Shown one piece after another: positions 1 through 64,000 of a stretch of DNA of 64,000 nt (position 1 is the stretch's first letter; every line of letters begins with the position of its first letter). The DNA comes from Planctomycetota bacterium (GTDB lineage Bacteria; Planctomycetota; B15-G4; SIAN01). The notes beneath the pieces are model-generated. The model was not told the DNA's origin. It ran no database searches and saw only the letters and a list, made by a program, of their open reading frames with translations. The stretch lies in the NCBI GenBank assembly GCA_031409275.1, contig JANNXA010000045.1, forward strand, positions 40,875 to 104,874. The letters run 5' to 3'. Made by a program: the position numbers and the translations under genes.

Positions 1-498
1 CGGCAGCGTGTCGAGGCCCGGGAATGGCGCAACCGGCTTGATCTTCTTCTCGCCGCCGACCCAGCTTCGGATGCCGTTCACCTCGGTCGGGTCGCCGCCC
101 TTCACGAGCGCGTCCATCACGTCGACGAGCGCATAGTCGCCCTCGCCGATGCAGACGTAGTCCCACAGCTTCGACTCGTGCACTTCGTCCGGCACCATCG
201 TGCAGTGGACGCCGCCGATGATCTGCTTCAACTCGGGGAACGCGGCGCGGATCGCCTTGCCCGCCTCGATGCACCAGTCGTACTGCATCGAGAGCGCGGA
301 GAAGCCGATCAGGCCGGGCTTGGTCTCGCGCACGTAGTCGACGACCTGCGCCATCGTCGGCACCGGCTCGAGCTTCTCGCAAACGTGCCAGAGGTCCATC
401 TCGTGGCCGCGCGACTTCACGACGCCCGCGAGCGAAGCGATGCCGTGGTTGCTGCCAGCCGGCGCGTCGAGGCTCGGGTAGAGCAGAAGGATCTTCAT
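1..498 (-). CDS. B12-binding domain (probable radical SAM) protein, N-terminal part; runs off the window edge
   Basis: Not in the ORF track. Hand translation from ATG 498 gives MKILLLYPSLDAPAGSNHGIASLAGVVK...GLIGFSALSMQY...IIGGVHCTMVPDE...DYVCIGEGDYAL...FPGLDTLP, a typical cobalamin-binding N-terminal domain of class B radical SAM enzymes. Confidence 0.8.
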   Translation of the reverse strand, partial: MKILLLYPSLDAPAGSNHGIASLAGVVKSRGHEMDLWHVCEKLEPVPTMAQVVDYVRETKPGLIGFSALSMQYDWCIEAGKAIRAAFPELKQIIGGVHCTMVPDEVHESKLWDYVCIGEGDYALVDVMDALVKGGDPTEVNGIRSWVGGEKKIKPVAPFPGLDTLP

Positions 499-774
499 CC
501 GGCGTGCGCTCCGGGAACAAGTCAGAGCAGCGAAGCCCCCGCGAACCAACGCGGCGACGCCTCCGGAAAACGGCTCTCCAGAGGGCTCCTCCCTCGAAAC
601 AGGACCAAACTCATACAGATTCGAGCAGTCGATGCAACGCGCGCATTCGCACGGAGTTGTGGCGGGCGCGGTCGCTTCGGAACCAACTTCTCACCGCGCC
701 CAGGCGTTTCGGCTCCGGATGGAGCGCCTTGTGACGATTCCTAGGTAGCCACCCCAACGTCGGAGTCCGCCGCC

Positions 775-1161
775 ATGCACCCCCCTCGACCCAAGCGAGC
801 CACTCGATCGCGCCGCAGCGGCTTTGCGCTCGTCGAGTTGATGGTGACTTCGATCGTGCTGATGACCGGATGCGTCGCCCTGGTGCTCTCCACCAGCACC
901 ACCGGCCTCGCGACCTTCAAGGCCGAGCAGGCCAGCGTCACCAAGAACACGCTCGACTGGCTGCTCGAAAGTCTCGCCGACGTGGAGTTCGACGACCTGC
1001 TGTCGTGGAACGGGGTCAGCTTCGACCGCGGCGACCACACCGCCCGTGTCAACGCAACCACGGTGTCGCTCGGACTGATCAGCCTCGAGATGACGGTCAC
1101 CGACGACCGCACCGGCAGCGTCCTGGGGCGCATCGCGACGCTGCGCTCGGGAGGCTACTGA
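775..1161 (+). CDS. Prepilin-type N-terminal cleavage/methylation domain protein (PilV-like minor pilin)
   Basis: Basic leader, then G|FALVELMV (Gly at -1, Glu at +5) and a hydrophobic helix. Confidence 0.75.
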   Translation: MHPPRPKRATRSRRSGFALVELMVTSIVLMTGCVALVLSTSTTGLATFKAEQASVTKNTLDWLLESLADVEFDDLLSWNGVSFDRGDHTARVNATTVSLGLISLEMTVTDDRTGSVLGRIATLRSGGY

Positions 1162-1162
1162 G

Positions 1163-1750
1163 ATGGCGACCCCACGACGCAAGACGCGCGGCACCACGCT
1201 GCTCGAGACCTCGATCACGGCGACGCTCCTCGTCGGGGTGGTCGGCACCGCGCTCTCCCTGACGCGCGAATCGCAGGGCGTCATGCTCGATTGCATGCGC
1301 GCACTCGCCGAGCGGACCGAGTCGAGCAACGCGTTCGACGAGCTCGCCGAGTCGATCGCGCAGGCGAATGGCGCGACCCTCCAGATCGACACCCGTCCGG
1401 TGGACGGCGACCTCCTGCTGCTCCAGGTGCCGGTCAACCTCGTCGGCAGCGCCGCGACGTGGGGCGCGACCTCTCTCGACCGCGTCACGTCCACGCAATG
1501 GGCCGGCGCCTTCGACGAGTACCGGCTGATCGCGTCGCAGAACCACCGCACGAAGTTCCGCCTCACCCGCCGACCGGTCGACGCGAACGGCCAGCCACTG
1601 GCCGCGGCGGTCGACATCGCCGACGGGATCGATGGCGTCGACTCGGCGGGCCACAAGGGATTCACCGTCTTCCGTGACGCGAGCCTCGTTCGCGTCACCC
1701 TGCGCGTCGGACATGCCGTCGACGTCACCGTCCGTCTGCGCAATCCGTGA
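1163..1750 (+). CDS. Prepilin-like protein (PilW/PulJ-like)
   Basis: RKTRG|TTLLETSI class III signal with Glu at +5; starts 1 nt after the previous stop codon. Confidence 0.7.
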   Translation: MATPRRKTRGTTLLETSITATLLVGVVGTALSLTRESQGVMLDCMRALAERTESSNAFDELAESIAQANGATLQIDTRPVDGDLLLLQVPVNLVGSAATWGATSLDRVTSTQWAGAFDEYRLIASQNHRTKFRLTRRPVDANGQPLAAAVDIADGIDGVDSAGHKGFTVFRDASLVRVTLRVGHAVDVTVRLRNP

Positions 1751-3672
1751 GAACTCCCATGAACCGCATGCCCATCGCTTCGAACGTCCAAGGAATGCGC
1801 ACGCGAAGCCGCGAAGCGGGCTCCACGCTCGTCGTCGCGCTCGCATCGACCATGCTCGCCGCGGGCATCGCCTACGCCGGCCTGTCGATCGCCACGACCG
1901 GCCAGGCCGACTCGGCGCGCCAGGAACTCAAGCTGCGCGCGAAGGCGCTGGCCGATGCCGGGGTGCATCGCGCCGTGACCTTCCTGAACCAGACCACGCA
2001 CCTGAGCCCGTTCGATCCATTCGCCGCGGTCGACGCGCTCCTGTTCGACGGTGGCGGAGCGCCGATCGACTACGCGCTGGCGGAGGACGAGCCGCTCACC
2101 GTCGGCGGTCGCACCTACGGCAGCTACTCGGTCCACGCGTCGGCGATCCAGAACGGGCTCGTGCGCGACGTCACCGTGACCGCGACCGGCTACGTCCCGA
2201 ACCGCCAGGCGGCCCAGTTCCGCAAGACCGTGCAGGCGGTCGTGCGACTCGAACAGCGCCCCGCCGAAGTCTTCGACTACAGCTACTTCATCAACAACTG
2301 GGGCTGGTTCTACGGCAGCACGATCAACGGCTACGGCAACGTGCGCTCGAACGGACAGTTCGACGCCGCCAACTACTCGCCAGGCGTCTTCGGTGCGCCG
2401 CGCTACGAGCAGATGGACCTGACCAACCCGTCGCTGCCCGACCTCGTCGGCTACCAGGACGACAACCACGACGGCATCGTCGACGGCACCGACGGCGGGA
2501 TCTTCGCCGGCTGGGACATCAAGGACTCGACCCACGTGCGCGGCCTCGGCGGCGACACGGCGAACCAGCACGACTACGTCGCGCAGGTGCCGATGCCCAA
2601 CTTGAGCGACCTCGCCGTCTACGAGTCGATGGCGCTGTCCGCGGGCGCAAGCCTGTCGATCAGCGGCGGCGCCGGCTTCCCTGCGACCCCGGTCACCGAC
2701 GCGGTGCTCGGGGACGGCGTCGGCGAGAAGCAGAACCTGGTGCTGATCGGCACCGTCGACAAGCCGATCCTGCTGAACGGTCCGGTCGTCGTCCGCGGCG
2801 ACGTCATCCTGTCGGGCGTGGTGAGCGGCCAAGGGTCGATCTACGCCGGCGGCAACGTCTACGTCGCGAAGAACATCACCTACCTCGATCCGCCGACGAC
2901 CTCGAAGCCGGCGACCAACAGCGAAGCGGACACCGAAGCGTGGATCGCGGCGAATCACTCGAAGGACTTCCTCGGCCTCTTCGCCCGCGAGCATGTCGTC
3001 ATGGGCGACTACACGAACTGGATCTGGCGCTACTACGTCAACTGGTGGATGAACGACTCGATGAACGCCAGCGTCGAAGACGCGGGTCTCGACCAGATCC
3101 CGGGCACGCGGGCCGGTCGCGACGGGATCATGAACACCGCCGACGATGACATCCTCGAAGGCGATGGCGTCTTCACCGTCGACCGCTACACGCAGGCGCA
3201 CGCGAACCTCGGCCAGATCCCCGCGGGCAAGAGCGTCGGCGACGTGATCCCCGGCTCGGGCGAGGACATCGATGGCGACGGCAGCTTCGACGCGACCGCA
3301 ACGCTCTCCGAGTTCGACCTGCCCGCCGCGCTGAACAGCGGCCAATGGGCCGGCAACGTGCCGCCTGGCACCGCGAACTTCAGCGAGATCTCGACGCTCG
3401 AACTCACCGACGTGAACGCCGCGATCTACACGAACCACGCCGCCGCGATGGTGACGCTGGCCTGGGGACGCGACTTCAACCTGCTCGGCGCAATCGTCTC
3501 GCGCAACGAGTCGATGATCTACGGCACCAACAGCATGAACCTCACCCACGATCGCCGGCTCACCGCGGGCGGCGCGTACGGCAGTCTGCTGCCGCGCGAA
3601 GTCGTCGCGGCGCGAATCCTCACCTGGCGCACGCTCGAGCAGGACGTGCACTTCCTCGGAGCCACACCGTGA
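1747..3672 (+). CDS. PilX-like pilus assembly/tip protein with Asp/Gly-rich putative Ca-binding loops
   Basis: REAG|STLVVALAST leader lacking Glu+5, as in PilX/GspK; A(D/E)AG motif (ALADAGV); DDNHDG and EDIDGDG motifs. GTGA overlap with the upstream gene; the true start may be a downstream ATG. Confidence 0.65.
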   Translation: MRTPMNRMPIASNVQGMRTRSREAGSTLVVALASTMLAAGIAYAGLSIATTGQADSARQELKLRAKALADAGVHRAVTFLNQTTHLSPFDPFAAVDALLFDGGGAPIDYALAEDEPLTVGGRTYGSYSVHASAIQNGLVRDVTVTATGYVPNRQAAQFRKTVQAVVRLEQRPAEVFDYSYFINNWGWFYGSTINGYGNVRSNGQFDAANYSPGVFGAPRYEQMDLTNPSLPDLVGYQDDNHDGIVDGTDGGIFAGWDIKDSTHVRGLGGDTANQHDYVAQVPMPNLSDLAVYESMALSAGASLSISGGAGFPATPVTDAVLGDGVGEKQNLVLIGTVDKPILLNGPVVVRGDVILSGVVSGQGSIYAGGNVYVAKNITYLDPPTTSKPATNSEADTEAWIAANHSKDFLGLFAREHVVMGDYTNWIWRYYVNWWMNDSMNASVEDAGLDQIPGTRAGRDGIMNTADDDILEGDGVFTVDRYTQAHANLGQIPAGKSVGDVIPGSGEDIDGDGSFDATATLSEFDLPAALNSGQWAGNVPPGTANFSEISTLELTDVNAAIYTNHAAAMVTLAWGRDFNLLGAIVSRNESMIYGTNSMNLTHDRRLTAGGAYGSLLPREVVAARILTWRTLEQDVHFLGATP

Positions 3673-4187
3673 ACGGGACTGCAACACCGTGGCCACGCGC
3701 CGCGCTCGGCGCGTTGCTGGCGCTCGGCATCGCGCTCCCCGGTGAGGCAGGCGCGCAGAGCTCGGCGCCGTCGACCTCGGGTCGGCCAGCCGAAGCGACG
3801 CTGCGACTGCGCGGCAGGAAGCTCGACACGCGCGCGAGCCTCTACCCCGGCTCGGCCGATCTCGCCGCGAGCGGCTGGGACCACCGCGATCGCGAGCTGC
3901 GTCAGCTCGGCCTCGAGACGGTCGAGGCGAGCATGCCTGAGATCTTCGACCCGGAAGTGCTGCGAGCCCGGGCGCTCGCACTGCATGGCGGCGCCGAAGT
4001 GGAGAGCGCCACCGTGGCGCGCACGCCGCTCGAGCCGCGCTCGTTCGCGACCGCTTCGGAGCTCGACGCCCCGGCGCCCGCACGATTCGGAGTGGTCACC
4101 GGCGGGCTCGTCGCTTTCGCCGGCGCGCTGCTGCTGCTGGCGGCGCGCCGCAAGCGACGGCTCGCGCGATCGAGCGAGCAACCGTAG
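3669..4187 (+). CDS. Hypothetical exported protein with C-terminal membrane anchor
   Basis: GTG 3669 overlaps the previous TGA; signal-peptide-like N-terminus (…AGA|QS); C-terminal hydrophobic helix followed by RRKRR. Confidence 0.55.
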   Translation: MNGTATPWPRAALGALLALGIALPGEAGAQSSAPSTSGRPAEATLRLRGRKLDTRASLYPGSADLAASGWDHRDRELRQLGLETVEASMPEIFDPEVLRARALALHGGAEVESATVARTPLEPRSFATASELDAPAPARFGVVTGGLVAFAGALLLLAARRKRRLARSSEQP

Positions 4188-4195
4188 GAGCCGGC

Positions 4196-4831
4196 TCAGC
4201 CGCGGCGCTTCTTCAGCGGCTTTCCGTCGGCGCTGGTCGGCGGCGCGTCCTTCGCCGTGCCGCCATGCTTCTTGCCTTCGAGCGGCGGGATGCGGCCGTC
4301 GGCGAGCGCCTGCGCGAGGTACTCGACTTCGCCCTGAATCGTGGTGTCGGCGGTCTTCGGACTCTCCTTGGGATTCAGGCAGAAGAGGTCCCACGCCTCA
4401 CCCCGCTCGCCATGCTGGCGCACGTTCCAATCGCCCGACTTCTTGTCGCGCGACAGAGGGAAGAGGACGCAGCGCCACGGCTTGTACTGGAAGCGGTCGC
4501 CTTCCTCGGCCCCGACCTTGTGGAGCACGCAACCGTCGTTGAAGAAGATGCACCAGCCTTTGCTGACCTTCAGCGTCGGCAGCCCCTCCTTCTCCTGATC
4601 GGAGAGCCAGCCGCTCTTCTCCGCCAGCGCGCGCGCCTCTGGTCGCAGGTGCGGCATGAACTTCGGCAGGTGCTTCGCGATCCGCTGCTGCTCGTGCGGC
4701 TCGACCGCCGGTCGGCCGTTCATGCAGCAGATCCCGCCACACGTCGGATAGACGCAGTCGAAGTGGGCGGTCTTCAGGTTCGCGATCGGCGGCGCCACGG
4801 CGAGGGGCACGGCGACTTTCTTCTTGCTCAC
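4196..4831 (-). CDS. Cys-rich DUF3109/YkgJ-like putative Fe-S or Zn cluster protein
   Basis: FDCVYPTCGGICC, CIFF...GCVLH, YKPWRCVLFPL; 4-nt overlap with the upstream GNAT gene. Confidence 0.65.
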   Translation of the reverse strand: MSKKKVAVPLAVAPPIANLKTAHFDCVYPTCGGICCMNGRPAVEPHEQQRIAKHLPKFMPHLRPEARALAEKSGWLSDQEKEGLPTLKVSKGWCIFFNDGCVLHKVGAEEGDRFQYKPWRCVLFPLSRDKKSGDWNVRQHGERGEAWDLFCLNPKESPKTADTTIQGEVEYLAQALADGRIPPLEGKKHGGTAKDAPPTSADGKPLKKRRG

Positions 4832-5427
4832 GAGCGCTCCTTGCGCGAAATCTCGGGTCCGCGCGCGGGCGACAACGGCCGTCCATCGACGCGGCGGGCG
4901 TAGACGACCTTGTCGTCGCCGAGGCGGTAGTAGTCGGGGATGCGAGCGATCTCGACGTAGTTCGCCCGTTCATAGAAGCGGCGCGTCGGCAGATAGGACT
5001 CCTTGCCGCCCGTTTCGATGAGGATCATGCGACCGCCGGCAACCCGCACGGCATCTTCGGCCGCGCGCAACAGCTGTTGACCGATGCCAACCCCGTGCAG
5101 CGTCGGATCGACGGCGATCCAGTAGAGATCGAAGATGCCGTCGGTGAGCGGCGTGAGGCCCCAGCACACGTAGCCGACCGCACGCGCCGCATCGCGTTCG
5201 CCAAGTTCGGCGACGCGGAAGCAATAGTCGTCGGGAAGCGCGGCGGCACCCGATCGCGCCTTGGCGATCCCCTCGTCGATCAGCTCCATCGCGACCGCCA
5301 GCTCGTTGTCGGGGAACGAACCGGTGGCGCGCAGGATCGCTTCGAGCGGCGCGCGATCGCTGGAATGCAGCTCACGCAACCGGACCGGGCCGGGCAAGCG
5401 CGAGGAGGCGGGCGACGAGCTGCTCAT
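4828..5427 (-). CDS. GNAT family N-acetyltransferase
   Basis: FDLYWIAVDPTLHGVGIG acetyl-CoA motif A and TRRFYERANY. Start uncertain: ATG 5427 overlaps the upstream gene, TTG 5379 is an alternative. Confidence 0.8.
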   Translation of the reverse strand: MSSSSPASSRLPGPVRLRELHSSDRAPLEAILRATGSFPDNELAVAMELIDEGIAKARSGAAALPDDYCFRVAELGERDAARAVGYVCWGLTPLTDGIFDLYWIAVDPTLHGVGIGQQLLRAAEDAVRVAGGRMILIETGGKESYLPTRRFYERANYVEIARIPDYYRLGDDKVVYARRVDGRPLSPARGPEISRKERS

Positions 5428-6397
5428 AGGTAGCCCCGGTGCGACCCCACGCGCGGGCGAAGCCGGCGTCGGGCGATAGGTCGGGATTGGGATTCGCTTC
5501 GAGGACGATCGGCGCGTCGGAGCCGTCGAGCCGCAAATCGATGCGGCCGTAACCCGTGAGCGACAGCGCATGCCACGCCGCGAGCGCGGCGCCCTGCACC
5601 CGCGCCGCGACCGCGGGCGCAAGCACGGCGTCGACGACGTTCGTGCCGTTCCAGTCGGGGCTGCCCTCGACCCACTTCGACTCGAAGGTGACCAGGCGCG
5701 GCCGTCCGGATGGGAACTTGGCGAAGTCGATCTCGGCCACCGGCAGCACTTGCGGCGCGTCGGCCGTCCCGACCAGCGCGACGTTCAGCTCGCGACCGGC
5801 GACGAAGCGCTCGACGAGGGCGGGCTGCCGATAGGTCTCGACGACGTAGCGCGCACGCGCGCGCGCCGCTGCGACGTCGTCGACCACGCTCGCCGCGGTG
5901 ATGCCGTGGCTCGCATCTTCGCGCGCCGGCTTCACGATCCACGGGAACGGCGCACGCGCCGCCAGCGCCGCCAGCAACGCATCGTCGCGAGGATCGCCGC
6001 GCTCGAACACGACCCCGTCGGCGACCGGAACGCCGCCCGCCGCGAGCAACGCCTTCGCCAGTGGCTTGCGCAAACTGAGCGCGCACGCAAGCGAGCGATT
6101 CCCGGTGAACGGCAACCCGGTCAGTTCGAGCAGCGCGGCGACCGCCGGTTCGAGCGCCGCGTCGCCGCGGTAGGACTCGACGAGATTGAAGACGACGTCG
6201 GGATGCGCGCGCTGCAGCGCGGCCAGCAAATCGGCCGGCTGATCGGGCGCCGGTTGCAGCCGCGCTTCGTGGCCCAGCGTGGCGAGCGCCGCCGCGACGG
6301 CTCGCGCACAGCTCTGCACGGAGACGACCGCGAGCGCATCCTGAGCGGATCCGTGGGCGAGCGCCTCCTCGGCGTTGTGCAGCACGACGACACGCAT
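5372..6397 (-). CDS. D-Ala-D-Ala ligase-like ATP-grasp enzyme (copy 2)
   Basis: VFNLVES, LPFTG, IVKPAREDASHGI, VERFVAGRELNV, YGRIDLR, LEANPNP. Confidence 0.85.
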   Translation of the reverse strand: MRVVVLHNAEEALAHGSAQDALAVVSVQSCARAVAAALATLGHEARLQPAPDQPADLLAALQRAHPDVVFNLVESYRGDAALEPAVAALLELTGLPFTGNRSLACALSLRKPLAKALLAAGGVPVADGVVFERGDPRDDALLAALAARAPFPWIVKPAREDASHGITAASVVDDVAAARARARYVVETYRQPALVERFVAGRELNVALVGTADAPQVLPVAEIDFAKFPSGRPRLVTFESKWVEGSPDWNGTNVVDAVLAPAVAARVQGAALAAWHALSLTGYGRIDLRLDGSDAPIVLEANPNPDLSPDAGFARAWGRTGATYEQLVARLLALARPGPVA

Positions 6398-6405
6398 CGC
6401 GGCGA

Positions 6406-7398
6406 TCAGCTCCGCGGCAGGCGGGAGAGCGCCTGGTCGAGGATGCGACCGATCAACCCGTCATGGTCGAGGCCGACGCGCTCCGACATCACGCAGAGGT
6501 CGCTCCAACCCGGGTTGACGCCCGGCAGCGGATTGAGCTCGATGAAACGAGGCACGCCATCGGCTCCGAGCCGCACATCGACGCGACCGACGTCGCGACA
6601 CTGCAGCGCGCGATAGGCGGCCAGCGCGGTGCGTTCGACCGCGGCCGTCAGCTCCGGCGCGCGGCGCGGCGGGACGTGGTATTCGACCTGCTCGTCCCAG
6701 ACGCGCTTCACCTCGACCGAGTAGACGAAGTCCGCGGTGACGCCGCCCTTCGGGCAGATCTCCATCGTCGCGAGCACGTGCGCGCGCTCGCCCTGACCGA
6801 GGATGCCGACGGTGAACTCCGGCCCGGTGAGGAACTCCTCGATGAGCGCGGGCTGCTCGTAGCCGGTCAACAGGCGCTCGACTTCACGGCGCAGCGCAGC
6901 GTCGTCGTTGCTCTTGCTGGTCTTGCGCACGCCCATGCTCGAGCCTTCGAACAGCGGCTTGGCGATGCATGGAAACGGCAGTTCGAGAGTCGCGAGCTGC
7001 TCGACCGTCGAGACCACCACTCCGCGCGCGACGGCGACGCCGGCGGCAGCGGCGATGGTCTTGGCCAGCGCCTTGTCGAGGCTGAGCGCGAGCGTCAACG
7101 GATCGCTGTGGGTGCAGGGAACGCCGACCATCTCGCAGGCGGCCGGCACGTGCGCCTCGCGCGAACGGGTGCCGTGGCCTTCGGCGACGTTGAAGACGAG
7201 CTCGGGCGGCCGCTCCAGCAGCGCGGCGAGGAAGCGCTTGCCGCCGCCCATGCGCCGCGGACGGTGGCCGCGCCGACTCAACGCCGCCTCGATGGCGGCG
7301 ATCGTGCGATCCGAGTCGTACTCCTCGAGCCGATCGTCCGGTGCGCCAGCGGCCGCCGTGAAGTCGCTCTTCAGGTCGAATGCGATGCCGATGTCCAC
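6406..7398 (-). CDS. D-Ala-D-Ala ligase-like ATP-grasp enzyme (copy 1)
   Basis: Real CDS begins at GTG 7398 (VDIGIAFDLK); FNVAEG, LDKALAK, AKPLFEGSSMG, IEEFLTGPEFTVG, GRVDVR, IELNPLPG. Confidence 0.85.
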   Translation of the reverse strand: MDIGIAFDLKSDFTAAAGAPDDRLEEYDSDRTIAAIEAALSRRGHRPRRMGGGKRFLAALLERPPELVFNVAEGHGTRSREAHVPAACEMVGVPCTHSDPLTLALSLDKALAKTIAAAAGVAVARGVVVSTVEQLATLELPFPCIAKPLFEGSSMGVRKTSKSNDDAALRREVERLLTGYEQPALIEEFLTGPEFTVGILGQGERAHVLATMEICPKGGVTADFVYSVEVKRVWDEQVEYHVPPRRAPELTAAVERTALAAYRALQCRDVGRVDVRLGADGVPRFIELNPLPGVNPGWSDLCVMSERVGLDHDGLIGRILDQALSRLPRS

Positions 7399-7427
7399 GA
7401 CCGCCCTTTCGTCCGCTCGCGCTTCGT

Positions 7428-8900
7428 TCAGGTCGAGTCGCGACGACTGCGGCCGCGGTGCGCCCACTTGCTCTTGCCGACCACGGTCTCGGTGGCCGGT
7501 GGCGCCGGCGCGGCTCCGTCCGCAGCGCTCGACGCCGACGCTGCGACGACCGGCGCTTTGCTCCGACCGCCGCTCTTCTCGCGACCATGGCTGCCATTGC
7601 GGCCGTTGCTCGAATGGCCGTTCTGCTCGGCCGCGTCGGCCGCCGACACCGCGAGTGCCGGCCGCGCGTGGCTGCTGCTCAGCGCGATCGGACCAGCGGC
7701 CGGCGTCGCGTTGGCCGAGGCCACGAGACGGCGGTGCAGGATCTCCTCCTCCGGCAGCTGCTCGAAGTACTCGAAGATGCGCCCCTGGAAGTTGCGCAGG
7801 ATCGCGCGCTGCTTCTTCGGGTCGTAGTGGAGCAGGTAGTTGGGATTGACCGGCACCTTGCCGCCGCCGCCGGGCGCGTCGATGACGTACTGCGGCACGG
7901 CGAGTCCGGAGGTGTGGCCGCGCAGCCCCTCCATGATCTCGAGTCCCTTGGCGATGGTCGTGCGCATGTGTTCGCTGCCGCGCACCGGATCGCAGTGGTA
8001 CACGTAGTAGGGGCGCACGCGCATCTTCATCAGGCCGTGCATCAACCCCTTCATGGTCTCGACGCTGTCGTTGACGCCCTTCAGCAGCACCGCCTGGTTG
8101 TTCAGCGGGATGCCGGCACGCGAGAGCATGTCGCACGCGCGCGCCGCTTCGGGCGTGCACTCGCGCGGGTGGTTGAAGTGCACGTTCACCCAGAGCGGGT
8201 GGTACTTCTGCAGCATGTCGCACAACTCGGCATCGACTCGCTGCGGCAGCGAGACGGGCACGCGGGTGCCGATGCGGATGATCTCGAGATGCGGGATGGC
8301 CCGCAGCTTGGAGAGGATCGATTCGAGCTTGCCGGTCGAGCAGGTGAGCGGGTCGCCACCCGACACGACCACGTCGCGCACGGTCTTGGTCTTCGCGATG
8401 TAGTCGACCATGCGGTCGATCTCCATCTCCGGCACGGCGTCCTCGTACATGATCCGCTTGCGCGTGCAGTAGCGGCAGTAGACCGCGCACGAGTTGCTGA
8501 TCACCATCAGCACGCGATCGGGATAGCGATGCGTGATGCCGGGGACGGGCGAGTAGGCCTCTTCGCCGAGCGGATCCTCGTCGCCGACGTCGCGGTAGGT
8601 GTACTCCTCCGCGATCGGCACCGCCTGCCGCAGGATCGGATCGTCCGGATCGTCGGCATCGATCAGCGCCAGGTAGTACGGCGGGATGCCCATGCGGAAG
8701 TCGCGCAGCACCTCGCGGCGCACCTCGCGCTCGCCTTCGGGGATCGGCAGCAGCTTGATCAGCTGTTCGAGGTCCGTGACGCGATTGCGGAACTGCCACT
8801 TCCAGTCGTTCCACTCCGCGTCGGAGACGTTCGGGTAGTAGTGGGCGCGACCCGTGCGTCGCGCAGCCACTGCGGCAGCGAGCCCGCTGCTCTGGATCAC
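7428..8900 (-). CDS. kamA: KamA family radical SAM enzyme (lysine 2,3-aminomutase-like)
   Basis: THRYPDR, CAVYCRYC (CxxxCxxC), SGGDPL, HFNHP, GLRGHTSG, DAPGGGGKVP (PLP lysine); ~100-aa low-complexity C-terminal tail. Confidence 0.9.
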   Translation of the reverse strand: MIQSSGLAAAVAARRTGRAHYYPNVSDAEWNDWKWQFRNRVTDLEQLIKLLPIPEGEREVRREVLRDFRMGIPPYYLALIDADDPDDPILRQAVPIAEEYTYRDVGDEDPLGEEAYSPVPGITHRYPDRVLMVISNSCAVYCRYCTRKRIMYEDAVPEMEIDRMVDYIAKTKTVRDVVVSGGDPLTCSTGKLESILSKLRAIPHLEIIRIGTRVPVSLPQRVDAELCDMLQKYHPLWVNVHFNHPRECTPEAARACDMLSRAGIPLNNQAVLLKGVNDSVETMKGLMHGLMKMRVRPYYVYHCDPVRGSEHMRTTIAKGLEIMEGLRGHTSGLAVPQYVIDAPGGGGKVPVNPNYLLHYDPKKQRAILRNFQGRIFEYFEQLPEEEILHRRLVASANATPAAGPIALSSSHARPALAVSAADAAEQNGHSSNGRNGSHGREKSGGRSKAPVVAASASSAADGAAPAPPATETVVGKSKWAHRGRSRRDST

Positions 8901-9644
8901 CTGGAATCTCCCTGGAATCGCGCGGAGCGGACGATGCGATGAAGCATCGACTCGCGTGTCAGAGGTGAGCGCGCGACGCCGGCCATGTTGGAACGGCGGA
9001 TGCAGCGTGACGCGTCGAGACGACGCGTCGCCATCCGCGACTGCTTCGCGAACGTTGGAATCGGAAGGGGGCGAACCGAGCGCGAGCCGGAACGGATGCG
9101 AAGGGGAGCGACGGTCGCGACGAGCGCGCCGAGCCGACCGCAGCCGGCGACGGCGCGCGTCGTACCTGGAGGTTCGCTCTCGACCGATGCTTCGTCCGCA
9201 TCGACCCCGAGCGCTCGGATGCGACCGGCGCTCCGCGAGCCTCGTCCACTCTCCCCGACCACGAGGAGCATCACGTTCGTCCGCGAGGTCTTCCGCAGCG
9301 GCCAGCAGCCGCCAAAGCGTTCCCCTCGATCAACGGCGGGACGTCGCAGTTGCGATTGGCCGACCCGACCCATCGCAAGCTTGTCGAACGAGTCCCGTCC
9401 CTCGCCTCGACGGCGACTCGTCGAACGAGCGCGCTGGGTCAAGCTCAGGAAGAACGGGCGGAACCATACGGACGTCAGGAGGGGGCTGACAAGCGGCAAG
9501 CCGGCTCCAAGTACAAGGTGTTGAGAACCTCGCCGCCACGTTTCGCCGAAAGGGCCGCTTGGATGCGCGCTTGAACGGTGCACCGCCGACGTTGAAGCTC
9601 ACCTGCGAGCCGGACCACGCTCCATCCACGGATCGCCCCACTTC

Positions 9645-11675
9645 ATGAAACCCCTCGCCGCCGCCTGTCGCACCGCCCGTTTCGGAGCCCTCGCGGCGGG
9701 CGCCGTGGTCGGAGTCGCCGGCTGGCAATGGCCGACGCTCTTCGGCTCCGCCGGGGAGCGGCTGGGAACGGGGCTGCTGCTCGTGGTGGTGCCCACCGTC
9801 GTCGCCGCGCACGTCGCGCTGCCGCTGGCCCAGCGCCTCGCGAGCGCGGTCGCCGCCGCGCTCTGGAGCGGCGTGCTGGTCGCCGTCGTGGCGGCGCTCT
9901 ACCTGCCGACGGTCACCCCGCTCGCCGTCGCCATCGCTGCCGCCGTCGGCGCGCTCGTGGGTGGACTGATTGGCCGCAGCAACTGGTTCGAGCGGCGCGC
10001 CGCCACCGTCGTCGCCGTGGTCGCGCTGGCGGCCGCCAGCAGCGTCGGCGTCGTGCGCCGCCCCCTGCCAGCCGAACCCGCGTCGCCCCACCCGAACACC
10101 TTCGTCTTCGGCCTCGACGCCGGCACCTGGACGATCCTCGACGAACTGATGGCGAACGGCGACCTCCCCAACCTGCGCCGACTGCGCGAAGAGGGAGTGA
10201 GCGGCACGCTGCGCTCCGAAATCGAGTCCTCATCGCCGCGCGTCTGGACCACGATCGCCACCGGCAAGACCCCTTCGAAGCACGGTGTCGTCGACTTCTT
10301 CTGCACGCAGAACGACAACCTGACGACGCGCCGTGTCTGGGAGATCTTGCAGGCGCAGGGCTACAGCGTCGGGTTGTTCCAGTGGCTGGTGACCTGGCCG
10401 CCCGACCCCTTCGATCCCTTCGTGGTGCCCGCATGGATGGCGCGCGGTCCGGAGACGCATCCGGCGGAGCTCTCGTTCATCAAGGAACTCGAGCTCGCGT
10501 TCCAGACCGGCGAGTTCGACCAATGGCGCGCGCAACGCGAATGGCCCACGCTGCTCACGCGACTGCGCGACTGGGGAGTCGGATACCTGCGCCACGGACT
10601 GCGCATGCCGACGCTGTGCGCCGCCCTGTCGCAAGCGTGGACGGCCGCGACGAGTCCGAGCTGGGAACTCCAGTACGGCGCCAAGCGGACGCTTCAGCTG
10701 CTGCTGAACGGCGACGTCTACCGTGAGCTCTACCGCCGCCACCAGCCCGACTTCTCCGCCTTCATCTGCTACGGGACCGACAACCTCGCCCACAAGTTCT
10801 GGCAGTACCACTACCCCGACGACTTCGCGATCCCGCACGGCGCCGCCGCCCCCTTCGCCAACCTGCTGACCGACTACTACCGCGCCGCCGATGCGCTGCT
10901 CGGCGAGGTGCTCGCGCTGCTGCCCGCGGACACGACGGTGGCCGTCGTCTCCGACCACGGCTTCACGTCGATCGGCGAAGGCGGCGAGTCGCACCAACGG
11001 GAGCTGCGTCCGAAGATGAGCCGGCTCGCCTCGCTGCTCGAGCTGACCGAACGCGACGTCCTCTGGTCGGCCGTCGCGACTCGCGGCTACTTCCGGCCCG
11101 TCGCAGGCGCCATCGGCGCCGACGCTGCCGCACGGAGGATCCTCGACTTCCTCGGCGGCTGCGAGGTCGTCGGCGGTCCGAAGCTCTTCGTGCCGAAGGT
11201 GCTCGACTCCGGCCAGATCGAGGTCGCGATCAACCTCGACGTGAAGTTCGAGCGCGACACCGAATTCGCCACGCCGAAAGGGCCGATGCTCCTCACCGAC
11301 CTCGTCGACGTCGAGGATCGCACCGGCAACCACTCGATCGACGGGATCGTGCTGTTGCGCGGTCCGGCGTTTCGCCGCGGCGCGCGGATCGAGACCGCTC
11401 ACCTCGCCGATGTGACGCCGACGCTGCTCCACTTGAATGGGTTCGCCGTCGGCGCCGACATGGACGGCCGCGTGCTCGAAGAGGCGTTCACCGATGCGTT
11501 CCGTGAAGAGCACTCGATCGAGCGCATCGAGAGCTGGGACGATCTCGTGAATGTCACGCGCGCAGCGGCCGGACCAGGCGACGAGCGCGGGTGGCGCAAG
11601 TACGCCAGCGAACTCGGCTATGTCGATGGCGGCGACAAGGCGACGCCCGCCGGAGCACCGAAGGAGCGGGAGTAG
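9645..11675 (+). CDS. Membrane-anchored alkaline phosphatase/type I phosphodiesterase superfamily protein
   Basis: N-terminal TM helices; FGLDAG, SPRVWTTIATG, TDNLAHKFW, VVSDHGF, GNH, DVTPTLL; C-terminal LGY. Confidence 0.8.
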   Translation: MKPLAAACRTARFGALAAGAVVGVAGWQWPTLFGSAGERLGTGLLLVVVPTVVAAHVALPLAQRLASAVAAALWSGVLVAVVAALYLPTVTPLAVAIAAAVGALVGGLIGRSNWFERRAATVVAVVALAAASSVGVVRRPLPAEPASPHPNTFVFGLDAGTWTILDELMANGDLPNLRRLREEGVSGTLRSEIESSSPRVWTTIATGKTPSKHGVVDFFCTQNDNLTTRRVWEILQAQGYSVGLFQWLVTWPPDPFDPFVVPAWMARGPETHPAELSFIKELELAFQTGEFDQWRAQREWPTLLTRLRDWGVGYLRHGLRMPTLCAALSQAWTAATSPSWELQYGAKRTLQLLLNGDVYRELYRRHQPDFSAFICYGTDNLAHKFWQYHYPDDFAIPHGAAAPFANLLTDYYRAADALLGEVLALLPADTTVAVVSDHGFTSIGEGGESHQRELRPKMSRLASLLELTERDVLWSAVATRGYFRPVAGAIGADAAARRILDFLGGCEVVGGPKLFVPKVLDSGQIEVAINLDVKFERDTEFATPKGPMLLTDLVDVEDRTGNHSIDGIVLLRGPAFRRGARIETAHLADVTPTLLHLNGFAVGADMDGRVLEEAFTDAFREEHSIERIESWDDLVNVTRAAAGPGDERGWRKYASELGYVDGGDKATPAGAPKERE

Positions 11676-11711
11676 TCGTCGTCGATCGGCGCCGCGGCGC
11701 GCTCGCGCCGC

Positions 11712-13499
11712 TCAGCGCCACCGCATCGCGTAGGGCAGCGTGCACAGCAGCTGCCAACGCCCGCTGCCGGCAGGCGGCTCGGCGAGGAACGGCGCGAGCG
11801 CCTGTTCGAGGCCAGCGCCGCCGACCTCCCGCGCCAGCAGCGCCAACGGCGCCTTCACGCTCGCGAGACTCCCGAACTGCTCCTTCAACTGCTCGAAGAA
11901 GTCGGGCGCCTCGGGCAGCTCGCGCCGCGGCGTGCTCTTCGGGTCGAGTCGACCGCCGAGGAAGCACGCCATGGTGATCGCCTCGCGCAGCCCGCCGAAG
12001 CCGTCGATCAGCCCGATCTCCTTGGCTTCGCGACCGCTCCAGACGCGGCCGCGCGCGTTGAGTTCGAGCGCGACCGGGTCGAGCTTGCGACCCGCCGCGG
12101 CCTTGGCCACGAACTCCCCGTAGAGCTTCTGCATCGACGCTTCGAGCTTCCCGCGCAGCATCGGCGGCAGGCCGTCGCGCATGGTGGAGAGCTCTTCGGC
12201 GTGCGGGCCGTAGCCGACGACCTCGACGTTGATGCCGACCTTCTCCCACGCTTGCGCGAGATTCGGCACCGCGGCGACCACGCCGATCGAGCCGGTCACC
12301 GTCGAGGGCTGCGCGAGGATGCGGTCGCACCCCATGGCGATCCAGTAACCGCCCGACGCCGCGACTCCGCCCATCGATGCGACGACGGGCTTCGCCTCGC
12401 GGCAGCGCTGCACGGCGCGCCAGATCAAGTCGCTGGCGAGCGCGCTGCCGCCCGGACTGTTGATGCGGAGGACGACTGCCTTCACCTGCTCGTCGGTGCG
12501 CGCGGTATCGAGTGCCTCGACGATGGTGTCGGCCCCCATCGTCTGACCGCCCAACCCGGCGCTGCTCTTGCCGCTCATGATCGCGCCGGTGGCGTAGACG
12601 ATGGCGATGCGCGAGCCGTCGGGAAGTTCCTCGTCCTTCGGCTCGAGCAGCTCCTTCAGCTTGGTGAAGACCGTGAAGGGGTTGTCGAACTCGCTGAGGT
12701 CGAGCCCCTCTTCGCTGCCGTAGTCCTCCACCTTCGTGGGCGCGCTGCCGAGCAGCGTGGCCACCTTGGCGTCGAACTCATCCTCGTAGCCCACCGCGTC
12801 GATCAGGCCGAGCTCGAGCGCCCGCGCCGGAGCGAGCAGGACCTCTTCGAAGCCCGCTTCGACCTGCGCCGGCGCGACGTTGCGATTCTTGGCGATGGTG
12901 GCGACCATCGTCTCGTAACGCTCTTTGAGGAGTGCGCGCAACGAGGTGCGCTGGCCATCGCTCATCGAGTCGCGCGCCATGTCTTCGTAGGCGGTCTTGA
13001 ACTCGCCGACGTGGAGCACGTCGTAGCGCACGCCCACCTTCGCGAGCAGCTCCTTCATGTAGAGGATCTCGGCCGCGGGCGCTTCGAGCGCGAGCTCGCC
13101 CTGCGGCGGGAGCATCAGCAGGTCGGCGACCGACGCGAACCAGAGCGCGCTGTCATCGAGCGACTCCGCGAAGCAGACGATCTTCTTGCCAGCGGCGCGC
13201 GCCGCCTGCAGTTCGCGAAGGACGTCCTGCGCGCGGGCGCCGTCGAGGCCATGGAACGGCGAAAGTCGGATCGCCGCCACGGCCGGGTCGTTGGCCAGCG
13301 CGCGCAGCCGCTCGAGCTCCGCCAGGAAGTTGCGGCCGCGCGGACCGAAGGGAGCGGAGGCGATCGGGTCTTCGTCGCCGAGTTCGCTCAGGTCGACCGT
13401 CACCAGTTGCGGTGCGTCAGCAGCCGGCTTCGACTCGTCGAGGCGGCCAAAGACGGGCAACAGCGTGCCAAGCAGGCACGCACCGAGCGTCGTGGACAT
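11712..13499 (-). CDS. sppA: Signal peptide peptidase SppA (protease IV, two-domain form)
   Basis: VGEFKTAYE, LRINSPGGS, AASGGYW, TGSIGV, GRVWSG. Confidence 0.9.
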   Translation of the reverse strand: MSTTLGACLLGTLLPVFGRLDESKPAADAPQLVTVDLSELGDEDPIASAPFGPRGRNFLAELERLRALANDPAVAAIRLSPFHGLDGARAQDVLRELQAARAAGKKIVCFAESLDDSALWFASVADLLMLPPQGELALEAPAAEILYMKELLAKVGVRYDVLHVGEFKTAYEDMARDSMSDGQRTSLRALLKERYETMVATIAKNRNVAPAQVEAGFEEVLLAPARALELGLIDAVGYEDEFDAKVATLLGSAPTKVEDYGSEEGLDLSEFDNPFTVFTKLKELLEPKDEELPDGSRIAIVYATGAIMSGKSSAGLGGQTMGADTIVEALDTARTDEQVKAVVLRINSPGGSALASDLIWRAVQRCREAKPVVASMGGVAASGGYWIAMGCDRILAQPSTVTGSIGVVAAVPNLAQAWEKVGINVEVVGYGPHAEELSTMRDGLPPMLRGKLEASMQKLYGEFVAKAAAGRKLDPVALELNARGRVWSGREAKEIGLIDGFGGLREAITMACFLGGRLDPKSTPRRELPEAPDFFEQLKEQFGSLASVKAPLALLAREVGGAGLEQALAPFLAEPPAGSGRWQLLCTLPYAMRWR

Positions 13500-13691
13500 C
13501 GCGGCTCTCCAGGAGAACAGGGCGAAGCGTGGCGTTTGCGGCGAGCGGCACGGCAAAGCGGGGGCCGCGCGATCACGCGGCGAGATCGACTCGACGGGAC
13601 AGGCAGGACCACCGCGAGCGCACGATGCGGCGCGCGGGGTCGAAACGGGGCCGGTGGCGAGGACCCGTGAGGCGCCGTGGCGCCTCGTTCG

Positions 13692-13766
13692 TGGAGCGGG
13701 TGATGAGGATTGAACTCACGACAACCACGTTGGCAACGTGGTGCTCTACCACTGAGCTACACCCGC
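13692..13766 (-). tRNA. tRNA-Gly (anticodon GCC)
   Basis: Reverse complement GCGGGTGTAGCTCAGTGGTAGAGCACCACGTTGCCAACGTGGTTGTCGTGAGTTCAATCCTCATCACCCGCTCCA folds as a cloverleaf with encoded CCA. Confidence 0.97.
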
Positions 13767-13779
13767 AACGAGGGCGGGG

Positions 13780-13808
13780 AAGATAGAGCCGCCTGCGAAC
13801 GATGTCAA
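13780..13808 (-). promoter_or_regulatory. Sigma-70-type promoter of tRNA-Gly
   Basis: TTGACA-N17-TATCTT on the minus strand, just upstream of the tRNA 5' end. Confidence 0.75.
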
Positions 13809-13927
13809 ACCGCTGCCGGCGTCAGGAAAAGAATCATCGGAACGATTCGAGCGAAGCGATCGGCCGCGGCTGCACGCGGCGATCGGCAGGTCGCTCCCCT
13901 TGGCAGACGACCGTCCGGTCGGCGTCC

Positions 13928-14737
13928 TCAATCGCGTGGCGGGAGCCCAAGGTACGGCCGCCCGGCACCGTACCTGCGCGCGCCGGCGCGCGCGCGGGCC
14001 AACCAGCGCTGTGCCGCCGCGATCGCCGAGAGCCACGGCTCCCCGCCCGCAACTCCCGCTGAGATCGCCGACGCCAGCGCGCAGCCGGTGCCGCGCGGCG
14101 AGACGCCGCGCTGTCGCGGCTGAACGAATTCGTGGCTGCCGAAGCGGCCGCACAAGAAGTCGACGACCGCGCCGCGCGAAGCGAGGTGACCGCCCTTCAG
14201 CAACACGGCCGCCGGCCCGAGTTCGAGCAGCGCTCGTGCCGCCGCCATCGGCTGGCGCACGATCGCCGCGTGCGTCCAGCCCAGCAGCTCCGCCGCTTCG
14301 AGCGCATTGGGCGTCAGCAACGTCGCCTTCGCCACGATGCTTCGCCGATAGAGCGCAAGCGCGCTCGCCGGCAGCGTCCGCTCGCCGCGGGTCGGCGCGA
14401 AGACGGGATCGACCACGAAGGGGACTTTCGGACAGGCGGCTGCCAGCTCGCCGATCCGCTCGATCCACGCGCGATTCGCCACCATGCCCACCTGCACGAC
14501 GGCGATCCGCGCGTCGCGGCGCAACGCCGCCAGCGGCCGCGCCATCGTGTGCACGGAGGTCGGGGTCACCGCCGACAATCCGACCGCCGTCTGCAGCGTC
14601 ACGCAGGTCGCCAGCGCCGCCGCGTGGCTCCCGAAGATCGCGTGCACCTTGAGGTCGAGTTCGAGCCCGGCACCGCCGCTTGGGTCGGAGCCGGCAAGGA
14701 GCAGCGTGAGCGCGGCACGCCGGCGCGCAGCGCTCAC
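13928..14737 (-). CDS. thiD: Hydroxymethylpyrimidine/phosphomethylpyrimidine kinase
   Basis: AGSDPSGGAGLELDLK, VVDPV, LLTPNALEA, LLKGGH, GTGCALAS. Confidence 0.9.
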   Translation of the reverse strand: MSAARRRAALTLLLAGSDPSGGAGLELDLKVHAIFGSHAAALATCVTLQTAVGLSAVTPTSVHTMARPLAALRRDARIAVVQVGMVANRAWIERIGELAAACPKVPFVVDPVFAPTRGERTLPASALALYRRSIVAKATLLTPNALEAAELLGWTHAAIVRQPMAAARALLELGPAAVLLKGGHLASRGAVVDFLCGRFGSHEFVQPRQRGVSPRGTGCALASAISAGVAGGEPWLSAIAAAQRWLARARAGARRYGAGRPYLGLPPRD

Positions 14738-15555
14738 GGCCGTTCACCGCGCAGGTGTCGCGCCGCGGCCAGTAGCGGTCCCGGTCCCTGGAAGGGCTCG
14801 GCGCGCAGCACCAACGTGCATTCGCCGGACAAGGCGCCGATCACGGCTTTCAGATCGACCTCGCCGGCTCCTGCCGGCAAGCCGCAGTATCCCGCCACGG
14901 CGTCCGTCGCATCGAGCCCGACGCAGCGTCCCGCGAGTTGATCGAGCCAGCGCGGCGCCGCCGGACCGCCAGCGTGCCCGAACGCCGCCGCTCGACCGCT
15001 GTCGTGCCACCAAGCCACCTGACGACGACGCGCAAGATCGGCAAGGACGGCAGCCACCGCTTCCGGCGTCCACCACTCGCTGCGTGTCCGCGGCAACGCG
15101 AGTGCGATGCCCTGATCGGCACGTGGCTGCGTGGCTTCGTGGAGCGCACGGCAGAGTCGCTCCAGGCGCCGATCGCGCTCGGTCGGCGACACCGCCTCTT
15201 TGCCGCTGCCGTCACTCGCTTCCGGCAGCTCGACGATGGTCCAGCGCGCTCGCATGGCTGAGGCGAGGTCGAGCGAACCTTGGAGATCTCCGACGGCGGC
15301 CGCCAGCACGACCGGGTCGGCCGCGACCAACGAGCGCGGGACGCCGACCGACGCCCCACCGCAGAGGAAGGGATGACGGATCGCCGGGCAGCGCACGCCC
15401 GAAAGGTCGCGCCGCATCCGCTCGGCAGCAGGAGCCGCCACCGTCCCACCGGGAACCCACGCCCGGACGCGCAGCGCCTCGAGCCACCCCGCGACCTCTT
15501 CGAGCGGGGGCAGTTGGCCCGACGTCGCATCCACTGCCAGTGCCAACTCGCGCAT
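14734..15555 (-). CDS. Divergent sugar-phosphate isomerase/AP-endonuclease TIM-barrel-like protein
   Basis: WWHDSGRA and LPAGAGEVDL resemble the xylose-isomerase-like fold; metal ligands look degenerate; 4-nt overlap with thiD. Confidence 0.45.
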   Translation of the reverse strand: MRELALAVDATSGQLPPLEEVAGWLEALRVRAWVPGGTVAAPAAERMRRDLSGVRCPAIRHPFLCGGASVGVPRSLVAADPVVLAAAVGDLQGSLDLASAMRARWTIVELPEASDGSGKEAVSPTERDRRLERLCRALHEATQPRADQGIALALPRTRSEWWTPEAVAAVLADLARRRQVAWWHDSGRAAAFGHAGGPAAPRWLDQLAGRCVGLDATDAVAGYCGLPAGAGEVDLKAVIGALSGECTLVLRAEPFQGPGPLLAAARHLRGERP

Positions 15556-15757
15556 GCTCGCCGCCTCCTCGACGGTGCGGCCGCGAAACGGCCGACCACT
15601 CCGGCACCACTACCCCATTCCCCGGGCGGCGGCAGACAATTATCTAACAGCGCCCAAGATGCCCCGGTACCAGCCGAGTACGTCTGGCTCCATGCGGAAT
15701 GAAGCACCAGCGAACCTCGCTGCCCCGCGGGGTTCGTCTCCAACAAGAGGAATGAGC

Positions 15758-18310
15758 ATGAGACATTTGGCCTGGACCTCCTGGAAGACGGCAGCATTGC
15801 TTGCCGTCATGACCAGCGGCGCCGTCGCGCAGAGCGCGCCGATGCCCGCGTCGACGCCAGGCGGTGAAGCCACCGCGCCGGCCGCCGATCGCCCCTACCT
15901 CGGCGTCTTCATCGAAGGCGCGGCCGATGGTGGCGGCGTGAAGCTCGCCGAGATCGTCGAAGGCAGCCCGGCCGCGAAGGCAGGGCTCCAGGCGGGCGAC
16001 GTGATCGTCGCGTTGGGCGACCGCACGATCGGCTCCGAAGAAGAGCTGCGCGATGCCATCACCTCGATGGGCGTCGGCGCCAAGACCAAGATCACCTTCC
16101 TGCGTGACGGCGAGAAGCGACGCACCAGCGCACGGCTCGCGGCCGCGCCGGCGGAGATGGAAGGCGAGGAAGGTGAGGAAGGCGAGAACGAGGGTTCCGG
16201 CGACGAGCGCAACGCGACGATCGAGTTCAACCAAGTCACCGACGCCTCCGATTTCGGCGGCATGGTCGAACTCGCCCCGATGTCGGACGACAACGCCGGC
16301 TGGATGGGCGTGCAGCTGCAGGCGAACGACGAGGGCGAGGTCTCCATCCTCGCGGTCGTTCCCGGCTCCCCCGCCGAAGCGGTCGGCCTTCAGGCCGGCG
16401 ATATCTTCGAGCGCTTCGACACCGATGAAGTCGACTCGGTCGAAGGTCTGGTCGAACAGGTCCGCGAGCACCAGGCCGGCGACGTCGTCAAGCTGCGCGT
16501 GCGGCGCGGCGACAAGGTCCTGAAGCCCAAGCTCACGCTCGGCAAGCGCGACGCAAATCTCGCGGTGCCCGGCATGAGCAGTGGGATGGCCTCGATCGAA
16601 CTCGTGCCGGCGGCGACCCCAGCCGCCCCGTCTGCCAACGCCGGACCGACTCCGCCCGGCCGTCTGCACGCGCGAATCGCCGCTGCGCGCGGTGCCGCTG
16701 CCGCCGGCAACGCCGCCCCTTCGGCTGAGAGCGCGGAAATGCAGAACACGATCCGCGCGCTGAAGCAGCAGGTCGACGAGCTGCGTTCACGTTGCGAAGA
16801 GCAGCAGCGGATGCTGGAGCGCGTCCGCGAGGCGCTCGGTGGCGGCAGTGGCGGCGGTGGCCGTCGCGAGCCGCAGCCCGATTCGATGCCGATGCCGGCA
16901 CCGATGCCCGGCGGCTCGCTCTCCTTCGCTCCCGGTGGCGAAGCGGGCTCCCTCGCGATCGGCGGTGGCGACGTCAGCTTCACGCTGAGCCCGCTCAGCT
17001 CCGGCACCTTCGCCGTCGACACGGCACGTGACACCACCGAGGAGACGGTCCGCGCGTTGAGTGAATCGGCCGACCAGACGGTCCGCGCCATCACGCTCGA
17101 AGGGCAGAACCTCACGTTGCAACTGCAAGGGGCCAACGACGGTGCCGCCCTCTGGACCATGGACGGCGATGCCGTCGCCACGATCCAGGGCATGGCCAGC
17201 TGCACCGCCGGTGGCGACGACTGCTGCGCGAGCGGCGAGTCCAACGCCGATTCATGCTGCGCGAGCGGCGAGTCGGACGACGGCTCGTGCTGCGCGAGCG
17301 GCGAGTCCAAAGCGGACTCTTGCTGCGCGAGCGACGGATCCGATTCCGAAGCTTGCGCCGCGACGACCTGCGATGAGGCGGGGGCGGACGGTGCGCTGAT
17401 GTTCACCTTCTCCGACGCGACTGGAAACGTGACCGCCGGTAGCGCCGAGGGGATCGCGCTGTTCGGCGGCGACGAGGGCGGTCGCATCCGCCTCGTGACG
17501 ACGAATGGCGGCGACGGCGGCTCGTGGACGACCGCCACGCCAACCAAGCCTGCCAAGGCGCAGAAGGTGAAGTCGGTCAAGGGGATGAAGATCGAGCCGG
17601 CCAAAGAGGCGACGTGGATCGTCACGGAGAAGGCTCACCAGGGCCGACTGCTCGACGATGGCCGCTGCGAAGATTGCCAGGCTCCCTGCTGCCAGCAGCC
17701 GCGCGGCAAGATGCCCGCCGAGTTTGGTCGTCGCCCCGAAGCGGCGCCCCGCGGCGCGGCCGGCCGCGCGCTGCCCCCGATGGTCGCTCCTCGCGCCCCG
17801 CGTGCTCCGCGTGCCGCCGTCGCTTCCCGGGCCGCACGTGCGCCGCGCGCTGCCCAGGCGCCCCGCGCACCGCGGCTGCGCGTGGAGACGCGCGAGGTCG
17901 AGGAATCGGAATCGTGCGCGTGCGAGTGCCCGGCCATGAAGGCGCATGGCCAAGGACACGGACAGGGACACGGCGCCGCGATGCCGAAGCTGCTGCGCCT
18001 GCATTCCATCGCGCCGCACCACGGCAAGGCGCTGCTGCGCTTGCACACGAGCCAGGGTGACAGCGAGATCGAATCGGGCGAATTCGAGTTGGCGTTCAGC
18101 CCCGACTCGAACGACGAGGTCACGCAGTTCGAAGGCATGCGCCTCGAGGTCGACGGATCCGAGGACGGAGCGCTCTTCTTCGAGATGCCGTGCGAGATCG
18201 AGTGCACGCTCGACGGCGATGACTCGGAATGCAACGTCGACTGCGACGAAGAGTGCGAAGTTCAATGCGAAGTGCAGTGCGCGGTCGATTGCGACGACAG
18301 CGGGAAGTGA
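15758..18310 (+). CDS. Secreted double-PDZ domain protein with coiled coil, Cys-rich repeats and low-complexity regions
   Basis: RBS AAGAGGA; signal peptide; PYLGV...GSPAAKAGLQAGDVI and GWMGV...GSPAEAVGLQAGDI PDZ motifs. Confidence 0.7.
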   Translation: MRHLAWTSWKTAALLAVMTSGAVAQSAPMPASTPGGEATAPAADRPYLGVFIEGAADGGGVKLAEIVEGSPAAKAGLQAGDVIVALGDRTIGSEEELRDAITSMGVGAKTKITFLRDGEKRRTSARLAAAPAEMEGEEGEEGENEGSGDERNATIEFNQVTDASDFGGMVELAPMSDDNAGWMGVQLQANDEGEVSILAVVPGSPAEAVGLQAGDIFERFDTDEVDSVEGLVEQVREHQAGDVVKLRVRRGDKVLKPKLTLGKRDANLAVPGMSSGMASIELVPAATPAAPSANAGPTPPGRLHARIAAARGAAAAGNAAPSAESAEMQNTIRALKQQVDELRSRCEEQQRMLERVREALGGGSGGGGRREPQPDSMPMPAPMPGGSLSFAPGGEAGSLAIGGGDVSFTLSPLSSGTFAVDTARDTTEETVRALSESADQTVRAITLEGQNLTLQLQGANDGAALWTMDGDAVATIQGMASCTAGGDDCCASGESNADSCCASGESDDGSCCASGESKADSCCASDGSDSEACAATTCDEAGADGALMFTFSDATGNVTAGSAEGIALFGGDEGGRIRLVTTNGGDGGSWTTATPTKPAKAQKVKSVKGMKIEPAKEATWIVTEKAHQGRLLDDGRCEDCQAPCCQQPRGKMPAEFGRRPEAAPRGAAGRALPPMVAPRAPRAPRAAVASRAARAPRAAQAPRAPRLRVETREVEESESCACECPAMKAHGQGHGQGHGAAMPKLLRLHSIAPHHGKALLRLHTSQGDSEIESGEFELAFSPDSNDEVTQFEGMRLEVDGSEDGALFFEMPCEIECTLDGDDSECNVDCDEECEVQCEVQCAVDCDDSGK
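17222..17341 (+). repeat. 33-bp coding tandem repeat, about 4 copies (CCASGES-x4)
   Basis: TGCTGCGCGAGCG recurs at 17222, 17255, 17288 and 17321. Confidence 0.9.
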
Positions 18311-18349
18311 TCCCGCGCCGCTGACCGCACGCAAAAGAGAGGTCCGATC

Positions 18350-18385
18350 GGGGCGCCGGTGAGCCGCAAGGCTTGCCGGCGCCTC
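18350..18385. terminator. Hairpin between convergent genes (possible bidirectional terminator)
   Basis: GGGGCGCCGGTGAGCC-GCAA-GGCTTGCCGGCGCCTC, 16-bp stem including G-U pairs with a GNRA loop; U-tails are weak. Confidence 0.55.
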
Positions 18386-18408
18386 GCCCTCTTCAGGCGA
18401 CCTCCGCG

Positions 18409-19854
18409 CTACACCTTCAAGTCTTCGAGGCCCGCACGCCCGGTGCGGCGCAACGGCGCGAGCGCAGGCTCGACCTGCTCGGCAAGGAACTCGGTCGCCT
18501 GCTCGCGCGCGCGTCCGACCAATGCTGCGCCCCCGGCGATCGCGGGCAACTGCTCTTTCACGGCGCCAAACGCTGGATCGACCGCAAGTCGCGCGAACAG
18601 ATCGTTGTCCGCCGCGCCGCCCTTCATGCGCTCCGCCGCGGCACGCGCATGGATGCGGATCTGCTCGTGCAGCAACTGGCGATCGCCGCCCGCCTGCACC
18701 GCCCGCATCAGGATCTCCTCGGTCGCCATGAACGGCAGCTCGCGCTGCAAGTGCGCTGCGATGCGCGCCTCGTTCACGATGATCCCTCGGAAGATGCTGT
18801 GGTAGATCCGCAGCACCGCATCCGCCGCGAGGAACGACTCGGCCAGCACGATGCGTCGATTGGCCGAATCATCGAGCGTGCGTTCGAGCCACTGCTGGCC
18901 GGCCGTCTCTGCCGCGTTCGCCGGCAGGTGGATCAAGTAGCGCGCCAGCGACACCATCCGCTCGGCGCGCATCGGATTGCGCTTGTAGGCCATCGCCGAC
19001 GAGCCGATCTGCTTCTCCTCGAACGGCTCCTCGATCTCCTGCTCGTGCGCGAGGAGACGCAGGTCGTTGCCCGCCTTCGCCGCCGATTGGCCGATTCCCG
19101 AGAGGATCGTCAACAGCCGATAGTCGAGCTTGCGCGGATAGGTCTGTCCGCACACCGCGACCGTGGTCGCGAAACCGAGCCGCTTCGCGAATCGGCGATC
19201 GAGCTCCTTGACCTTGGCGTGGTCGCCGTGGAACAGCGTCAGGAAGGAGGCCTGAGTGCCGGTCGTCCCTTTCAGGCCGCGCGCGGGCAGCTCGTCGAGC
19301 AGTCGGTTCAGCTCGGCGAGATCGAAGAGCAGATCCTGCAGCCACAGGCACGCCCGCTTGCCGACCGTGGTCGGTTGCGCCGGCTGGAAGTGCGTGTAGC
19401 CGAGCGTCGGAATCGACTGCGTCCGGGCCACGAAGGCGGCGAGCTGCTCCATCACCTGGACGAGCGAGTCGCGCAGCAACAGCAGCGCGCGCTTCATCAC
19501 CACGAGGTCGGCGTTGTCGGTCACCGTGCACGACGTCGCGCCGAGATGGAGGAACGGCTGGGCCGGCGGATGCAGCTCGGCGAATGCGTGCAGGTGCGCC
19601 ATCACATCGTGGCGCAACTCCTGTTCGAGCGCCGCCGCGCGGGCGAGGTCGATCTCGTCGATGCGCTTCTCGAGCGCGTCGATGTCGCGCCCCGGCAGGT
19701 CGAGGCCGAGCTCGAGCTGCGTGCGCGCCAGCGCGATCCAGATCTCGCGCCACAGTCGTGCCCGCGCGCGATCGGAGAAGAGCTCCTGCATCGCTTTGCT
19801 GGTGTAGCGCGACGACAACGGGCTGCGCCACAACGCACCGGCCGGCTCCGCCAT
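18409..19854 (-). CDS. purB: Adenylosuccinate lyase
   Basis: SPLSSRY, RHDVMAH, HLGATS, GYTHFQPAQ, SSAMAYKRNP signature. Confidence 0.95.
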   Translation of the reverse strand: MAEPAGALWRSPLSSRYTSKAMQELFSDRARARLWREIWIALARTQLELGLDLPGRDIDALEKRIDEIDLARAAALEQELRHDVMAHLHAFAELHPPAQPFLHLGATSCTVTDNADLVVMKRALLLLRDSLVQVMEQLAAFVARTQSIPTLGYTHFQPAQPTTVGKRACLWLQDLLFDLAELNRLLDELPARGLKGTTGTQASFLTLFHGDHAKVKELDRRFAKRLGFATTVAVCGQTYPRKLDYRLLTILSGIGQSAAKAGNDLRLLAHEQEIEEPFEEKQIGSSAMAYKRNPMRAERMVSLARYLIHLPANAAETAGQQWLERTLDDSANRRIVLAESFLAADAVLRIYHSIFRGIIVNEARIAAHLQRELPFMATEEILMRAVQAGGDRQLLHEQIRIHARAAAERMKGGAADNDLFARLAVDPAFGAVKEQLPAIAGGAALVGRAREQATEFLAEQVEPALAPLRRTGRAGLEDLKV

Positions 19855-19902
19855 ACCCCGATCGCTCCCGCCCATCGCCATGCTCCTACGCGCCGCAGCG
19901 TC

Positions 19903-20379
19903 TCAGCGCAGCGGCCCCCACGTGCGAGCGGCATTCAACGCCGCGGCGCACAGGCCAATCGACACGAAGCGCGCCACCGCCGGCCAGAAACGGCCGGGTC
20001 CGCGCACCCCCCACCACAAGCTCAGCACGCCGACGCCGCCGAGCAGATCGACGCAGACGTCGAACGCGTCGGGTGTTCGGCCGGGAGTCCATGACTGATG
20101 CCACTCGTCGACGATCCCGTAGGTCACCGTCAGCACCAGCACGCCGATCAGCGCGTCGCGTGACCAGCCGCCCGCGCGCCGGCAGCTCTCGGCCAGCAGC
20201 AGCGCCAGCGCACCGAACAGGAAGAAGTGCAGCGAATTGGAGACGAAGCCCCAGAACTGCCCGCCGATGCCCGGGAAGCTCTGCGACGAGAGCCACCAGA
20301 TCCAACCAGCGTGGATCGGGACGGCAACGGCCGCGACGATTCGAATCGCGCGGTCAGCGCCGCTTGACGAGCCGGACAC
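19903..20379 (-). CDS. VanZ family membrane protein
   Basis: IWWLSS, HFFLFGAL, YGIVDEWHQSWTPGR..D..D. Confidence 0.85.
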   Translation of the reverse strand: MSGSSSGADRAIRIVAAVAVPIHAGWIWWLSSQSFPGIGGQFWGFVSNSLHFFLFGALALLLAESCRRAGGWSRDALIGVLVLTVTYGIVDEWHQSWTPGRTPDAFDVCVDLLGGVGVLSLWWGVRGPGRFWPAVARFVSIGLCAAALNAARTWGPLR

Positions 20380-20788
20380 GCGTGCCGCCCCCTTCGCGCG
20401 CTTCGAAGCGCACTTCGTCCATGGTGGCGTGGATCAGGAACAGGCCGCGCCCCGATTCGGCGTCCTCGTCCGGGAGGTGTGCCTCCGTACGCGAGTGGCC
20501 GGCGCGCGGCCGGAACGTGCCGCGATCGAGCACGTCGAAGACGAGGCGATCCTCGTGGATGGCGACCTTGAGCTCGATCGCCTGCTGCTGCGCCGCGGCG
20601 CCGCCGTGAAAGCAGGCGTTCATCACGACCTCGTCAAGACCGAGCAGGACCGCCTCGACCTTGTCGTCCGTGAATCCGTGGTCATGGAGCAGGGAACGGA
20701 TCTGGCCGCGCACCAGTCGGACCGCCGCCTCGACCGGTCCGATCCGGAAGTCGATGGCAAGGAGTGCGGGCGCGTCAGGCGAATCCAC
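20354..20788 (-). CDS. Anti-sigma factor/serine kinase, RsbW-like (HATPase_c_2)
   Basis: EVVMNACFHG (N box), VLDRG, ESGRGLFLI, MDEV, GGTRV. Confidence 0.85.
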   Translation of the reverse strand: MDSPDAPALLAIDFRIGPVEAAVRLVRGQIRSLLHDHGFTDDKVEAVLLGLDEVVMNACFHGGAAAQQQAIELKVAIHEDRLVFDVLDRGTFRPRAGHSRTEAHLPDEDAESGRGLFLIHATMDEVRFEAREGGGTRVRLVKRR

Positions 20789-20794
20789 ACCGGG

Positions 20795-20823
20795 ACGTTA
20801 GAGCCTGCCACCAAGAGGGACAA
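20795..20823 (-). promoter_or_regulatory. Putative sigma-70 promoter, possibly producing a leaderless mRNA
   Basis: TTGTCC-N17-TAACGT, with the -10 box 6 nt upstream of GTG 20788. Confidence 0.4.
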
Positions 20824-20838
20824 GGCGCGCCATGACCG

Positions 20839-21732
20839 TCACCGATCGAGGCCCGCTCCCGCGAAGACCAGAGAGAGGTCGAGTGCCGGCGCCGAGTGGG
20901 TCAGCGCGCCGATCGACAGCCGCTCGACGCCTGCCTCGGCGTAGGCGCGGACGTTTCCCAGATGGAGGCCGCCCGACGCCTCGAGGCCGACCTGAGCGCG
21001 CGTGAAACGGCGGCGAATGCGCCGCACCGCCTCGGCGACCTCTGCGGGCGAAAAGTTATCGAGCAGGATCAAGTCGGCACCGGCAGCTGCCGCACGCTCC
21101 GCCTCGTCGCAATCGAACACCTCGACCTGCACCTTCATCCCGGCCGGCGCGTGGTGGCGTGCGGCCGCGATCGACTCCTCGAGCGGTCGCCGTCCCGCCG
21201 GCCATGGCCTCGCATAGGCGAGGTGGTTGCTCTTGATCAGGACCTGGTCCCACAGCCCATGGCGATGGTTGATACCGCCTCCAGCCGCGACCGCCCGCTT
21301 CGCGAACCAACGCAATCCCGGCAAGGTCTTGCGCGTGTCGAGGATCGCGGCACCCGTGCCAGCGACGGCGGCCACGTAGCGCGCGGTCTGCGTCGCGATG
21401 CCTGAGAGGTGCTGCAACAGGTTCAACAGCGTGCGCTCCGCGGCCAGCAGCGCGCGCGCGTTGGCGGCCAGCGTGCCGACCGCCTGACCGGCGACGATCG
21501 CGCTGCCATCGGCGAGTGGCGCATCGAGACGCGCGTTTGGATCGAGCAGTCGCACCACCCGCTCGGCGAGATCGACGCCGCAGATGACGCCTGGCGCCTT
21601 GGCGGTCAGCGTCGCTTCGATCGAAGCTTCGCGCGGCACGAAGCAGTCGGCCGTGACGTCACCGGAACCGAGATCCTCGGCGAGGAAGCGGCGCAGGATC
21701 GAATCGAGATCGGCGGGCGGTGGGAGGCTCAT
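20839..21732 (-). CDS. nadC: Nicotinate-nucleotide diphosphorylase (carboxylating)
   Basis: EDLGSGDVT, ERTLLN, LDTRKTLPG, NHRHGL, LLDNF, EASGG, SIGALTHSA. Confidence 0.95.
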   Translation of the reverse strand: MSLPPPADLDSILRRFLAEDLGSGDVTADCFVPREASIEATLTAKAPGVICGVDLAERVVRLLDPNARLDAPLADGSAIVAGQAVGTLAANARALLAAERTLLNLLQHLSGIATQTARYVAAVAGTGAAILDTRKTLPGLRWFAKRAVAAGGGINHRHGLWDQVLIKSNHLAYARPWPAGRRPLEESIAAARHHAPAGMKVQVEVFDCDEAERAAAAGADLILLDNFSPAEVAEAVRRIRRRFTRAQVGLEASGGLHLGNVRAYAEAGVERLSIGALTHSAPALDLSLVFAGAGLDR

Positions 21733-21738
21733 TGGGGC

Positions 21739-22089
21739 TCAGCGCGCGAAGGTGACGAGCCCCTCCAATGCCGTCGCCACGCGCGGGCCGATGCCGTCGA
21801 CGCGAGCGCACAGCTCCGCGAAATCGGCGAACGGGCCGCCCGCAGCACGCGCGTCGACGATGCGACGTGCCAGCACGGGGCCGATGCCAGGAAGGCGTTC
21901 GAGCGCTCCGACATCGTCATGATTCAAGTCGACGATCGCGGCCGCCGCCACTGCGGAGTAGCTCGCCGTGATCTGATGCGTCTGCAACCGGGCAAGTCCG
22001 ACCGCCGCCAGCAGCAGACCGACGACGGCGAATCCGGTTCGTCCACGTGACGCGACGGCGGCGTCGGTCGGGTCGCCGGCCACGTTCAT
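21739..22089 (-). CDS. ComEA-like helix-hairpin-helix DNA-binding protein
   Basis: TM helix, then VDLN...LERLPGIGPVLARRIVDAR...GPF...RVDGIG. Confidence 0.85.
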   Translation of the reverse strand: MNVAGDPTDAAVASRGRTGFAVVGLLLAAVGLARLQTHQITASYSAVAAAAIVDLNHDDVGALERLPGIGPVLARRIVDARAAGGPFADFAELCARVDGIGPRVATALEGLVTFAR

Positions 22090-23030
22090 CGAGCCGCAGT
22101 GGTCTGGGTGCTGCGCAACGCGCTCGCACGCTGGCGATTGCGGGTGAAGTAGAGGCGGACGACTTCGTCGACGATGGCGTGGAGAGCGCCGCGATCCTGG
22201 AGCGGCCGCGGCGAGTCGTCTCCGTCTCCAAGGCGCGCCGTCAGCGTCGTGCCGTCGAGTTCGAGCGCGACCAGCGTCTCGTCATGGAAGAGGAAGCGCG
22301 TCGAACTACCGGCCACCGCGACCTCGATCTCATCGCTGATGCGCAGGATCTTGCGCTTGAGCTCTCCGGCGAGGTCGACGTCTGGATCGACCGCCGCGAC
22401 TGCTGCCGGAGGGCGGGTCGCCAACGCGCGAGCAGGGGTGCCGTTCGAGTACGCCGGCTCGTTCCCGTGCGTCGCGTTGCCGTTGACGCCGTTGACCCCG
22501 GCCTTGCCGCGGCGCGCACGACGTTCGATGAGCGGATCGACGGGCGAGTCCGAAGCCGGAGGAGCGTCGCGACGCGGCTCCCCTCCGGCGCGGACCACCA
22601 CCAAGCGGTGCTTGCCCTCCTCGGAAAGGAGTCGCGCTTCGAAGAGTTCGATCGACATCGTCGAAAGCTCTTCGCGCGCGCCGAGCAGCGCATCGGTGAA
22701 GCGCGACGCCACGAGCAGCACCCGCGGGGGTCGCTCGAACGTCACGCCTGCCGGCTGGAACAGACGCTCCAACAGGCTCCGCATCCGACGCACTTCAGCG
22801 GCAACGAACCACGCCCGACCGAGCAGTGCCGCGTCTCCTGCGCTCCCCTCCCCGAGAGCGATGACGGGGCGTGCGCTGGCGTCCTGCAACCACAGGTCGA
22901 CGAAAAGCTCCGGGGTGAGCCGGAACCCTTGGTCGAGCAGACGCATTCCCCGCTCGAGATCTTGCGGCCTCTCCGCGAGCGCCCGCATCAACGCGGACAT
23001 CTCCGGGGCCTGCGACTCGGTTTGGAGCAT
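22086..23030 (-). CDS. Hypothetical protein, possibly a degenerate NucS-like PD-(D/E)XK fold
   Basis: LERGMRLLD...VDLWLQDASARPVI...PRVLLVA pattern; no ExK catalytic motif; 4-nt overlap with the comEA-like gene. Confidence 0.5.
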   Translation of the reverse strand: MLQTESQAPEMSALMRALAERPQDLERGMRLLDQGFRLTPELFVDLWLQDASARPVIALGEGSAGDAALLGRAWFVAAEVRRMRSLLERLFQPAGVTFERPPRVLLVASRFTDALLGAREELSTMSIELFEARLLSEEGKHRLVVVRAGGEPRRDAPPASDSPVDPLIERRARRGKAGVNGVNGNATHGNEPAYSNGTPARALATRPPAAVAAVDPDVDLAGELKRKILRISDEIEVAVAGSSTRFLFHDETLVALELDGTTLTARLGDGDDSPRPLQDRGALHAIVDEVVRLYFTRNRQRASALRSTQTTAAR

Positions 23031-23386
23031 GGTCGCGGCCCCTCCCCCTCAAGGACGGCGCACAGCAGTTCCACGGATGCGAGACCGATGCGCGCCTGCA
23101 CCGCCACTTTCCACGGATGCGGCAGATTGTACGACTCGCGATCGCCACCACAATCCCTCGTGTTACAGAGACTTCCCTACTACCACCAGTGACAGTCCCC
23201 CGCACACCGACGACGATTCGCGAGCAGCTCTACTCCAACCGGAGCGCTCTAAGCTCCCCCCAGCGTCAGTCCACGAGCGGCGAGCTTGGACGGTGGAGCG
23301 AACGGCATGGCGCGACGTCAGCGACAACGACAGACGCACTCCTCCACGTCGGGTGACGCGCGCGTCGCCCCGGTCGGGAACTGCTG

Positions 23387-24406
23387 GTGAGCCTGCGACC
23401 GACCTCCCCACTCCGAGTCGAGCGGCGCCTCCTCGATAGCGCGCTGCTTCGTGGCAATCGGCAGGGCGACCCGCACCAGCGGGAGCTGCTCGTGGTCGTG
23501 CCGCCGGGCTACGACGACGACGCTCGCCGCTACCCCGTGCTCTACGTGCTGGCGGGATTCACAGGGTTCGGCGCGACGCTGCTGGCGCGGGCGTGTTGGG
23601 AGGAGGCGATCGACCAGCGACTCGCGCGCCTCTTCCTGCATGGCTGTCCGCCGGCGCTCGTCGTGCTGCCCGACTGCTGCACCCGTCTTGGCGGCTCGCA
23701 GTACGTCGACTCGAGCGCACTCGGCCGCTACGCCTCCCACCTCATCGACGAGGTGATCCCGACGGTCGACGCGCAATTCAAGACCGTGCCGACCGCCGCC
23801 GGCCGCGCGGTCGTCGGCAAGTCGAGCGGCGGCTTCGGAGCGCTCCACCTCGTCCTCACCCATCCCGGCGTGTTCGCCGCCGCGGCCTCGCATAGCGGCG
23901 ACCTCGGGTTCGAGCAGTGCTACCCCCACGACTTTCCGGCGTGCGCCAATGCCGTGGCCCGCGCCGGCGGCATCGAGCCGTTCCTCGCCTCGTTCTTCGC
24001 GAAGCGCAAGCGCGGCAGCGAGGAGTTCGCCGCGATCAGCACGCTGGCGATGGCGGCGGCCTATTCACCGCGCGCCGACCTCGCCGACGGCTTCGAATTG
24101 CCCTTCGACATCACCACTTGCGAGTTGCGATCCGACGTCTTCGACCGCTGGCTCGCGTTCGATCCGGTGCGCCGCGTCGCGGCGGGTGCCGCCTCGCTGC
24201 GCTCGCTGCGCGCGCTGTTCGTCGACTGCGGCAACCGCGACGAGTACCACCTCCACTTCGGCGCGCGCCGCTTCGCGCGCGAGTGCGCCACGCACGGCGT
24301 CGCATTGCGACACGAGGAGTTCGACGACGGTCATCGCGGGACGAGCTGGCGCTACGACACCTCGTTGCCGTTCCTGCTGCAGTCGTTGGCGCAGGCAACC
24401 GCATGA
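23387..24406 (+). CDS. Alpha/beta hydrolase, putative esterase (enterochelin-esterase-like)
   Basis: VVVPPGY, RYPVLYVLAGF, GKSSGG nucleophile, DCGNRDE, FDDGH. Confidence 0.85.
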   Translation: MSLRPTSPLRVERRLLDSALLRGNRQGDPHQRELLVVVPPGYDDDARRYPVLYVLAGFTGFGATLLARACWEEAIDQRLARLFLHGCPPALVVLPDCCTRLGGSQYVDSSALGRYASHLIDEVIPTVDAQFKTVPTAAGRAVVGKSSGGFGALHLVLTHPGVFAAAASHSGDLGFEQCYPHDFPACANAVARAGGIEPFLASFFAKRKRGSEEFAAISTLAMAAAYSPRADLADGFELPFDITTCELRSDVFDRWLAFDPVRRVAAGAASLRSLRALFVDCGNRDEYHLHFGARRFARECATHGVALRHEEFDDGHRGTSWRYDTSLPFLLQSLAQATA

Positions 24407-26332
24407 AGCGCGCCGCTCCGGCGCGCGCTGCCGCACTCTTGGTCGGAGTGGTCGCGCTCGGACTGCTCGCGACGCAGCTGCTGGTGCGCTGGCGCGCGGA
24501 CGGCGTCGCGGCGGGTGACCGCTCGCCGCTCGATCTGCTGGCCAGCGCTTCCGCGCTCGACCGACTCGAGTGGCTCCTCCTGGCGCTGCTGGCGGTGGCG
24601 CGTCTGGCGCGTGCCGCGCTCCCGCGTCGTCGCCTCCTCGAGCCGGCGCTCGACCTGCCGCTGCTCGCGCTGTTGGCCGGCAGCGCCGGAGGATCGCTCT
24701 CCCCGCTCGATCCGGCGCTCCCGCTCACCTATCTGGCGGCGCTCGCGCTTCTGCGCAGCTCCGAGAGCGGCACCGCGACCCCGCGGCGGCTCGCGTGCGA
24801 GCTCCTGCTCGGGGCGACCGCCGGCCATTGGCTGGTGCAGCGACATGAGCGAGCGCTGCTCGACCACGACCTCGCCACCGTCGAACGGAGCGCGGCGCTG
24901 GCGGCTGCAGCGATTGCCGACGACGGCCGGCGCGCGCTCGCCACCGTGGCCGACAGCCTCGCGGCCCTCGATCCGCGCGAGGAGCTCGCTCCGTTGCAGG
25001 CTTCGCTCGTCGATCGCGACCTCGCGCTGCAGCAATTCCTCGCGGTGCTCGGCAGCGACGCGCCGCTCGACGAGGAGAGGCTCGCCACCGCCCGCATTGC
25101 GCTCCAGCTCGCCGAGGAGCAGGCGACCGATCGCTGGTTCGTCGGCCGCGAGGCGTTGCGCTCGGCCACGGACGATCCTCGGCAACGCAGCGCGATCGAG
25201 TCGCTCGATCTGCTGCGAGAGAGCGGCGCCAACTTGCGCGACGAGCTGCAGAAGCGCGCCGAGGAGCTCGAGCGCTCGCTGCTGCTGCTGACGCAACGCG
25301 CGGCGGCCCACGCAACCTTCCTGCGCGATTCGCTCTGGCGGCGTGCGGCGCTGCTCGCCGCGCTGCTCGCATGCGCCGGCGTGATCGTGCTCTTGCGCGA
25401 ACGGATGGAGGGAGCGGTCCGCGACGCCGAGGAGCGACGGGCGCAGCGCGAGATCCAGCTCGCCGCGCAGGAGAAGGAGCACTGGATCGCGGTCACCGCC
25501 GGTCTCACCCATGGGCTCGGCAATGACATCGTCGCGTACGACGCGTGGCTCTGCGAGGCGAGTCGCCTGCTCGCGCCGCCCGCCGCCGCGCCGCCACGCG
25601 CCCGCGACCTGATCGCCGCGGTCGCTGCGAGCAACCGCGGCCGCCTCGCCTTCCTGCAGTTCCTCGACGCGCTCGCTCATCAACGGCAGTCGGCCGCGGG
25701 CGACGCTCCCCCGCTGCCGTTCACGCCGATCGCGTTGGCGCCGCTGCTGAACGAGACGCGGCGCAAGGTCGCCGAGGTGGAGAGCGCCGACCTGCCCCCC
25801 GCCGGCAGCGACCCCGTGGTCGATCGCCGCCGCCGCCAGCTCACCGAGCTGCCGCTCGAGATCGAGGTCGCCACGCCGCGCGCCGCGACGCTGTTGCGCG
25901 GCCAACGCGGCGCCGTCGAGTTCTTCGCCTACGAGCTGGTCAAGAACGCGCTGCGCAGCGCCACCGGTCGCGAACCGCTGCGGGCGCGACTCGACTGGCG
26001 CGCGGGCGTGTTGACGCTCGCGCTCGAAAACGATGTCGAGGTCGACGCGCTCGACGGCACCTGTCCGCGTTGCGGAACCGCGGGCAAGTTGCGTCGAATC
26101 CGGCGACGCCGCGACGCGGCACCGAGCTGCGCCGGCTGTTTCGCGGCCGCCTTCGCGGAACTGCTGGAGCAGAGCTTCGCGCCCGGCAAAGGGGCGGGCA
26201 CCGGGCTCGGCCTCTTCCTGATCCGCTACTTTCTGCGCACCTTCTGGAACGGCACGCTCACCGCGGAAGTGGTCAGCTCCGATCCAGCGCGCGTGGCCTT
26301 CACCCTGACGCTCCCCGACCCCGATCCCCCCG

Positions 26333-27936
<1,604 letters not shown>

Positions 27937-27940
<4 letters not shown>

Positions 27941-29484
27941 ACCTGGGGCTGCGCTCCATCGGCTCCGCGCTGCTGGTCGCGGCGCTTGGCGCCTCGTGGA
28001 ACAGTGGTGAGCCGGCGACGACGCCGCGGTCGCGGGAAGCGCTGCTGCTCGAGCGCAAGATCGAGGTGCGCCAGGTCTTCGTGCGCGAGCCGCTGCGCGC
28101 CGCCCGCCGAGCCGCGATCGGGCAAGCCGTCGCCGAGGCCGCAGCATTCCGGGAGCTCGGCGATCGGACCGGCGAAATGGCCGCGCTGACTCGCGCCGCT
28201 CGCCAGGTCGACGAGCGCGCGGACGATCCGTGGAACGAAGCATGCGGCGCGCTCGTCCCACGATTCGATTGCCACCTGATCGAAGGGAGCCGCCGCCTGA
28301 CCGTGCGATTCGAATGGCTCTATCCACCCGCCAACCTGCCGAGCGAAGCGTGCGCGCTCGAAGTGGAGCTGGCCAGCGCGCCGCCCCTTGCCGTCGGCGC
28401 CACCCCCCAGCGCGTGGCGCGTCTCGCCGAACGCGGCAACGTGGTGCTCGATCCAACGGCGCCGCCACCGCCGATCGAACTCGCGTTCGACGGCACACGA
28501 GCAGGCTCCTTTCAGCTCACGGTGACGCTGCGCGACGCGACCGGGGACCGCCACCGCGTCGACCACACCGCACCGATCGCCTTCGCCGACGGATGGTCGG
28601 AGCGAGTTGCCGCGCTCGAGGAGCGGCGGCTCGAGCTGGCGGCGCGCGCGGTCGCGACCGCCGATCGGGGAGCCGCCCACGCCTGCAACGTCGCCGCCCT
28701 TCCGGCCGACTTGTTGGCGCAGGTCGTCGCCGGAAAGCGGGAGTGGTCCGAGTCGCTCCTCGAAATCGAATGGACGCGTGCGGAGGAGCTGCTGGCCGAC
28801 GTCGAGCGCGGCGCGCCGCCCCCCATCGATCGCGGCTGGGTCCGCTGCGTGGAGCGTCTGCCCTCCACTGGCGAGCTGCTGCCATGGCTGCTCTACCTGC
28901 CTTCCGCCTGCGTCACGAACGCGGAAGAGGCGCGGCCGCTGCTCGTCGCGCTGCATGGCCTCGGCGTTCGCGAGGAGAGCTGGTTGCGCTACGGCGACGG
29001 CGCGCTCACGCGCGAGGCGGAGCGGCGCGGAATGGTGGTGGCCGTCCCCCACGGTTGGCGGGTCGACAGCTTCTACGTCGGACCGGGTGAAGAGGACGTG
29101 CTGCACGTGATCGATGCCGCGCTCGAGCGCGCGCGCATCGATCGCGATCGGATCAGCCTGATCGGCCACTCGATGGGCGCGTTCGGGACGCTGCGGATCG
29201 GCAGCCGCCACGCCGACCGGTTCGCCGCGCAAGTCGCCATCGCCGGCGGCGGCAACCTCGACTGGATCGACGGCGCGCGCGACCTGCCGACGCTGCTCGT
29301 CCACGGCGACGCCGACGAGGTCGTCCCCGTCGGCCTTTCGCGCGCGCTGGCAAGTGTGGCGAAGGCGCGCGGCCTCCCGTGGCGATACTGGGAGATCCCT
29401 GGCGCGCGCCACGTCGAAGTGGTGGCGCAGTCGCTGCCCGAAGTGCTCGACTTCTGCATGTCCGCGCGTCGCCTGGTGCGCTGA
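27937..29484 (+). CDS. Secreted alpha/beta hydrolase (peptidase/esterase)
   Basis: PLLVALHG, DRISLIGHSMG, VHGDADEVVP, PGARH catalytic triad motifs. Confidence 0.75.
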
Positions 29485-29514
29485 CCGTTCACTCGTTCGC
29501 GTTCGGAGGATCGC

Positions 29515-31905
29515 ATGGTCGCCGGTCTCCTTCTGCTCGTCTCCGCGGTCTCGTTCCAGGTCTCGAGCAGTTCCAGCGATCAGCTGCTCGCCCCGACCCG
29601 CGTCGAGGCGAGCCGCGACGCCGAAGGCGAGACCTTCGAGTCGATCCGCATCGACGGCCGCAGCGGCACGACACCATGGCGGCGCGTGCGCCTCACGTTC
29701 CGCGTGGGCGACGCGGCGGAAGCCGGAGCATGGCTGCTCGCGATCGGCCACGAGGCGATCGCGGTGCGCGCGAAGCTCGGCGCCGAGGCGCTCGGCAGCG
29801 CGCCCGACTTCTACGCGGCCGACCCGCGGCTCACGACCGGGCCGCGCTTCACGGTGGCCGGCGAGCGGCTCGCGGCGGGCGACGTCACCTTCACGCTCGA
29901 CTTCGATGGCGAGCGCGGCGGACGCGGGATCGAACAGGGACCGGCGTGGCTCGCGAGCCCGCAGGTCGCGACGCGAGCGTTCGCCGCGGCGCAGGTGGGC
30001 GCGCTGACCATCGCGACGGCCAACTACGCTTCGGCCGGGATGATGTCGAAGGACGATGTCCCGCTCGAACGCGTGCTGTTCAAGTGGAGCGACGCCGACG
30101 ACGCGCCGCGGCTGGCCGCGCAGCTCGACATGGCGCTCGTCGATCGCGAGCGTGGCGGCGAAGCGCCGCTGCGCTCGCTCGCGACACGCAAGAGCAACGC
30201 GATCTTCCCGACGAGCTGGGCGAACTGCGAGGACCCCCGTTTTCGTTCGCTGCGGACGCAGCTCACGATGAGTTCGCCGCAACTCACGACCCCTTTGCGC
30301 CTGTGCGACGCGAAGGCGGTCGTCTTCGAGCTCGCCCAGAACGTCCTGCGCGAGTCGTTCCTCTACACCTGGAACCTCCGCTTCCTGCCCAATCGCGGCG
30401 GGCCCCTCGTCTTGACGCGCGGCGACGGCTACGTGCTGCTCGCCAACGAGTGCGTCGGACTGGTGGCGAGTGCCGGCGCTCCGATCGGCGTCGAGGGGGC
30501 GTACTGCGGGCTGGCGGTCGAGCTCAACTCGAACAGCTCCAACGAGATCGGCGCGCTGTCGAGTCCGACGGCGGTCACGGTCGCGTTGATCGGCTTCGAG
30601 CCGCAAGGAGCCGATCCGTCGCAGGCGGAGTCGATCACCGACCTCGCCCACAGCATCCTCTCGCTGCGTACCGAAGATCGCGCCGCGACCTCCCTGATCG
30701 CCAGCACGTTGGCCTTCGAGCCGAACGTCGGCGGCGCGCAGCGAGGCCAGGCCGCGCGCAAAGCGGCCGTCGCCACGCTCTTCGACGCGCGTCGACGCGG
30801 CGGGCGCTACGTCTTCGCGCCCGACGGCCAGTCCGGTTCGCCGGCCGCCTATTGGGGCGACACCTTCACGCTGCTTCACCACCCCAACCACGAGCGGAAC
30901 GCGGTGGAACGCCTCCTCTCCACGCAGGACGCGACGGGCGCCGTCCCTGGCGACCTCACCGCCGAGGCGAGCGAGGTGGAGCTCGCCGCCGCCGATGCCT
31001 ACGCCGTGCTGCGCGCCTGCCGCTGGTTTCGCTGGGTCTGCGACGGCGATCGCTTCGCGAAGATGGTGCCCGCGCTCGAGAAAGCGCTGGCCCATGCCGA
31101 CGGCTGCGACCTCTCGCCGGGCGCGCCGCAGGGCGGCATCACTCCGTTGCACGCCGCGCTGGCACGCGCCGCCGCACACCAGCAGCTCGCCGCAGCGCTC
31201 GATGAGATCGCCTTGCTGCCGGAGCACAGCGCCTCCCATGCCGAGCTCGCGGTCCGCCAGCTCGAACCGCTCTTCAGCAACAGCAGCGCAGGCGGTCGAC
31301 TCGAGAGCGACGGCTACCCGGAGCTCGTCGGCGGCGATGCGCGCGAGGCGGCGGTGGCATTGGCGCTCGGTCTCGCGGACGACACGACATCGCTGGCGAT
31401 CGCCAGCCAGGTCGCCTTCGGGAAGCGCGCCGTCGACGTGACCGACTGGCGCGATGCGTTGGTCGCGCGCGGCCTGCTCGAATGCGGGCGCACCAAGGCC
31501 CTCGCCCGCTCCATCGATGGGCTGGAGAATGGCTGGAAGGAGTTCGAAGTGCCAAGCGGTGCCGGCCTCGCGAGCTGGCACGGAGTCGTCGTATTCGGGC
31601 TTCTGGGAGCGCGCCGCGTGAACCTCGGCACCTTCGAGCTGCGACCGCGCGTGCTCGACGGTCAGCTCGTGAACTCGGCGATTCGGCTGCCCGAAGGGGC
31701 GCTTCGTTTCAACATCGGCTTGCCCAACGCGCAGTTCGAACGCCAGGTCGTCGTGATCAACGACGGCAAGCTCGATGTCCTGGTGCGACTCGGTGTTCCC
31801 AACGGCTCGAACATCGGCCAACGCATCAAGCGCGGCGACCTGCTGCACGCTTTCCACGACCACGTGCTGATGGCGAAGGAGACGTGGCGCGAGATCCTGC
31901 GCTGA
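29515..31905 (+). CDS. Large secreted hypothetical protein
   Basis: RBS GGAGGA; short hydrophobic N-terminus; typical codon usage; no family recognised with confidence. Confidence 0.6.
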   Translation: MVAGLLLLVSAVSFQVSSSSSDQLLAPTRVEASRDAEGETFESIRIDGRSGTTPWRRVRLTFRVGDAAEAGAWLLAIGHEAIAVRAKLGAEALGSAPDFYAADPRLTTGPRFTVAGERLAAGDVTFTLDFDGERGGRGIEQGPAWLASPQVATRAFAAAQVGALTIATANYASAGMMSKDDVPLERVLFKWSDADDAPRLAAQLDMALVDRERGGEAPLRSLATRKSNAIFPTSWANCEDPRFRSLRTQLTMSSPQLTTPLRLCDAKAVVFELAQNVLRESFLYTWNLRFLPNRGGPLVLTRGDGYVLLANECVGLVASAGAPIGVEGAYCGLAVELNSNSSNEIGALSSPTAVTVALIGFEPQGADPSQAESITDLAHSILSLRTEDRAATSLIASTLAFEPNVGGAQRGQAARKAAVATLFDARRRGGRYVFAPDGQSGSPAAYWGDTFTLLHHPNHERNAVERLLSTQDATGAVPGDLTAEASEVELAAADAYAVLRACRWFRWVCDGDRFAKMVPALEKALAHADGCDLSPGAPQGGITPLHAALARAAAHQQLAAALDEIALLPEHSASHAELAVRQLEPLFSNSSAGGRLESDGYPELVGGDAREAAVALALGLADDTTSLAIASQVAFGKRAVDVTDWRDALVARGLLECGRTKALARSIDGLENGWKEFEVPSGAGLASWHGVVVFGLLGARRVNLGTFELRPRVLDGQLVNSAIRLPEGALRFNIGLPNAQFERQVVVINDGKLDVLVRLGVPNGSNIGQRIKRGDLLHAFHDHVLMAKETWREILR

Positions 31906-32071
31906 CGCTCCCTTCGGCGCGAAGCCGCGGGCCAAGGTGCGAAGCGCGACTGCGAACCGCGATGCGCAGCGGCGTCGGCCGCGCCGATCGCGGGTGAGCC
32001 GCGCCTAACGGTGCCGGCCGTCGCCCCGGGGAGCGGCCCCGCGGCGGTGGGTGCCGTCGGCCGGCACGGCA

Positions 32072-32086
32072 TGGAACGGGCGTTGC
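32072..32086 (+). promoter_or_regulatory. Sigma-54 (-24/-12) promoter
   Basis: TGGAACG-GGCG-TTGC matches TGGCACG-N4-TTGC with exact spacing and one mismatch; ~60 nt upstream of ATG 32145. Confidence 0.65.
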
Positions 32087-32144
32087 GATTCCTCCTGGTG
32101 GCCGCGCGCCACTGCCCCGCGCGCGAGACCCGAGGAGAAATGTC

Positions 32145-32486
32145 ATGAAGACCCTGCTTGCCGCCTTTGCCGCTCTCGCCTTCGCCGCACCCACCGCCGA
32201 CGCGGCGCCCGACGTGCGCTTCCAATTCGACGCCTGCCACGGACCGGTGCTGCGAATCGGCTCGCCGCGCTTCCGCGTCGAATTCGGCGGCCGCCGCCGG
32301 CCGGTCCACCACCACTGCTGGCGCGTCGTCTGCGAGCAGGAGTGGGTCGCGCCGCTCTATCAGACCTGCTTCGCCGGTTACGACGCGTGCGGCCGGCCCA
32401 TCTACCGGCAGATGCTGGCGCGCGCGGGATACTGGCAGACCGTCCGCTACCAGGTCTGCGACTGCGGCCAGCGCGTGCGCTGCTGA
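32145..32486 (+). CDS. Small secreted Cys/His-rich hypothetical protein
   Basis: RBS GAGGAG; signal peptide MKTLLAAFAALAFAAPTADA; HHHCW...EWVAP...GYW...CDCG. Confidence 0.7.
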   Translation: MKTLLAAFAALAFAAPTADAAPDVRFQFDACHGPVLRIGSPRFRVEFGGRRRPVHHHCWRVVCEQEWVAPLYQTCFAGYDACGRPIYRQMLARAGYWQTVRYQVCDCGQRVRC

Positions 32487-32553
32487 TCGGAACGGATCGT
32501 GCCGGCCGGCGTCCCGCTTCCCAGCGGTGGCGCCGGCCGGCATGCTCCCGCCG

Positions 32554-32838
32554 ATGGCTTCGCGCACGTTCGCTCTCGCGGCCGCTGCCGCGCTGCTCCT
32601 TTCGAGCGGCGCGTTCGCCGACGCCGTGCCGACGGCGCCAACGCGCGTCGACGACAAGCCGCATCGCCACACCTGGGTGAAGCAGACGCGCAAGGAATGG
32701 GTGGCGCCGGAGAAGAAGCTGGTTCAGGTCGGCACCGACGCCGCCGGCAAACCGATCTTCGAGCTGCGCATCGTCAAGCCGGGCTTCTGGCGGACGGTCG
32801 CCTACTTCAGCTGCAGCTGCGGCGCCACGCGCGACTGA
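32554..32838 (+). CDS. Small secreted hypothetical protein, paralog of 32145..32486
   Basis: Signal peptide ...AFA|D; HRHTW...EWVAP...GFW...CSCG. Confidence 0.7.
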   Translation: MASRTFALAAAAALLLSSGAFADAVPTAPTRVDDKPHRHTWVKQTRKEWVAPEKKLVQVGTDAAGKPIFELRIVKPGFWRTVAYFSCSCGATRD

Positions 32839-32940
32839 CGACCCCGACGGCCCCGAGGGACACCCCCGGGAGCGCGAACTCGACTCAACTCGACCCGCCG
32901 CCGCGCACGATGAGGCTCGCAGAACCGCGCGGAGCCTGAC

Positions 32941-33357
32941 TTGGAATCAACGCGAGCCGAACCGTCGTCGACCGCCGCGACGCCGCACGCCACCGGGGAT
33001 GCCCTGATGGCGGTGGCCGAAGGCGATCCGCAACATCAGCCGTCCGAAGCGACGCTGAATCACATCTTCACCTGCGAGCACTGCAGCGGCAGCGTGCGCG
33101 AGATCCGGGCCGGACTCGCGACCCTCGCGACTCCAGCGCCGAGAAGCACGTCGGCGACGGTCCCCTTGAAGGTGCCCACCCAGGCCGCCGCGCCAGGTTC
33201 AGGCCTGGTCGACCCCGACCCGCTGCTGGCTTCGTTGCGGCAGAGCGAGGACGACTACGACCGCTCTCGACGTCTCATCGTGAAGGTGGTCGTCGTCGGC
33301 ATCCTGCTCGTGTTTGGAATGCTGTGGATGCGCTCGTTCGCGGCCGGACTGCACTGA
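32941..33357 (+). CDS. Hypothetical membrane protein with zf-HC2-like motif
   Basis: HIFTCEHC (HxxxCxxC) and a C-terminal TM helix; start uncertain. Confidence 0.55.
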   Translation: MESTRAEPSSTAATPHATGDALMAVAEGDPQHQPSEATLNHIFTCEHCSGSVREIRAGLATLATPAPRSTSATVPLKVPTQAAAPGSGLVDPDPLLASLRQSEDDYDRSRRLIVKVVVVGILLVFGMLWMRSFAAGLH

Positions 33358-33375
33358 CGCCGACCGCGACCGCTC

Positions 33376-33681
33376 TCAAGGGCGCGCGCGCGCCATCACC
33401 GTGATCCGTCGCGCCGCGAGGCGGTAATGACGCGGCACGGTCACGTAGCGCATGCGCAGCTCGAGGCACACCTCGCCTCCCTGCACCGCTTCGACGCGCA
33501 GCCATTCCGCGACGCCCGTCGCACCATCCCACGGCGCGAGCAGCGTCGTCGCCACCACGCCGAACGCCTCGATCCGCGTGCGCTCGAAGTCGAGGAGCAC
33601 GCGACTCCCGACCACATCGATCTCGATGCGTTCGAGCGCCTCGCCGGCGAGCAGCGTCGCGCCGGCGACCCACCGCGTCAT
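33376..33681 (-). CDS. Hypothetical protein
   Basis: MTRWVAGATLL...; fills the gap directly downstream of the thioesterase on the same strand. Confidence 0.45.
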   Translation of the reverse strand: MTRWVAGATLLAGEALERIEIDVVGSRVLLDFERTRIEAFGVVATTLLAPWDGATGVAEWLRVEAVQGGEVCLELRMRYVTVPRHYRLAARRITVMARARP

Positions 33682-33695
33682 TGCAGGCCCGTCGC

Positions 33696-34121
33696 TCACG
33701 TCGACGTGGCCGGAATCAGCGCGGCGGTGAAGCGGGCGCGGTAGCGATCCGGCAACGGCGTCGGCTTCAACGTGTCGAGCGCGACGCAGACGACGGCGAC
33801 GCGCGCGCGTGCCCGCACGTCGTCCTGCGGCCCGCGGACTTCGTAGCGGAACACCGAGGAGGACTTGCCGATCTGCTCGACGGCGACACTGACCTGCAGC
33901 ACCTCGCCGAACCGCATCGGCCGCACGAACTCGACCTTGAGATCGACCGCCGGAAAGCCGAGGTTCTCGCGTTCGAGCACGGTGGCGTACGGCACGCCGA
34001 CGAACCCCTCGAAGAACTCCTCGAACGCGACATGCAGCCAGTGGACGACGCGCGGGTAGTAGGCGATGCCAGCGCGATCGACGTCGGAGAAGCGGACCTT
34101 GATCGGCGTCTGAAAGGCCAT
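33696..34121 (-). CDS. Acyl-CoA thioesterase (4HBT/hot-dog family)
   Basis: VRFSDVDRAGIAYYP, FVRPMRFGE. Confidence 0.9.
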   Translation of the reverse strand: MAFQTPIKVRFSDVDRAGIAYYPRVVHWLHVAFEEFFEGFVGVPYATVLERENLGFPAVDLKVEFVRPMRFGEVLQVSVAVEQIGKSSSVFRYEVRGPQDDVRARARVAVVCVALDTLKPTPLPDRYRARFTAALIPATST

Positions 34122-34858
34122 CACGGCGCTCCCATCTCTTCCGCGAGGATCGCGCCGAGCTCGGCGATGTAGGTCCGCCCCGCGGCCGGATCGGCGGCCG
34201 CGGGCGCGCCGAAGTAGGCGTGCGGACCGCCCGCCGCGAGGAAGGTCTTCTGCCCGGCGGCGAGCGCCGCCCCGAGCGAGATCGGGTTGTCCGCGAGCGC
34301 GCGACGCGTCCCCTCGCGCACCAGTTCGGGCCGCGCGGCCAGGACGATCGACCCTTCGTACGAACCGGCGTGGCACGCCCCGCTGACGAACTCGGCGCCC
34401 AGCCGCTTGGCGTAGAGCCCGCGCACCACGTCGGGGCAGACCGTCCGCAGGCCCGCCGCCGTCGCCTCTTGCGCTGCGGCACGCAGCGCGCGGCGGTGAT
34501 CGGGCTCGAGGTGGCCGTTGGCGAGCCCGAGTCGCCCGCAACCCAGGCGCGCCAGCGCTCGCGCAAGGTCACCGATCAACGCCTGCAGCGTCGCCGGCGC
34601 GATCGAAAGCGTGCCGAAGAACTCCGCCGCGCATTCGGTGACGCCGTAGGCGAGCGATGGCAGCAGCGCCACCGCCTGCCCCTGCGCTTCCAGCAGCGAC
34701 GCGGCATTCATCGCCATCGCCTCGGCGATGATCACGTCGCTCCCAAGCGGCAGATGCGGCCCGTGCGCCTCGGTCGAACCTACCGGCAGCAGCGCGACGA
34801 ATCCCGGCGCCAGCGCACGCTTCGCCTCGCTCCATGGCACGTCGGCAAGTCGGATCAT
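34121..34858 (-). CDS. Creatininase family amidohydrolase
   Basis: LPVGSTEAHGPHLPLGSD, NGH, HAGSYE. Confidence 0.9.
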   Translation of the reverse strand: MIRLADVPWSEAKRALAPGFVALLPVGSTEAHGPHLPLGSDVIIAEAMAMNAASLLEAQGQAVALLPSLAYGVTECAAEFFGTLSIAPATLQALIGDLARALARLGCGRLGLANGHLEPDHRRALRAAAQEATAAGLRTVCPDVVRGLYAKRLGAEFVSGACHAGSYEGSIVLAARPELVREGTRRALADNPISLGAALAAGQKTFLAAGGPHAYFGAPAAADPAAGRTYIAELGAILAEEMGAP

Positions 34859-36441
34859 CGGGCGACTCCGCGACCACGTTGCTTCAGCTCGGCGCGCGCG
34901 ATCTTGCCGCGATCGTTGCGCGGCAGCTCGGGAAGGAACTCGATCCGACGCGGCGCCTTGTAGTGCGAGAGGCAACGCTTCGCGTGATCGATCAGCTCGG
35001 CCGCGAGCGCGGGACTCGGCGCATGACCGGCGTGCAAGGCGACGAAGGCAAGCGGCGTTACGAGGCCACGCTCGTCCTCGCAGCCGACGACGCAGCATTC
35101 GCGGACCGCGGGATGGGCCAGCAAGCCCTCCTCCACTTCGCGCGGGGCGACCCAGATGCCCGCCACCTTGAGCAGGTCGTCGGCTCGCCCCTCGTACCAG
35201 AAGCGGCCATCGCGGTCGCGGCGGAACAGATCGCCGCTGACGCACGTATCGCCCTTGAAGGTCGAGCGCGACTTCGCCGCGTCCTGGAAATAGCCCTGCG
35301 CGGCGGACGACCCGCTGACGTGCAGCGTGCCGACTTCGCCGTCCGCCACCGCGACGCCATCCGCGCCGACGATCTGCGCCGTGTATCCGGGCACGACGCG
35401 GCCAAGCGACCCGGCCACCACGTCGCCGGGGTAGTTGCTGATGTAGATGTGGAACATCTCCGCCGAGCCGATGCCGTCGAGGATGTCGACGCCGAAGCGG
35501 CGCTTGAACTCGACGGCGAGGTGCGGCGGCAACGCCTCGCCCGCTGAAAGGACGAGGCGCAGCGAGCGAAACGCCGCCGTGACGCGCGCCGCATCGAGCT
35601 CGAGAATGCCCGCCAGCGTCGTCGGCACGGCCGCGAGCAGCGTCGGCTGATGGCGCAGCGCCTGCGCGAGCACCGTCTCCGGTTTGCTCGGCTCGGGGAA
35701 CAGCGCCGTGGTGGCGCCGACCGCGAACGGGAACATGAGGTTGGTGCCGGTGGCGTAACCGAAGAAGAGCTTGCTCACCGCCATGGTGACATCGCTCTCG
35801 CGCAGCTGCAGCACCTGCTTGGCGTAGTGGTCGATGTTGAAGGCGAAGTCGGCGTGATAGTGGAGCGCCGCCTTCGGCTTGCCCGACGTGCCGGAGGTGA
35901 AGAGCCAGCCGCAGAGGTCGTCGCGATGGGAGTCAAACGGTGCGGCGGCTGGCGTTTCCGCGGCGATCGCGGCGTCCCACGGCACCGCCGCGAAGCCGCC
36001 GCGCGATTCGACGCAGGCGTCGGCCCCCGGCCCCACCACGACCACGGCTCGCAGGAAGCGAGCGCCACGCGCGGCCGCAACGAAAGCGGGCCACGCGTCG
36101 ACGTGGACCATGGCGACCGGCGCACGCGAGTAGTCGAGGTAGTAGCCGTACTCCTCGGCCGAGAGGCGCGGGTTCACCATCGCGAAGACCCCGCCCGCGC
36201 GCACGACGCCGAGCCACGTCGCGACGAACTCGGGCCCGTCCGGCAGGATCAGGAGCACGCGCTGCTCGTGCAGATGGCCGAGACGCGACAACAGCGCCTG
36301 CACGCGCGCCGCGGCATCGCCGACCTGCGCGTAGGTGAGCTCGCGCGCGTCGGTGCGCACCGCCACCTTGTGCGGCCGCGCGGCGAGGTTCGGGTCGAGC
36401 AGCCAGCTCGCCAGGTTGAACCGTTCCCGGTAATCGACCAT
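34855..36441 (-). CDS. Benzoate/aminobenzoate-CoA ligase family protein
   Basis: WLFTSGTSGKPK, KLFFGYATG, SAGEALP, DGIGSAEMFHIY, GRADD, YKAPR. Alternative start at 36450. Confidence 0.9.
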   Translation of the reverse strand: MVDYRERFNLASWLLDPNLAARPHKVAVRTDARELTYAQVGDAAARVQALLSRLGHLHEQRVLLILPDGPEFVATWLGVVRAGGVFAMVNPRLSAEEYGYYLDYSRAPVAMVHVDAWPAFVAAARGARFLRAVVVVGPGADACVESRGGFAAVPWDAAIAAETPAAAPFDSHRDDLCGWLFTSGTSGKPKAALHYHADFAFNIDHYAKQVLQLRESDVTMAVSKLFFGYATGTNLMFPFAVGATTALFPEPSKPETVLAQALRHQPTLLAAVPTTLAGILELDAARVTAAFRSLRLVLSAGEALPPHLAVEFKRRFGVDILDGIGSAEMFHIYISNYPGDVVAGSLGRVVPGYTAQIVGADGVAVADGEVGTLHVSGSSAAQGYFQDAAKSRSTFKGDTCVSGDLFRRDRDGRFWYEGRADDLLKVAGIWVAPREVEEGLLAHPAVRECCVVGCEDERGLVTPLAFVALHAGHAPSPALAAELIDHAKRCLSHYKAPRRIEFLPELPRNDRGKIARAELKQRGRGVAR

Positions 36442-36479
36442 TCCCGCCATCTCCCGCGCGTGCGCCTCGCCGGCTGCGA

Positions 36480-37739
36480 TCAGTAGCTCGCGCCGCCTTG
36501 ATGCTCCTCGTAGGCGCGCGTCTTCATGACGTCCACCACCGCGTCGACGCAAAGCTGCAGCTCCTCGTCGCGGTTGTAGAAGTGCGGCGACACGCGGATC
36601 CCGGCCCCGGGCCGGAAGTCGACCAGGATGTTGCGCGCGGCCAGCGCCTTCACGACCGCGGCGCCGAGCCGATCGTCGAGCGGACCGGCGCGCGAACCGT
36701 CGCGCAGCGGAGTCGGATCGAGCGTGATGGTGCCGCCGCGGCGCGCCGGGTCGATCGGCGAGGTGACGCCGAGCCCGCGCGCGAGTGCCGTCGATCGCAG
36801 CAGTTCGGTCTGACGCTGCGACTTGCGCCGGATGGCGGCGACGCCGACCGCGCGGATCGCCTCGTAGCCGGGCCGCGCCGCGAACAACGCCGGGATGGCG
36901 GGGCTGCCGTGCAGGTAGCGGTAGCTCGACTTGGCGTAGCGAATCGGTCCCGGCACGAAATCGAACGGCGCCTCGTGCGCCATCCAGCCGGTCACCTTCG
37001 GCTCGAAGCGATCGCGAAGGTCGGGACGGATGTAGAGCCAGCCGGCACCGGGCCCGCCGCACAACCACTTCACCGAGCCGCCGCACGCGAAGTCGACGTG
37101 AAGATCGCGCAGCGAGAAGGGCACCGTGCCCGCCGATTGGTAGCAGTCGAGCACCACCATCGCGCCGACCGAATGGGCCTTCTTGATGATGGCCGCCGCG
37201 TCCTGCAGGTAGGCGCTCTTGTAGAGGACATGCGAGATCGGGACGAGCAGCGTCTGCTCGTCGATGGCGTCGAGCAGCAGCTCGGTCGGAACCGTCATGC
37301 CATCGGGCGAGGCGACTTCGCGAATGACCGCCCCTTCGCGCTCGCGCGCCTCCCAGACGTACATCACCGTCGGGAAGTTGAGCGACGTGTAGACGATCTT
37401 GTTGCGCGGCGGCTTGTAGTCGAAGCAGCTCGCGACGATCGACTGGCACATCGAGACGTTCTGCTGCATCACGATCGAGCCATGCGGCGCGTCGAGGATG
37501 TCGCACAGCAGGTCGCCCACCGAACCGGGCATCGCCCACCAACCCTCCGCCCACGACCGGATGCCGCGCTGCGCCCACATCCGCGCGTACTCCTGCATCG
37601 AGTCGAAGACGCCGCGTGGCATCGCGCCGAGCGAGTGGCTGATGAGGTAGGTCGTGTCGGCCAGGATCGGATAGTCGGCGCGCCGCGCGAGCAGCGCCGC
37701 TTCGTCGGCCGCGGTGGAGTCGGTCGGCTGCGGGGTCAT
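36480..37739 (-). CDS. kynU: Kynureninase
   Basis: YLISHSLGAMP, NFPT, LDCYQSAG, GGSVKWLCGGPG (PLP Lys), GWMAH. Confidence 0.75.
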   Translation of the reverse strand: MTPQPTDSTAADEAALLARRADYPILADTTYLISHSLGAMPRGVFDSMQEYARMWAQRGIRSWAEGWWAMPGSVGDLLCDILDAPHGSIVMQQNVSMCQSIVASCFDYKPPRNKIVYTSLNFPTVMYVWEAREREGAVIREVASPDGMTVPTELLLDAIDEQTLLVPISHVLYKSAYLQDAAAIIKKAHSVGAMVVLDCYQSAGTVPFSLRDLHVDFACGGSVKWLCGGPGAGWLYIRPDLRDRFEPKVTGWMAHEAPFDFVPGPIRYAKSSYRYLHGSPAIPALFAARPGYEAIRAVGVAAIRRKSQRQTELLRSTALARGLGVTSPIDPARRGGTITLDPTPLRDGSRAGPLDDRLGAAVVKALAARNILVDFRPGAGIRVSPHFYNRDEELQLCVDAVVDVMKTRAYEEHQGGASY

Positions 37740-38092
37740 GAATTCGCTCCGGGTGCGATCGGTGCGCGGCCGGTCAGATCCGCATCGGGGATGCGCAGGC
37801 GCTCGACGACTCTGCCGGCGGCGAGCGCGTCGACGATCTCGTCGACGTCGGCCAGCGTGACCCCGCCGTACCAGATCTGCTCGGGATAGATCACGACCAC
37901 CACGCCGTGCGCGCATTGATCGAGGCAGCCGGCGGAGTTGGCGCGCGCCAGCCCTTTCAGGCCGCGCGCTTCGAGGCGCTCCTTCAGACGGGCGCGCACG
38001 GCGGCCGCGCCGCGCGCGGCACAGCAACCGCGCGGCGCTTCGGGCGACCGCACGTTCTCGCAAACGAAGAGGTGATGTTCGAACCGTCCCAC
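37736..38092 (-). CDS. Thioredoxin-like [2Fe-2S] ferredoxin
   Basis: HLFVCEN.R....RGCC...SAGCLDQC...VIYPE.IWY. Confidence 0.9.
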   Translation of the reverse strand: MGRFEHHLFVCENVRSPEAPRGCCAARGAAAVRARLKERLEARGLKGLARANSAGCLDQCAHGVVVVIYPEQIWYGGVTLADVDEIVDALAAGRVVERLRIPDADLTGRAPIAPGANS

Positions 38093-38142
38093 GTGCGCTC
38101 CTCACGGCGCCGGCGTGGCGCCCTGTCCTTCCGACTCGTCGC

Positions 38143-39333
38143 TCAGGTCGCGAGCTGGTCGCCGGCGAGCGCGCCCTGCAGCAGCTCGCGGGCGAGGATC
38201 AACCGCTGGATCTCGCTGGTTCCTTCGTAGATGCGCAGCGCCCGGACCTCGCGGTGGAGCCGCTCGGCGATGTGGCCTTGCACGACACCGCGCCCGCCAT
38301 GCAGCTGCACGGCGCGATCGACGATGCGCGAGGCCGCCTCGGTCGCATGCAGCTTGGCGAGCGAAGAGGCCGCGCCGGCCACCGACTTCGCGGCGCCGGA
38401 ATCGCTGCCTTGCTGATCGATCAGCCACGCCGCCCGCAGCACGGCCAGGCGCGCGAGCTCGAGCTCGACGAAGCAGTCGGCGAGATCGGCCTTGGTCAGC
38501 TGGAAGTCGGCCAGCGCTTTCCCGAACTGGCGGCGCGCCTTGACGTGGCGGCGCGCCTCGCCGAGCGCCCGCGTCGCCAGCCCGATCGCGGCGGCGCCGA
38601 CGCTGGCGCGGAAGCGGTCGAGCGTGGCCATCGCGATCTCGAGCCCTTGCCCTTCGGCGCCCAGGCGCGCGCTCGCTGGAACGCGGCACTCCTTCAGCAC
38701 GAGGCGGCCGATCGGGTGGGGTGCCAGCACGACGAACCGCTCCGCCACGGCGAAGCCGGGCGTGCCGGGCTCGATCACGAAGGCGACGTGGCGACCGTCA
38801 CCGTCGAGCTGCGCGAAGAGGCAGTAGTAGTCGGCGATGCCGGCGTTGGTGATCAACGTCTTCTCGCCCTCGAGCACGTAGTCGTCGCCGTCCCGGCGCG
38901 CGCTCATGCGCATGCTGCGCGCATCGGAGCCCGCCTCGGGCTCGGTGAGCGCGAAGGCCGGGATCAGCGCGCCGAAGGCCGCCGCCTCGAGCCAGCGCGA
39001 CTTCTGCTCGGCAGTGCCGGCCAACCGGATCGGACAGCTTCCGAGTCCCTGCAGCGCCAGCATCGTGTCGGCGAAACCGGAGATGCAGGCGACTTCGCTG
39101 CGCGCCACGCAGAGGCTGCGCGCCTCGCCCATCACGCTCTCGTGGAGGAGCCGCGTGCCGGCGAGCACCTTGACCGCCGCGCGCGCCGCCGCCGACTCAT
39201 CGATTCGGCCCGCGGCGAAATCGTCGTCGATCGCCGTGAGCGGTGCAGCAAGCTTCTCGCGCGCGAAGCGGGCGAGTTCGTGATGCCGTTCGTCGAGGAA
39301 CGGCGTCGGCAGCTCGGGCACGCGGGCGATCAC
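38143..39333 (-). CDS. Acyl-CoA dehydrogenase
   Basis: AFALTEPEAGSD, GEKTLITN, RRQFG, AVQLHGG, RIYEGTSEIQ. Confidence 0.92.
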   Translation of the reverse strand: MIARVPELPTPFLDERHHELARFAREKLAAPLTAIDDDFAAGRIDESAAARAAVKVLAGTRLLHESVMGEARSLCVARSEVACISGFADTMLALQGLGSCPIRLAGTAEQKSRWLEAAAFGALIPAFALTEPEAGSDARSMRMSARRDGDDYVLEGEKTLITNAGIADYYCLFAQLDGDGRHVAFVIEPGTPGFAVAERFVVLAPHPIGRLVLKECRVPASARLGAEGQGLEIAMATLDRFRASVGAAAIGLATRALGEARRHVKARRQFGKALADFQLTKADLADCFVELELARLAVLRAAWLIDQQGSDSGAAKSVAGAASSLAKLHATEAASRIVDRAVQLHGGRGVVQGHIAERLHREVRALRIYEGTSEIQRLILARELLQGALAGDQLAT

Positions 39334-40157
39334 GGCAGCTCCTCCGGGTCGCGGGCGCGCACGAAGCGCGGCGCACGCTTCTCGACGAACGCGCGGTTCG
39401 CCTCGGCGAAGTCGGCGTGGCCCATGCACAGCGCCTGTGCTTGCGCCTCCGCTTCGATGGCGCTCGCGAGGTCCATCGAAAGCTCGCGGTTCAGCATCTC
39501 CTTGGTCGTCTGCAACCCCATCTGCGGGCCGGCCGCAAGCTCGGCGGCCAGTTCCTGCGCGCGCGCCGTCAGGGCGTCGGCCGCAACGACCTCGTGGTAG
39601 AGCCCGATCTTCAGCGCCTCTTCGGCGGCGAGGAAGTGGCCGCGCATCAGCAGGCTGGTGGCGTGGCCGGTGCCCACGAGGCGCGGCAGCAGGAACGCCG
39701 CGCCCATGTCGGCTCCGGCGAGGCCGACCTTGGTGAAAAGGAAGGCGATCTTCGCCGTCGTTGCGGCGATCCGAAAATCAGCGGCGAGCGCCATCACCGC
39801 GCCGGCGCCGCAAGTCGTGCCGTTCAGCGCCGCGACGATCGGCGTACGCAGCTGCCGCATGTTCAGGATCAACTCGCCGGTGAGGCGCGTGAAGCGCAGC
39901 AGCTCCTCCGCCTTCATCGCCAACAGCGGCTGGATGATGTCGAGCGCGTCGCCGCCGGAGCAGAAGGCGCGACCGCTGCCGGTCAGCACGACGCAGCGGA
40001 CGGTCGCCCGCTGCTGCAGCGCGCGAAACGTGTCGGCGAGTTCGCGGTAGCTCGCGAAGGTCAACGCGTTCAACCGCTCGGGGCGGTCGAGGCGGATCGT
40101 GGCGACACCATTGGCGTCTTCGTCGTAGCGGAAGGTGTTCGGCTGCGGTCGGCTCAT
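39330..40157 (-). CDS. Enoyl-CoA hydratase/crotonase family protein
   Basis: RPERLNAL, AFCSGGD, GAGAVMALAADFR, ADMGAAFLLPRLVG. Confidence 0.92.
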   Translation of the reverse strand: MSRPQPNTFRYDEDANGVATIRLDRPERLNALTFASYRELADTFRALQQRATVRCVVLTGSGRAFCSGGDALDIIQPLLAMKAEELLRFTRLTGELILNMRQLRTPIVAALNGTTCGAGAVMALAADFRIAATTAKIAFLFTKVGLAGADMGAAFLLPRLVGTGHATSLLMRGHFLAAEEALKIGLYHEVVAADALTARAQELAAELAAGPQMGLQTTKEMLNRELSMDLASAIEAEAQAQALCMGHADFAEANRAFVEKRAPRFVRARDPEELP

Positions 40158-40167
40158 CGCGCCCGTT

Positions 40168-40614
40168 TTACGGTGCGCGACCCGGTGGCGGATCTGCAGG
40201 CAGCGCCGCCGTCGCCTCGATCTCGACTTTCGCGCCCGGTTCGAGCAGCCCTTTCACCTCGATCAGCGTCGCGGTCGGAAAGACCCGACCGAGCACCGCC
40301 CGATACGCGACGCCCACTTCGGTCAGCGCCCGGCGGTACTCCTCCTTGTCGGTCACGTAATAGGTGAGGCGCAGCAGGTGGTCGGGCGCCCCACCCGCCG
40401 CCGCGAGCACCGCCGCCACGTTCTTCAGCGCCTGGGCGAACTGGGCGGCGAAGTCGCTGCTCACCAACTGTTCGCGCTCATCCCAGCCGATCTGGCCGGC
40501 GATGGCGAGCAGGCGCGCGCCCGCGGGCGCGAGGCGACCGTTCGAGTAGCCCTTCGGTCGCGGCCAGCCCGGCGGATCGATCGAGGTCGGCAGGTCATCG
40601 CGGCGCGCGCTCAT
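40168..40614 (-). CDS. RidA/YjgF family protein
   Basis: PKGYS, IAGQIG, FPTATLIEV, KVEIEA. Confidence 0.9.
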   Translation of the reverse strand: MSARRDDLPTSIDPPGWPRPKGYSNGRLAPAGARLLAIAGQIGWDEREQLVSSDFAAQFAQALKNVAAVLAAAGGAPDHLLRLTYYVTDKEEYRRALTEVGVAYRAVLGRVFPTATLIEVKGLLEPGAKVEIEATAALPADPPPGRAP

Positions 40615-41408
40615 CCGGCGAGCTCTCCGCCATCGAGCGGCAGGGCGGCGCCGTTCATCGACGCGGCCCCTTCGTCGAACAGGAAGGCGATCGCGGCGGC
40701 AACCTCCTCCGGTTTGACGAGGCGGCGCTGCGGGACGCGCGCGAGGATCCGATCGAGCGCCTGGTCGGCCGACAAGCCGGTCTTGGCGGCGATGCGCCCG
40801 AGCGAGCGGCGCGTCATGTCGGTGTCGACGTAGCCGGGGCAGACGGCGTTGACCGTGATCCCCTTGCCGCCGTACTCGATCGCCGCGGCGCGCACCAATC
40901 CAAGGACCGCGTGCTTGCTGGCCGTGTAGGCGGCCACGTAGGAAGCGCCGGTCAGCGCGGCAATCGATGCCACCGCCACGACGCGGCCGAAGCCGCGCGC
41001 CACCATCTCGGGCAGCACGGCGCGCATGGGCCGGAAGACCCCCCAGAGGTTCACCGCCAGCGTGCGCTCGAGGAGTTCGTCGCTCGTCTTGTGCAGCGGC
41101 GCGCTCTCGGCGACGCCCGCTGAAAGGAGCAGCCCGTCGAGCGGACCGCAGAACTCGGCAGCGGCCTGCATCGCGGTGGCGACCGACGCCGCATCGGCGA
41201 CATCCATCTCGACCGCGCAGACGCGCAGCGGACCGTGTCCGGCGCCGGCGCGCTCGACATCGAGCTTGGCCGCGGCCAATGCGTCACCGTCGCGCGCCGC
41301 CAGGACGAGCGCGAGTTCGCGCCGAGGACCTGCGGCGAGGGCGCGGGCGGCCGCGAGTCCGATGCCGCGACTGCCGCCGGTGACCAGGATCGACCGCGCC
41401 GCGAGCAT
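40611..41408 (-). CDS. Short-chain dehydrogenase/reductase
   Basis: TGGSRGIG, YTASK, NAVCPGYVDT; RBS GGAGG. Confidence 0.92.
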   Translation of the reverse strand: MLAARSILVTGGSRGIGLAAARALAAGPRRELALVLAARDGDALAAAKLDVERAGAGHGPLRVCAVEMDVADAASVATAMQAAAEFCGPLDGLLLSAGVAESAPLHKTSDELLERTLAVNLWGVFRPMRAVLPEMVARGFGRVVAVASIAALTGASYVAAYTASKHAVLGLVRAAAIEYGGKGITVNAVCPGYVDTDMTRRSLGRIAAKTGLSADQALDRILARVPQRRLVKPEEVAAAIAFLFDEGAASMNGAALPLDGGELAG

Positions 41409-41430
41409 CGCGCATCCTCCGAAACGAACA

Positions 41431-41462
41431 CGGCCCGCAGGTGGAGAGCCACCTGCGGGCCG
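41431..41462 (-). terminator. Rho-independent terminator-like hairpin
   Basis: Perfect 14-bp stem CGGCCCGCAGGTGG/CCACCTGCGGGCCG with a 4-nt loop, followed on the minus strand by TGTTCGTTT. Confidence 0.7.
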
Positions 41463-41473
41463 CGCGACTTCGT

Positions 41474-42823
41474 TCAGTTGCCGAGCGCCTTGTCGAGGTT
41501 GGCGATCTTGATGGGAGTGTCGAGACGCTGCGCGAGCTCGTCGAGGTACTTCTGGAAGTCCTGAGCCGAGCGCAACCCGGCCGGCTCCTGATCCCACGCC
41601 GCCACCGAATAGAAGGTGAAGTTGCGGGAGATGCCGTCGAAGGCGACGCCGATGACGTCGCTTGGCTCTTTCACGAAGCCCGTTGCCGTGCGGCCATTGG
41701 CCAGCAGGCCGAGTCCGAGCGACCCGGTCGCCGTGCCGCCGACGTTGCTCGGGCCGAAGCTCGAGACGCGCATCCAGCTCTGCGCGCCGCTGGCCTGCTC
41801 TTTCTTCAGCCCATCCGCGTTCATCGCGAACGCCAGCCCATGGCCGCCGCGCGACACGTTCACGTCGTGGCGCAGCATGCGACCCCCGGCGTACTGCGTG
41901 ATCCTCCAGCGCAGGTCGAAGGAGTCGCGACCGAGCTTGGCGCCGAACAGCACCACTTCCGCCTCGAGCGCCGCCGGGCCGTTGCGCGTCATGCGGAACT
42001 GCGCCGAATCGAGACCGGTCAGCGGAACGATGGTGCCCTTCTCCGCGTAGCCGAACGCGCCGGCGCCGAAGCCGGTCACGTCGCCGAGCAGCGAACCGCC
42101 CCAGGTCTGGTTGCCGAGGTTCAGGTAGTCGGCCGTGAAGGCGGCGTTCTTCGGTGTCAGGACGAGGTCGCGCTCGCGCTTGCCGATCACGTCGAAGCAC
42201 ATGCGCGAGTCGAACAAGAGACGCCAGCCGTTGGTGTCGGTCTCGAAGACCGGCCCGTCGCACTGATAGAGGCCATCCCCCTTCGCGTGCTGCGAATCGA
42301 GCACCGAATTGGCGACCTCGACGTAGCGCCCTTCCGACTTGAGCGCGCCGCCTTCGCGCCGCGTGGTCTCGCGCACGTACAAGCCGCCCTCGACGCGCGG
42401 GCCCGACGCCTTCGAGAGGCGCGAGAACTGCGGCGAGGCGACGGCGAGGAAGCGCTTCTCGCCAGCTCGGAAGTCGCAGATGACCAGCAATGTGTCGGGC
42501 GTGCCGTCGTAGTTCTTGTCGATCACCTGCGCCGGAATCGTCGGCGCGGGATCGGTCGCGAGCAGCGCGTCGCCGCGCTCCGGATACCAGTTGGATGGAA
42601 GGACGTGGATCGAGAAGTCGCGCTCGTCGAACTTCTTGAATCGGGCGCGAACTTCGCTGAGCGGGATCTCGACCACTTCGCTGTCACGCACCATCGACAG
42701 CGTGTTGGTGAGCTGGATCGTCGTGTAGGACTCGCCAATCGACGATTCAGGCAACGAACACGCCGACGCGAGGGCCAACGACGCGATGCCGACAACCCGC
42801 CGCGACCCGACCTGCAAATTCAT
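41474..42823 (-). CDS. Lipoprotein, DUF4861-like
   Basis: Lipobox LASAC; DGPVFE...WR...FDVIGK, G.SLLG...FGAG resemble DUF4861; RBS GGAGG. Confidence 0.6.
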   Translation of the reverse strand: MNLQVGSRRVVGIASLALASACSLPESSIGESYTTIQLTNTLSMVRDSEVVEIPLSEVRARFKKFDERDFSIHVLPSNWYPERGDALLATDPAPTIPAQVIDKNYDGTPDTLLVICDFRAGEKRFLAVASPQFSRLSKASGPRVEGGLYVRETTRREGGALKSEGRYVEVANSVLDSQHAKGDGLYQCDGPVFETDTNGWRLLFDSRMCFDVIGKRERDLVLTPKNAAFTADYLNLGNQTWGGSLLGDVTGFGAGAFGYAEKGTIVPLTGLDSAQFRMTRNGPAALEAEVVLFGAKLGRDSFDLRWRITQYAGGRMLRHDVNVSRGGHGLAFAMNADGLKKEQASGAQSWMRVSSFGPSNVGGTATGSLGLGLLANGRTATGFVKEPSDVIGVAFDGISRNFTFYSVAAWDQEPAGLRSAQDFQKYLDELAQRLDTPIKIANLDKALGN

Positions 42824-43053
42824 CACGATCCCTCCCTCACTCTTCGATGCGAGCACGCGCCGATCCACCGTCACTCACGGTGGCCCCTCACGACGGAATG
42901 CGCCATTCATCCCGCGACCGCCAAGCGACGTGCTCGATCGCGCGACATTCGGCCCGATCGAAGGCGTTTCGTCAACGGGCGGCCTCGAGGCCCGGTGGTG
43001 CGTTCCCCACCGTCTCCCCGACTTGCCCACGCGATCGCGCGCCACTCGCTCGA

Positions 43054-43437
43054 TCAGCTGGTCGGTTCCGGAATCGCAGCCGGTCGGTTGCCGTGGTAGC
43101 CGAACACGCGGGTGTGGATGCCGCCGCGCACGAAGAAGTCCCCCTCGATCCGCATCCACTTCGGCGCCACCGCGGCGACGAGGTCATCGAGGATCTGCTG
43201 AGTCACCGCTTCGTGGAACGTCCCGACTTCGCGGAAGCTCCAGAGGTAGAGCTTGAGCGACTTGAGCTCGACGCACTTCTGGTCCGGCACGTAGCGCAGC
43301 TTGATCGTGCCGAAGTCGGGCTGCCCCGTCTTCGGGCAGACACAGGTGAACTCCGGGCAGTCGATCGCGATCAGGAAGTCGCGCCCGGGGCGCGGGGATG
43401 GAAAGGTCTCGAGGTCGCGGGACGGGCGGGTGGACAT
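43054..43437 (-). CDS. queF: 7-cyano-7-deazaguanine (preQ0) reductase, short type
   Basis: [31 protein letters not shown]. Confidence 0.95.
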
Positions 43438-43495
43438 TCAAGGCGCTCCGAAGGGCGCAGCAGCGTAGCAGCCACCGTCGCCCGACGACCCCGAC

Positions 43496-46264
43496 TCAGC
43501 GCCCGCCGCCCTGCGCGCCGCCGCCCGCAGGCGCCACCCCACCCGGCGCTCCCGCTCCGGTCGGTTCGCCCCCGGCTCGGCGGCTGCCGCGTCCGCTTTC
43601 GACCCGTTGGCGCAGCTCCTGCAACTCCTTCTGAAGCGCCTCGATCGTCCGCGCCAGCTCCTCAACCGTTGGCGCCCCGGCGCGCCCGGTGGCCGGGGCC
43701 CCCGCCGGCGCGCTGGCCGCAACCGCAGCCGCTTTCGCTTCCTCGATCTGGCGCAGCGCGTTCCCGACCGCGAAACGGAGGAAGCGCGGACCGTCGCTCT
43801 TCTCGGCGAGCTTGCGCAGCAGCGGCTCCGCCTCGAGCGCCTTCAGATCCCCGAGGCTGCCGATCGCGGCGCGCTGCGCCTCCCCGCCGTTCTCCGCCAA
43901 CGGCAGCAGCAGCGCGATCGCTTCGTCGCGGCGCGAACCCAGCAGGCTCGCCGGGATCGCCCCAAGCGACTGCACGCCGAGCGTGCGCCGTGGCGCATCG
44001 GGCGCCGATCGGGCAAAGGCGAAGACCTCGTCGACCGCCATCGCGTCGGCCAACGCAAGGCGCGCGCGCAAAGCCGCGCCGCCGACGCGATCGTTGGGCG
44101 AAGCGAAGTCGGTCGCCGCGCGCAGCGCCACGAGGGCGGAGTCGCCGCCGATCTTCGAGAGCGCGTCGCACGCCGACGATTGCACCTGGTAGGAGAGGTC
44201 GCTGCGCAGCGTTTCGGCGACCCGTGCTCCGACCGCTTCACGGCCCTCTCCTAGTTCGGCGGCCAGCGTCCCGAGCCCGCTGATCGCAGCGCGCCGCACC
44301 CGCGACTCGCGATCGCCGACCAGGCGGAGCAACGCCGCGACCGAGGCCGGGCCACCCAGTTTGGCCAGACCGTTGGCGGCCGCGGAGCGCACGTCGCGCG
44401 CCTGCTCGCGCGCGAGCACTTCGATCAACGTCGTGCGCGCGAGCTCCTTCTCTTCGACCGCCGCGAGCTGCTCGACGGCGACGATCCGCGCCACCGCATC
44501 GCGGTCGCCGCCGGTCGCGATGAATGCGAGCTCGGCGGCGCTCTTCTTGAAGTCGACCTCCTTCAGCAGCGCGCTGCCCTGATCAAAGGCGACCATCTGC
44601 GGCGGCTCGGACGCGGGCAGGCGGAACTGCTGTTCACGTTTGTCGAGCCACATCGTGGTGCGCGTGCGCACCCCGCCGGCGACCACCTCGATGGGAACCG
44701 GCCAGCGGAAAACGGCGACCATGTTGGCCGCGTCCTGTGTCTGCTTGACGTCGAGCACGACCTCTTTCTTATCGGCGTCGTAGCTCTGGGTGATCGCCAG
44801 TTTCGGGTGGCCACCGAGGTAGACGAACTGCTCGAAGAGCCAGTGCAGGTTCTGTCCGGTCGCCTCTTCGATGGCGACCTCGAGGTCAAGGCTGTCGACC
44901 AGTTGACCGGCGTGCTTGGTGCAGTAGTGATGCATCGCACGCCACCAACCATCGTCACCGAGCAGGCCGCGGATCATGTGCAGCACCGAGGCGCCGCGCA
45001 CGTACTCGTTGTTGTGACCGTCCCCCTGATCGGCGCGGTTGAAGAAACTCTCGACCAGCGGGCGCGGGGTGCGATGGTCGGCGTTGATCGCCTGCTGCTG
45101 GTTGCCGCGCATCTGCAGCGCGAACGCATCGGCGCCGTTGACCTTCTCGTTGTAGAGGGCGTCGTAGTACTGCGCGAATCCCTCGTTCAGCCAGAGATGG
45201 CGCCAGGTGCGGCAGGTGAGGTAGTCGCCCCACCATTGATGGGCGAGTTCGTGCGCGACGAGTCCCTGGCTGTCGCGGTCGAGATGCTCGCGCTCGTCAT
45301 GCAGCGTCGAGTCGGTTTGCGTCGTCGCCGAGATGTTCTCCATGCCGCCGGCGATGAAGTTCTGCACGGCGACCTGGCTGTACTTCGGGTACGGGTAGGG
45401 CACGCCGATCTTGGTGGAGAAGAACTCGAGCATGTCGGGCGTCTGGCCGAAGCTGCGGCGCGCCTTGGCCTCGCCGACGCCGGCCTGCACGTAGTACTCG
45501 ACCGGGACGCCGCGCCAGTCGTCGGCGTAGCGCTCGTAGTGGCCGACGCACAGCGAGATGAGGTAGGTGGCGAACGGGAAGTCGAGGACGTAGCACCAGG
45601 TGGTGAAGCCGTCGCCCGCCGGCCGCCGCTCGACCTGCTTGCCGTTGCTGACCACCGTGAGGCCATCCTTCACCGTGAACTCGCCCTCGAACGCGGCGCG
45701 GTCACTGGGGTAGTCCCAGGTGGGGATCCAGTGGCGGTTGTCCTCGGCCTGCCCCTGGCTCCAGCACTCCGGCAGCAGCTTCGGCGACTCGGGAGTCGGC
45801 GCGATGAACCAGAGGCCGCGCTTGGGATTGCTGGCCGAGTAGCGGATCTCGACGGCGAGCGACTGGCCGGCCGGCACGGGAGCCAGCAGCGTCACCTCGA
45901 GGCGCCCTTTCTCGTGGCGGAACGGCACGGCCGCGCCATCCACCGTCACCGCTTCGATGGCAAGGTTCTCGGCATCGAACCACAGCGACTGGGTGCCGCC
46001 GCTCAACGCGGTGATGTGGTTCGTCACCGAGCCCGCGAAGCTCTTCTGTTCGAGGTCGACCTTCAAGCGCAGATGGACCTTCACGAGGTCGTAGACGCGA
46101 TTCGCCGTCCCGCGATCCTCGCGCATCGGACCGAAGTTCGGCTTGACCTCGACGGGCGCGGCTCCGCCCGGCCCCGCCTGCGCGAACAAAGGCCCCGCCA
46201 GCGCGAACAGGAACGGCAAGACGACCACCGATGGAAGGACGCGGCGCAGATTTCGCGACAACAT
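43496..46264 (-). CDS. M1 family aminopeptidase with HEAT repeats and C-terminal coiled coil
   Basis: Signal peptide; GGMEN, HELAHQWWG...WLNEGFA; HEAT-like repeats (VRSAAANGL, VRRAAISGL). Confidence 0.9.
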   Translation of the reverse strand: MLSRNLRRVLPSVVVLPFLFALAGPLFAQAGPGGAAPVEVKPNFGPMREDRGTANRVYDLVKVHLRLKVDLEQKSFAGSVTNHITALSGGTQSLWFDAENLAIEAVTVDGAAVPFRHEKGRLEVTLLAPVPAGQSLAVEIRYSASNPKRGLWFIAPTPESPKLLPECWSQGQAEDNRHWIPTWDYPSDRAAFEGEFTVKDGLTVVSNGKQVERRPAGDGFTTWCYVLDFPFATYLISLCVGHYERYADDWRGVPVEYYVQAGVGEAKARRSFGQTPDMLEFFSTKIGVPYPYPKYSQVAVQNFIAGGMENISATTQTDSTLHDEREHLDRDSQGLVAHELAHQWWGDYLTCRTWRHLWLNEGFAQYYDALYNEKVNGADAFALQMRGNQQQAINADHRTPRPLVESFFNRADQGDGHNNEYVRGASVLHMIRGLLGDDGWWRAMHHYCTKHAGQLVDSLDLEVAIEEATGQNLHWLFEQFVYLGGHPKLAITQSYDADKKEVVLDVKQTQDAANMVAVFRWPVPIEVVAGGVRTRTTMWLDKREQQFRLPASEPPQMVAFDQGSALLKEVDFKKSAAELAFIATGGDRDAVARIVAVEQLAAVEEKELARTTLIEVLAREQARDVRSAAANGLAKLGGPASVAALLRLVGDRESRVRRAAISGLGTLAAELGEGREAVGARVAETLRSDLSYQVQSSACDALSKIGGDSALVALRAATDFASPNDRVGGAALRARLALADAMAVDEVFAFARSAPDAPRRTLGVQSLGAIPASLLGSRRDEAIALLLPLAENGGEAQRAAIGSLGDLKALEAEPLLRKLAEKSDGPRFLRFAVGNALRQIEEAKAAAVAASAPAGAPATGRAGAPTVEELARTIEALQKELQELRQRVESGRGSRRAGGEPTGAGAPGGVAPAGGGAQGGGR

Positions 46265-46374
46265 CACTCTCTCCTCTTCGCTTCTTCCTGAATCAGGAGC
46301 GTCGCTTGTACCGGGGCATCGTTGCAACGCAACGGCGGGTCCGGGCGCTGCAGCGCAGCGGCTCTCGTTGCGAC

Positions 46375-47196
46375 TCAGTGGCCGCCGACCGCGGCTCGGT
46401 CGGGTGAAACGGTGAGTCCGGACGACGCGCGCAGCGTGACGGTGTAGACCTCGCCCGTGCGCAACTGGATCGACGGCGCCTCGCCGTGAGCCGCGCGAAT
46501 GCCCGCAGCGGCCGCGCGCTTCGCGTCGTTGGCGTACTCCCAGAACTCGTTCCAGACCGAGCGCTCGAGTTCGCCCATCGGCGAGTCGCCGCCATACGCC
46601 GCCGGCCGCTCGCCCATGCCGTCGAGCGCGACTCCGTCGCTCGGCGCCTGGTGCTCGCCGAAGAGTCGCCGAAACAGGACGAGCGAAGCGCCACGCAGTT
46701 CGTCGCCCCCCTCGACGAGGAAGTCGTCGAACTTCACCACCCACGCATCGACGTAGAGGATGCTCCCGGCGATGGTCGCTTCGGTGGCTTTCCCCACCGG
46801 ATTTCCGGCGGCGTCGACCTCCTCGAATCGCACGCGCGTTCGCATCACGCCGCCCGCGTCGGCCCGTTGATCAAGCACCACGATGCGGGCCACGCGCCGC
46901 TCGACCTTCTGCAACCGCAACGCGAGGCCGAGCCGTTCGAGTTCGACGCGCTGCTCCGCGATCTGCTGCTGCTGCGTGGCGACCTGCGCGTTCAGCGCGA
47001 CGTTCTGCCGCTCCGCCTGCTCCACGGCGCCGACGAGGCGGGTGATCTCGGCGCTGCGCTGCACGAGCTCTTGCGTGCGCCGCTCATCGCCATCGTGAAC
47101 GCGCCAACCAAGCCACACCGCGACTCCCGTGACGACGACGAATCCAAGCTTGGCCACGTTGCCAAGCAGCGCATTGGTCTGGCCGATCGTCGACAT
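46375..47196 (-). CDS. Hypothetical membrane-anchored coiled-coil protein
   Basis: N-terminal TM helix, Gln-rich coiled coil, and a globular C-terminus (YVDAWVVKF, LFRRLFGE). Confidence 0.65.
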   Translation of the reverse strand: MSTIGQTNALLGNVAKLGFVVVTGVAVWLGWRVHDGDERRTQELVQRSAEITRLVGAVEQAERQNVALNAQVATQQQQIAEQRVELERLGLALRLQKVERRVARIVVLDQRADAGGVMRTRVRFEEVDAAGNPVGKATEATIAGSILYVDAWVVKFDDFLVEGGDELRGASLVLFRRLFGEHQAPSDGVALDGMGERPAAYGGDSPMGELERSVWNEFWEYANDAKRAAAAGIRAAHGEAPSIQLRTGEVYTVTLRASSGLTVSPDRAAVGGH

Positions 47197-47342
47197 CGAC
47201 GTCACTCCCGCAAGCCGTCGCACTGAGTTCGAGGGTGGCGAGGATAGCCCGGCTTCCCGCACGATCGCGCGCCACGGCGATCGGTATGGTGCGGCGCGAC
47301 CGCGCTTCCATTTCGACGCGCTGGCGCAATCGAGGTCCAACG

Positions 47343-47804
47343 ATGCTGAAACCGGGCGACGTGGCACCTGACTTCAAGGTCAAGAACCACCATGGCAAAG
47401 AGGTCACGCTGAAAAGCCTGGCCGGCAAGAACGTCGTGTTGTGGTTCTATCCCAAGGCCGACACCCCTGGCTGAACCAAGGAGGGCTGCGGGTTCCGTGA
47501 TCGAATCCGCGACTTCGCCAAGCTCGACACCGTGGTCCTCGGCGCGAGCTACGACAGCGTCGACGACAACCGCAAGTTCGCCGAGAAGTTCGAGTTTCCT
47601 TTCGACCTGCTCTGCGACACCGACAAGAGTCTCGCCAAGGCGTACGGCGCGTACGACGCGAGCGCCGACGGTTACCCGCGCCGGGCCGCGTTCGTCATCG
47701 GCAAGGACGGCAAGATCGCGCACGCATGGGAAAAGGTGAAGGCCGCCGACTTCCCGAGCGAAGTGCAGGCGCTGCTGTCGGCGCCGCCACCGAAGCGACC
47801 CTGA
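47343..47804 (+). CDS. bcp: Peroxiredoxin (BCP/PrxQ type), probable selenoprotein with Sec at TGA 47472-47474
   Basis: One continuous frame: MLKPGDVAPDF...FYPKADTPG[TGA]TKEGCGFRD...VLGAS.D...F.FDLLCD...RAAFVIG. The TGA sits exactly at the peroxidatic Cys of TPGCT. Confidence 0.85.
47488..47510 (+). promoter_or_regulatory. Candidate bacterial SECIS hairpin
   Basis: GCGGGTTC-CGTGATC-GAATCCGC, an 8-bp stem with one G-U pair, separated from the UGA by 13 nt. Confidence 0.55.
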
Positions 47805-47871
47805 CGGGTCGGAGCGTCGCGCGTAGTCCGCGAGAGTTCGCGACGCTCGACCCACTCGCACGGAGGAAACC

Positions 47872-48222
47872 GTGGATCCGGAACGCGTCTTCAAGATGGC
47901 CTTCGCGAAGGTGTACCCCCTCTACATCAAGAAGGCGGAGAGGAAGGGGCGAACGAAGAAGGAAGTGGACGAGGTGATCTGCTGGCTGACGGGCCGCGAC
48001 TCGCGACAGCTGGCGGACGCGATCAAGAAGCAGGCCGACTTCGAGACCTTCTTCGGCACGGCGCCGAAACTCCATCCCAACGCCGACAAGATCACCGGCA
48101 CCATCTGCGGCGTGCGCATCGAGGAGATCGAGGACCCGCTGATGCAGAACATCCGCCGCCTCGACAGGCTCGTCGACGAACTGGCCAAGGGGCGACCGAT
48201 GGAGAAGATCCTGCGGGCGTAG
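47872..48222 (+). CDS. DUF2200 family protein
   Basis: FAKVYPLY..KAERKGRT, WLTG, ITGTICGVRIE, VDELAKG; RBS GGAGG. Confidence 0.88.
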   Translation: MDPERVFKMAFAKVYPLYIKKAERKGRTKKEVDEVICWLTGRDSRQLADAIKKQADFETFFGTAPKLHPNADKITGTICGVRIEEIEDPLMQNIRRLDRLVDELAKGRPMEKILRA

Positions 48223-48279
48223 GGCGTTGCCGCGTGGCAGCGCGCTGGCGTGCGCCCCCACCGCGCGTGCCGCTTCCGC

Positions 48280-51200
48280 CTACTTCCGCGTGACCCAGAT
48301 CGGGCTGGTCCACGCCGTCTCGCCGTCGGCCTGGATGACACGCGCGTAGTAGCTGGTCGCGCCGGCGCCCACCTCGTCGTCGACCCACTCCTGAACCAGC
48401 TCACTCACCTCGAGGCCAGCCTGCTCGGCGACCGTCGTGTCGTAGCGCTCGCGAACCACGAGCTGCCAGCTGTCGTCGCGCAGACGCCCGGTGTAGCCGT
48501 CGGCCAGCAGTTTCGCGACCGAGACGCGGGCGACCTGGGCGCCTTGCGTCACCGTGACGATCGCATCGCGGCGCGCCCGCATCCGGAAGCGGTAACCATC
48601 GCGCCCGGCGGCGAACGCCGCCTTCGGCCAACGCAACTCGACCGCGCCATCGACGCCGAGGATCGACGGCTGGGTCGGATCGTTCGCCCGCCGCGAGCGG
48701 GACGGCGGCGCGATCAAGCGGCCGTCGTCGACGCGCAGCGAAACCACGAGATCGGTACGCAACGGCAGCGACTTCTGCGGCACCACGAATTCGATCGTGC
48801 AATCGGCCTGCGCCGGCTCGCGCTCCCGCCCGAGCCGTTTCCACGGCACGCCGTCACGCATCACCAGCACGTCGCGAATCGGTTGCAGCATGCGCGCCAC
48901 GAGGCGCACTCGCGGCGCCGCAGCGCAGGTCACCGACTCCCCCATCAGCGCGTCGTCGACGCGCAGTTCGAGGAAGAGGCCGCGCGCGGTGGCGCCGAAG
49001 GTGCGTCCCGCCTGCAGCGCCGCGAAGATCGCGGTGGGCGCGAGCGACTCCGCCAGGACGCCGGCGTAGGCCGCGCCGTTCCCGTGGTCGCTGCTGGCGA
49101 TGAAGCCGACGCCGCGCTGCGCTCGCACGGCGTCGACGGCGAAGCTGCCGTTCGCCAGCGCGCGCGACGACTGCCGCCAGCAGCCGTCGAACTCGAAGCT
49201 GCCGCGCAGCGATTGGTAGATCTCGAGGAGACGCGTCACGCGCGGATCGCACTGCTCGAAATCGACCCGCCGTCCGGGATCGGCGGAGGTGTGCGGGATC
49301 ACCAGCGCTCGTTCCGGGGGCAACTGCTGGCAGAGCCAGCGCAACGCGTTGGCCTCGTCCTGCGCGGAGAGCGCGAGCAGCGGCGCATCGTCGTCGGCGA
49401 AGATGACGTTCACGTGGCCCTGGCTGCGCGACGAACACTCGTAGCCGCACAACGGCAGCAGCGTCGACGTGCGCTCGAACGCGAGCAGCCGCTTGAGTCG
49501 CGCCCAAGCGCCCGGATCGAGGTGGCCCGCGTGGTCCGTGATGGCGATGAAATCGTCGCCGTAGACGTCGCGCGCGAAGGCGTAGCGATCTTCCGGCATC
49601 GGCTCGATGCCGCGACTGCAGCGCGAGAGCGAGGAGTGGCGGTGCAGGTCGCCGTAGTAGACGGTGAACGACTGCTCACCACGCGTCGCGACGTGGCGTC
49701 TGGCGCCAGTGACGTAGGCGTCCTCCGCTTGCGCCCCGGCGGGATGGAAATGGGGCAGCGAACGCTCGGCAGCGCGGGTCACCCACTTCGTCGTGCGCTC
49801 CGCTCCAGTCGTCACCGCGGTCGGCGCCGGCAATTCGAGGCGCCCGACCACGATCCCAGACGGTCCCATCCAGGTGGCGTACTCGTCGCCCTGCGCCTTC
49901 GCCAGCGCCTTGAGCGGCGCGGGCAGCGAGTTGGCGTTCCACAAGGAGCCCATCTTCATGCGATGGTCGGCCTGCGCCGCGGCCCACACGGCGCCGCCGA
50001 CCAGCGCCAGCGCGCCGCTCTCGCCATGCCCGGTGCTCGCCGCCAGTTCATGCGCCGGCGACCAGCCGTCGGACTCGAGCCATTGCAGCAGCAACGGGCT
50101 GCCCGAGCGACGATCGCGCGAGCGCGACTGCAACACGTAGCGATAGGCGACCACCGGACGACCGTGCGCGTCCACCAGCAATCGCGGCGCGCCACCTCCC
50201 CAGCCAAGGAGCGGCGCGCCCGGCACCGCGCCGTCGATCCAGCCGCCGCGGCCAGCCGCCACCTGCACGCCGCTGGCATCGCGGCGCGCCACCATGACGT
50301 GGACCGACCGCTCGCCGCGCCGACTGCCGGCCTGTTCCGGCGGCAGCGAATGGCCGCGCGCGCCATCGATCAGCCGATCCCAGGCAATCCACAACGAACC
50401 GTCGGGTGCGCCGGCAAGCGCCGGATGGAGGTCATCGGAAGCCGACTCCGCGGAGATCGACTCGACCGGCGCACCGTCGATCAGCGACTGCAGCAGCACC
50501 TCGTAGTCGCGTTCGACGTAGCTCGACCAGGCGACGAAGAGCGTGTCGCCGGCCCGCGCGAGCGCGGGATCGAGGTCGCTGCCGCCACCAGCGCCGACGA
50601 CGCGAATCGCCCCGAGCGCGCCAGCGGTGCAGGGTGCAACCACCACATCGAACGAGCCGCCGACCGCCGCGGCGCCCTCGACCCATTGCTCCCATGCGAG
50701 CACGAGAGTGCCATCGCTGGCGCAGGCGACGTCGGGATCGCGCGCCGGCGCACTCCCGCTGGTCAACCACTGCGTGGTGACGTCGTCCATCGCATCGAGT
50801 CGCGCCATTCGAAGCTGCGCGATGCCCGCGACGATCTCGCTCCAGAAGACGTGCAGGTCGCCGGTGCCATCGAGCGCGGCGCACGGCGCGCTGCAGAGCG
50901 CGGGCACGGTCGAGAGGTCGATCGGATCGGCCGGCGCGCCCGTTTCCGACACGCGGCGCGCCGCGATGACGTCGCCCACGCCGCCGCGCCATTCGTGATC
51001 GATCAACCAGGCGCCGCCGTCCGCGCACGCCACGAGGACGGGGGCGCTGCGCTCGCGGTCGAAGCTCTCGACTCGGGCAAGCGATGGCCACGCCAACGGG
51101 GTCGGCACCTCGCGTTCGACGAGATCGTCGGCGCCATCGCCATCGCCTCCGCCACTGTCGCCGTCGCGGCCTCCGGTCGCCCCCTCGTCCTGCGCCAACG

Positions 51201-51339
51201 TCGAATCCACGGCGCCATTCGCATTCGCAACCGGCGCGCGCCACCACAACGGCGCGACCGAAATCGCGAGCGGCAGCAGCAGGAACGCGCGGCGAAGCAG
51301 CGCTCGACGTGGGAGACTCGCGCCCAAACTGCCCTCCAT
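48280..51339 (-). CDS. Large exported protein: N-terminal beta-propeller-like repeats plus PHP-fold (DUF3604-like) metallohydrolase
   Basis: YYGDLHRHS, DFIAITDH, GYE, GH.N, IPH, LLEIYQ, GFIASSDH, YYARVIQADG..AWTSPIWV. Start approximate. Confidence 0.7.
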   Translation of the reverse strand: MEGSLGASLPRRALLRRAFLLLPLAISVAPLWWRAPVANANGAVDSTLAQDEGATGGRDGDSGGGDGDGADDLVEREVPTPLAWPSLARVESFDRERSAPVLVACADGGAWLIDHEWRGGVGDVIAARRVSETGAPADPIDLSTVPALCSAPCAALDGTGDLHVFWSEIVAGIAQLRMARLDAMDDVTTQWLTSGSAPARDPDVACASDGTLVLAWEQWVEGAAAVGGSFDVVVAPCTAGALGAIRVVGAGGGSDLDPALARAGDTLFVAWSSYVERDYEVLLQSLIDGAPVESISAESASDDLHPALAGAPDGSLWIAWDRLIDGARGHSLPPEQAGSRRGERSVHVMVARRDASGVQVAAGRGGWIDGAVPGAPLLGWGGGAPRLLVDAHGRPVVAYRYVLQSRSRDRRSGSPLLLQWLESDGWSPAHELAASTGHGESGALALVGGAVWAAAQADHRMKMGSLWNANSLPAPLKALAKAQGDEYATWMGPSGIVVGRLELPAPTAVTTGAERTTKWVTRAAERSLPHFHPAGAQAEDAYVTGARRHVATRGEQSFTVYYGDLHRHSSLSRCSRGIEPMPEDRYAFARDVYGDDFIAITDHAGHLDPGAWARLKRLLAFERTSTLLPLCGYECSSRSQGHVNVIFADDDAPLLALSAQDEANALRWLCQQLPPERALVIPHTSADPGRRVDFEQCDPRVTRLLEIYQSLRGSFEFDGCWRQSSRALANGSFAVDAVRAQRGVGFIASSDHGNGAAYAGVLAESLAPTAIFAALQAGRTFGATARGLFLELRVDDALMGESVTCAAAPRVRLVARMLQPIRDVLVMRDGVPWKRLGREREPAQADCTIEFVVPQKSLPLRTDLVVSLRVDDGRLIAPPSRSRRANDPTQPSILGVDGAVELRWPKAAFAAGRDGYRFRMRARRDAIVTVTQGAQVARVSVAKLLADGYTGRLRDDSWQLVVRERYDTTVAEQAGLEVSELVQEWVDDEVGAGATSYYARVIQADGETAWTSPIWVTRK

Positions 51340-51432
51340 CCGATGGCTTGGCCGAGCGCGGCGCGGCTTGCACCGTGTTGCAGCGAGGGGCAATCTACGC
51401 GGCCTCTTCCCCGATCGGCAGGAGTCCTCGCG

Positions 51433-51864
51433 ATGCCCTACTTGAACGTCCCTCCCGTCCAAGCGAAGGAACTGCTCGATCAGGGCGATGGATGGATCTA
51501 CGTCGACGTCCGCACCGAAGCGGAGTTCGCGCAGGGTCACCCGACCGGTGCCCGCAACATCCCGATCGCGACGGGAGCGCCGCCGAACCTGGTGATGAAC
51601 GCCGAGTTCCTCGCCGTCGTGAAGGCGAACTTCAAGAAGGACGCCAAGCTCCTCTTTGGTTGCGCTTCGGGCGGCCGCTCGGCGCGCGCGTGCGAGGTGG
51701 CCGCCAATGCCGGCTACCTCGCGCTCGCCAACATGACCGGTGGCTTCCACGGCTCGCGCTCACCGCTCGGCGTGACGGAGAAAGGCTGGGCCGCGCTCGG
51801 CCTTCCCACCGCCACCACCGCCGGTCCCGGCTGCAGCTACGAGGCGCTGCGCCGCAACGTGTAG
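51433..51864 (+). CDS. Rhodanese-like domain protein
   Basis: YVDVRTEAEFAQGHP.GA.NIP, GCASGGRS, NMTGG; RBS AGGAG. Confidence 0.9.
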   Translation: MPYLNVPPVQAKELLDQGDGWIYVDVRTEAEFAQGHPTGARNIPIATGAPPNLVMNAEFLAVVKANFKKDAKLLFGCASGGRSARACEVAANAGYLALANMTGGFHGSRSPLGVTEKGWAALGLPTATTAGPGCSYEALRRNV

Positions 51865-51986
51865 TGCCGCGACGGCGATCGGAGGACGACGCCGAGGATC
51901 CCGTGCTTGCACGGCCCTCTCCTGCCGGCAAACTCGCCGCCCCGACTGCGGGAATCGAGACGCGCCGACGAACGGAAGGGCCCACC

Positions 51987-53516
51987 ATGCATCCGCTGCT
52001 GCAATCGCTCGGAGTCGCCGACCCTGCGCCGGGAGTGATCTGCGGCGAGCGCCGCGGCGGCAGCGGAGCACTGCTCGAATCGTCCGACCCGTCGACCGGA
52101 AAGTTGCTCGGCCGCGTCCGTCAGGCGACGCGCGCCGAGTACGACGAGGTGGTCGCGCGAACGGCCGCCGCCTTCGTGAAGTGGCGCACCGTGCCGGCGC
52201 CGCAGCGCGGCGAGATCGTTCGCCAGATCGGCGAGGAGCTGCGACGCGTCAAGGAACCGCTCGGCCGGCTCGTCACCGCCGAATGCGGCAAGCTGCTCAC
52301 CGAAGGGCTCGGCGAAGTGCAGGAGATGATCGACATCGCCGACTTCGCCGTCGGCCTGTCGCGTCAGCTCTATGGGCTGTCGATGCACTCGGAGCGACCG
52401 TCCCATCGCATGTACGAGCAGTGGCATCCGCTCGGCGTGGTGGGGATCATCACGGCGTTCAACTTCCCCGCCGCGGTGTGGAGCTGGAACGCGATGCTCG
52501 CCGCCGTCTGCGGCGACACGATGGTCTGGAAGCCGTCGCCCAAGACTCCGCTCACCGCCATCGCCGTGCAGCAGATCGCGAGCGAGGTGCTGGCGCGCCA
52601 CGGCCATCCCGACGTCATGAGCCTGCTGGTCGGCGAAGTGGCCGACGTCGGCGAGCCGATGCTCGACGATCGGCGCGTGCCGCTCGTCTCGGCGACGGGC
52701 AGCTGCGCGATGGGCCGCATCGTCGGGGAGCGCGTCGCTCGCCGCTTCGGGCGCACGCTGCTCGAACTCGGCGGCAACAACGCGATCGTGGTGCTCGACG
52801 ACGCCGACCTCGACCTCGCGTTGCGCGCCATCGCCTTCGGCGCGGTCGGCACGGCTGGCCAGCGCTGCACGACGACCCGCCGCGTCTACCTGCAGAAGGG
52901 GATTGCGGCGGCGCTCACTGCGCGACTCGTGAAGGCGTACGCCACCTTCAAGCTCGGCGATCCGCAGGTGACCGGGACGCTGGTCGGACCGCTGATCGAT
53001 CGCGCGGCGGTGACGGGCTACGAGCAGGCGTTGGCGCAGATCCGCGCGCAAGGGGGTGAAGTGCTCTGCGGCGCGAAGGTGCTGGCGGGCCCGGGCTTCG
53101 AGTCGGGCTGCTTCGTGGCGCCGACGCTGGTGCGTGCGCGCCACGACCTGCCGCAGCTCCAGCACGAGGTCTTCGCGCCGATCACCTACCTGATCGAGGT
53201 CGCCGACGTGGAGGAGGCGATCCGCTGCAACAACGCGGTGCCGCAGGGGCTCTCCTCGGCGATCTTCACGCTGAACCTGCGCCACGCCGAGCGCTTCCTC
53301 TCTGCTGCCGGCAGCGACTGCGGCATCGCGAACGTCAACATCGGCACCAGCGGCGCCGAGATCGGTGGCGCGTTCGGCGGGGAGAAGGAGACGGGCGGCG
53401 GACGCGAAGCGGGCAGCGACTCGTGGAAGGCTTACATGCGCCGCCAGACCTGCACCATCAACTTCGGCACGTCGCTGCCGCTCGCGCAGGGCGTCCAGTT
53501 CGAGGTCGGCAGTTGA
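51987..53516 (+). CDS. Aldehyde dehydrogenase, ALDH7/piperideine-6-carboxylate dehydrogenase type
   Basis: ITAFNFP, WKPSPK, LELGGNN, TAGQRCTT, SGAEIGGAFGGEKETGGGRE.GSDSWK.Y, LPLAQG. Confidence 0.92.
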   Translation: MHPLLQSLGVADPAPGVICGERRGGSGALLESSDPSTGKLLGRVRQATRAEYDEVVARTAAAFVKWRTVPAPQRGEIVRQIGEELRRVKEPLGRLVTAECGKLLTEGLGEVQEMIDIADFAVGLSRQLYGLSMHSERPSHRMYEQWHPLGVVGIITAFNFPAAVWSWNAMLAAVCGDTMVWKPSPKTPLTAIAVQQIASEVLARHGHPDVMSLLVGEVADVGEPMLDDRRVPLVSATGSCAMGRIVGERVARRFGRTLLELGGNNAIVVLDDADLDLALRAIAFGAVGTAGQRCTTTRRVYLQKGIAAALTARLVKAYATFKLGDPQVTGTLVGPLIDRAAVTGYEQALAQIRAQGGEVLCGAKVLAGPGFESGCFVAPTLVRARHDLPQLQHEVFAPITYLIEVADVEEAIRCNNAVPQGLSSAIFTLNLRHAERFLSAAGSDCGIANVNIGTSGAEIGGAFGGEKETGGGREAGSDSWKAYMRRQTCTINFGTSLPLAQGVQFEVGS

Positions 53517-54100
53517 GCCGCGCCACTCGTCTCGCGGCCGCGGCGGCGGCGCTCGCGTTCCTGCTCGGCGCGTTGGCGTTGAGCTTCTGGGTGGCGACGA
53601 AGAACTTCGCCATCTCCGATCCGGCGAAGACACCGCGCACCGCTGAAGTGCTGGCGATGACGCAGATCGAGGGCGATCAGTCGCGCGAGATGTTCTCGCG
53701 CTACTTCGCCTCGGAGAGCAACCGCGCGCTCTTCGCGTTCATGGGGCCGACGCAGGTCGTCGCGGCGCTGCTCGCCTTCGCGCTCGCCTTCGGGGCGGTC
53801 AAGGGGCAGCGGCGCGGCAAGGTGGTGCGTGCCCTGCTGGCGCTGGTGGCGGTCGTCGCGATCGCGCTGGCGCCGCTGGTCCCGAAGATGATCGAGTCGG
53901 GCCGCGCCATCGACTTCGTGCCGCGCGTCCCAGTCACGCCGGAGCGCGCCGACTTCATGAAGTGGCACGGGATCTACATGGCGGGCAACGCCGCGCTGAT
54001 GGTCGCGGCGCTGGGGTTGGTGGTGTTGCTGGTGGCGGCCGCCTCGCAAGGCAACCGCCACCCCGAAGATCCCGCGAATGGCGCCAGACGAGCGGGCTGA
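53513..54100 (+). CDS. Hypothetical integral membrane protein (about 4 TM helices)
   Basis: TTG overlapping the ALDH stop codon; four hydrophobic segments. Confidence 0.6.
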   Translation: MSRATRLAAAAAALAFLLGALALSFWVATKNFAISDPAKTPRTAEVLAMTQIEGDQSREMFSRYFASESNRALFAFMGPTQVVAALLAFALAFGAVKGQRRGKVVRALLALVAVVAIALAPLVPKMIESGRAIDFVPRVPVTPERADFMKWHGIYMAGNAALMVAALGLVVLLVAAASQGNRHPEDPANGARRAG

Positions 54101-54118
54101 CCGCGTCGCCCACGACGA

Positions 54119-55795
54119 TCAGCGCCCGACGATCAGCGCGAGACCCTTCGTGAACGAGACGCCTTTCGTGGCGCCGGGGTCGACTTCGAGCACCTGCACG
54201 TTGAGCGTGTAACCGGCGAGCGTGCAGTCGTAGGGCACCGTCTCGGTGATGGTCGAGCCGTTCCTGGCCACCGTCAGGCTGAACGACCCGATCGGGTCGA
54301 CCAGCAGCGTGCCGCCGAGCGACGTCGGCACCGAGATCTGCGTGATGCCATACAAGACCACGCCGAGCGTCGGCGCGCCGAGCGAGTTGCCGATCACGAG
54401 GTCGATGTCGCTGCCGAGGTCGGGATCGCTGTTCAACTTGATGGTCGGCACGCCGTTGGTCCCGGCCCAGCCGCTGCCGTACTTGCTCCACGACGCGATC
54501 GGGCAGTTCGTGAAGTCGGAACTGAAGGCGTCGCGGACTCCGTTGCCGTCGGCCGGATCGAGGTTGGTCGCGCCGCCAAGGAAGGCGACGACGAGGCCGT
54601 CGTCGGAGAGGCGCGCGCGGTAGCACTCGATGTCGGCGACGACGCCGTCGCAGCTCAGGCTGACCAGGGTCGTCGTGCCGGTCGGAACGTCGTAGAGGTA
54701 GATGTCGGCGTGGCCGTTGGGGTCGAGCAGCGAGAGGTTCTTGGCGCGCGACTCGAAAGCGATGGCGAGACCGTCCACGGAAATCGTCGGGTCCCAGCTG
54801 TCGCCGTTCGTCTCGCCGTTGGTGCCGCGATTGATGCGCGTGGTCGTCCCGGCGTTGCGGTCGCGCACGAAGATGTCGTACTTCTTGTTGGTGTCTCCGC
54901 TCACGAGATTCGTCGCGGCGGAGTCGAAGACGATCAAGCCGGCGTCGGCGGTCATGCTCGCGCCGATGATGGACGTGCCGTTCGACTGGACGCCGCCGGA
55001 CGAGAGCGTGATCAGCTCGGTCGTGGCGAGCGTCCGATCGTAGAGGAAGAGGTCGTAGGCGCCGTTCGTGTCGCCGGCCACCAGGTTGCTCGCGTCGCTG
55101 ACGAAGAGCACGTAGCGGCCGTCGTTGCTGACGTCGTACGCGAAGCTGAAGCCGTTCGCATCGACTCCGCCGATCCCGACGGAGATTCGCTCCGTGGTCA
55201 GCGCCTGCGTGTCGCGCAGGAACACGTCGAGCATGCCATTGCCGTCGCCCGCCACGAGGTTGGTCGCGTCGCTGTTGAACGCGACGTAGCGCCCATCGGA
55301 GGAGATCCGCCCGGAGCTGGAGGAGCCGTTCCCCTCGACGCCGGCCGTCGAGACGCTGGCGCGCGTCGTGACGGCGCCGGTCCGGTCACGCACGAAGAGG
55401 TCGTACTGTCCGTTCGTGTCGCCTGGAACCAGATCGTTCGCATCGGACGAGAAGGCCAGGTAGCGGCCATCGCCCGAGAGCTCGCCCAGCACCGCGGAGG
55501 CAAGGCTGACCGCTCCCGCCGTGGTCACGACGGGGTCCTCGATCGCCCCCGTCGAGCGAACCTTCAAGTAGATGTGGGTCGCGCCGTTGGGCCCCGGCAA
55601 GAAAGCGTAGTTGGCGACCGCGAAGGCGACGACATCGCCGTCCCCCGAGATCACGACGTCCCAAGGTGATTCGTCCACCTGGGTTCCATCGGGCATCGCA
55701 CTCGCGAGGCGCAGTTCCTGCGCGGGCGCCGTCGCGGTGCCAACCGCGATCAGTAGCCCGCACGTCCCGAGTCCGCGATGCTGGATGGCTGTCAT
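54119..55795 (-). CDS. Secreted TolB-like beta-propeller repeat protein
   Basis: Repeated S.DGRY.AF.S.A.NLV.GDTNG..D.F..DR units; signal peptide; C-terminal extension. Confidence 0.85.
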   Translation of the reverse strand: MTAIQHRGLGTCGLLIAVGTATAPAQELRLASAMPDGTQVDESPWDVVISGDGDVVAFAVANYAFLPGPNGATHIYLKVRSTGAIEDPVVTTAGAVSLASAVLGELSGDGRYLAFSSDANDLVPGDTNGQYDLFVRDRTGAVTTRASVSTAGVEGNGSSSSGRISSDGRYVAFNSDATNLVAGDGNGMLDVFLRDTQALTTERISVGIGGVDANGFSFAYDVSNDGRYVLFVSDASNLVAGDTNGAYDLFLYDRTLATTELITLSSGGVQSNGTSIIGASMTADAGLIVFDSAATNLVSGDTNKKYDIFVRDRNAGTTTRINRGTNGETNGDSWDPTISVDGLAIAFESRAKNLSLLDPNGHADIYLYDVPTGTTTLVSLSCDGVVADIECYRARLSDDGLVVAFLGGATNLDPADGNGVRDAFSSDFTNCPIASWSKYGSGWAGTNGVPTIKLNSDPDLGSDIDLVIGNSLGAPTLGVVLYGITQISVPTSLGGTLLVDPIGSFSLTVARNGSTITETVPYDCTLAGYTLNVQVLEVDPGATKGVSFTKGLALIVGR

Positions 55796-55864
55796 CGACT
55801 GACCTCCTTCTCACCGCTTGGAACGAAGAGCCGCACCACGCGACGTTTCATAGCACCGTGACGA

Positions 55865-55892
55865 TTGAGCGCGCCGTTTCGCCCCGCATAAT
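55865..55892 (+). promoter_or_regulatory. Putative sigma-70 promoter of acs
   Basis: TTGAGC-N16-CATAAT about 60 nt upstream of the start. Confidence 0.4.
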
Positions 55893-55949
55893 CCCCCGTC
55901 CGCCGCCGGCGCCGCGCACGGCGGTGCCCCTCTCCTCCGGAGCGACCTC

Positions 55950-57914
55950 TTGTCCAGCCCCTCCGCATCGGCCGGCGACCTCTTTCCACCGCCGCCGGCC
56001 TTCGCCGCGAACGCCCGCGTCGGCAGCCTGGAGAAGCTGCGCCAGCTCTACGCCGAGTCGGTCACCAGTCCCGACACCTTCTGGGCGCGGCAGGCCGAGC
56101 GGCTCCACTGGTTCCAGCGCTGGAGCAAGGTGAGCGAGGCCGACTTCACCACGGCTCGCTTCCGCTGGTTCGAGGGCGGCAAGCTGAACGCCTGCTTCAA
56201 CTGCGTCGATCGCCACGTCGACGCCGGCTTCGGGAACCAAGTCGCGATCGTCTGGGAGGGCGACGACCCAACCCGCGACGCTCGCATCACCTACGGCGAG
56301 CTCAAGCGCCGCGTCAGCCGCTTCGCCAACGTCCTGAAGAAACACGGAGTGGCGAAGGGCGATCGCGTCTGCATCTACCTGCCGATGATCCCCGAGCTCG
56401 CCATCGCGCTGCTGGCGTGCGCCCGCATCGGCGCGGTCCACTCGGTCGTCTTCGGCGGCTTCTCGGCGCACGCGCTGCGCGACCGCATCCAGGACGCCGG
56501 TGCCAGGCTGCTGATCACCGCCGACGAGGGAATGCGCGGCGGCAAGGCGATCGCCCTGAAGCGCATCGCTGACGAGGCCGTCGCCGAATGCCCGACGCTC
56601 ACGCGCGTGCTGGTCAAGCAGCACACCGGCAAGTGGGTGCCGACGCAGGATGGGCGCGACTTCTGGCTCGATGAAGAGCTGAAGGATGCCGCGATCTCGG
56701 ACGATTGTCCGTGCGAGCCGATGGACGCCGAAGACCCGCTCTTCATCCTCTACACGTCGGGATCGACCGGGAAGCCGAAGGGAGTGCTGCATACCACCGG
56801 CGGCTACCTCGTCTACGCGAGCTACACCCACGAGATCGTCTTCGACCACCGCCCCGGCGACGTCTACTGGTGCACCGCCGACATCGGCTGGATCACCGGC
56901 CACAGCTACATCGTCTACGGACCTCTGGCCAACCGCGCGACCACGCTGCTCTACGAAGGCGTGCCGCATCACCCCGACTTCGGACGCTTCTGGGACGTCG
57001 TCGACAAGCACGCGGTGTCGGTCTTCTACACGGCCCCCACCGCGCTGCGGGCGCTGATGCAGCAGGGTGAAGCGCCGGTGCAGTCGCGCAGTCGCAAGTC
57101 GCTGCGATTGCTCGGCACGGTCGGCGAGCCGATCAACCCCGAAGTGTGGCGCTGGTACCACCGCGTGGTCGGTGACAGCCGCTGCCCGATCGTCGACACG
57201 TGGTGGCAGACCGAAACCGGCGGCATCCTGATCGCGCCGCTGCCGGGCGCCGTCGCGCAGAAGCCGGGCTCGGCGACGCTGCCGCTGCCGGGAGTGCGGC
57301 CGCTGTTGGTCGATGACGATGGCAAGGAGGTCCGCGGCGATGGCGAAGTGGCCGGCAACCTCTGCCTGGTCGCGCCGTGGCCGGGAATGATGCGCACCGT
57401 ATGGGGTGACCACGCGCGCTTCGTCGAAACCTACTTCAAGCGCTTCCCTGGCAAGTACTTCACCGGCGACGGCGCGCGCCGCGACCTCGACGGTTACTGG
57501 TGGATCACCGGGCGCGTCGACGACGTGCTGAACGTCAGCGGCCATCGACTCGGCACCGCGGAACTCGAGAGCGCGCTGCTGACCCACGGCGCCGTCGCCG
57601 AAGCGGCGGTGGTCGGCTTCCCGCACGAGCTCAGGGGCGAGGGGATCTACGCCTTCGTGATCTTGAAGTCGGGCCAGCAGGGCGACGACGCGCTCGGGCA
57701 AGCGCTGAAGGAAGCGGTGCGCCGCGAGATCGGGCCGATCGCGACGCCCGATCGCATCCACTTCGTGCCGGGACTGCCCAAGACCCGCAGCGGCAAGATC
57801 ATGCGCCGCCTCCTGCGCAAGATCGCGCGCGGCGAGACCGGCGACCTCGGCGACACGACGACGCTCGCCGACCCCAACGTCGTCGCGCAGATCGTCGCGG
57901 GCCTGCCGCGATGA
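55950..57914 (+). CDS. acs: Acetyl-CoA synthetase
   Basis: [50 protein letters not shown]. Confidence 0.96.
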
Positions 57915-58273
57915 GCCCCGCAACGCCGCTCGAGCAGCGCTTGTTCATCGGCACGCACGGCTACGTCGCCGCGCTCGAGCAAGCCACGGGCAAGGAGCTG
58001 TGGCGCACGAGCCTTCCCGACACCGGCTTCTCGATCGTCACGCTCCTGTTCGAGAACGGCTGGCTCTTCGCCGCGAGCGGCGGCCACTGCTTTGCGCTCG
58101 ACCCGGAGAGCGGCGCGATCGCATGGCACAACGAGCTGAAGGGCCTTGGGCAAGGGGCGCTGTGCCTCGCGACAACGCGCACGGCGATGAACTCCGGCGC
58201 CGATCCGGTTCCGCAGGTCGTCGCCGCGCAGCAGCAGGCGGCCGCCGCCAGCACCGGTGCCACGACCCACTGA
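57911..58273 (+). CDS. Small PQQ-like beta-propeller repeat protein
   Basis: ATG overlaps the acs [17 protein letters not shown] and [12 protein letters not shown] repeats. Confidence 0.75.
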
Positions 58274-58390
58274 GAGCCTGAGAAGGAATCCCTCCCGTCG
58301 CCCGACTCGCGGCGTTGCGCCTCGTCGGCGCGCGTTGCCATGCGGGCGCGGAGCTTCGTCGCGCTCGGTCCGGGATTCCATCTCACGCTC
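58274..58390. mobile_element. MITE-like element A (117 bp)
   Basis: Terminal inverted repeats GAGCCTGAGAAGGAATCCC and reverse complement GAGCGTGAGATGGAATCCC (17/19); flanked by TGA at 58271-58273 and 58391-58393. Confidence 0.65.
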
Positions 58391-58616
58391 TGAACGGGAC
58401 GCCTCGCCCGACACGCAGCGGTCTGCGTGGCGCAACCGCCGGAATGTTCTGCGCGTCGGCGCGACTCGGCCGCGCCGACTCCCACTCCAGAAAAGAAGTG
58501 GCGAGCGACGGGCAACGGCTTGAACGCGATGCGAACCGATCGAAGGCTCCACATCGGCGACATCCTGACGAGACGAAGTGGCTCGTGACGGCGTCGCCCA
58601 TTCGGAGCCAGAAACG

Positions 58617-60941
58617 ATGCGAGTCGATCTGAAAGGACGCGCGCTCGGGGGAGCACGCGTCTGTGCGGCGGGGGCCACGGCGCTGCTGGCAGCCGGATGC
58701 GGCGGCGGCGGCGGTGGCGGCGACGGTGGCCCGGTCAGCGGCCTCTCGGCGCCGAGCCAGCTCTCGGTGGTGACGCCTTCCGATGACGGCGGCGGCGCTT
58801 CGCTGCACGCCCTCGACGTCGCCGACTTCCCGGCCGACGCCGACTACTTCGCGGACGGCATCACGAAGAACGTCTACGACCCCTCCACGCAGCCGATCAG
58901 CACCGTGAACGGCATCCTCTGCCTGCTGAAGCAGACGCGCTACAACGCGATGGTCAATCGCGGCGACTACATCGCCCAGGTCGACGAAGAAGCGTGCGGC
59001 ATGGGTGACGGCGACGATTCCGACGGCCAGTCGAGCGGCGGCGCCGCGCAGCTGAACAACTGGGTCGTGAACAGCCGGCGCAGCAGCGCCACCGCGGCCC
59101 AGCTCGTCCGCTTCTGGGTTCCGGGCGGCGACCAGACGATCCGCGGCAAGCTGCGGATCAACGCCGGCGTCACCGACGACAGCCCGTTCGGCCGCTTCAA
59201 GCTCGACTTCGTCGGCGTGGATGAAATCGCGCCCGACCTCGACAACCCGCAGATGTACGGCGTGCTGCGCACCATCGACACGCTGCCGGGTTTCATCGGC
59301 TTCGAGTTCTTCGAGCACGAAGGCGACGTCACCGTCGCTCCGGCGCAGTTCGAGTTCGCGCAGGCCGTGCAGGCCGCGGTCAACATGACCTCCGACCGCA
59401 GCTCGGGCGTCGCCCGGATCCGTACGCAGTCGCGCTCCAACTTCCCGCCCGGCGGCGACTCGGGAATCATCGACGAGGAGTACCTGGTCGCCTTCGACGA
59501 GACGCACCTCCTGCGCCAGAAGGATGGCGGCGCCGAGCTCGCCTACTCGCGCGCCGACTTCGACGAGCGCGCGTGGCGCTACAACCTCTACGAAGCGAGC
59601 GGCCCCGATGCGGGCAAGCGCGTCGAGCTGAACAGCGGCTTCCCGTTCCGGACGCTGGACGGTGACTACGGCTACATCGGCTATTGGGGCATCTGGACGC
59701 CCTCCAACACCGAGTTCCAATCGGGTGACGTGATCGAGAAGGTCGAGTTCGGCGACGATTCGACGACCGCCTACTCGCTGGTGGTGGCCAACGGACGCCT
59801 CTCGCGCTTCCTGCGCGACACCGTCAACTTGAACGAGCTCGGCGCCACCACCTTCGAGTTCGTCGAGTTCGACCCGATGAACCCGCCAGCGAGGTACCGA
59901 GTCGAGTACTCGAGCGGCCAGTTCCTGAAGGTCGCGCAGTTCGACCCAGACAGCAACGCCTTCGTCGACCTCGGATCGCCGGTCGCGATCGACACCGCGG
60001 CACTGGGCTTCGTCAACTTCTACTCGGCGACGCTCGGCGGACCGGTCTTCTACAAGGACGGCGACACCTTCGTGACGGCGTTCGCGCAGAGCTTCGTCGG
60101 TCCCGACGACGCGCTGTTCGGCGGCAACTCGACCGCGAGCCTCTCCGGCCTGCTGCAGTGCCTGAAGCCGGAGATCGCGACCGTCGATGCCGAGACGGGC
60201 GACGTCTTCTTCGCCGACGCCACCGATCCGGCGACGCCGATCTCCTACTTCATGGATCGCGCCACGATGACGTTGCACTACGACGCTGATGCCGATGGTC
60301 TCTCGGACGGCGTCGCGGGGCTGGCTGACGGCGCGACCGTCGACAGCGGCCCCTACACGTGGGGCATGCGCAGCGGCCCGCTGGTCCAGTCGACCTCCGG
60401 CTACAGCTCGGTCTTCGACATCCTCGACGTGCCCGAGTTCTTCGTGTGGGAGACCGGGAACAACCCGTGGAACCACTACGTCGGAGCGCTCGACGGCGAT
60501 GGCAACGCGGTGAGCTTCGATGCGCCGCTGCAGTTCGCGTATGTCCACTCGCAGGCGAACGACCGCAACGACGACGACGCCTACGACAACGTCACCTTCG
60601 TGCTCCAGTACGGTGGCCCCGGCGAGCTGCAGGGGATTCCGTACGACGGCGTCGACCTCGATGGCGACACGGTGGCGGACCGTTGGTACCCGCTCGCCAA
60701 CCTCGTGGACGGCATCCTGCTCGGCCCGACCGGCACCGAGTACGTGGTGAAGGCGGTCGAGGTCGAGCAGAGCCTCGTCCTCGATCCAGGCGGCGCGCCG
60801 CAGCTCAACCTCGGCGGAGCGGCGATCCTCGCGCTGCCGGACGGTTCGAGCTTCGTCACGCCGGACAACGGCCCGATGCCGACCGTGACCGATGCGCCGG
60901 CCGTCATCGCCGGCGAGTTGCAGGGCGCGCTCGACGGCTGA
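58617..60941 (+). CDS. Large acidic lipoprotein of unknown function
   Basis: Lipobox LAAGC followed by poly-Gly; RBS GGAG; beta-rich acidic sequence. Confidence 0.75.
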   Translation: MRVDLKGRALGGARVCAAGATALLAAGCGGGGGGGDGGPVSGLSAPSQLSVVTPSDDGGGASLHALDVADFPADADYFADGITKNVYDPSTQPISTVNGILCLLKQTRYNAMVNRGDYIAQVDEEACGMGDGDDSDGQSSGGAAQLNNWVVNSRRSSATAAQLVRFWVPGGDQTIRGKLRINAGVTDDSPFGRFKLDFVGVDEIAPDLDNPQMYGVLRTIDTLPGFIGFEFFEHEGDVTVAPAQFEFAQAVQAAVNMTSDRSSGVARIRTQSRSNFPPGGDSGIIDEEYLVAFDETHLLRQKDGGAELAYSRADFDERAWRYNLYEASGPDAGKRVELNSGFPFRTLDGDYGYIGYWGIWTPSNTEFQSGDVIEKVEFGDDSTTAYSLVVANGRLSRFLRDTVNLNELGATTFEFVEFDPMNPPARYRVEYSSGQFLKVAQFDPDSNAFVDLGSPVAIDTAALGFVNFYSATLGGPVFYKDGDTFVTAFAQSFVGPDDALFGGNSTASLSGLLQCLKPEIATVDAETGDVFFADATDPATPISYFMDRATMTLHYDADADGLSDGVAGLADGATVDSGPYTWGMRSGPLVQSTSGYSSVFDILDVPEFFVWETGNNPWNHYVGALDGDGNAVSFDAPLQFAYVHSQANDRNDDDAYDNVTFVLQYGGPGELQGIPYDGVDLDGDTVADRWYPLANLVDGILLGPTGTEYVVKAVEVEQSLVLDPGGAPQLNLGGAAILALPDGSSFVTPDNGPMPTVTDAPAVIAGELQGALDG

Positions 60942-61099
60942 GAGCGCCTCACAGAATGGACGCGTCGCGCCGAGACCGAGCGAGGCCGCGCAGGACGAGG
61001 AGGCCGAAACAGGCGACTCTGAAGAGTCGCCGATGGAGGTCGACGAAGTCCTGGGTGGACGCAGCCGGTCGAACGCAGCGGACCTTCTGTTAGGCGCTC
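60942..61099. mobile_element. MITE-like element B (158 bp)
   Basis: TIRs GAGCGCCTCACAGAA and reverse complement GAGCGCCTAACAGAA (14/15); flanked by TGA at 60939-60941 and 61100-61102; central hairpin GGCGACTC-TGAA-GAGTCGCC. Confidence 0.72.
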
Positions 61100-61320
61100 T
61101 GAGAGTGGGTGAGTTTCCGGCGCCGCGCGGCGACGACGCCAGCGCGGCGTGAATGGTTCGCGGAACGGGCCGGAGGCCTCACGGTCTCCGGCCCGATCTT
61201 TTTCGTCCGCCGTCCGGTAGGTGCGCCGCGCGCTCGGCCCGTCGCGCGACGGCGCGCTACGATGCCGCGCGACTTCGTCCGCCGCCTCGCGCGGCGCTCG
61301 TCCCACTCCTCGGAGCTGTC

Positions 61321-62412
61321 ATGGGCCTGTTCTCGAAGCTGCGCGGCGAGCTGATCGACATCATCGAATGGATCGACGACTCGCGACACACGCTGGTCTG
61401 GCGCTTCCCCCGTTACCAGAACGAGATCAAGAACGGCGCACAGCTGATCGTGCGGCCGGGCCAGGTGGCGGTCTTCGTCACCCAGGGGCGCATCGCGGAC
61501 GTCTTCGAGCCCGGCCAGTTCGAGCTCACCACGCGCAACCTGCCGATCCTCTCGACGCTCGCGGGCTGGAAGCACGGCTTCGACAGCCCCTTCAAGTCGG
61601 AGGTCTACTTCGTCTCCACGCGCCAGGTGACCGACCTCAAGTGGGGCACGCCCAACCCGATCATGCTGCGCGACCCCGATTTCGGCCCGATCCGGCTGCG
61701 CGCGTTCGGGACCTACTCGCTGAAGGCCGCCGATCCGCGCGTCCTGCTGAAGGAGCTGGTCGGCACCGATGGCGTCTTCGAGACCGACGAGCTCGAGACG
61801 CTGTTGCGCTCGACCATCGGCACCGCCTTCGCCGAACGGTTGGCGACGAGCCAGATCGCCGCGCTCGACCTCGCGCGCAGCTACCAGCAGCTCTCCGACC
61901 AGCTGCGCAAGGACGTCGTCGCCAAGATCGACAACGAGTACGGCCTCGATCTGCCGCAACTCGCCATCGTGAACATCTCCTTCCCGGAGGAGGTCGAGAA
62001 GGCACTCGATGCACGCACCTCGATGGGCGTGATCGGCGACCTGAACCGCTTCCAGCAGTACCAGGTCGGCAAGAGCATGCCGGCCATCGCGACGTCGGGC
62101 GGAGCGGCCGGCGACGGCATGGGGCTCGGGATGGGCTTCGCACTGGCGCAGCAGATGGCGCGCGGCATGGCGCCCTCCGCCGGAGCGCCACCGGCGCCGC
62201 CACCGCCGCCCGCGGCCTGGCATGTGGCCGACGCCGGCGTCACTCAAGGACCGTGGAGTTCCGCGCAACTCGACGAGGCGATCGCCGCCGGGCGAGTGCG
62301 CGGCGAGACGCTGGTCTGGTCGGCGGGCATGGCCGGCTGGGCGGCGGCGGCGACCTTGCCGTCGCTGGCGGCGCGCTTCTCGATGGTGCCGCCACCTCCG
62401 CCGGCCCGCTGA
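61321..62412 (+). CDS. SPFH domain protein (YdjI-like) with C-terminal GYF_2 domain
   Basis: ELIDIIEW, NEIKNGAQLIVR, SPFKSEVYF, KWGTPNP, RLRAFG; C-terminal WH...QGP...TLVWSAGMAGW. Confidence 0.88.
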   Translation: MGLFSKLRGELIDIIEWIDDSRHTLVWRFPRYQNEIKNGAQLIVRPGQVAVFVTQGRIADVFEPGQFELTTRNLPILSTLAGWKHGFDSPFKSEVYFVSTRQVTDLKWGTPNPIMLRDPDFGPIRLRAFGTYSLKAADPRVLLKELVGTDGVFETDELETLLRSTIGTAFAERLATSQIAALDLARSYQQLSDQLRKDVVAKIDNEYGLDLPQLAIVNISFPEEVEKALDARTSMGVIGDLNRFQQYQVGKSMPAIATSGGAAGDGMGLGMGFALAQQMARGMAPSAGAPPAPPPPPAAWHVADAGVTQGPWSSAQLDEAIAAGRVRGETLVWSAGMAGWAAAATLPSLAARFSMVPPPPPAR

Positions 62413-62426
62413 GGGTCGAACGCACG

Positions 62427-63596
62427 ATGGCGCCGCTCGACGCTCCGCCGCCGGCCGACGACGAAATCGAAGGCACGCTGCTCGCTCCACCGCCGCTGCC
62501 GGCGGAGGATGAGGCCACGCGCCGCGCGCAGGGCCGCAGCTTCCCGTGCCTGGGCTGCGGTGCCGACCTCACCTTCGATCCGAAGGCGCAGGCGCAGAAG
62601 TGCCCGTTCTGCGGCTACGTCGCCGCGATCGAGGGCGGCGACGCCAAGGTGCACGAGAACGACCTTGCGGCGGCGCTCGAGAAGTCGGCGACGCGACGTG
62701 CCGAAGTTGCCAAGACGAGCGACCTGCATGAGGTGCGATGCGCTGCGTGCGGCGCGGAAGTGCAGTTCAGCGGCGCACTCACGGCGACGCACTGCCCTTA
62801 CTGCGGCCAGCCGATCCAGCGCGACGGCGTGCACGAGGCGACCCAGCGGCTCGCGGTCGACGGCGTCGTGCCGTTCCAGATCGACACCGGCAAGGCGAAG
62901 GGCGAGCTCGCGCAGTGGACCGCGTCGCGTTGGTTCCTGCCCGGACCACTGAAGAAGCAGGGGATCGCCGCGGCGTTCCAGGGCGTCTATCTGCCGTTCT
63001 TCACTTTCGACGCGCTGACCGCCAACTCCTACGCCGGCATGCGTGGCGACCACTACTACGTCACCGTCGGCAGCGGCAAGAACCGCCGCACCGTCCGCCA
63101 CACGCGCTGGCGCCCCGCCGCCGGCAGCTTCCGCCGCTTCTTCGACGACACGCTCGAATGCGCCGGCAGCGGCCTGCCCGAGAAGCAGCTCTCGGCGCTC
63201 GAGCCGTGGCCTTTGGCGCAGTGCAAGTCGTACCGGCCGGAGTTCCTCGCCGGCTTCCTCGCGCGCACCTACGAGCGACCGCTCGGCGACTGCTTCAAGC
63301 AGGCGAAGGGGCGCATGGAAGCGGCGATCGAACAGGACGTGCGTCAACGCATCGGCGGCGACGTGCAGCGCGTGCTCTCGCTCCAGACCGGCTGGTCGGC
63401 GCTCTCCTACAAGCACCTCCTGCTGCCCGTCTGGATGACGAGCTACCGTTGGCACGAGAAGAGCTACCGCATCGTGGTGAACGCTGCCACCGGCGAGGTG
63501 CAGGGCGAGCGTCCGTGGAGCGCGGCGAAGATCGCTCTGCTCGTCGTGGCGATCCTGGCGGTGGTGGCTGGAATCGCCCTCTTCGCGCAACGGTGA
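62427..63596 (+). CDS. Double zinc-ribbon membrane protein that partners SPFH proteins
   Basis: CLGCG...CPFCG and CAACG...CPYCG; GVYLPFFTFD, LLPVW, VNAATGEVQGERPWS; C-terminal TM helix. Confidence 0.8.
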   Translation: MAPLDAPPPADDEIEGTLLAPPPLPAEDEATRRAQGRSFPCLGCGADLTFDPKAQAQKCPFCGYVAAIEGGDAKVHENDLAAALEKSATRRAEVAKTSDLHEVRCAACGAEVQFSGALTATHCPYCGQPIQRDGVHEATQRLAVDGVVPFQIDTGKAKGELAQWTASRWFLPGPLKKQGIAAAFQGVYLPFFTFDALTANSYAGMRGDHYYVTVGSGKNRRTVRHTRWRPAAGSFRRFFDDTLECAGSGLPEKQLSALEPWPLAQCKSYRPEFLAGFLARTYERPLGDCFKQAKGRMEAAIEQDVRQRIGGDVQRVLSLQTGWSALSYKHLLLPVWMTSYRWHEKSYRIVVNAATGEVQGERPWSAAKIALLVVAILAVVAGIALFAQR

Positions 63597-63666
63597 TGCA
63601 AGCGGCGCATGCCGACCCCTTCGTCGGCCCACCAGCGATCGTCGGGATCAGGACACCAGGGAGTCG

Positions 63667-63865
63667 ATGATGCTGACGCGGGTGCTCGAACCCGAGGTGA
63701 TGGACAGCGAAGCGGAGGCGCGCGACTACGACTCGATGGACCACGCCGCCGTGAACGCGCGGTTCGCCGCCGACTTCCTCGCCGAGGGGCCGGTGCACGG
63801 GGTGATCCTCGATCTGGGCACCGGCACCGCGCAGATCCCCGTCGAGCTGTGCCGCCGTGCCCCCG
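63667..63865 (+). pseudogene. Class I SAM-dependent methyltransferase, 5' fragment interrupted by an IS
   Basis: RVLEPEVMD...YDSMDH...ILDLGTGTAQIP (motif I); the methyltransferase-like sequence ends at the IS end at 63866, and the ORF reads on to a stop at 63933. Confidence 0.75.
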
Positions 63866-64000
63866 CTGATCCTGCCCCACAAGTCCCCCCGCTGGACACT
63901 GCGCCCTACGCCGAGGAGAGGAAGAGCCGGTAGGCCGTCGTGATGTCGGTCAGGCGTTCGAGGCCCTTCCACACCGTCTCGGCGCCGGGGTTCTTGTAGC
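63866..64000 (-). mobile_element. IS4 family (IS50/Tn5-like) insertion sequence, 3' end; runs off the window edge
   Basis: 19-bp end CTGATCCTGCCCCACAAGT matches the IS50 outside end CTGACTCTTATACACAAGT at 13/19 positions. Confidence 0.75.
63906..64000 (-). CDS. IS4/IS50-like transposase, C-terminal 30 aa (partial)
   Basis: YKNPGAETVWKGLERLTDITTAYRLFLSSA*; PGxxTxWxGLxRL is typical of the Tn5-like transposase dimerisation domain. Confidence 0.7.
   Translation of the reverse strand, partial: YKNPGAETVWKGLERLTDITTAYRLFLSSA

Follow-up and report, generated by a model that had tools for sequence, protein, structure and literature searches.

The osmolyte N-epsilon-acetyl-beta-lysine is made by AblA and AblB (model TIGR03820). 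Elsewhere, ATP-grasp enzymes form amide bonds onto an amine, as in the glutathionylspermidine and trypanothione synthetases (twice in trypanothione). The NAGGN synthetase Ngg brings together a GNAT and an ATP-grasp enzyme, and the mycosporine enzyme MysD is a repurposed Ddl. To our knowledge, none of these ATP-grasp systems is linked to an aminomutase, and they belong to other families with other substrates.

Here we describe a locus in a 64,000-nt stretch of DNA (the window) from a Planctomycetota bacterium (GTDB SIAN01; GCA_031409275.1, contig JANNXA010000045.1, positions 40,875-104,874, forward strand). Like AblA/AblB, it combines a KamA-type aminomutase with a GNAT. However, the GNAT is of the PDB 2r7h type and two Ddl-fold ATP-grasp ligases, LigA and LigB, are core members. 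Neither NAGGN nor glutathionylspermidine synthetase families appeared among the NCBIfam/Pfam matches listed. We found no description of this cassette in the literature searched; a 2009 ATP-grasp gene-neighbourhood survey may mention it. The accessible part of a negamycin preprint (10.1101/2025.07.31.667836) reports no ATP-grasp enzyme.

Organization of the operon

ORF calls in the window place five minus-strand genes over 4196-8900 (Table 1), separated from kamA to the DUF3109 gene by 29, 8, -8 and -4 nt, in agreement with the tight co-directional packing described in an earlier note on this DNA. Their GC3 is 0.82-0.91, and comparison with contigs of two sequencing runs from which this DNA possibly derives revealed no indel across 4000-9700. 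An 802-aa ORF at 6406-8814 is the ligA frame staying open through kamA and was not counted as a gene. The earlier note had these five genes right, but had not seen that a promoter-like site and a leader ORF, probably coupled to kamA, lie upstream of them.

The product of the last gene, a Cys-rich protein, matches PF11307 (49.4 bits, gathering cut-off 33.5; Atlas features 0.94). It had been taken for a pathway member. Its gene accompanies the cassette in 8/42 genomes and in 0/80 metagenome loci, which rules it out as a core gene and leaves it an accessory one. Its predicted model (pLDDT 76) gave no fold match, with none in Foldseek at E <= 0.001 and a best Z of 2.9 in VIA.

Table 1. Features of the operon and its upstream region (window positions)
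Feature	Position	Strand	Details
kamA, KamA-family radical-SAM/PLP 2,3-aminomutase, probably lysine type	7428..8900	-	490 aa
ligA, Ddl-fold ATP-grasp ligase	6406..7398	-	330 aa; PF07478
ligB, second Ddl-fold ATP-grasp ligase, separate clade (tree)	5372..6397	-	341 aa; PF07478
Small GNAT N-acetyltransferase, PDB 2r7h family	4828..5379	-	183 aa, TTG start
DUF3109/Rv0495c (YkgJ-like) Cys-cluster protein, accessory	4196..4831	-	211 aa; PF11307
Predicted sigma-70-like promoter TTGTCA-18-TATGGT	9463..9492	-	only match in 4000-9700; 0.1 expected in shuffles
Leader ORF (MLLVVG...SEPPG...GDSR)	8897..9271	-	124 codons; stop overlaps kamA start (GTGA)
Candidate hairpin CTCCTC-loop-GGGGAG	9251..9268	-	directly after leader ATG
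Glu-Pro-Pro-Gly codons GAA CCT CCA GGT, candidate ribosome-pause signal	9164..9175	-	in leader

The four core genes recur together

It had been supposed that similar neighbourhoods exist elsewhere and that the idea would fail if the linkage were not conserved. A neighbourhood search found kamA, ligA, ligB and the GNAT gene together in 12/18 GTDB loci, in 26/40 phylum regions (chosen from the strongest LigA matches) and in 29/80 metagenome loci, or 23/37 among loci of at least 8 kb. The linkage is thus conserved, and it occurs in at least three gene orders. LigA is found in 42/251 Planctomycetota genomes; about one in six sampled genomes has the cassette. Also where the genes are unlinked, LigB is present in 41/42 LigA genomes and in none outside, a count to be read with the A2 scores, which lack a clean gap because 95 genomes match at 1e-60 via a more distant LigB-like family. 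The GNAT is likewise present in 38/42 LigA genomes and in none outside, and a close KamA in 40/42 compared to 17/209 of the others. For these counts, thresholds were chosen after the scores had been seen, the profiles drew in part on the genomes being counted, and related genomes are not independent of one another. All seven genomes tested that have ligA without an adjacent ligB carry a ligB-type gene elsewhere (E <= 1e-83). Exceptions are G071, which has no close KamA, G219, where another partner domain replaces LigB, and the 4/42 genomes without the GNAT.

Gene fusions join the same proteins. LigA is fused to LigB in L071 and, by motif, in P0194, and LigB is fused to the GNAT in nine cases (L018, L060, L061, L087, L088, L090, L128, L129 and P0060). 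In the loci examined, the GNAT is fused to LigB but never to KamA. No polyamine-synthesis gene or exporter is conserved next to the cassette in the GTDB/phylum and metagenome loci. We found no cassette in viral contigs, and 14 distant matching records in plasmids. Named homologues come from Myxococcota and Deltaproteobacteria, and the annotation D-Ala-D-Ala ligase is carried by thousands of proteins.

KamA resembles lysine 2,3-aminomutases

KamA scores 357.8 against the KamA family model TIGR00238, above the cut-off of 199.2. Its best-scoring model is the lysine 2,3-aminomutase equivalog TIGR03820, at 486.1; the glutamate (453), arginine (399) and EpmB (265.9, cut-off 369.3) models score lower. 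Compared to AblA, it nevertheless remains under the cut-off of 525.4 and matches only model positions 3-361 of 417, so its substrate may be another diamino acid. An alignment of KamA with clostridial 2a5h scores 465 bits (E 2e-138), and R147, D304, D341 and K348 correspond to R134, D293, D330 and K337 of that structure. Of these 2a5h residues, we take R134, D293 and D330 to contact the substrate, the two aspartates presumably binding the lysine epsilon-amine. The D293 equivalent is kept in 49/49 KamA rows and the D330 equivalent in 45/49. The CxxxCxxC motif is present (C138/C142/C145), and a low-complexity tail of about 110 aa forms the C-terminus. The PLP lysine and lysine-binding aspartate pair that had been recognized from the letters thus align with the structure; the lysine-type assignment has these residues in its favour and the equivalog cut-off against it. 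KamA is likely a lysine-type 2,3-aminomutase converting L-lysine to beta-lysine.

A KamA-family enzyme could also point to EpmA-independent beta-lysylation of EF-P, for which a Pro-Pro pause motif (see below) might provide feedback, and 33/42 cassette genomes lack an epmA match. But epmA is equally common with (9/42) and without (43/209) the cassette, and in 15 cassette genomes without epmA the tip of the best EF-P is Asn in 11, Gln in one and Lys in three. Moreover, efp occurs in 1/158 cassette loci and the EpmB score falls short of its cut-off. In the window genome, efp and epmA lie on other contigs (C40 and C20), consistent with the observation that no EF-P lysylation genes are adjacent. 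Given the epmA-independent occurrence and the absence of a tip lysine from 12/15 EF-Ps, we rejected EF-P modification, which we consider extremely improbable. A search of the genome for KamD (PF09043) gave no match, and none was obtained in any control genome either.

LigA and LigB are divergent, probably paired members of the Ddl fold

LigA and LigB share 35% identity over 283 aa. Both match PF07478, and neither has PF01820 or a GGxSxE start. Their Ddl model scores are 148.4 and 126.4 bits against a cut-off of 243, all Ddl cut-offs being far above. The genome has a single PF01820 match, the canonical ddl of contig C22. These data bear out the view that the two ligases are divergent from each other and are not cell-wall Ddl enzymes. 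It is hardly credible that they are simply duplicated D-Ala-D-Ala ligases with an unrelated kamA as neighbour: database names do read D-alanine--D-alanine ligase, and 2r7h bears the name putative D-alanine N-acetyltransferase, but the scores, the separate canonical ddl and the conserved linkage to kamA and the GNAT gene all argue otherwise.

The predicted LigA model (pLDDT 95.8) has E. coli Ddl as its best fold match (TM 0.78), and every fold match listed is a Ddl/Van ligase, not a RimK-type one. Like Ddl/VanA (2dln, 4c5a), the ligases retain the ATP/metal ligands and are predicted to dimerize via their N-terminal domains: equivalents of DdlB K97, K144, E180, E187, R255, D257 and N272 are kept in both clades. 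Unlike Ddl/VanA, they lack GGxSxE/E15, have Glu in place of H63 and are changed at Y216 and in the S281-L282 loop; they appear as two ancient pairing paralogues outside cell-wall clusters. LigB has A311-G312 where DdlB has S281-L282, and an invariant W242 where DdlB has Y216, although the acceptor-loop alignment to Ddl moves by one residue between methods. Taking these DdlB residues as ATP/metal ligands or parts of the D-Ala pockets, the two ligases seem to keep the Ddl ATP/metal residues and not the D-Ala pockets. Judged by its alignment, LigA is the more conserved subunit, with 52 columns at least 90% conserved (55 rows) compared to 22 in LigB (48 rows); the frameshifted L017 LigA row was dropped, and L083, L065-N and L095 were in neither group. 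LigA also has extra invariant or near-invariant residues in its clade (E26, D28, E73, R80, E81, D300). Trees were quick/FastTree versions.

A LigA-LigB complex model scored 0.80, whereas the best control scored 0.00; runs agreed in at least 91% of contacts, with partner pLDDT of at least 86. The mark used for such models is reached by 116/157 solved pairs and 2/215 mismatched pairs. Together with co-occurrence and the LigA-LigB fusion, the model favours the earlier idea of a heterodimer or two-step pair. LigA and LigB are predicted to form a heterodimer, although the high score may be the model's memory of Ddl homodimers.

The Ddl fold also raises the question of an envelope building block, for instance an alternative dipeptide for peptidoglycan or a decoration of lipids or glycans, and in four related loci (cluster c27) a gene judged by eye to be flippase-like comes after the cassette. 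We consider this quite unlikely: across lineages there is no recurrent Mur, Fem or flippase gene, the genome has a canonical ddl and the acceptor-carboxylate loop is altered.

The GNAT and the proposed product

The GNAT profile matches PDB 2r7h with E 5.8e-56 (next match 4.6e-9; phmmer E 3.7e-30). This structure is the sole solved member of the family, and its name seems to have been guessed from gene neighbours. Against family models, the window GNAT gave only weak matches below cut-off, to rimI and PRK03624, and no AblB model; AblB was likewise absent among the matches listed for 40 GNAT members (25 of 31 families). KamA and the GNAT might nevertheless make N-epsilon-acetyl-beta-lysine in the manner of AblA/AblB, with the ligases only extending or storing the osmolyte later, as the AblA model is KamA's best score and the GNAT adjoins KamA in the order ligA-ligB-GNAT-kamA. 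The missing AblB match, the fusion partner of the GNAT and the presence of LigA in 38/38 GNAT genomes make this rather improbable. In an Actinomycetota sample, the GNAT was found in 1/151 genomes, namely the sample's own centre genome.

A GNAT-deacetylase gene is present at 11 loci (5 planctomycete and 6/80 metagenome), a minority of cassette loci; its best PDB matches are acetylpolyamine amidohydrolases (9gkz, E 1.5e-73).

From gene content, linkage, fusions, co-occurrence and residue conservation, we infer substrates, step order and product as follows. KamA would turn L-lysine into beta-lysine; a predicted LigA-LigB heterodimer would then use ATP to link it through amide bonds to an acceptor amine, for which a polyamine or another beta-lysine is the likely candidate; the GNAT would acetylate a free amine, capping the product. 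Like Ddl, each ligase would proceed through an acyl-phosphate, so that a pair of active sites would yield two amide bonds in succession. The acetylpolyamine-amidohydrolase-like enzyme found in some lineages may take the acetyl group off again. We give an even chance to the operon making a soluble, N-acetylated, polyamine-like beta-lysine amide, a product favoured by the neighbouring deacetylase gene and by the changes in the acceptor loop. The earlier scheme of beta-lysine being made, ligated and acetylated is consistent with the linkage, fusions, co-occurrence, non-Ddl pair, KamA residues and independence from EF-P; on sequence grounds its product may be an osmolyte, a peptide or an envelope modification. 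If correct, the pathway would be a third beta-lysine sink beside fermentation and EF-P, assign genes to a small acetylated cation previously without them, provide, in the heterodimer, a ligase of the Ddl fold useful for making beta-peptide bonds, and give a function to the orphan solved GNAT 2r7h.

A leader with a conserved Pro-Pro motif

The leader start 9-mer, the Glu-Pro-Pro sequence and the stop/start overlap are common to the window and four relatives (L001, L002, L003, L053; 5/5), in which leader length varies from 68 to 124 codons. The leader is likely translationally coupled to kamA. Elsewhere the motif lies in KamA itself: Glu-Pro-Pro occurs in the N-terminus of 52/83 cassette KamAs (8 expected; controls 1/20), with one acidic Pro-Pro unit in 33, two in 17 and three in 2. 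The first Pro codon is CCU/CCC in 67/73 motifs (CCT 54, CCC 13, CCG 4, CCA 2), and the residue after Pro-Pro is mostly coded AGY/GGY. In six cassettes kamA is the last gene; these lack a KamA extension and mostly have no Pro-Pro motif before ligA.

Attachment to acidic side chains is the logic of graspetides and tubulin tail ligases, and the cassette could similarly place beta-lysine on Glu side chains, for example of a repeated EEEPP(G/S) tail or of the leader peptide, before GNAT acetylation. The one to three units per KamA, the separate ORF in the window's clade and a resemblance of two ATP-grasp enzymes plus GNAT to microviridin clusters would fit. Such modification of a peptide or protein is unlikely, however: a substrate peptide would have no need of codon constraint at the first Pro (CCT/CCC), the kamA-last cassettes mostly do without the motif and the ligase fold is Ddl-type rather than RimK-type.

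We instead favour a role in expression. An acidic Pro-Pro pause, placed in the KamA N-terminus or, here, in the coupled leader, would gate expression at translation, and the leader with its rare conserved Pro-codon pair likely sets the amount of KamA made. In proline-codon pause elements such as that of CadC (PMC8129111), codon choice tunes pausing and Pro-Pro lies near the translation start; according to that paper, the first Pro avoids CCC/CCU, a frameshift sequon. The position near the start is alike here, but CCC/CCU is kept in the great majority of motifs; this would be a natural leader retaining a codon pair that bacteria otherwise avoid. A programmed frameshift from leader into KamA was not supported, as the -1 frame is open in 4/5 relatives but stops after 16 codons in L002 and +1 has no common outcome. 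Anti-Shine-Dalgarno pairing was also discarded, since the folded leader leaves the motif unpaired with the kamA SD.

Eukaryotes have polyamine-sensing Pro-Pro leaders. A bacterial counterpart is a speculative and doubtful extension: acetylated beta-lysine oligoamides, made by a heterodimeric Ddl-derived ligase, would be a new polyamine class from a widespread bacterial pathway and would be sensed at the ribosome, the acidic CCU/CCC Pro-Pro motif at the head of kamA slowing translation when the polycation is abundant.

An Rfam search returned only a chance snoRNA match (E 0.72). The stem of the candidate hairpin is kept with a variable loop in 4/5 relatives and altered in L053, and a TATGGT/TATGTT box likewise lies upstream in four relatives.

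Conservation of the cassette

The five tightly packed genes that an earlier note had read as a candidate beta-lysine pathway are real. Four of them, kamA, the genes for two Ddl-fold ATP-grasp ligases (ligA and ligB) and a GNAT gene, form a recurrent cassette.

Features of the cassette region in the window
Feature	Position	Strand	Remark
promoter-like site	9492-9463	minus	upstream of kamA
leader ORF	9271-8897	minus	stop codon overlapping kamA start
kamA	8900-7428	minus	2,3-aminomutase family gene, first of five
ligA	7398-6406	minus	gap 29 nt after kamA
ligB	6397-5372	minus	gap 8 nt after ligA
GNAT gene	5379-4828	minus	gap -8 nt to ligB
DUF3109 gene	4831-4196	minus	gap -4 nt to GNAT gene

The nearest relatives are Planctomycetota MAGs. 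As the note had anticipated, the linkage is conserved: the complete core was found in 12/18 GTDB loci, in 26 of 40 phylum regions picked by strongest LigA matches, and in 29 of the best 80 of 596 confirmed metagenome loci (23/37 of those 80 with a length of at least 8 kb). Gene orders included kamA-ligA-ligB-GNAT, ligA-ligB-GNAT-kamA and others. With E thresholds chosen after the score lists were known, profiles derived partly from the same genomes, and related genomes that are not independent, LigA (E <= 1e-100) was counted in 42 of 251 phylum genomes, LigB (<= 1e-95) in 41 and the GNAT (<= 1e-40) in 38, all LigB and GNAT genomes being LigA genomes; close KamA (<= 1e-97) occurred in 40/42 LigA genomes versus 17/209 others. 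The GNAT restriction also holds for unlinked GNATs absent from the profile, and all seven lone-ligA genomes tested carried ligB elsewhere. Scores do not break sharply at the LigB threshold, since about 50 further genomes carry a more distant LigB-like Ddl-fold family (L101, L113, L114). Its partner is a 340-aa protein with HPDEDFAETF and no NCBIfam match, and this pair is a separate uncharacterised two-gene module.

Fusions joined LigA to LigB (L071, P0194), LigA to another Ddl-like domain (L065, Anaeromyxobacteraceae proteins) and LigB to GNAT (at least nine cases). Two genomes (G110, G146) have unlinked KamAs that cluster with cassette KamAs; in G146 a separate true EpmB sits at efp. Outside the phylum, homologues, by record names only, belong to Myxococcota, Deltaproteobacteria and one Actinomycetota MAG; 1/151 sampled Actinomycetota genomes was positive for the GNAT. 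The LigB profile matched 5,249 50%-clusters at E <= 1e-30, more distant Ddl-like proteins counted in. Full-text searches covering the main text of openly available papers turned up no description of the cassette. The cassette is a real, conserved, uncharacterised pathway assembled from known families.

Elsewhere in the window, at 775-3672 (plus strand), lie pilin-like genes with a weak N-methylation motif (19.4 bits, below cut-off), followed by a 641-aa protein with no Pfam or NCBIfam match.

KamA and the EF-P alternative

Window KamA matched the clostridial structure 2a5h (E 2e-138). By alignment count, C125/C129/C132, R134, D293, D330 and K337 of 2a5h are C138/C142/C145, R147, D304, D341 and K348 in the window, so the lysine-type residues noted earlier line up. 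R134 and D293 are invariant in 49/49 aligned locus KamA rows; D330 is retained in 45 and K337 in 44, exceptions being mostly gaps. The two aspartates presumably bind the lysine epsilon-amine. NCBIfam scores ranked lysine (486) above glutamate (453), arginine (399) and EpmB (266), none of these four models reaching its equivalog cut-off. From the structure match, kept residues and ranking, we infer that KamA works like lysine 2,3-aminomutase. Its C-terminal end (7428-7760) is a low-complexity stretch of about 110 residues whose tip is basic, a tail common to close relatives; the L001 alignment spans all 490 aa.

The source genome (92.9% complete) encodes EpmA (contig C20) and a PGKG-type EF-P (C40), neither beside the cassette, as had been noted. 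Modification of EF-P by the cassette is very improbable, and we rejected it: epmA is equally frequent with (9/42 genomes) and without (43/209) the cassette, the EF-P tip in 15 cassette genomes lacking epmA is Asn in 11 and Gln in one, and efp occurs in 1/158 cassette loci. A candidate beta-lysine source for this EpmA is another KamA-family gene (G000:C14:169087-170322, L127), which is 40% identical to window KamA, scores under the EpmB and AblA cut-offs and does not adjoin efp.

The ligases and the proposed product

LigA and LigB, 35% identical, form separate phylum-wide clades (quick tree, 109 rows), and neither keeps GGxSxE; the divergence and the missing motif agree with the earlier reading. 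The LigA model (pLDDT 95.8) matched, among the matches listed, Ddl/Van ligases only (best TM 0.78). DdlB positions K97, K144, E180, E187, R255, D257 and N272, which serve ATP and metal, are kept in both clades, and both ligases therefore look catalytic; the E270 position is Asp in 14/48 LigB rows. Plain Ddl activity seems exceedingly unlikely. The source genome has one canonical ddl with GGPSAEHE (G000:C22:84696-85766, L019), outside a dcw cluster and, by eye, behind fatty-acid synthesis and nucleotidyltransferase-like genes.

Both ligases have Glu at the DdlB H63 position. E26, D28, R80, E81 and D300 are near-invariant in LigA; D300 falls in what we take to be the loop holding the second D-Ala carboxylate in Ddl, its register differing by one residue between two alignments. 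In LigB this loop carries Ala-Gly, and the residue at the Y216 position is an invariant Trp. Such an acidic, carboxylate-blind acceptor site would suit a cationic amine. A LigA-LigB complex was predicted at 0.80 versus 0.00 for the best control (contact agreement at least 91%, partner pLDDT at least 86), a mark attained by 116/157 solved and 2/215 mismatched pairs. Ddl is a homodimer, so the score may be memory of Ddl homodimers, and LigA and LigB may also form homodimers.

We propose that KamA would convert lysine to beta-lysine, that a LigA-LigB heterodimer would form an acyl phosphate and then two amide bonds onto an amine acceptor, and that GNAT, tethered to LigB, would add an acetyl cap, deacetylation being an optional last step. 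The outcome, to which we give an even chance, would be a soluble beta-lysine amide, acetylated and polyamine-like. Beta-lysylation of a peptide or protein is unlikely; an envelope building block is slightly less probable still, as is an AblAB-type solute made first. The window GNAT belongs to the family of the solved structure 2r7h (E 5.8e-56; next match 4.6e-9) and not to that of AblB, no AblB model being among the 25 of 31 matched families listed.

Judged from gene neighbourhoods, the ligase subfamily appears to recur with diamino-acid synthesis: on a Thioflavicoccus plasmid (L095:2467-7948) a distant ligase shares an operon, convergent with a KamA gene, with diaminobutyrate transaminase and SbnA/SbnB-like genes.

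Accessory genes

A GNAT-deacetylase gene lies within or behind the cassette in five planctomycete loci and 6 of the best 80 of 596 metagenome loci; its top structure matches are acetylpolyamine amidohydrolases. In a variant cluster (L083, L136), a pair of LigA-like genes occurs with a divergent KamA, and the last gene encodes a peptidase S58, from the family that includes DmpA and beta-peptidyl aminopeptidase.

The Cys-cluster protein (DUF3109), previously counted as part of the pathway, does not hold that place: it occurs in 15/251 phylum genomes, only 8 of them among the 42 LigA genomes, and in none of the best 80 of 596 metagenome loci. It is probably an optional LigB-associated factor, because it or a distant homologue trails ligB where ligB is unlinked (L098, L100, L139; also L089). 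Structure searches matched no fold. The family's single studied member is reported to be tied to redox balance (10.1101/2023.08.22.554105). Another YkgJ-like cysteine-rich ORF (L149:1782-2273; no NCBIfam match) lies behind an unlinked cassette-type kamA.

A Pro-Pro motif ahead of KamA

The window leader shares its start 9-mer, Glu-Pro-Pro (EPP) motif and stop/start overlap with its four closest relatives (68 to 124 codons in all five); no shared frameshift product was found among them. In other lineages the motif is located inside KamA. Counted over the last 90 in-frame residues preceding the KamA core, in rows with at least 35 such residues (13 shorter rows omitted, start codons not fixed), [DE][EKD]?PP occurred in 52/83 cassette KamAs versus 8.2 expected from shuffles, and in 1/20 non-cassette KamA-family controls (1.4 expected). 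It is often two- or threefold (EEEPPG, EEEPPS), and is absent from six cassettes with kamA last. The EPP motif is also absent from the KamAs of L159, L162, L164 and L167, where response-regulator-like genes (by eye) lie between ligA and kamA-ligB.

At the first Pro, 54/73 motifs use CCT and 13/73 use CCC, and a following Ser or Gly is mostly AGY or GGY; in the source genome, CCT is the first Pro codon in 10/180 EPP. According to PMC8129111, pausing depends on the codon, and CCC/U at the first Pro is selected against as a frameshift sequon, whereas 67/73 cassette motifs use CCT/CCC. Conservation of peptide and codons, among sequences many of which are related to each other, in two architectures that both lie ahead of KamA synthesis, points to translation-speed control.
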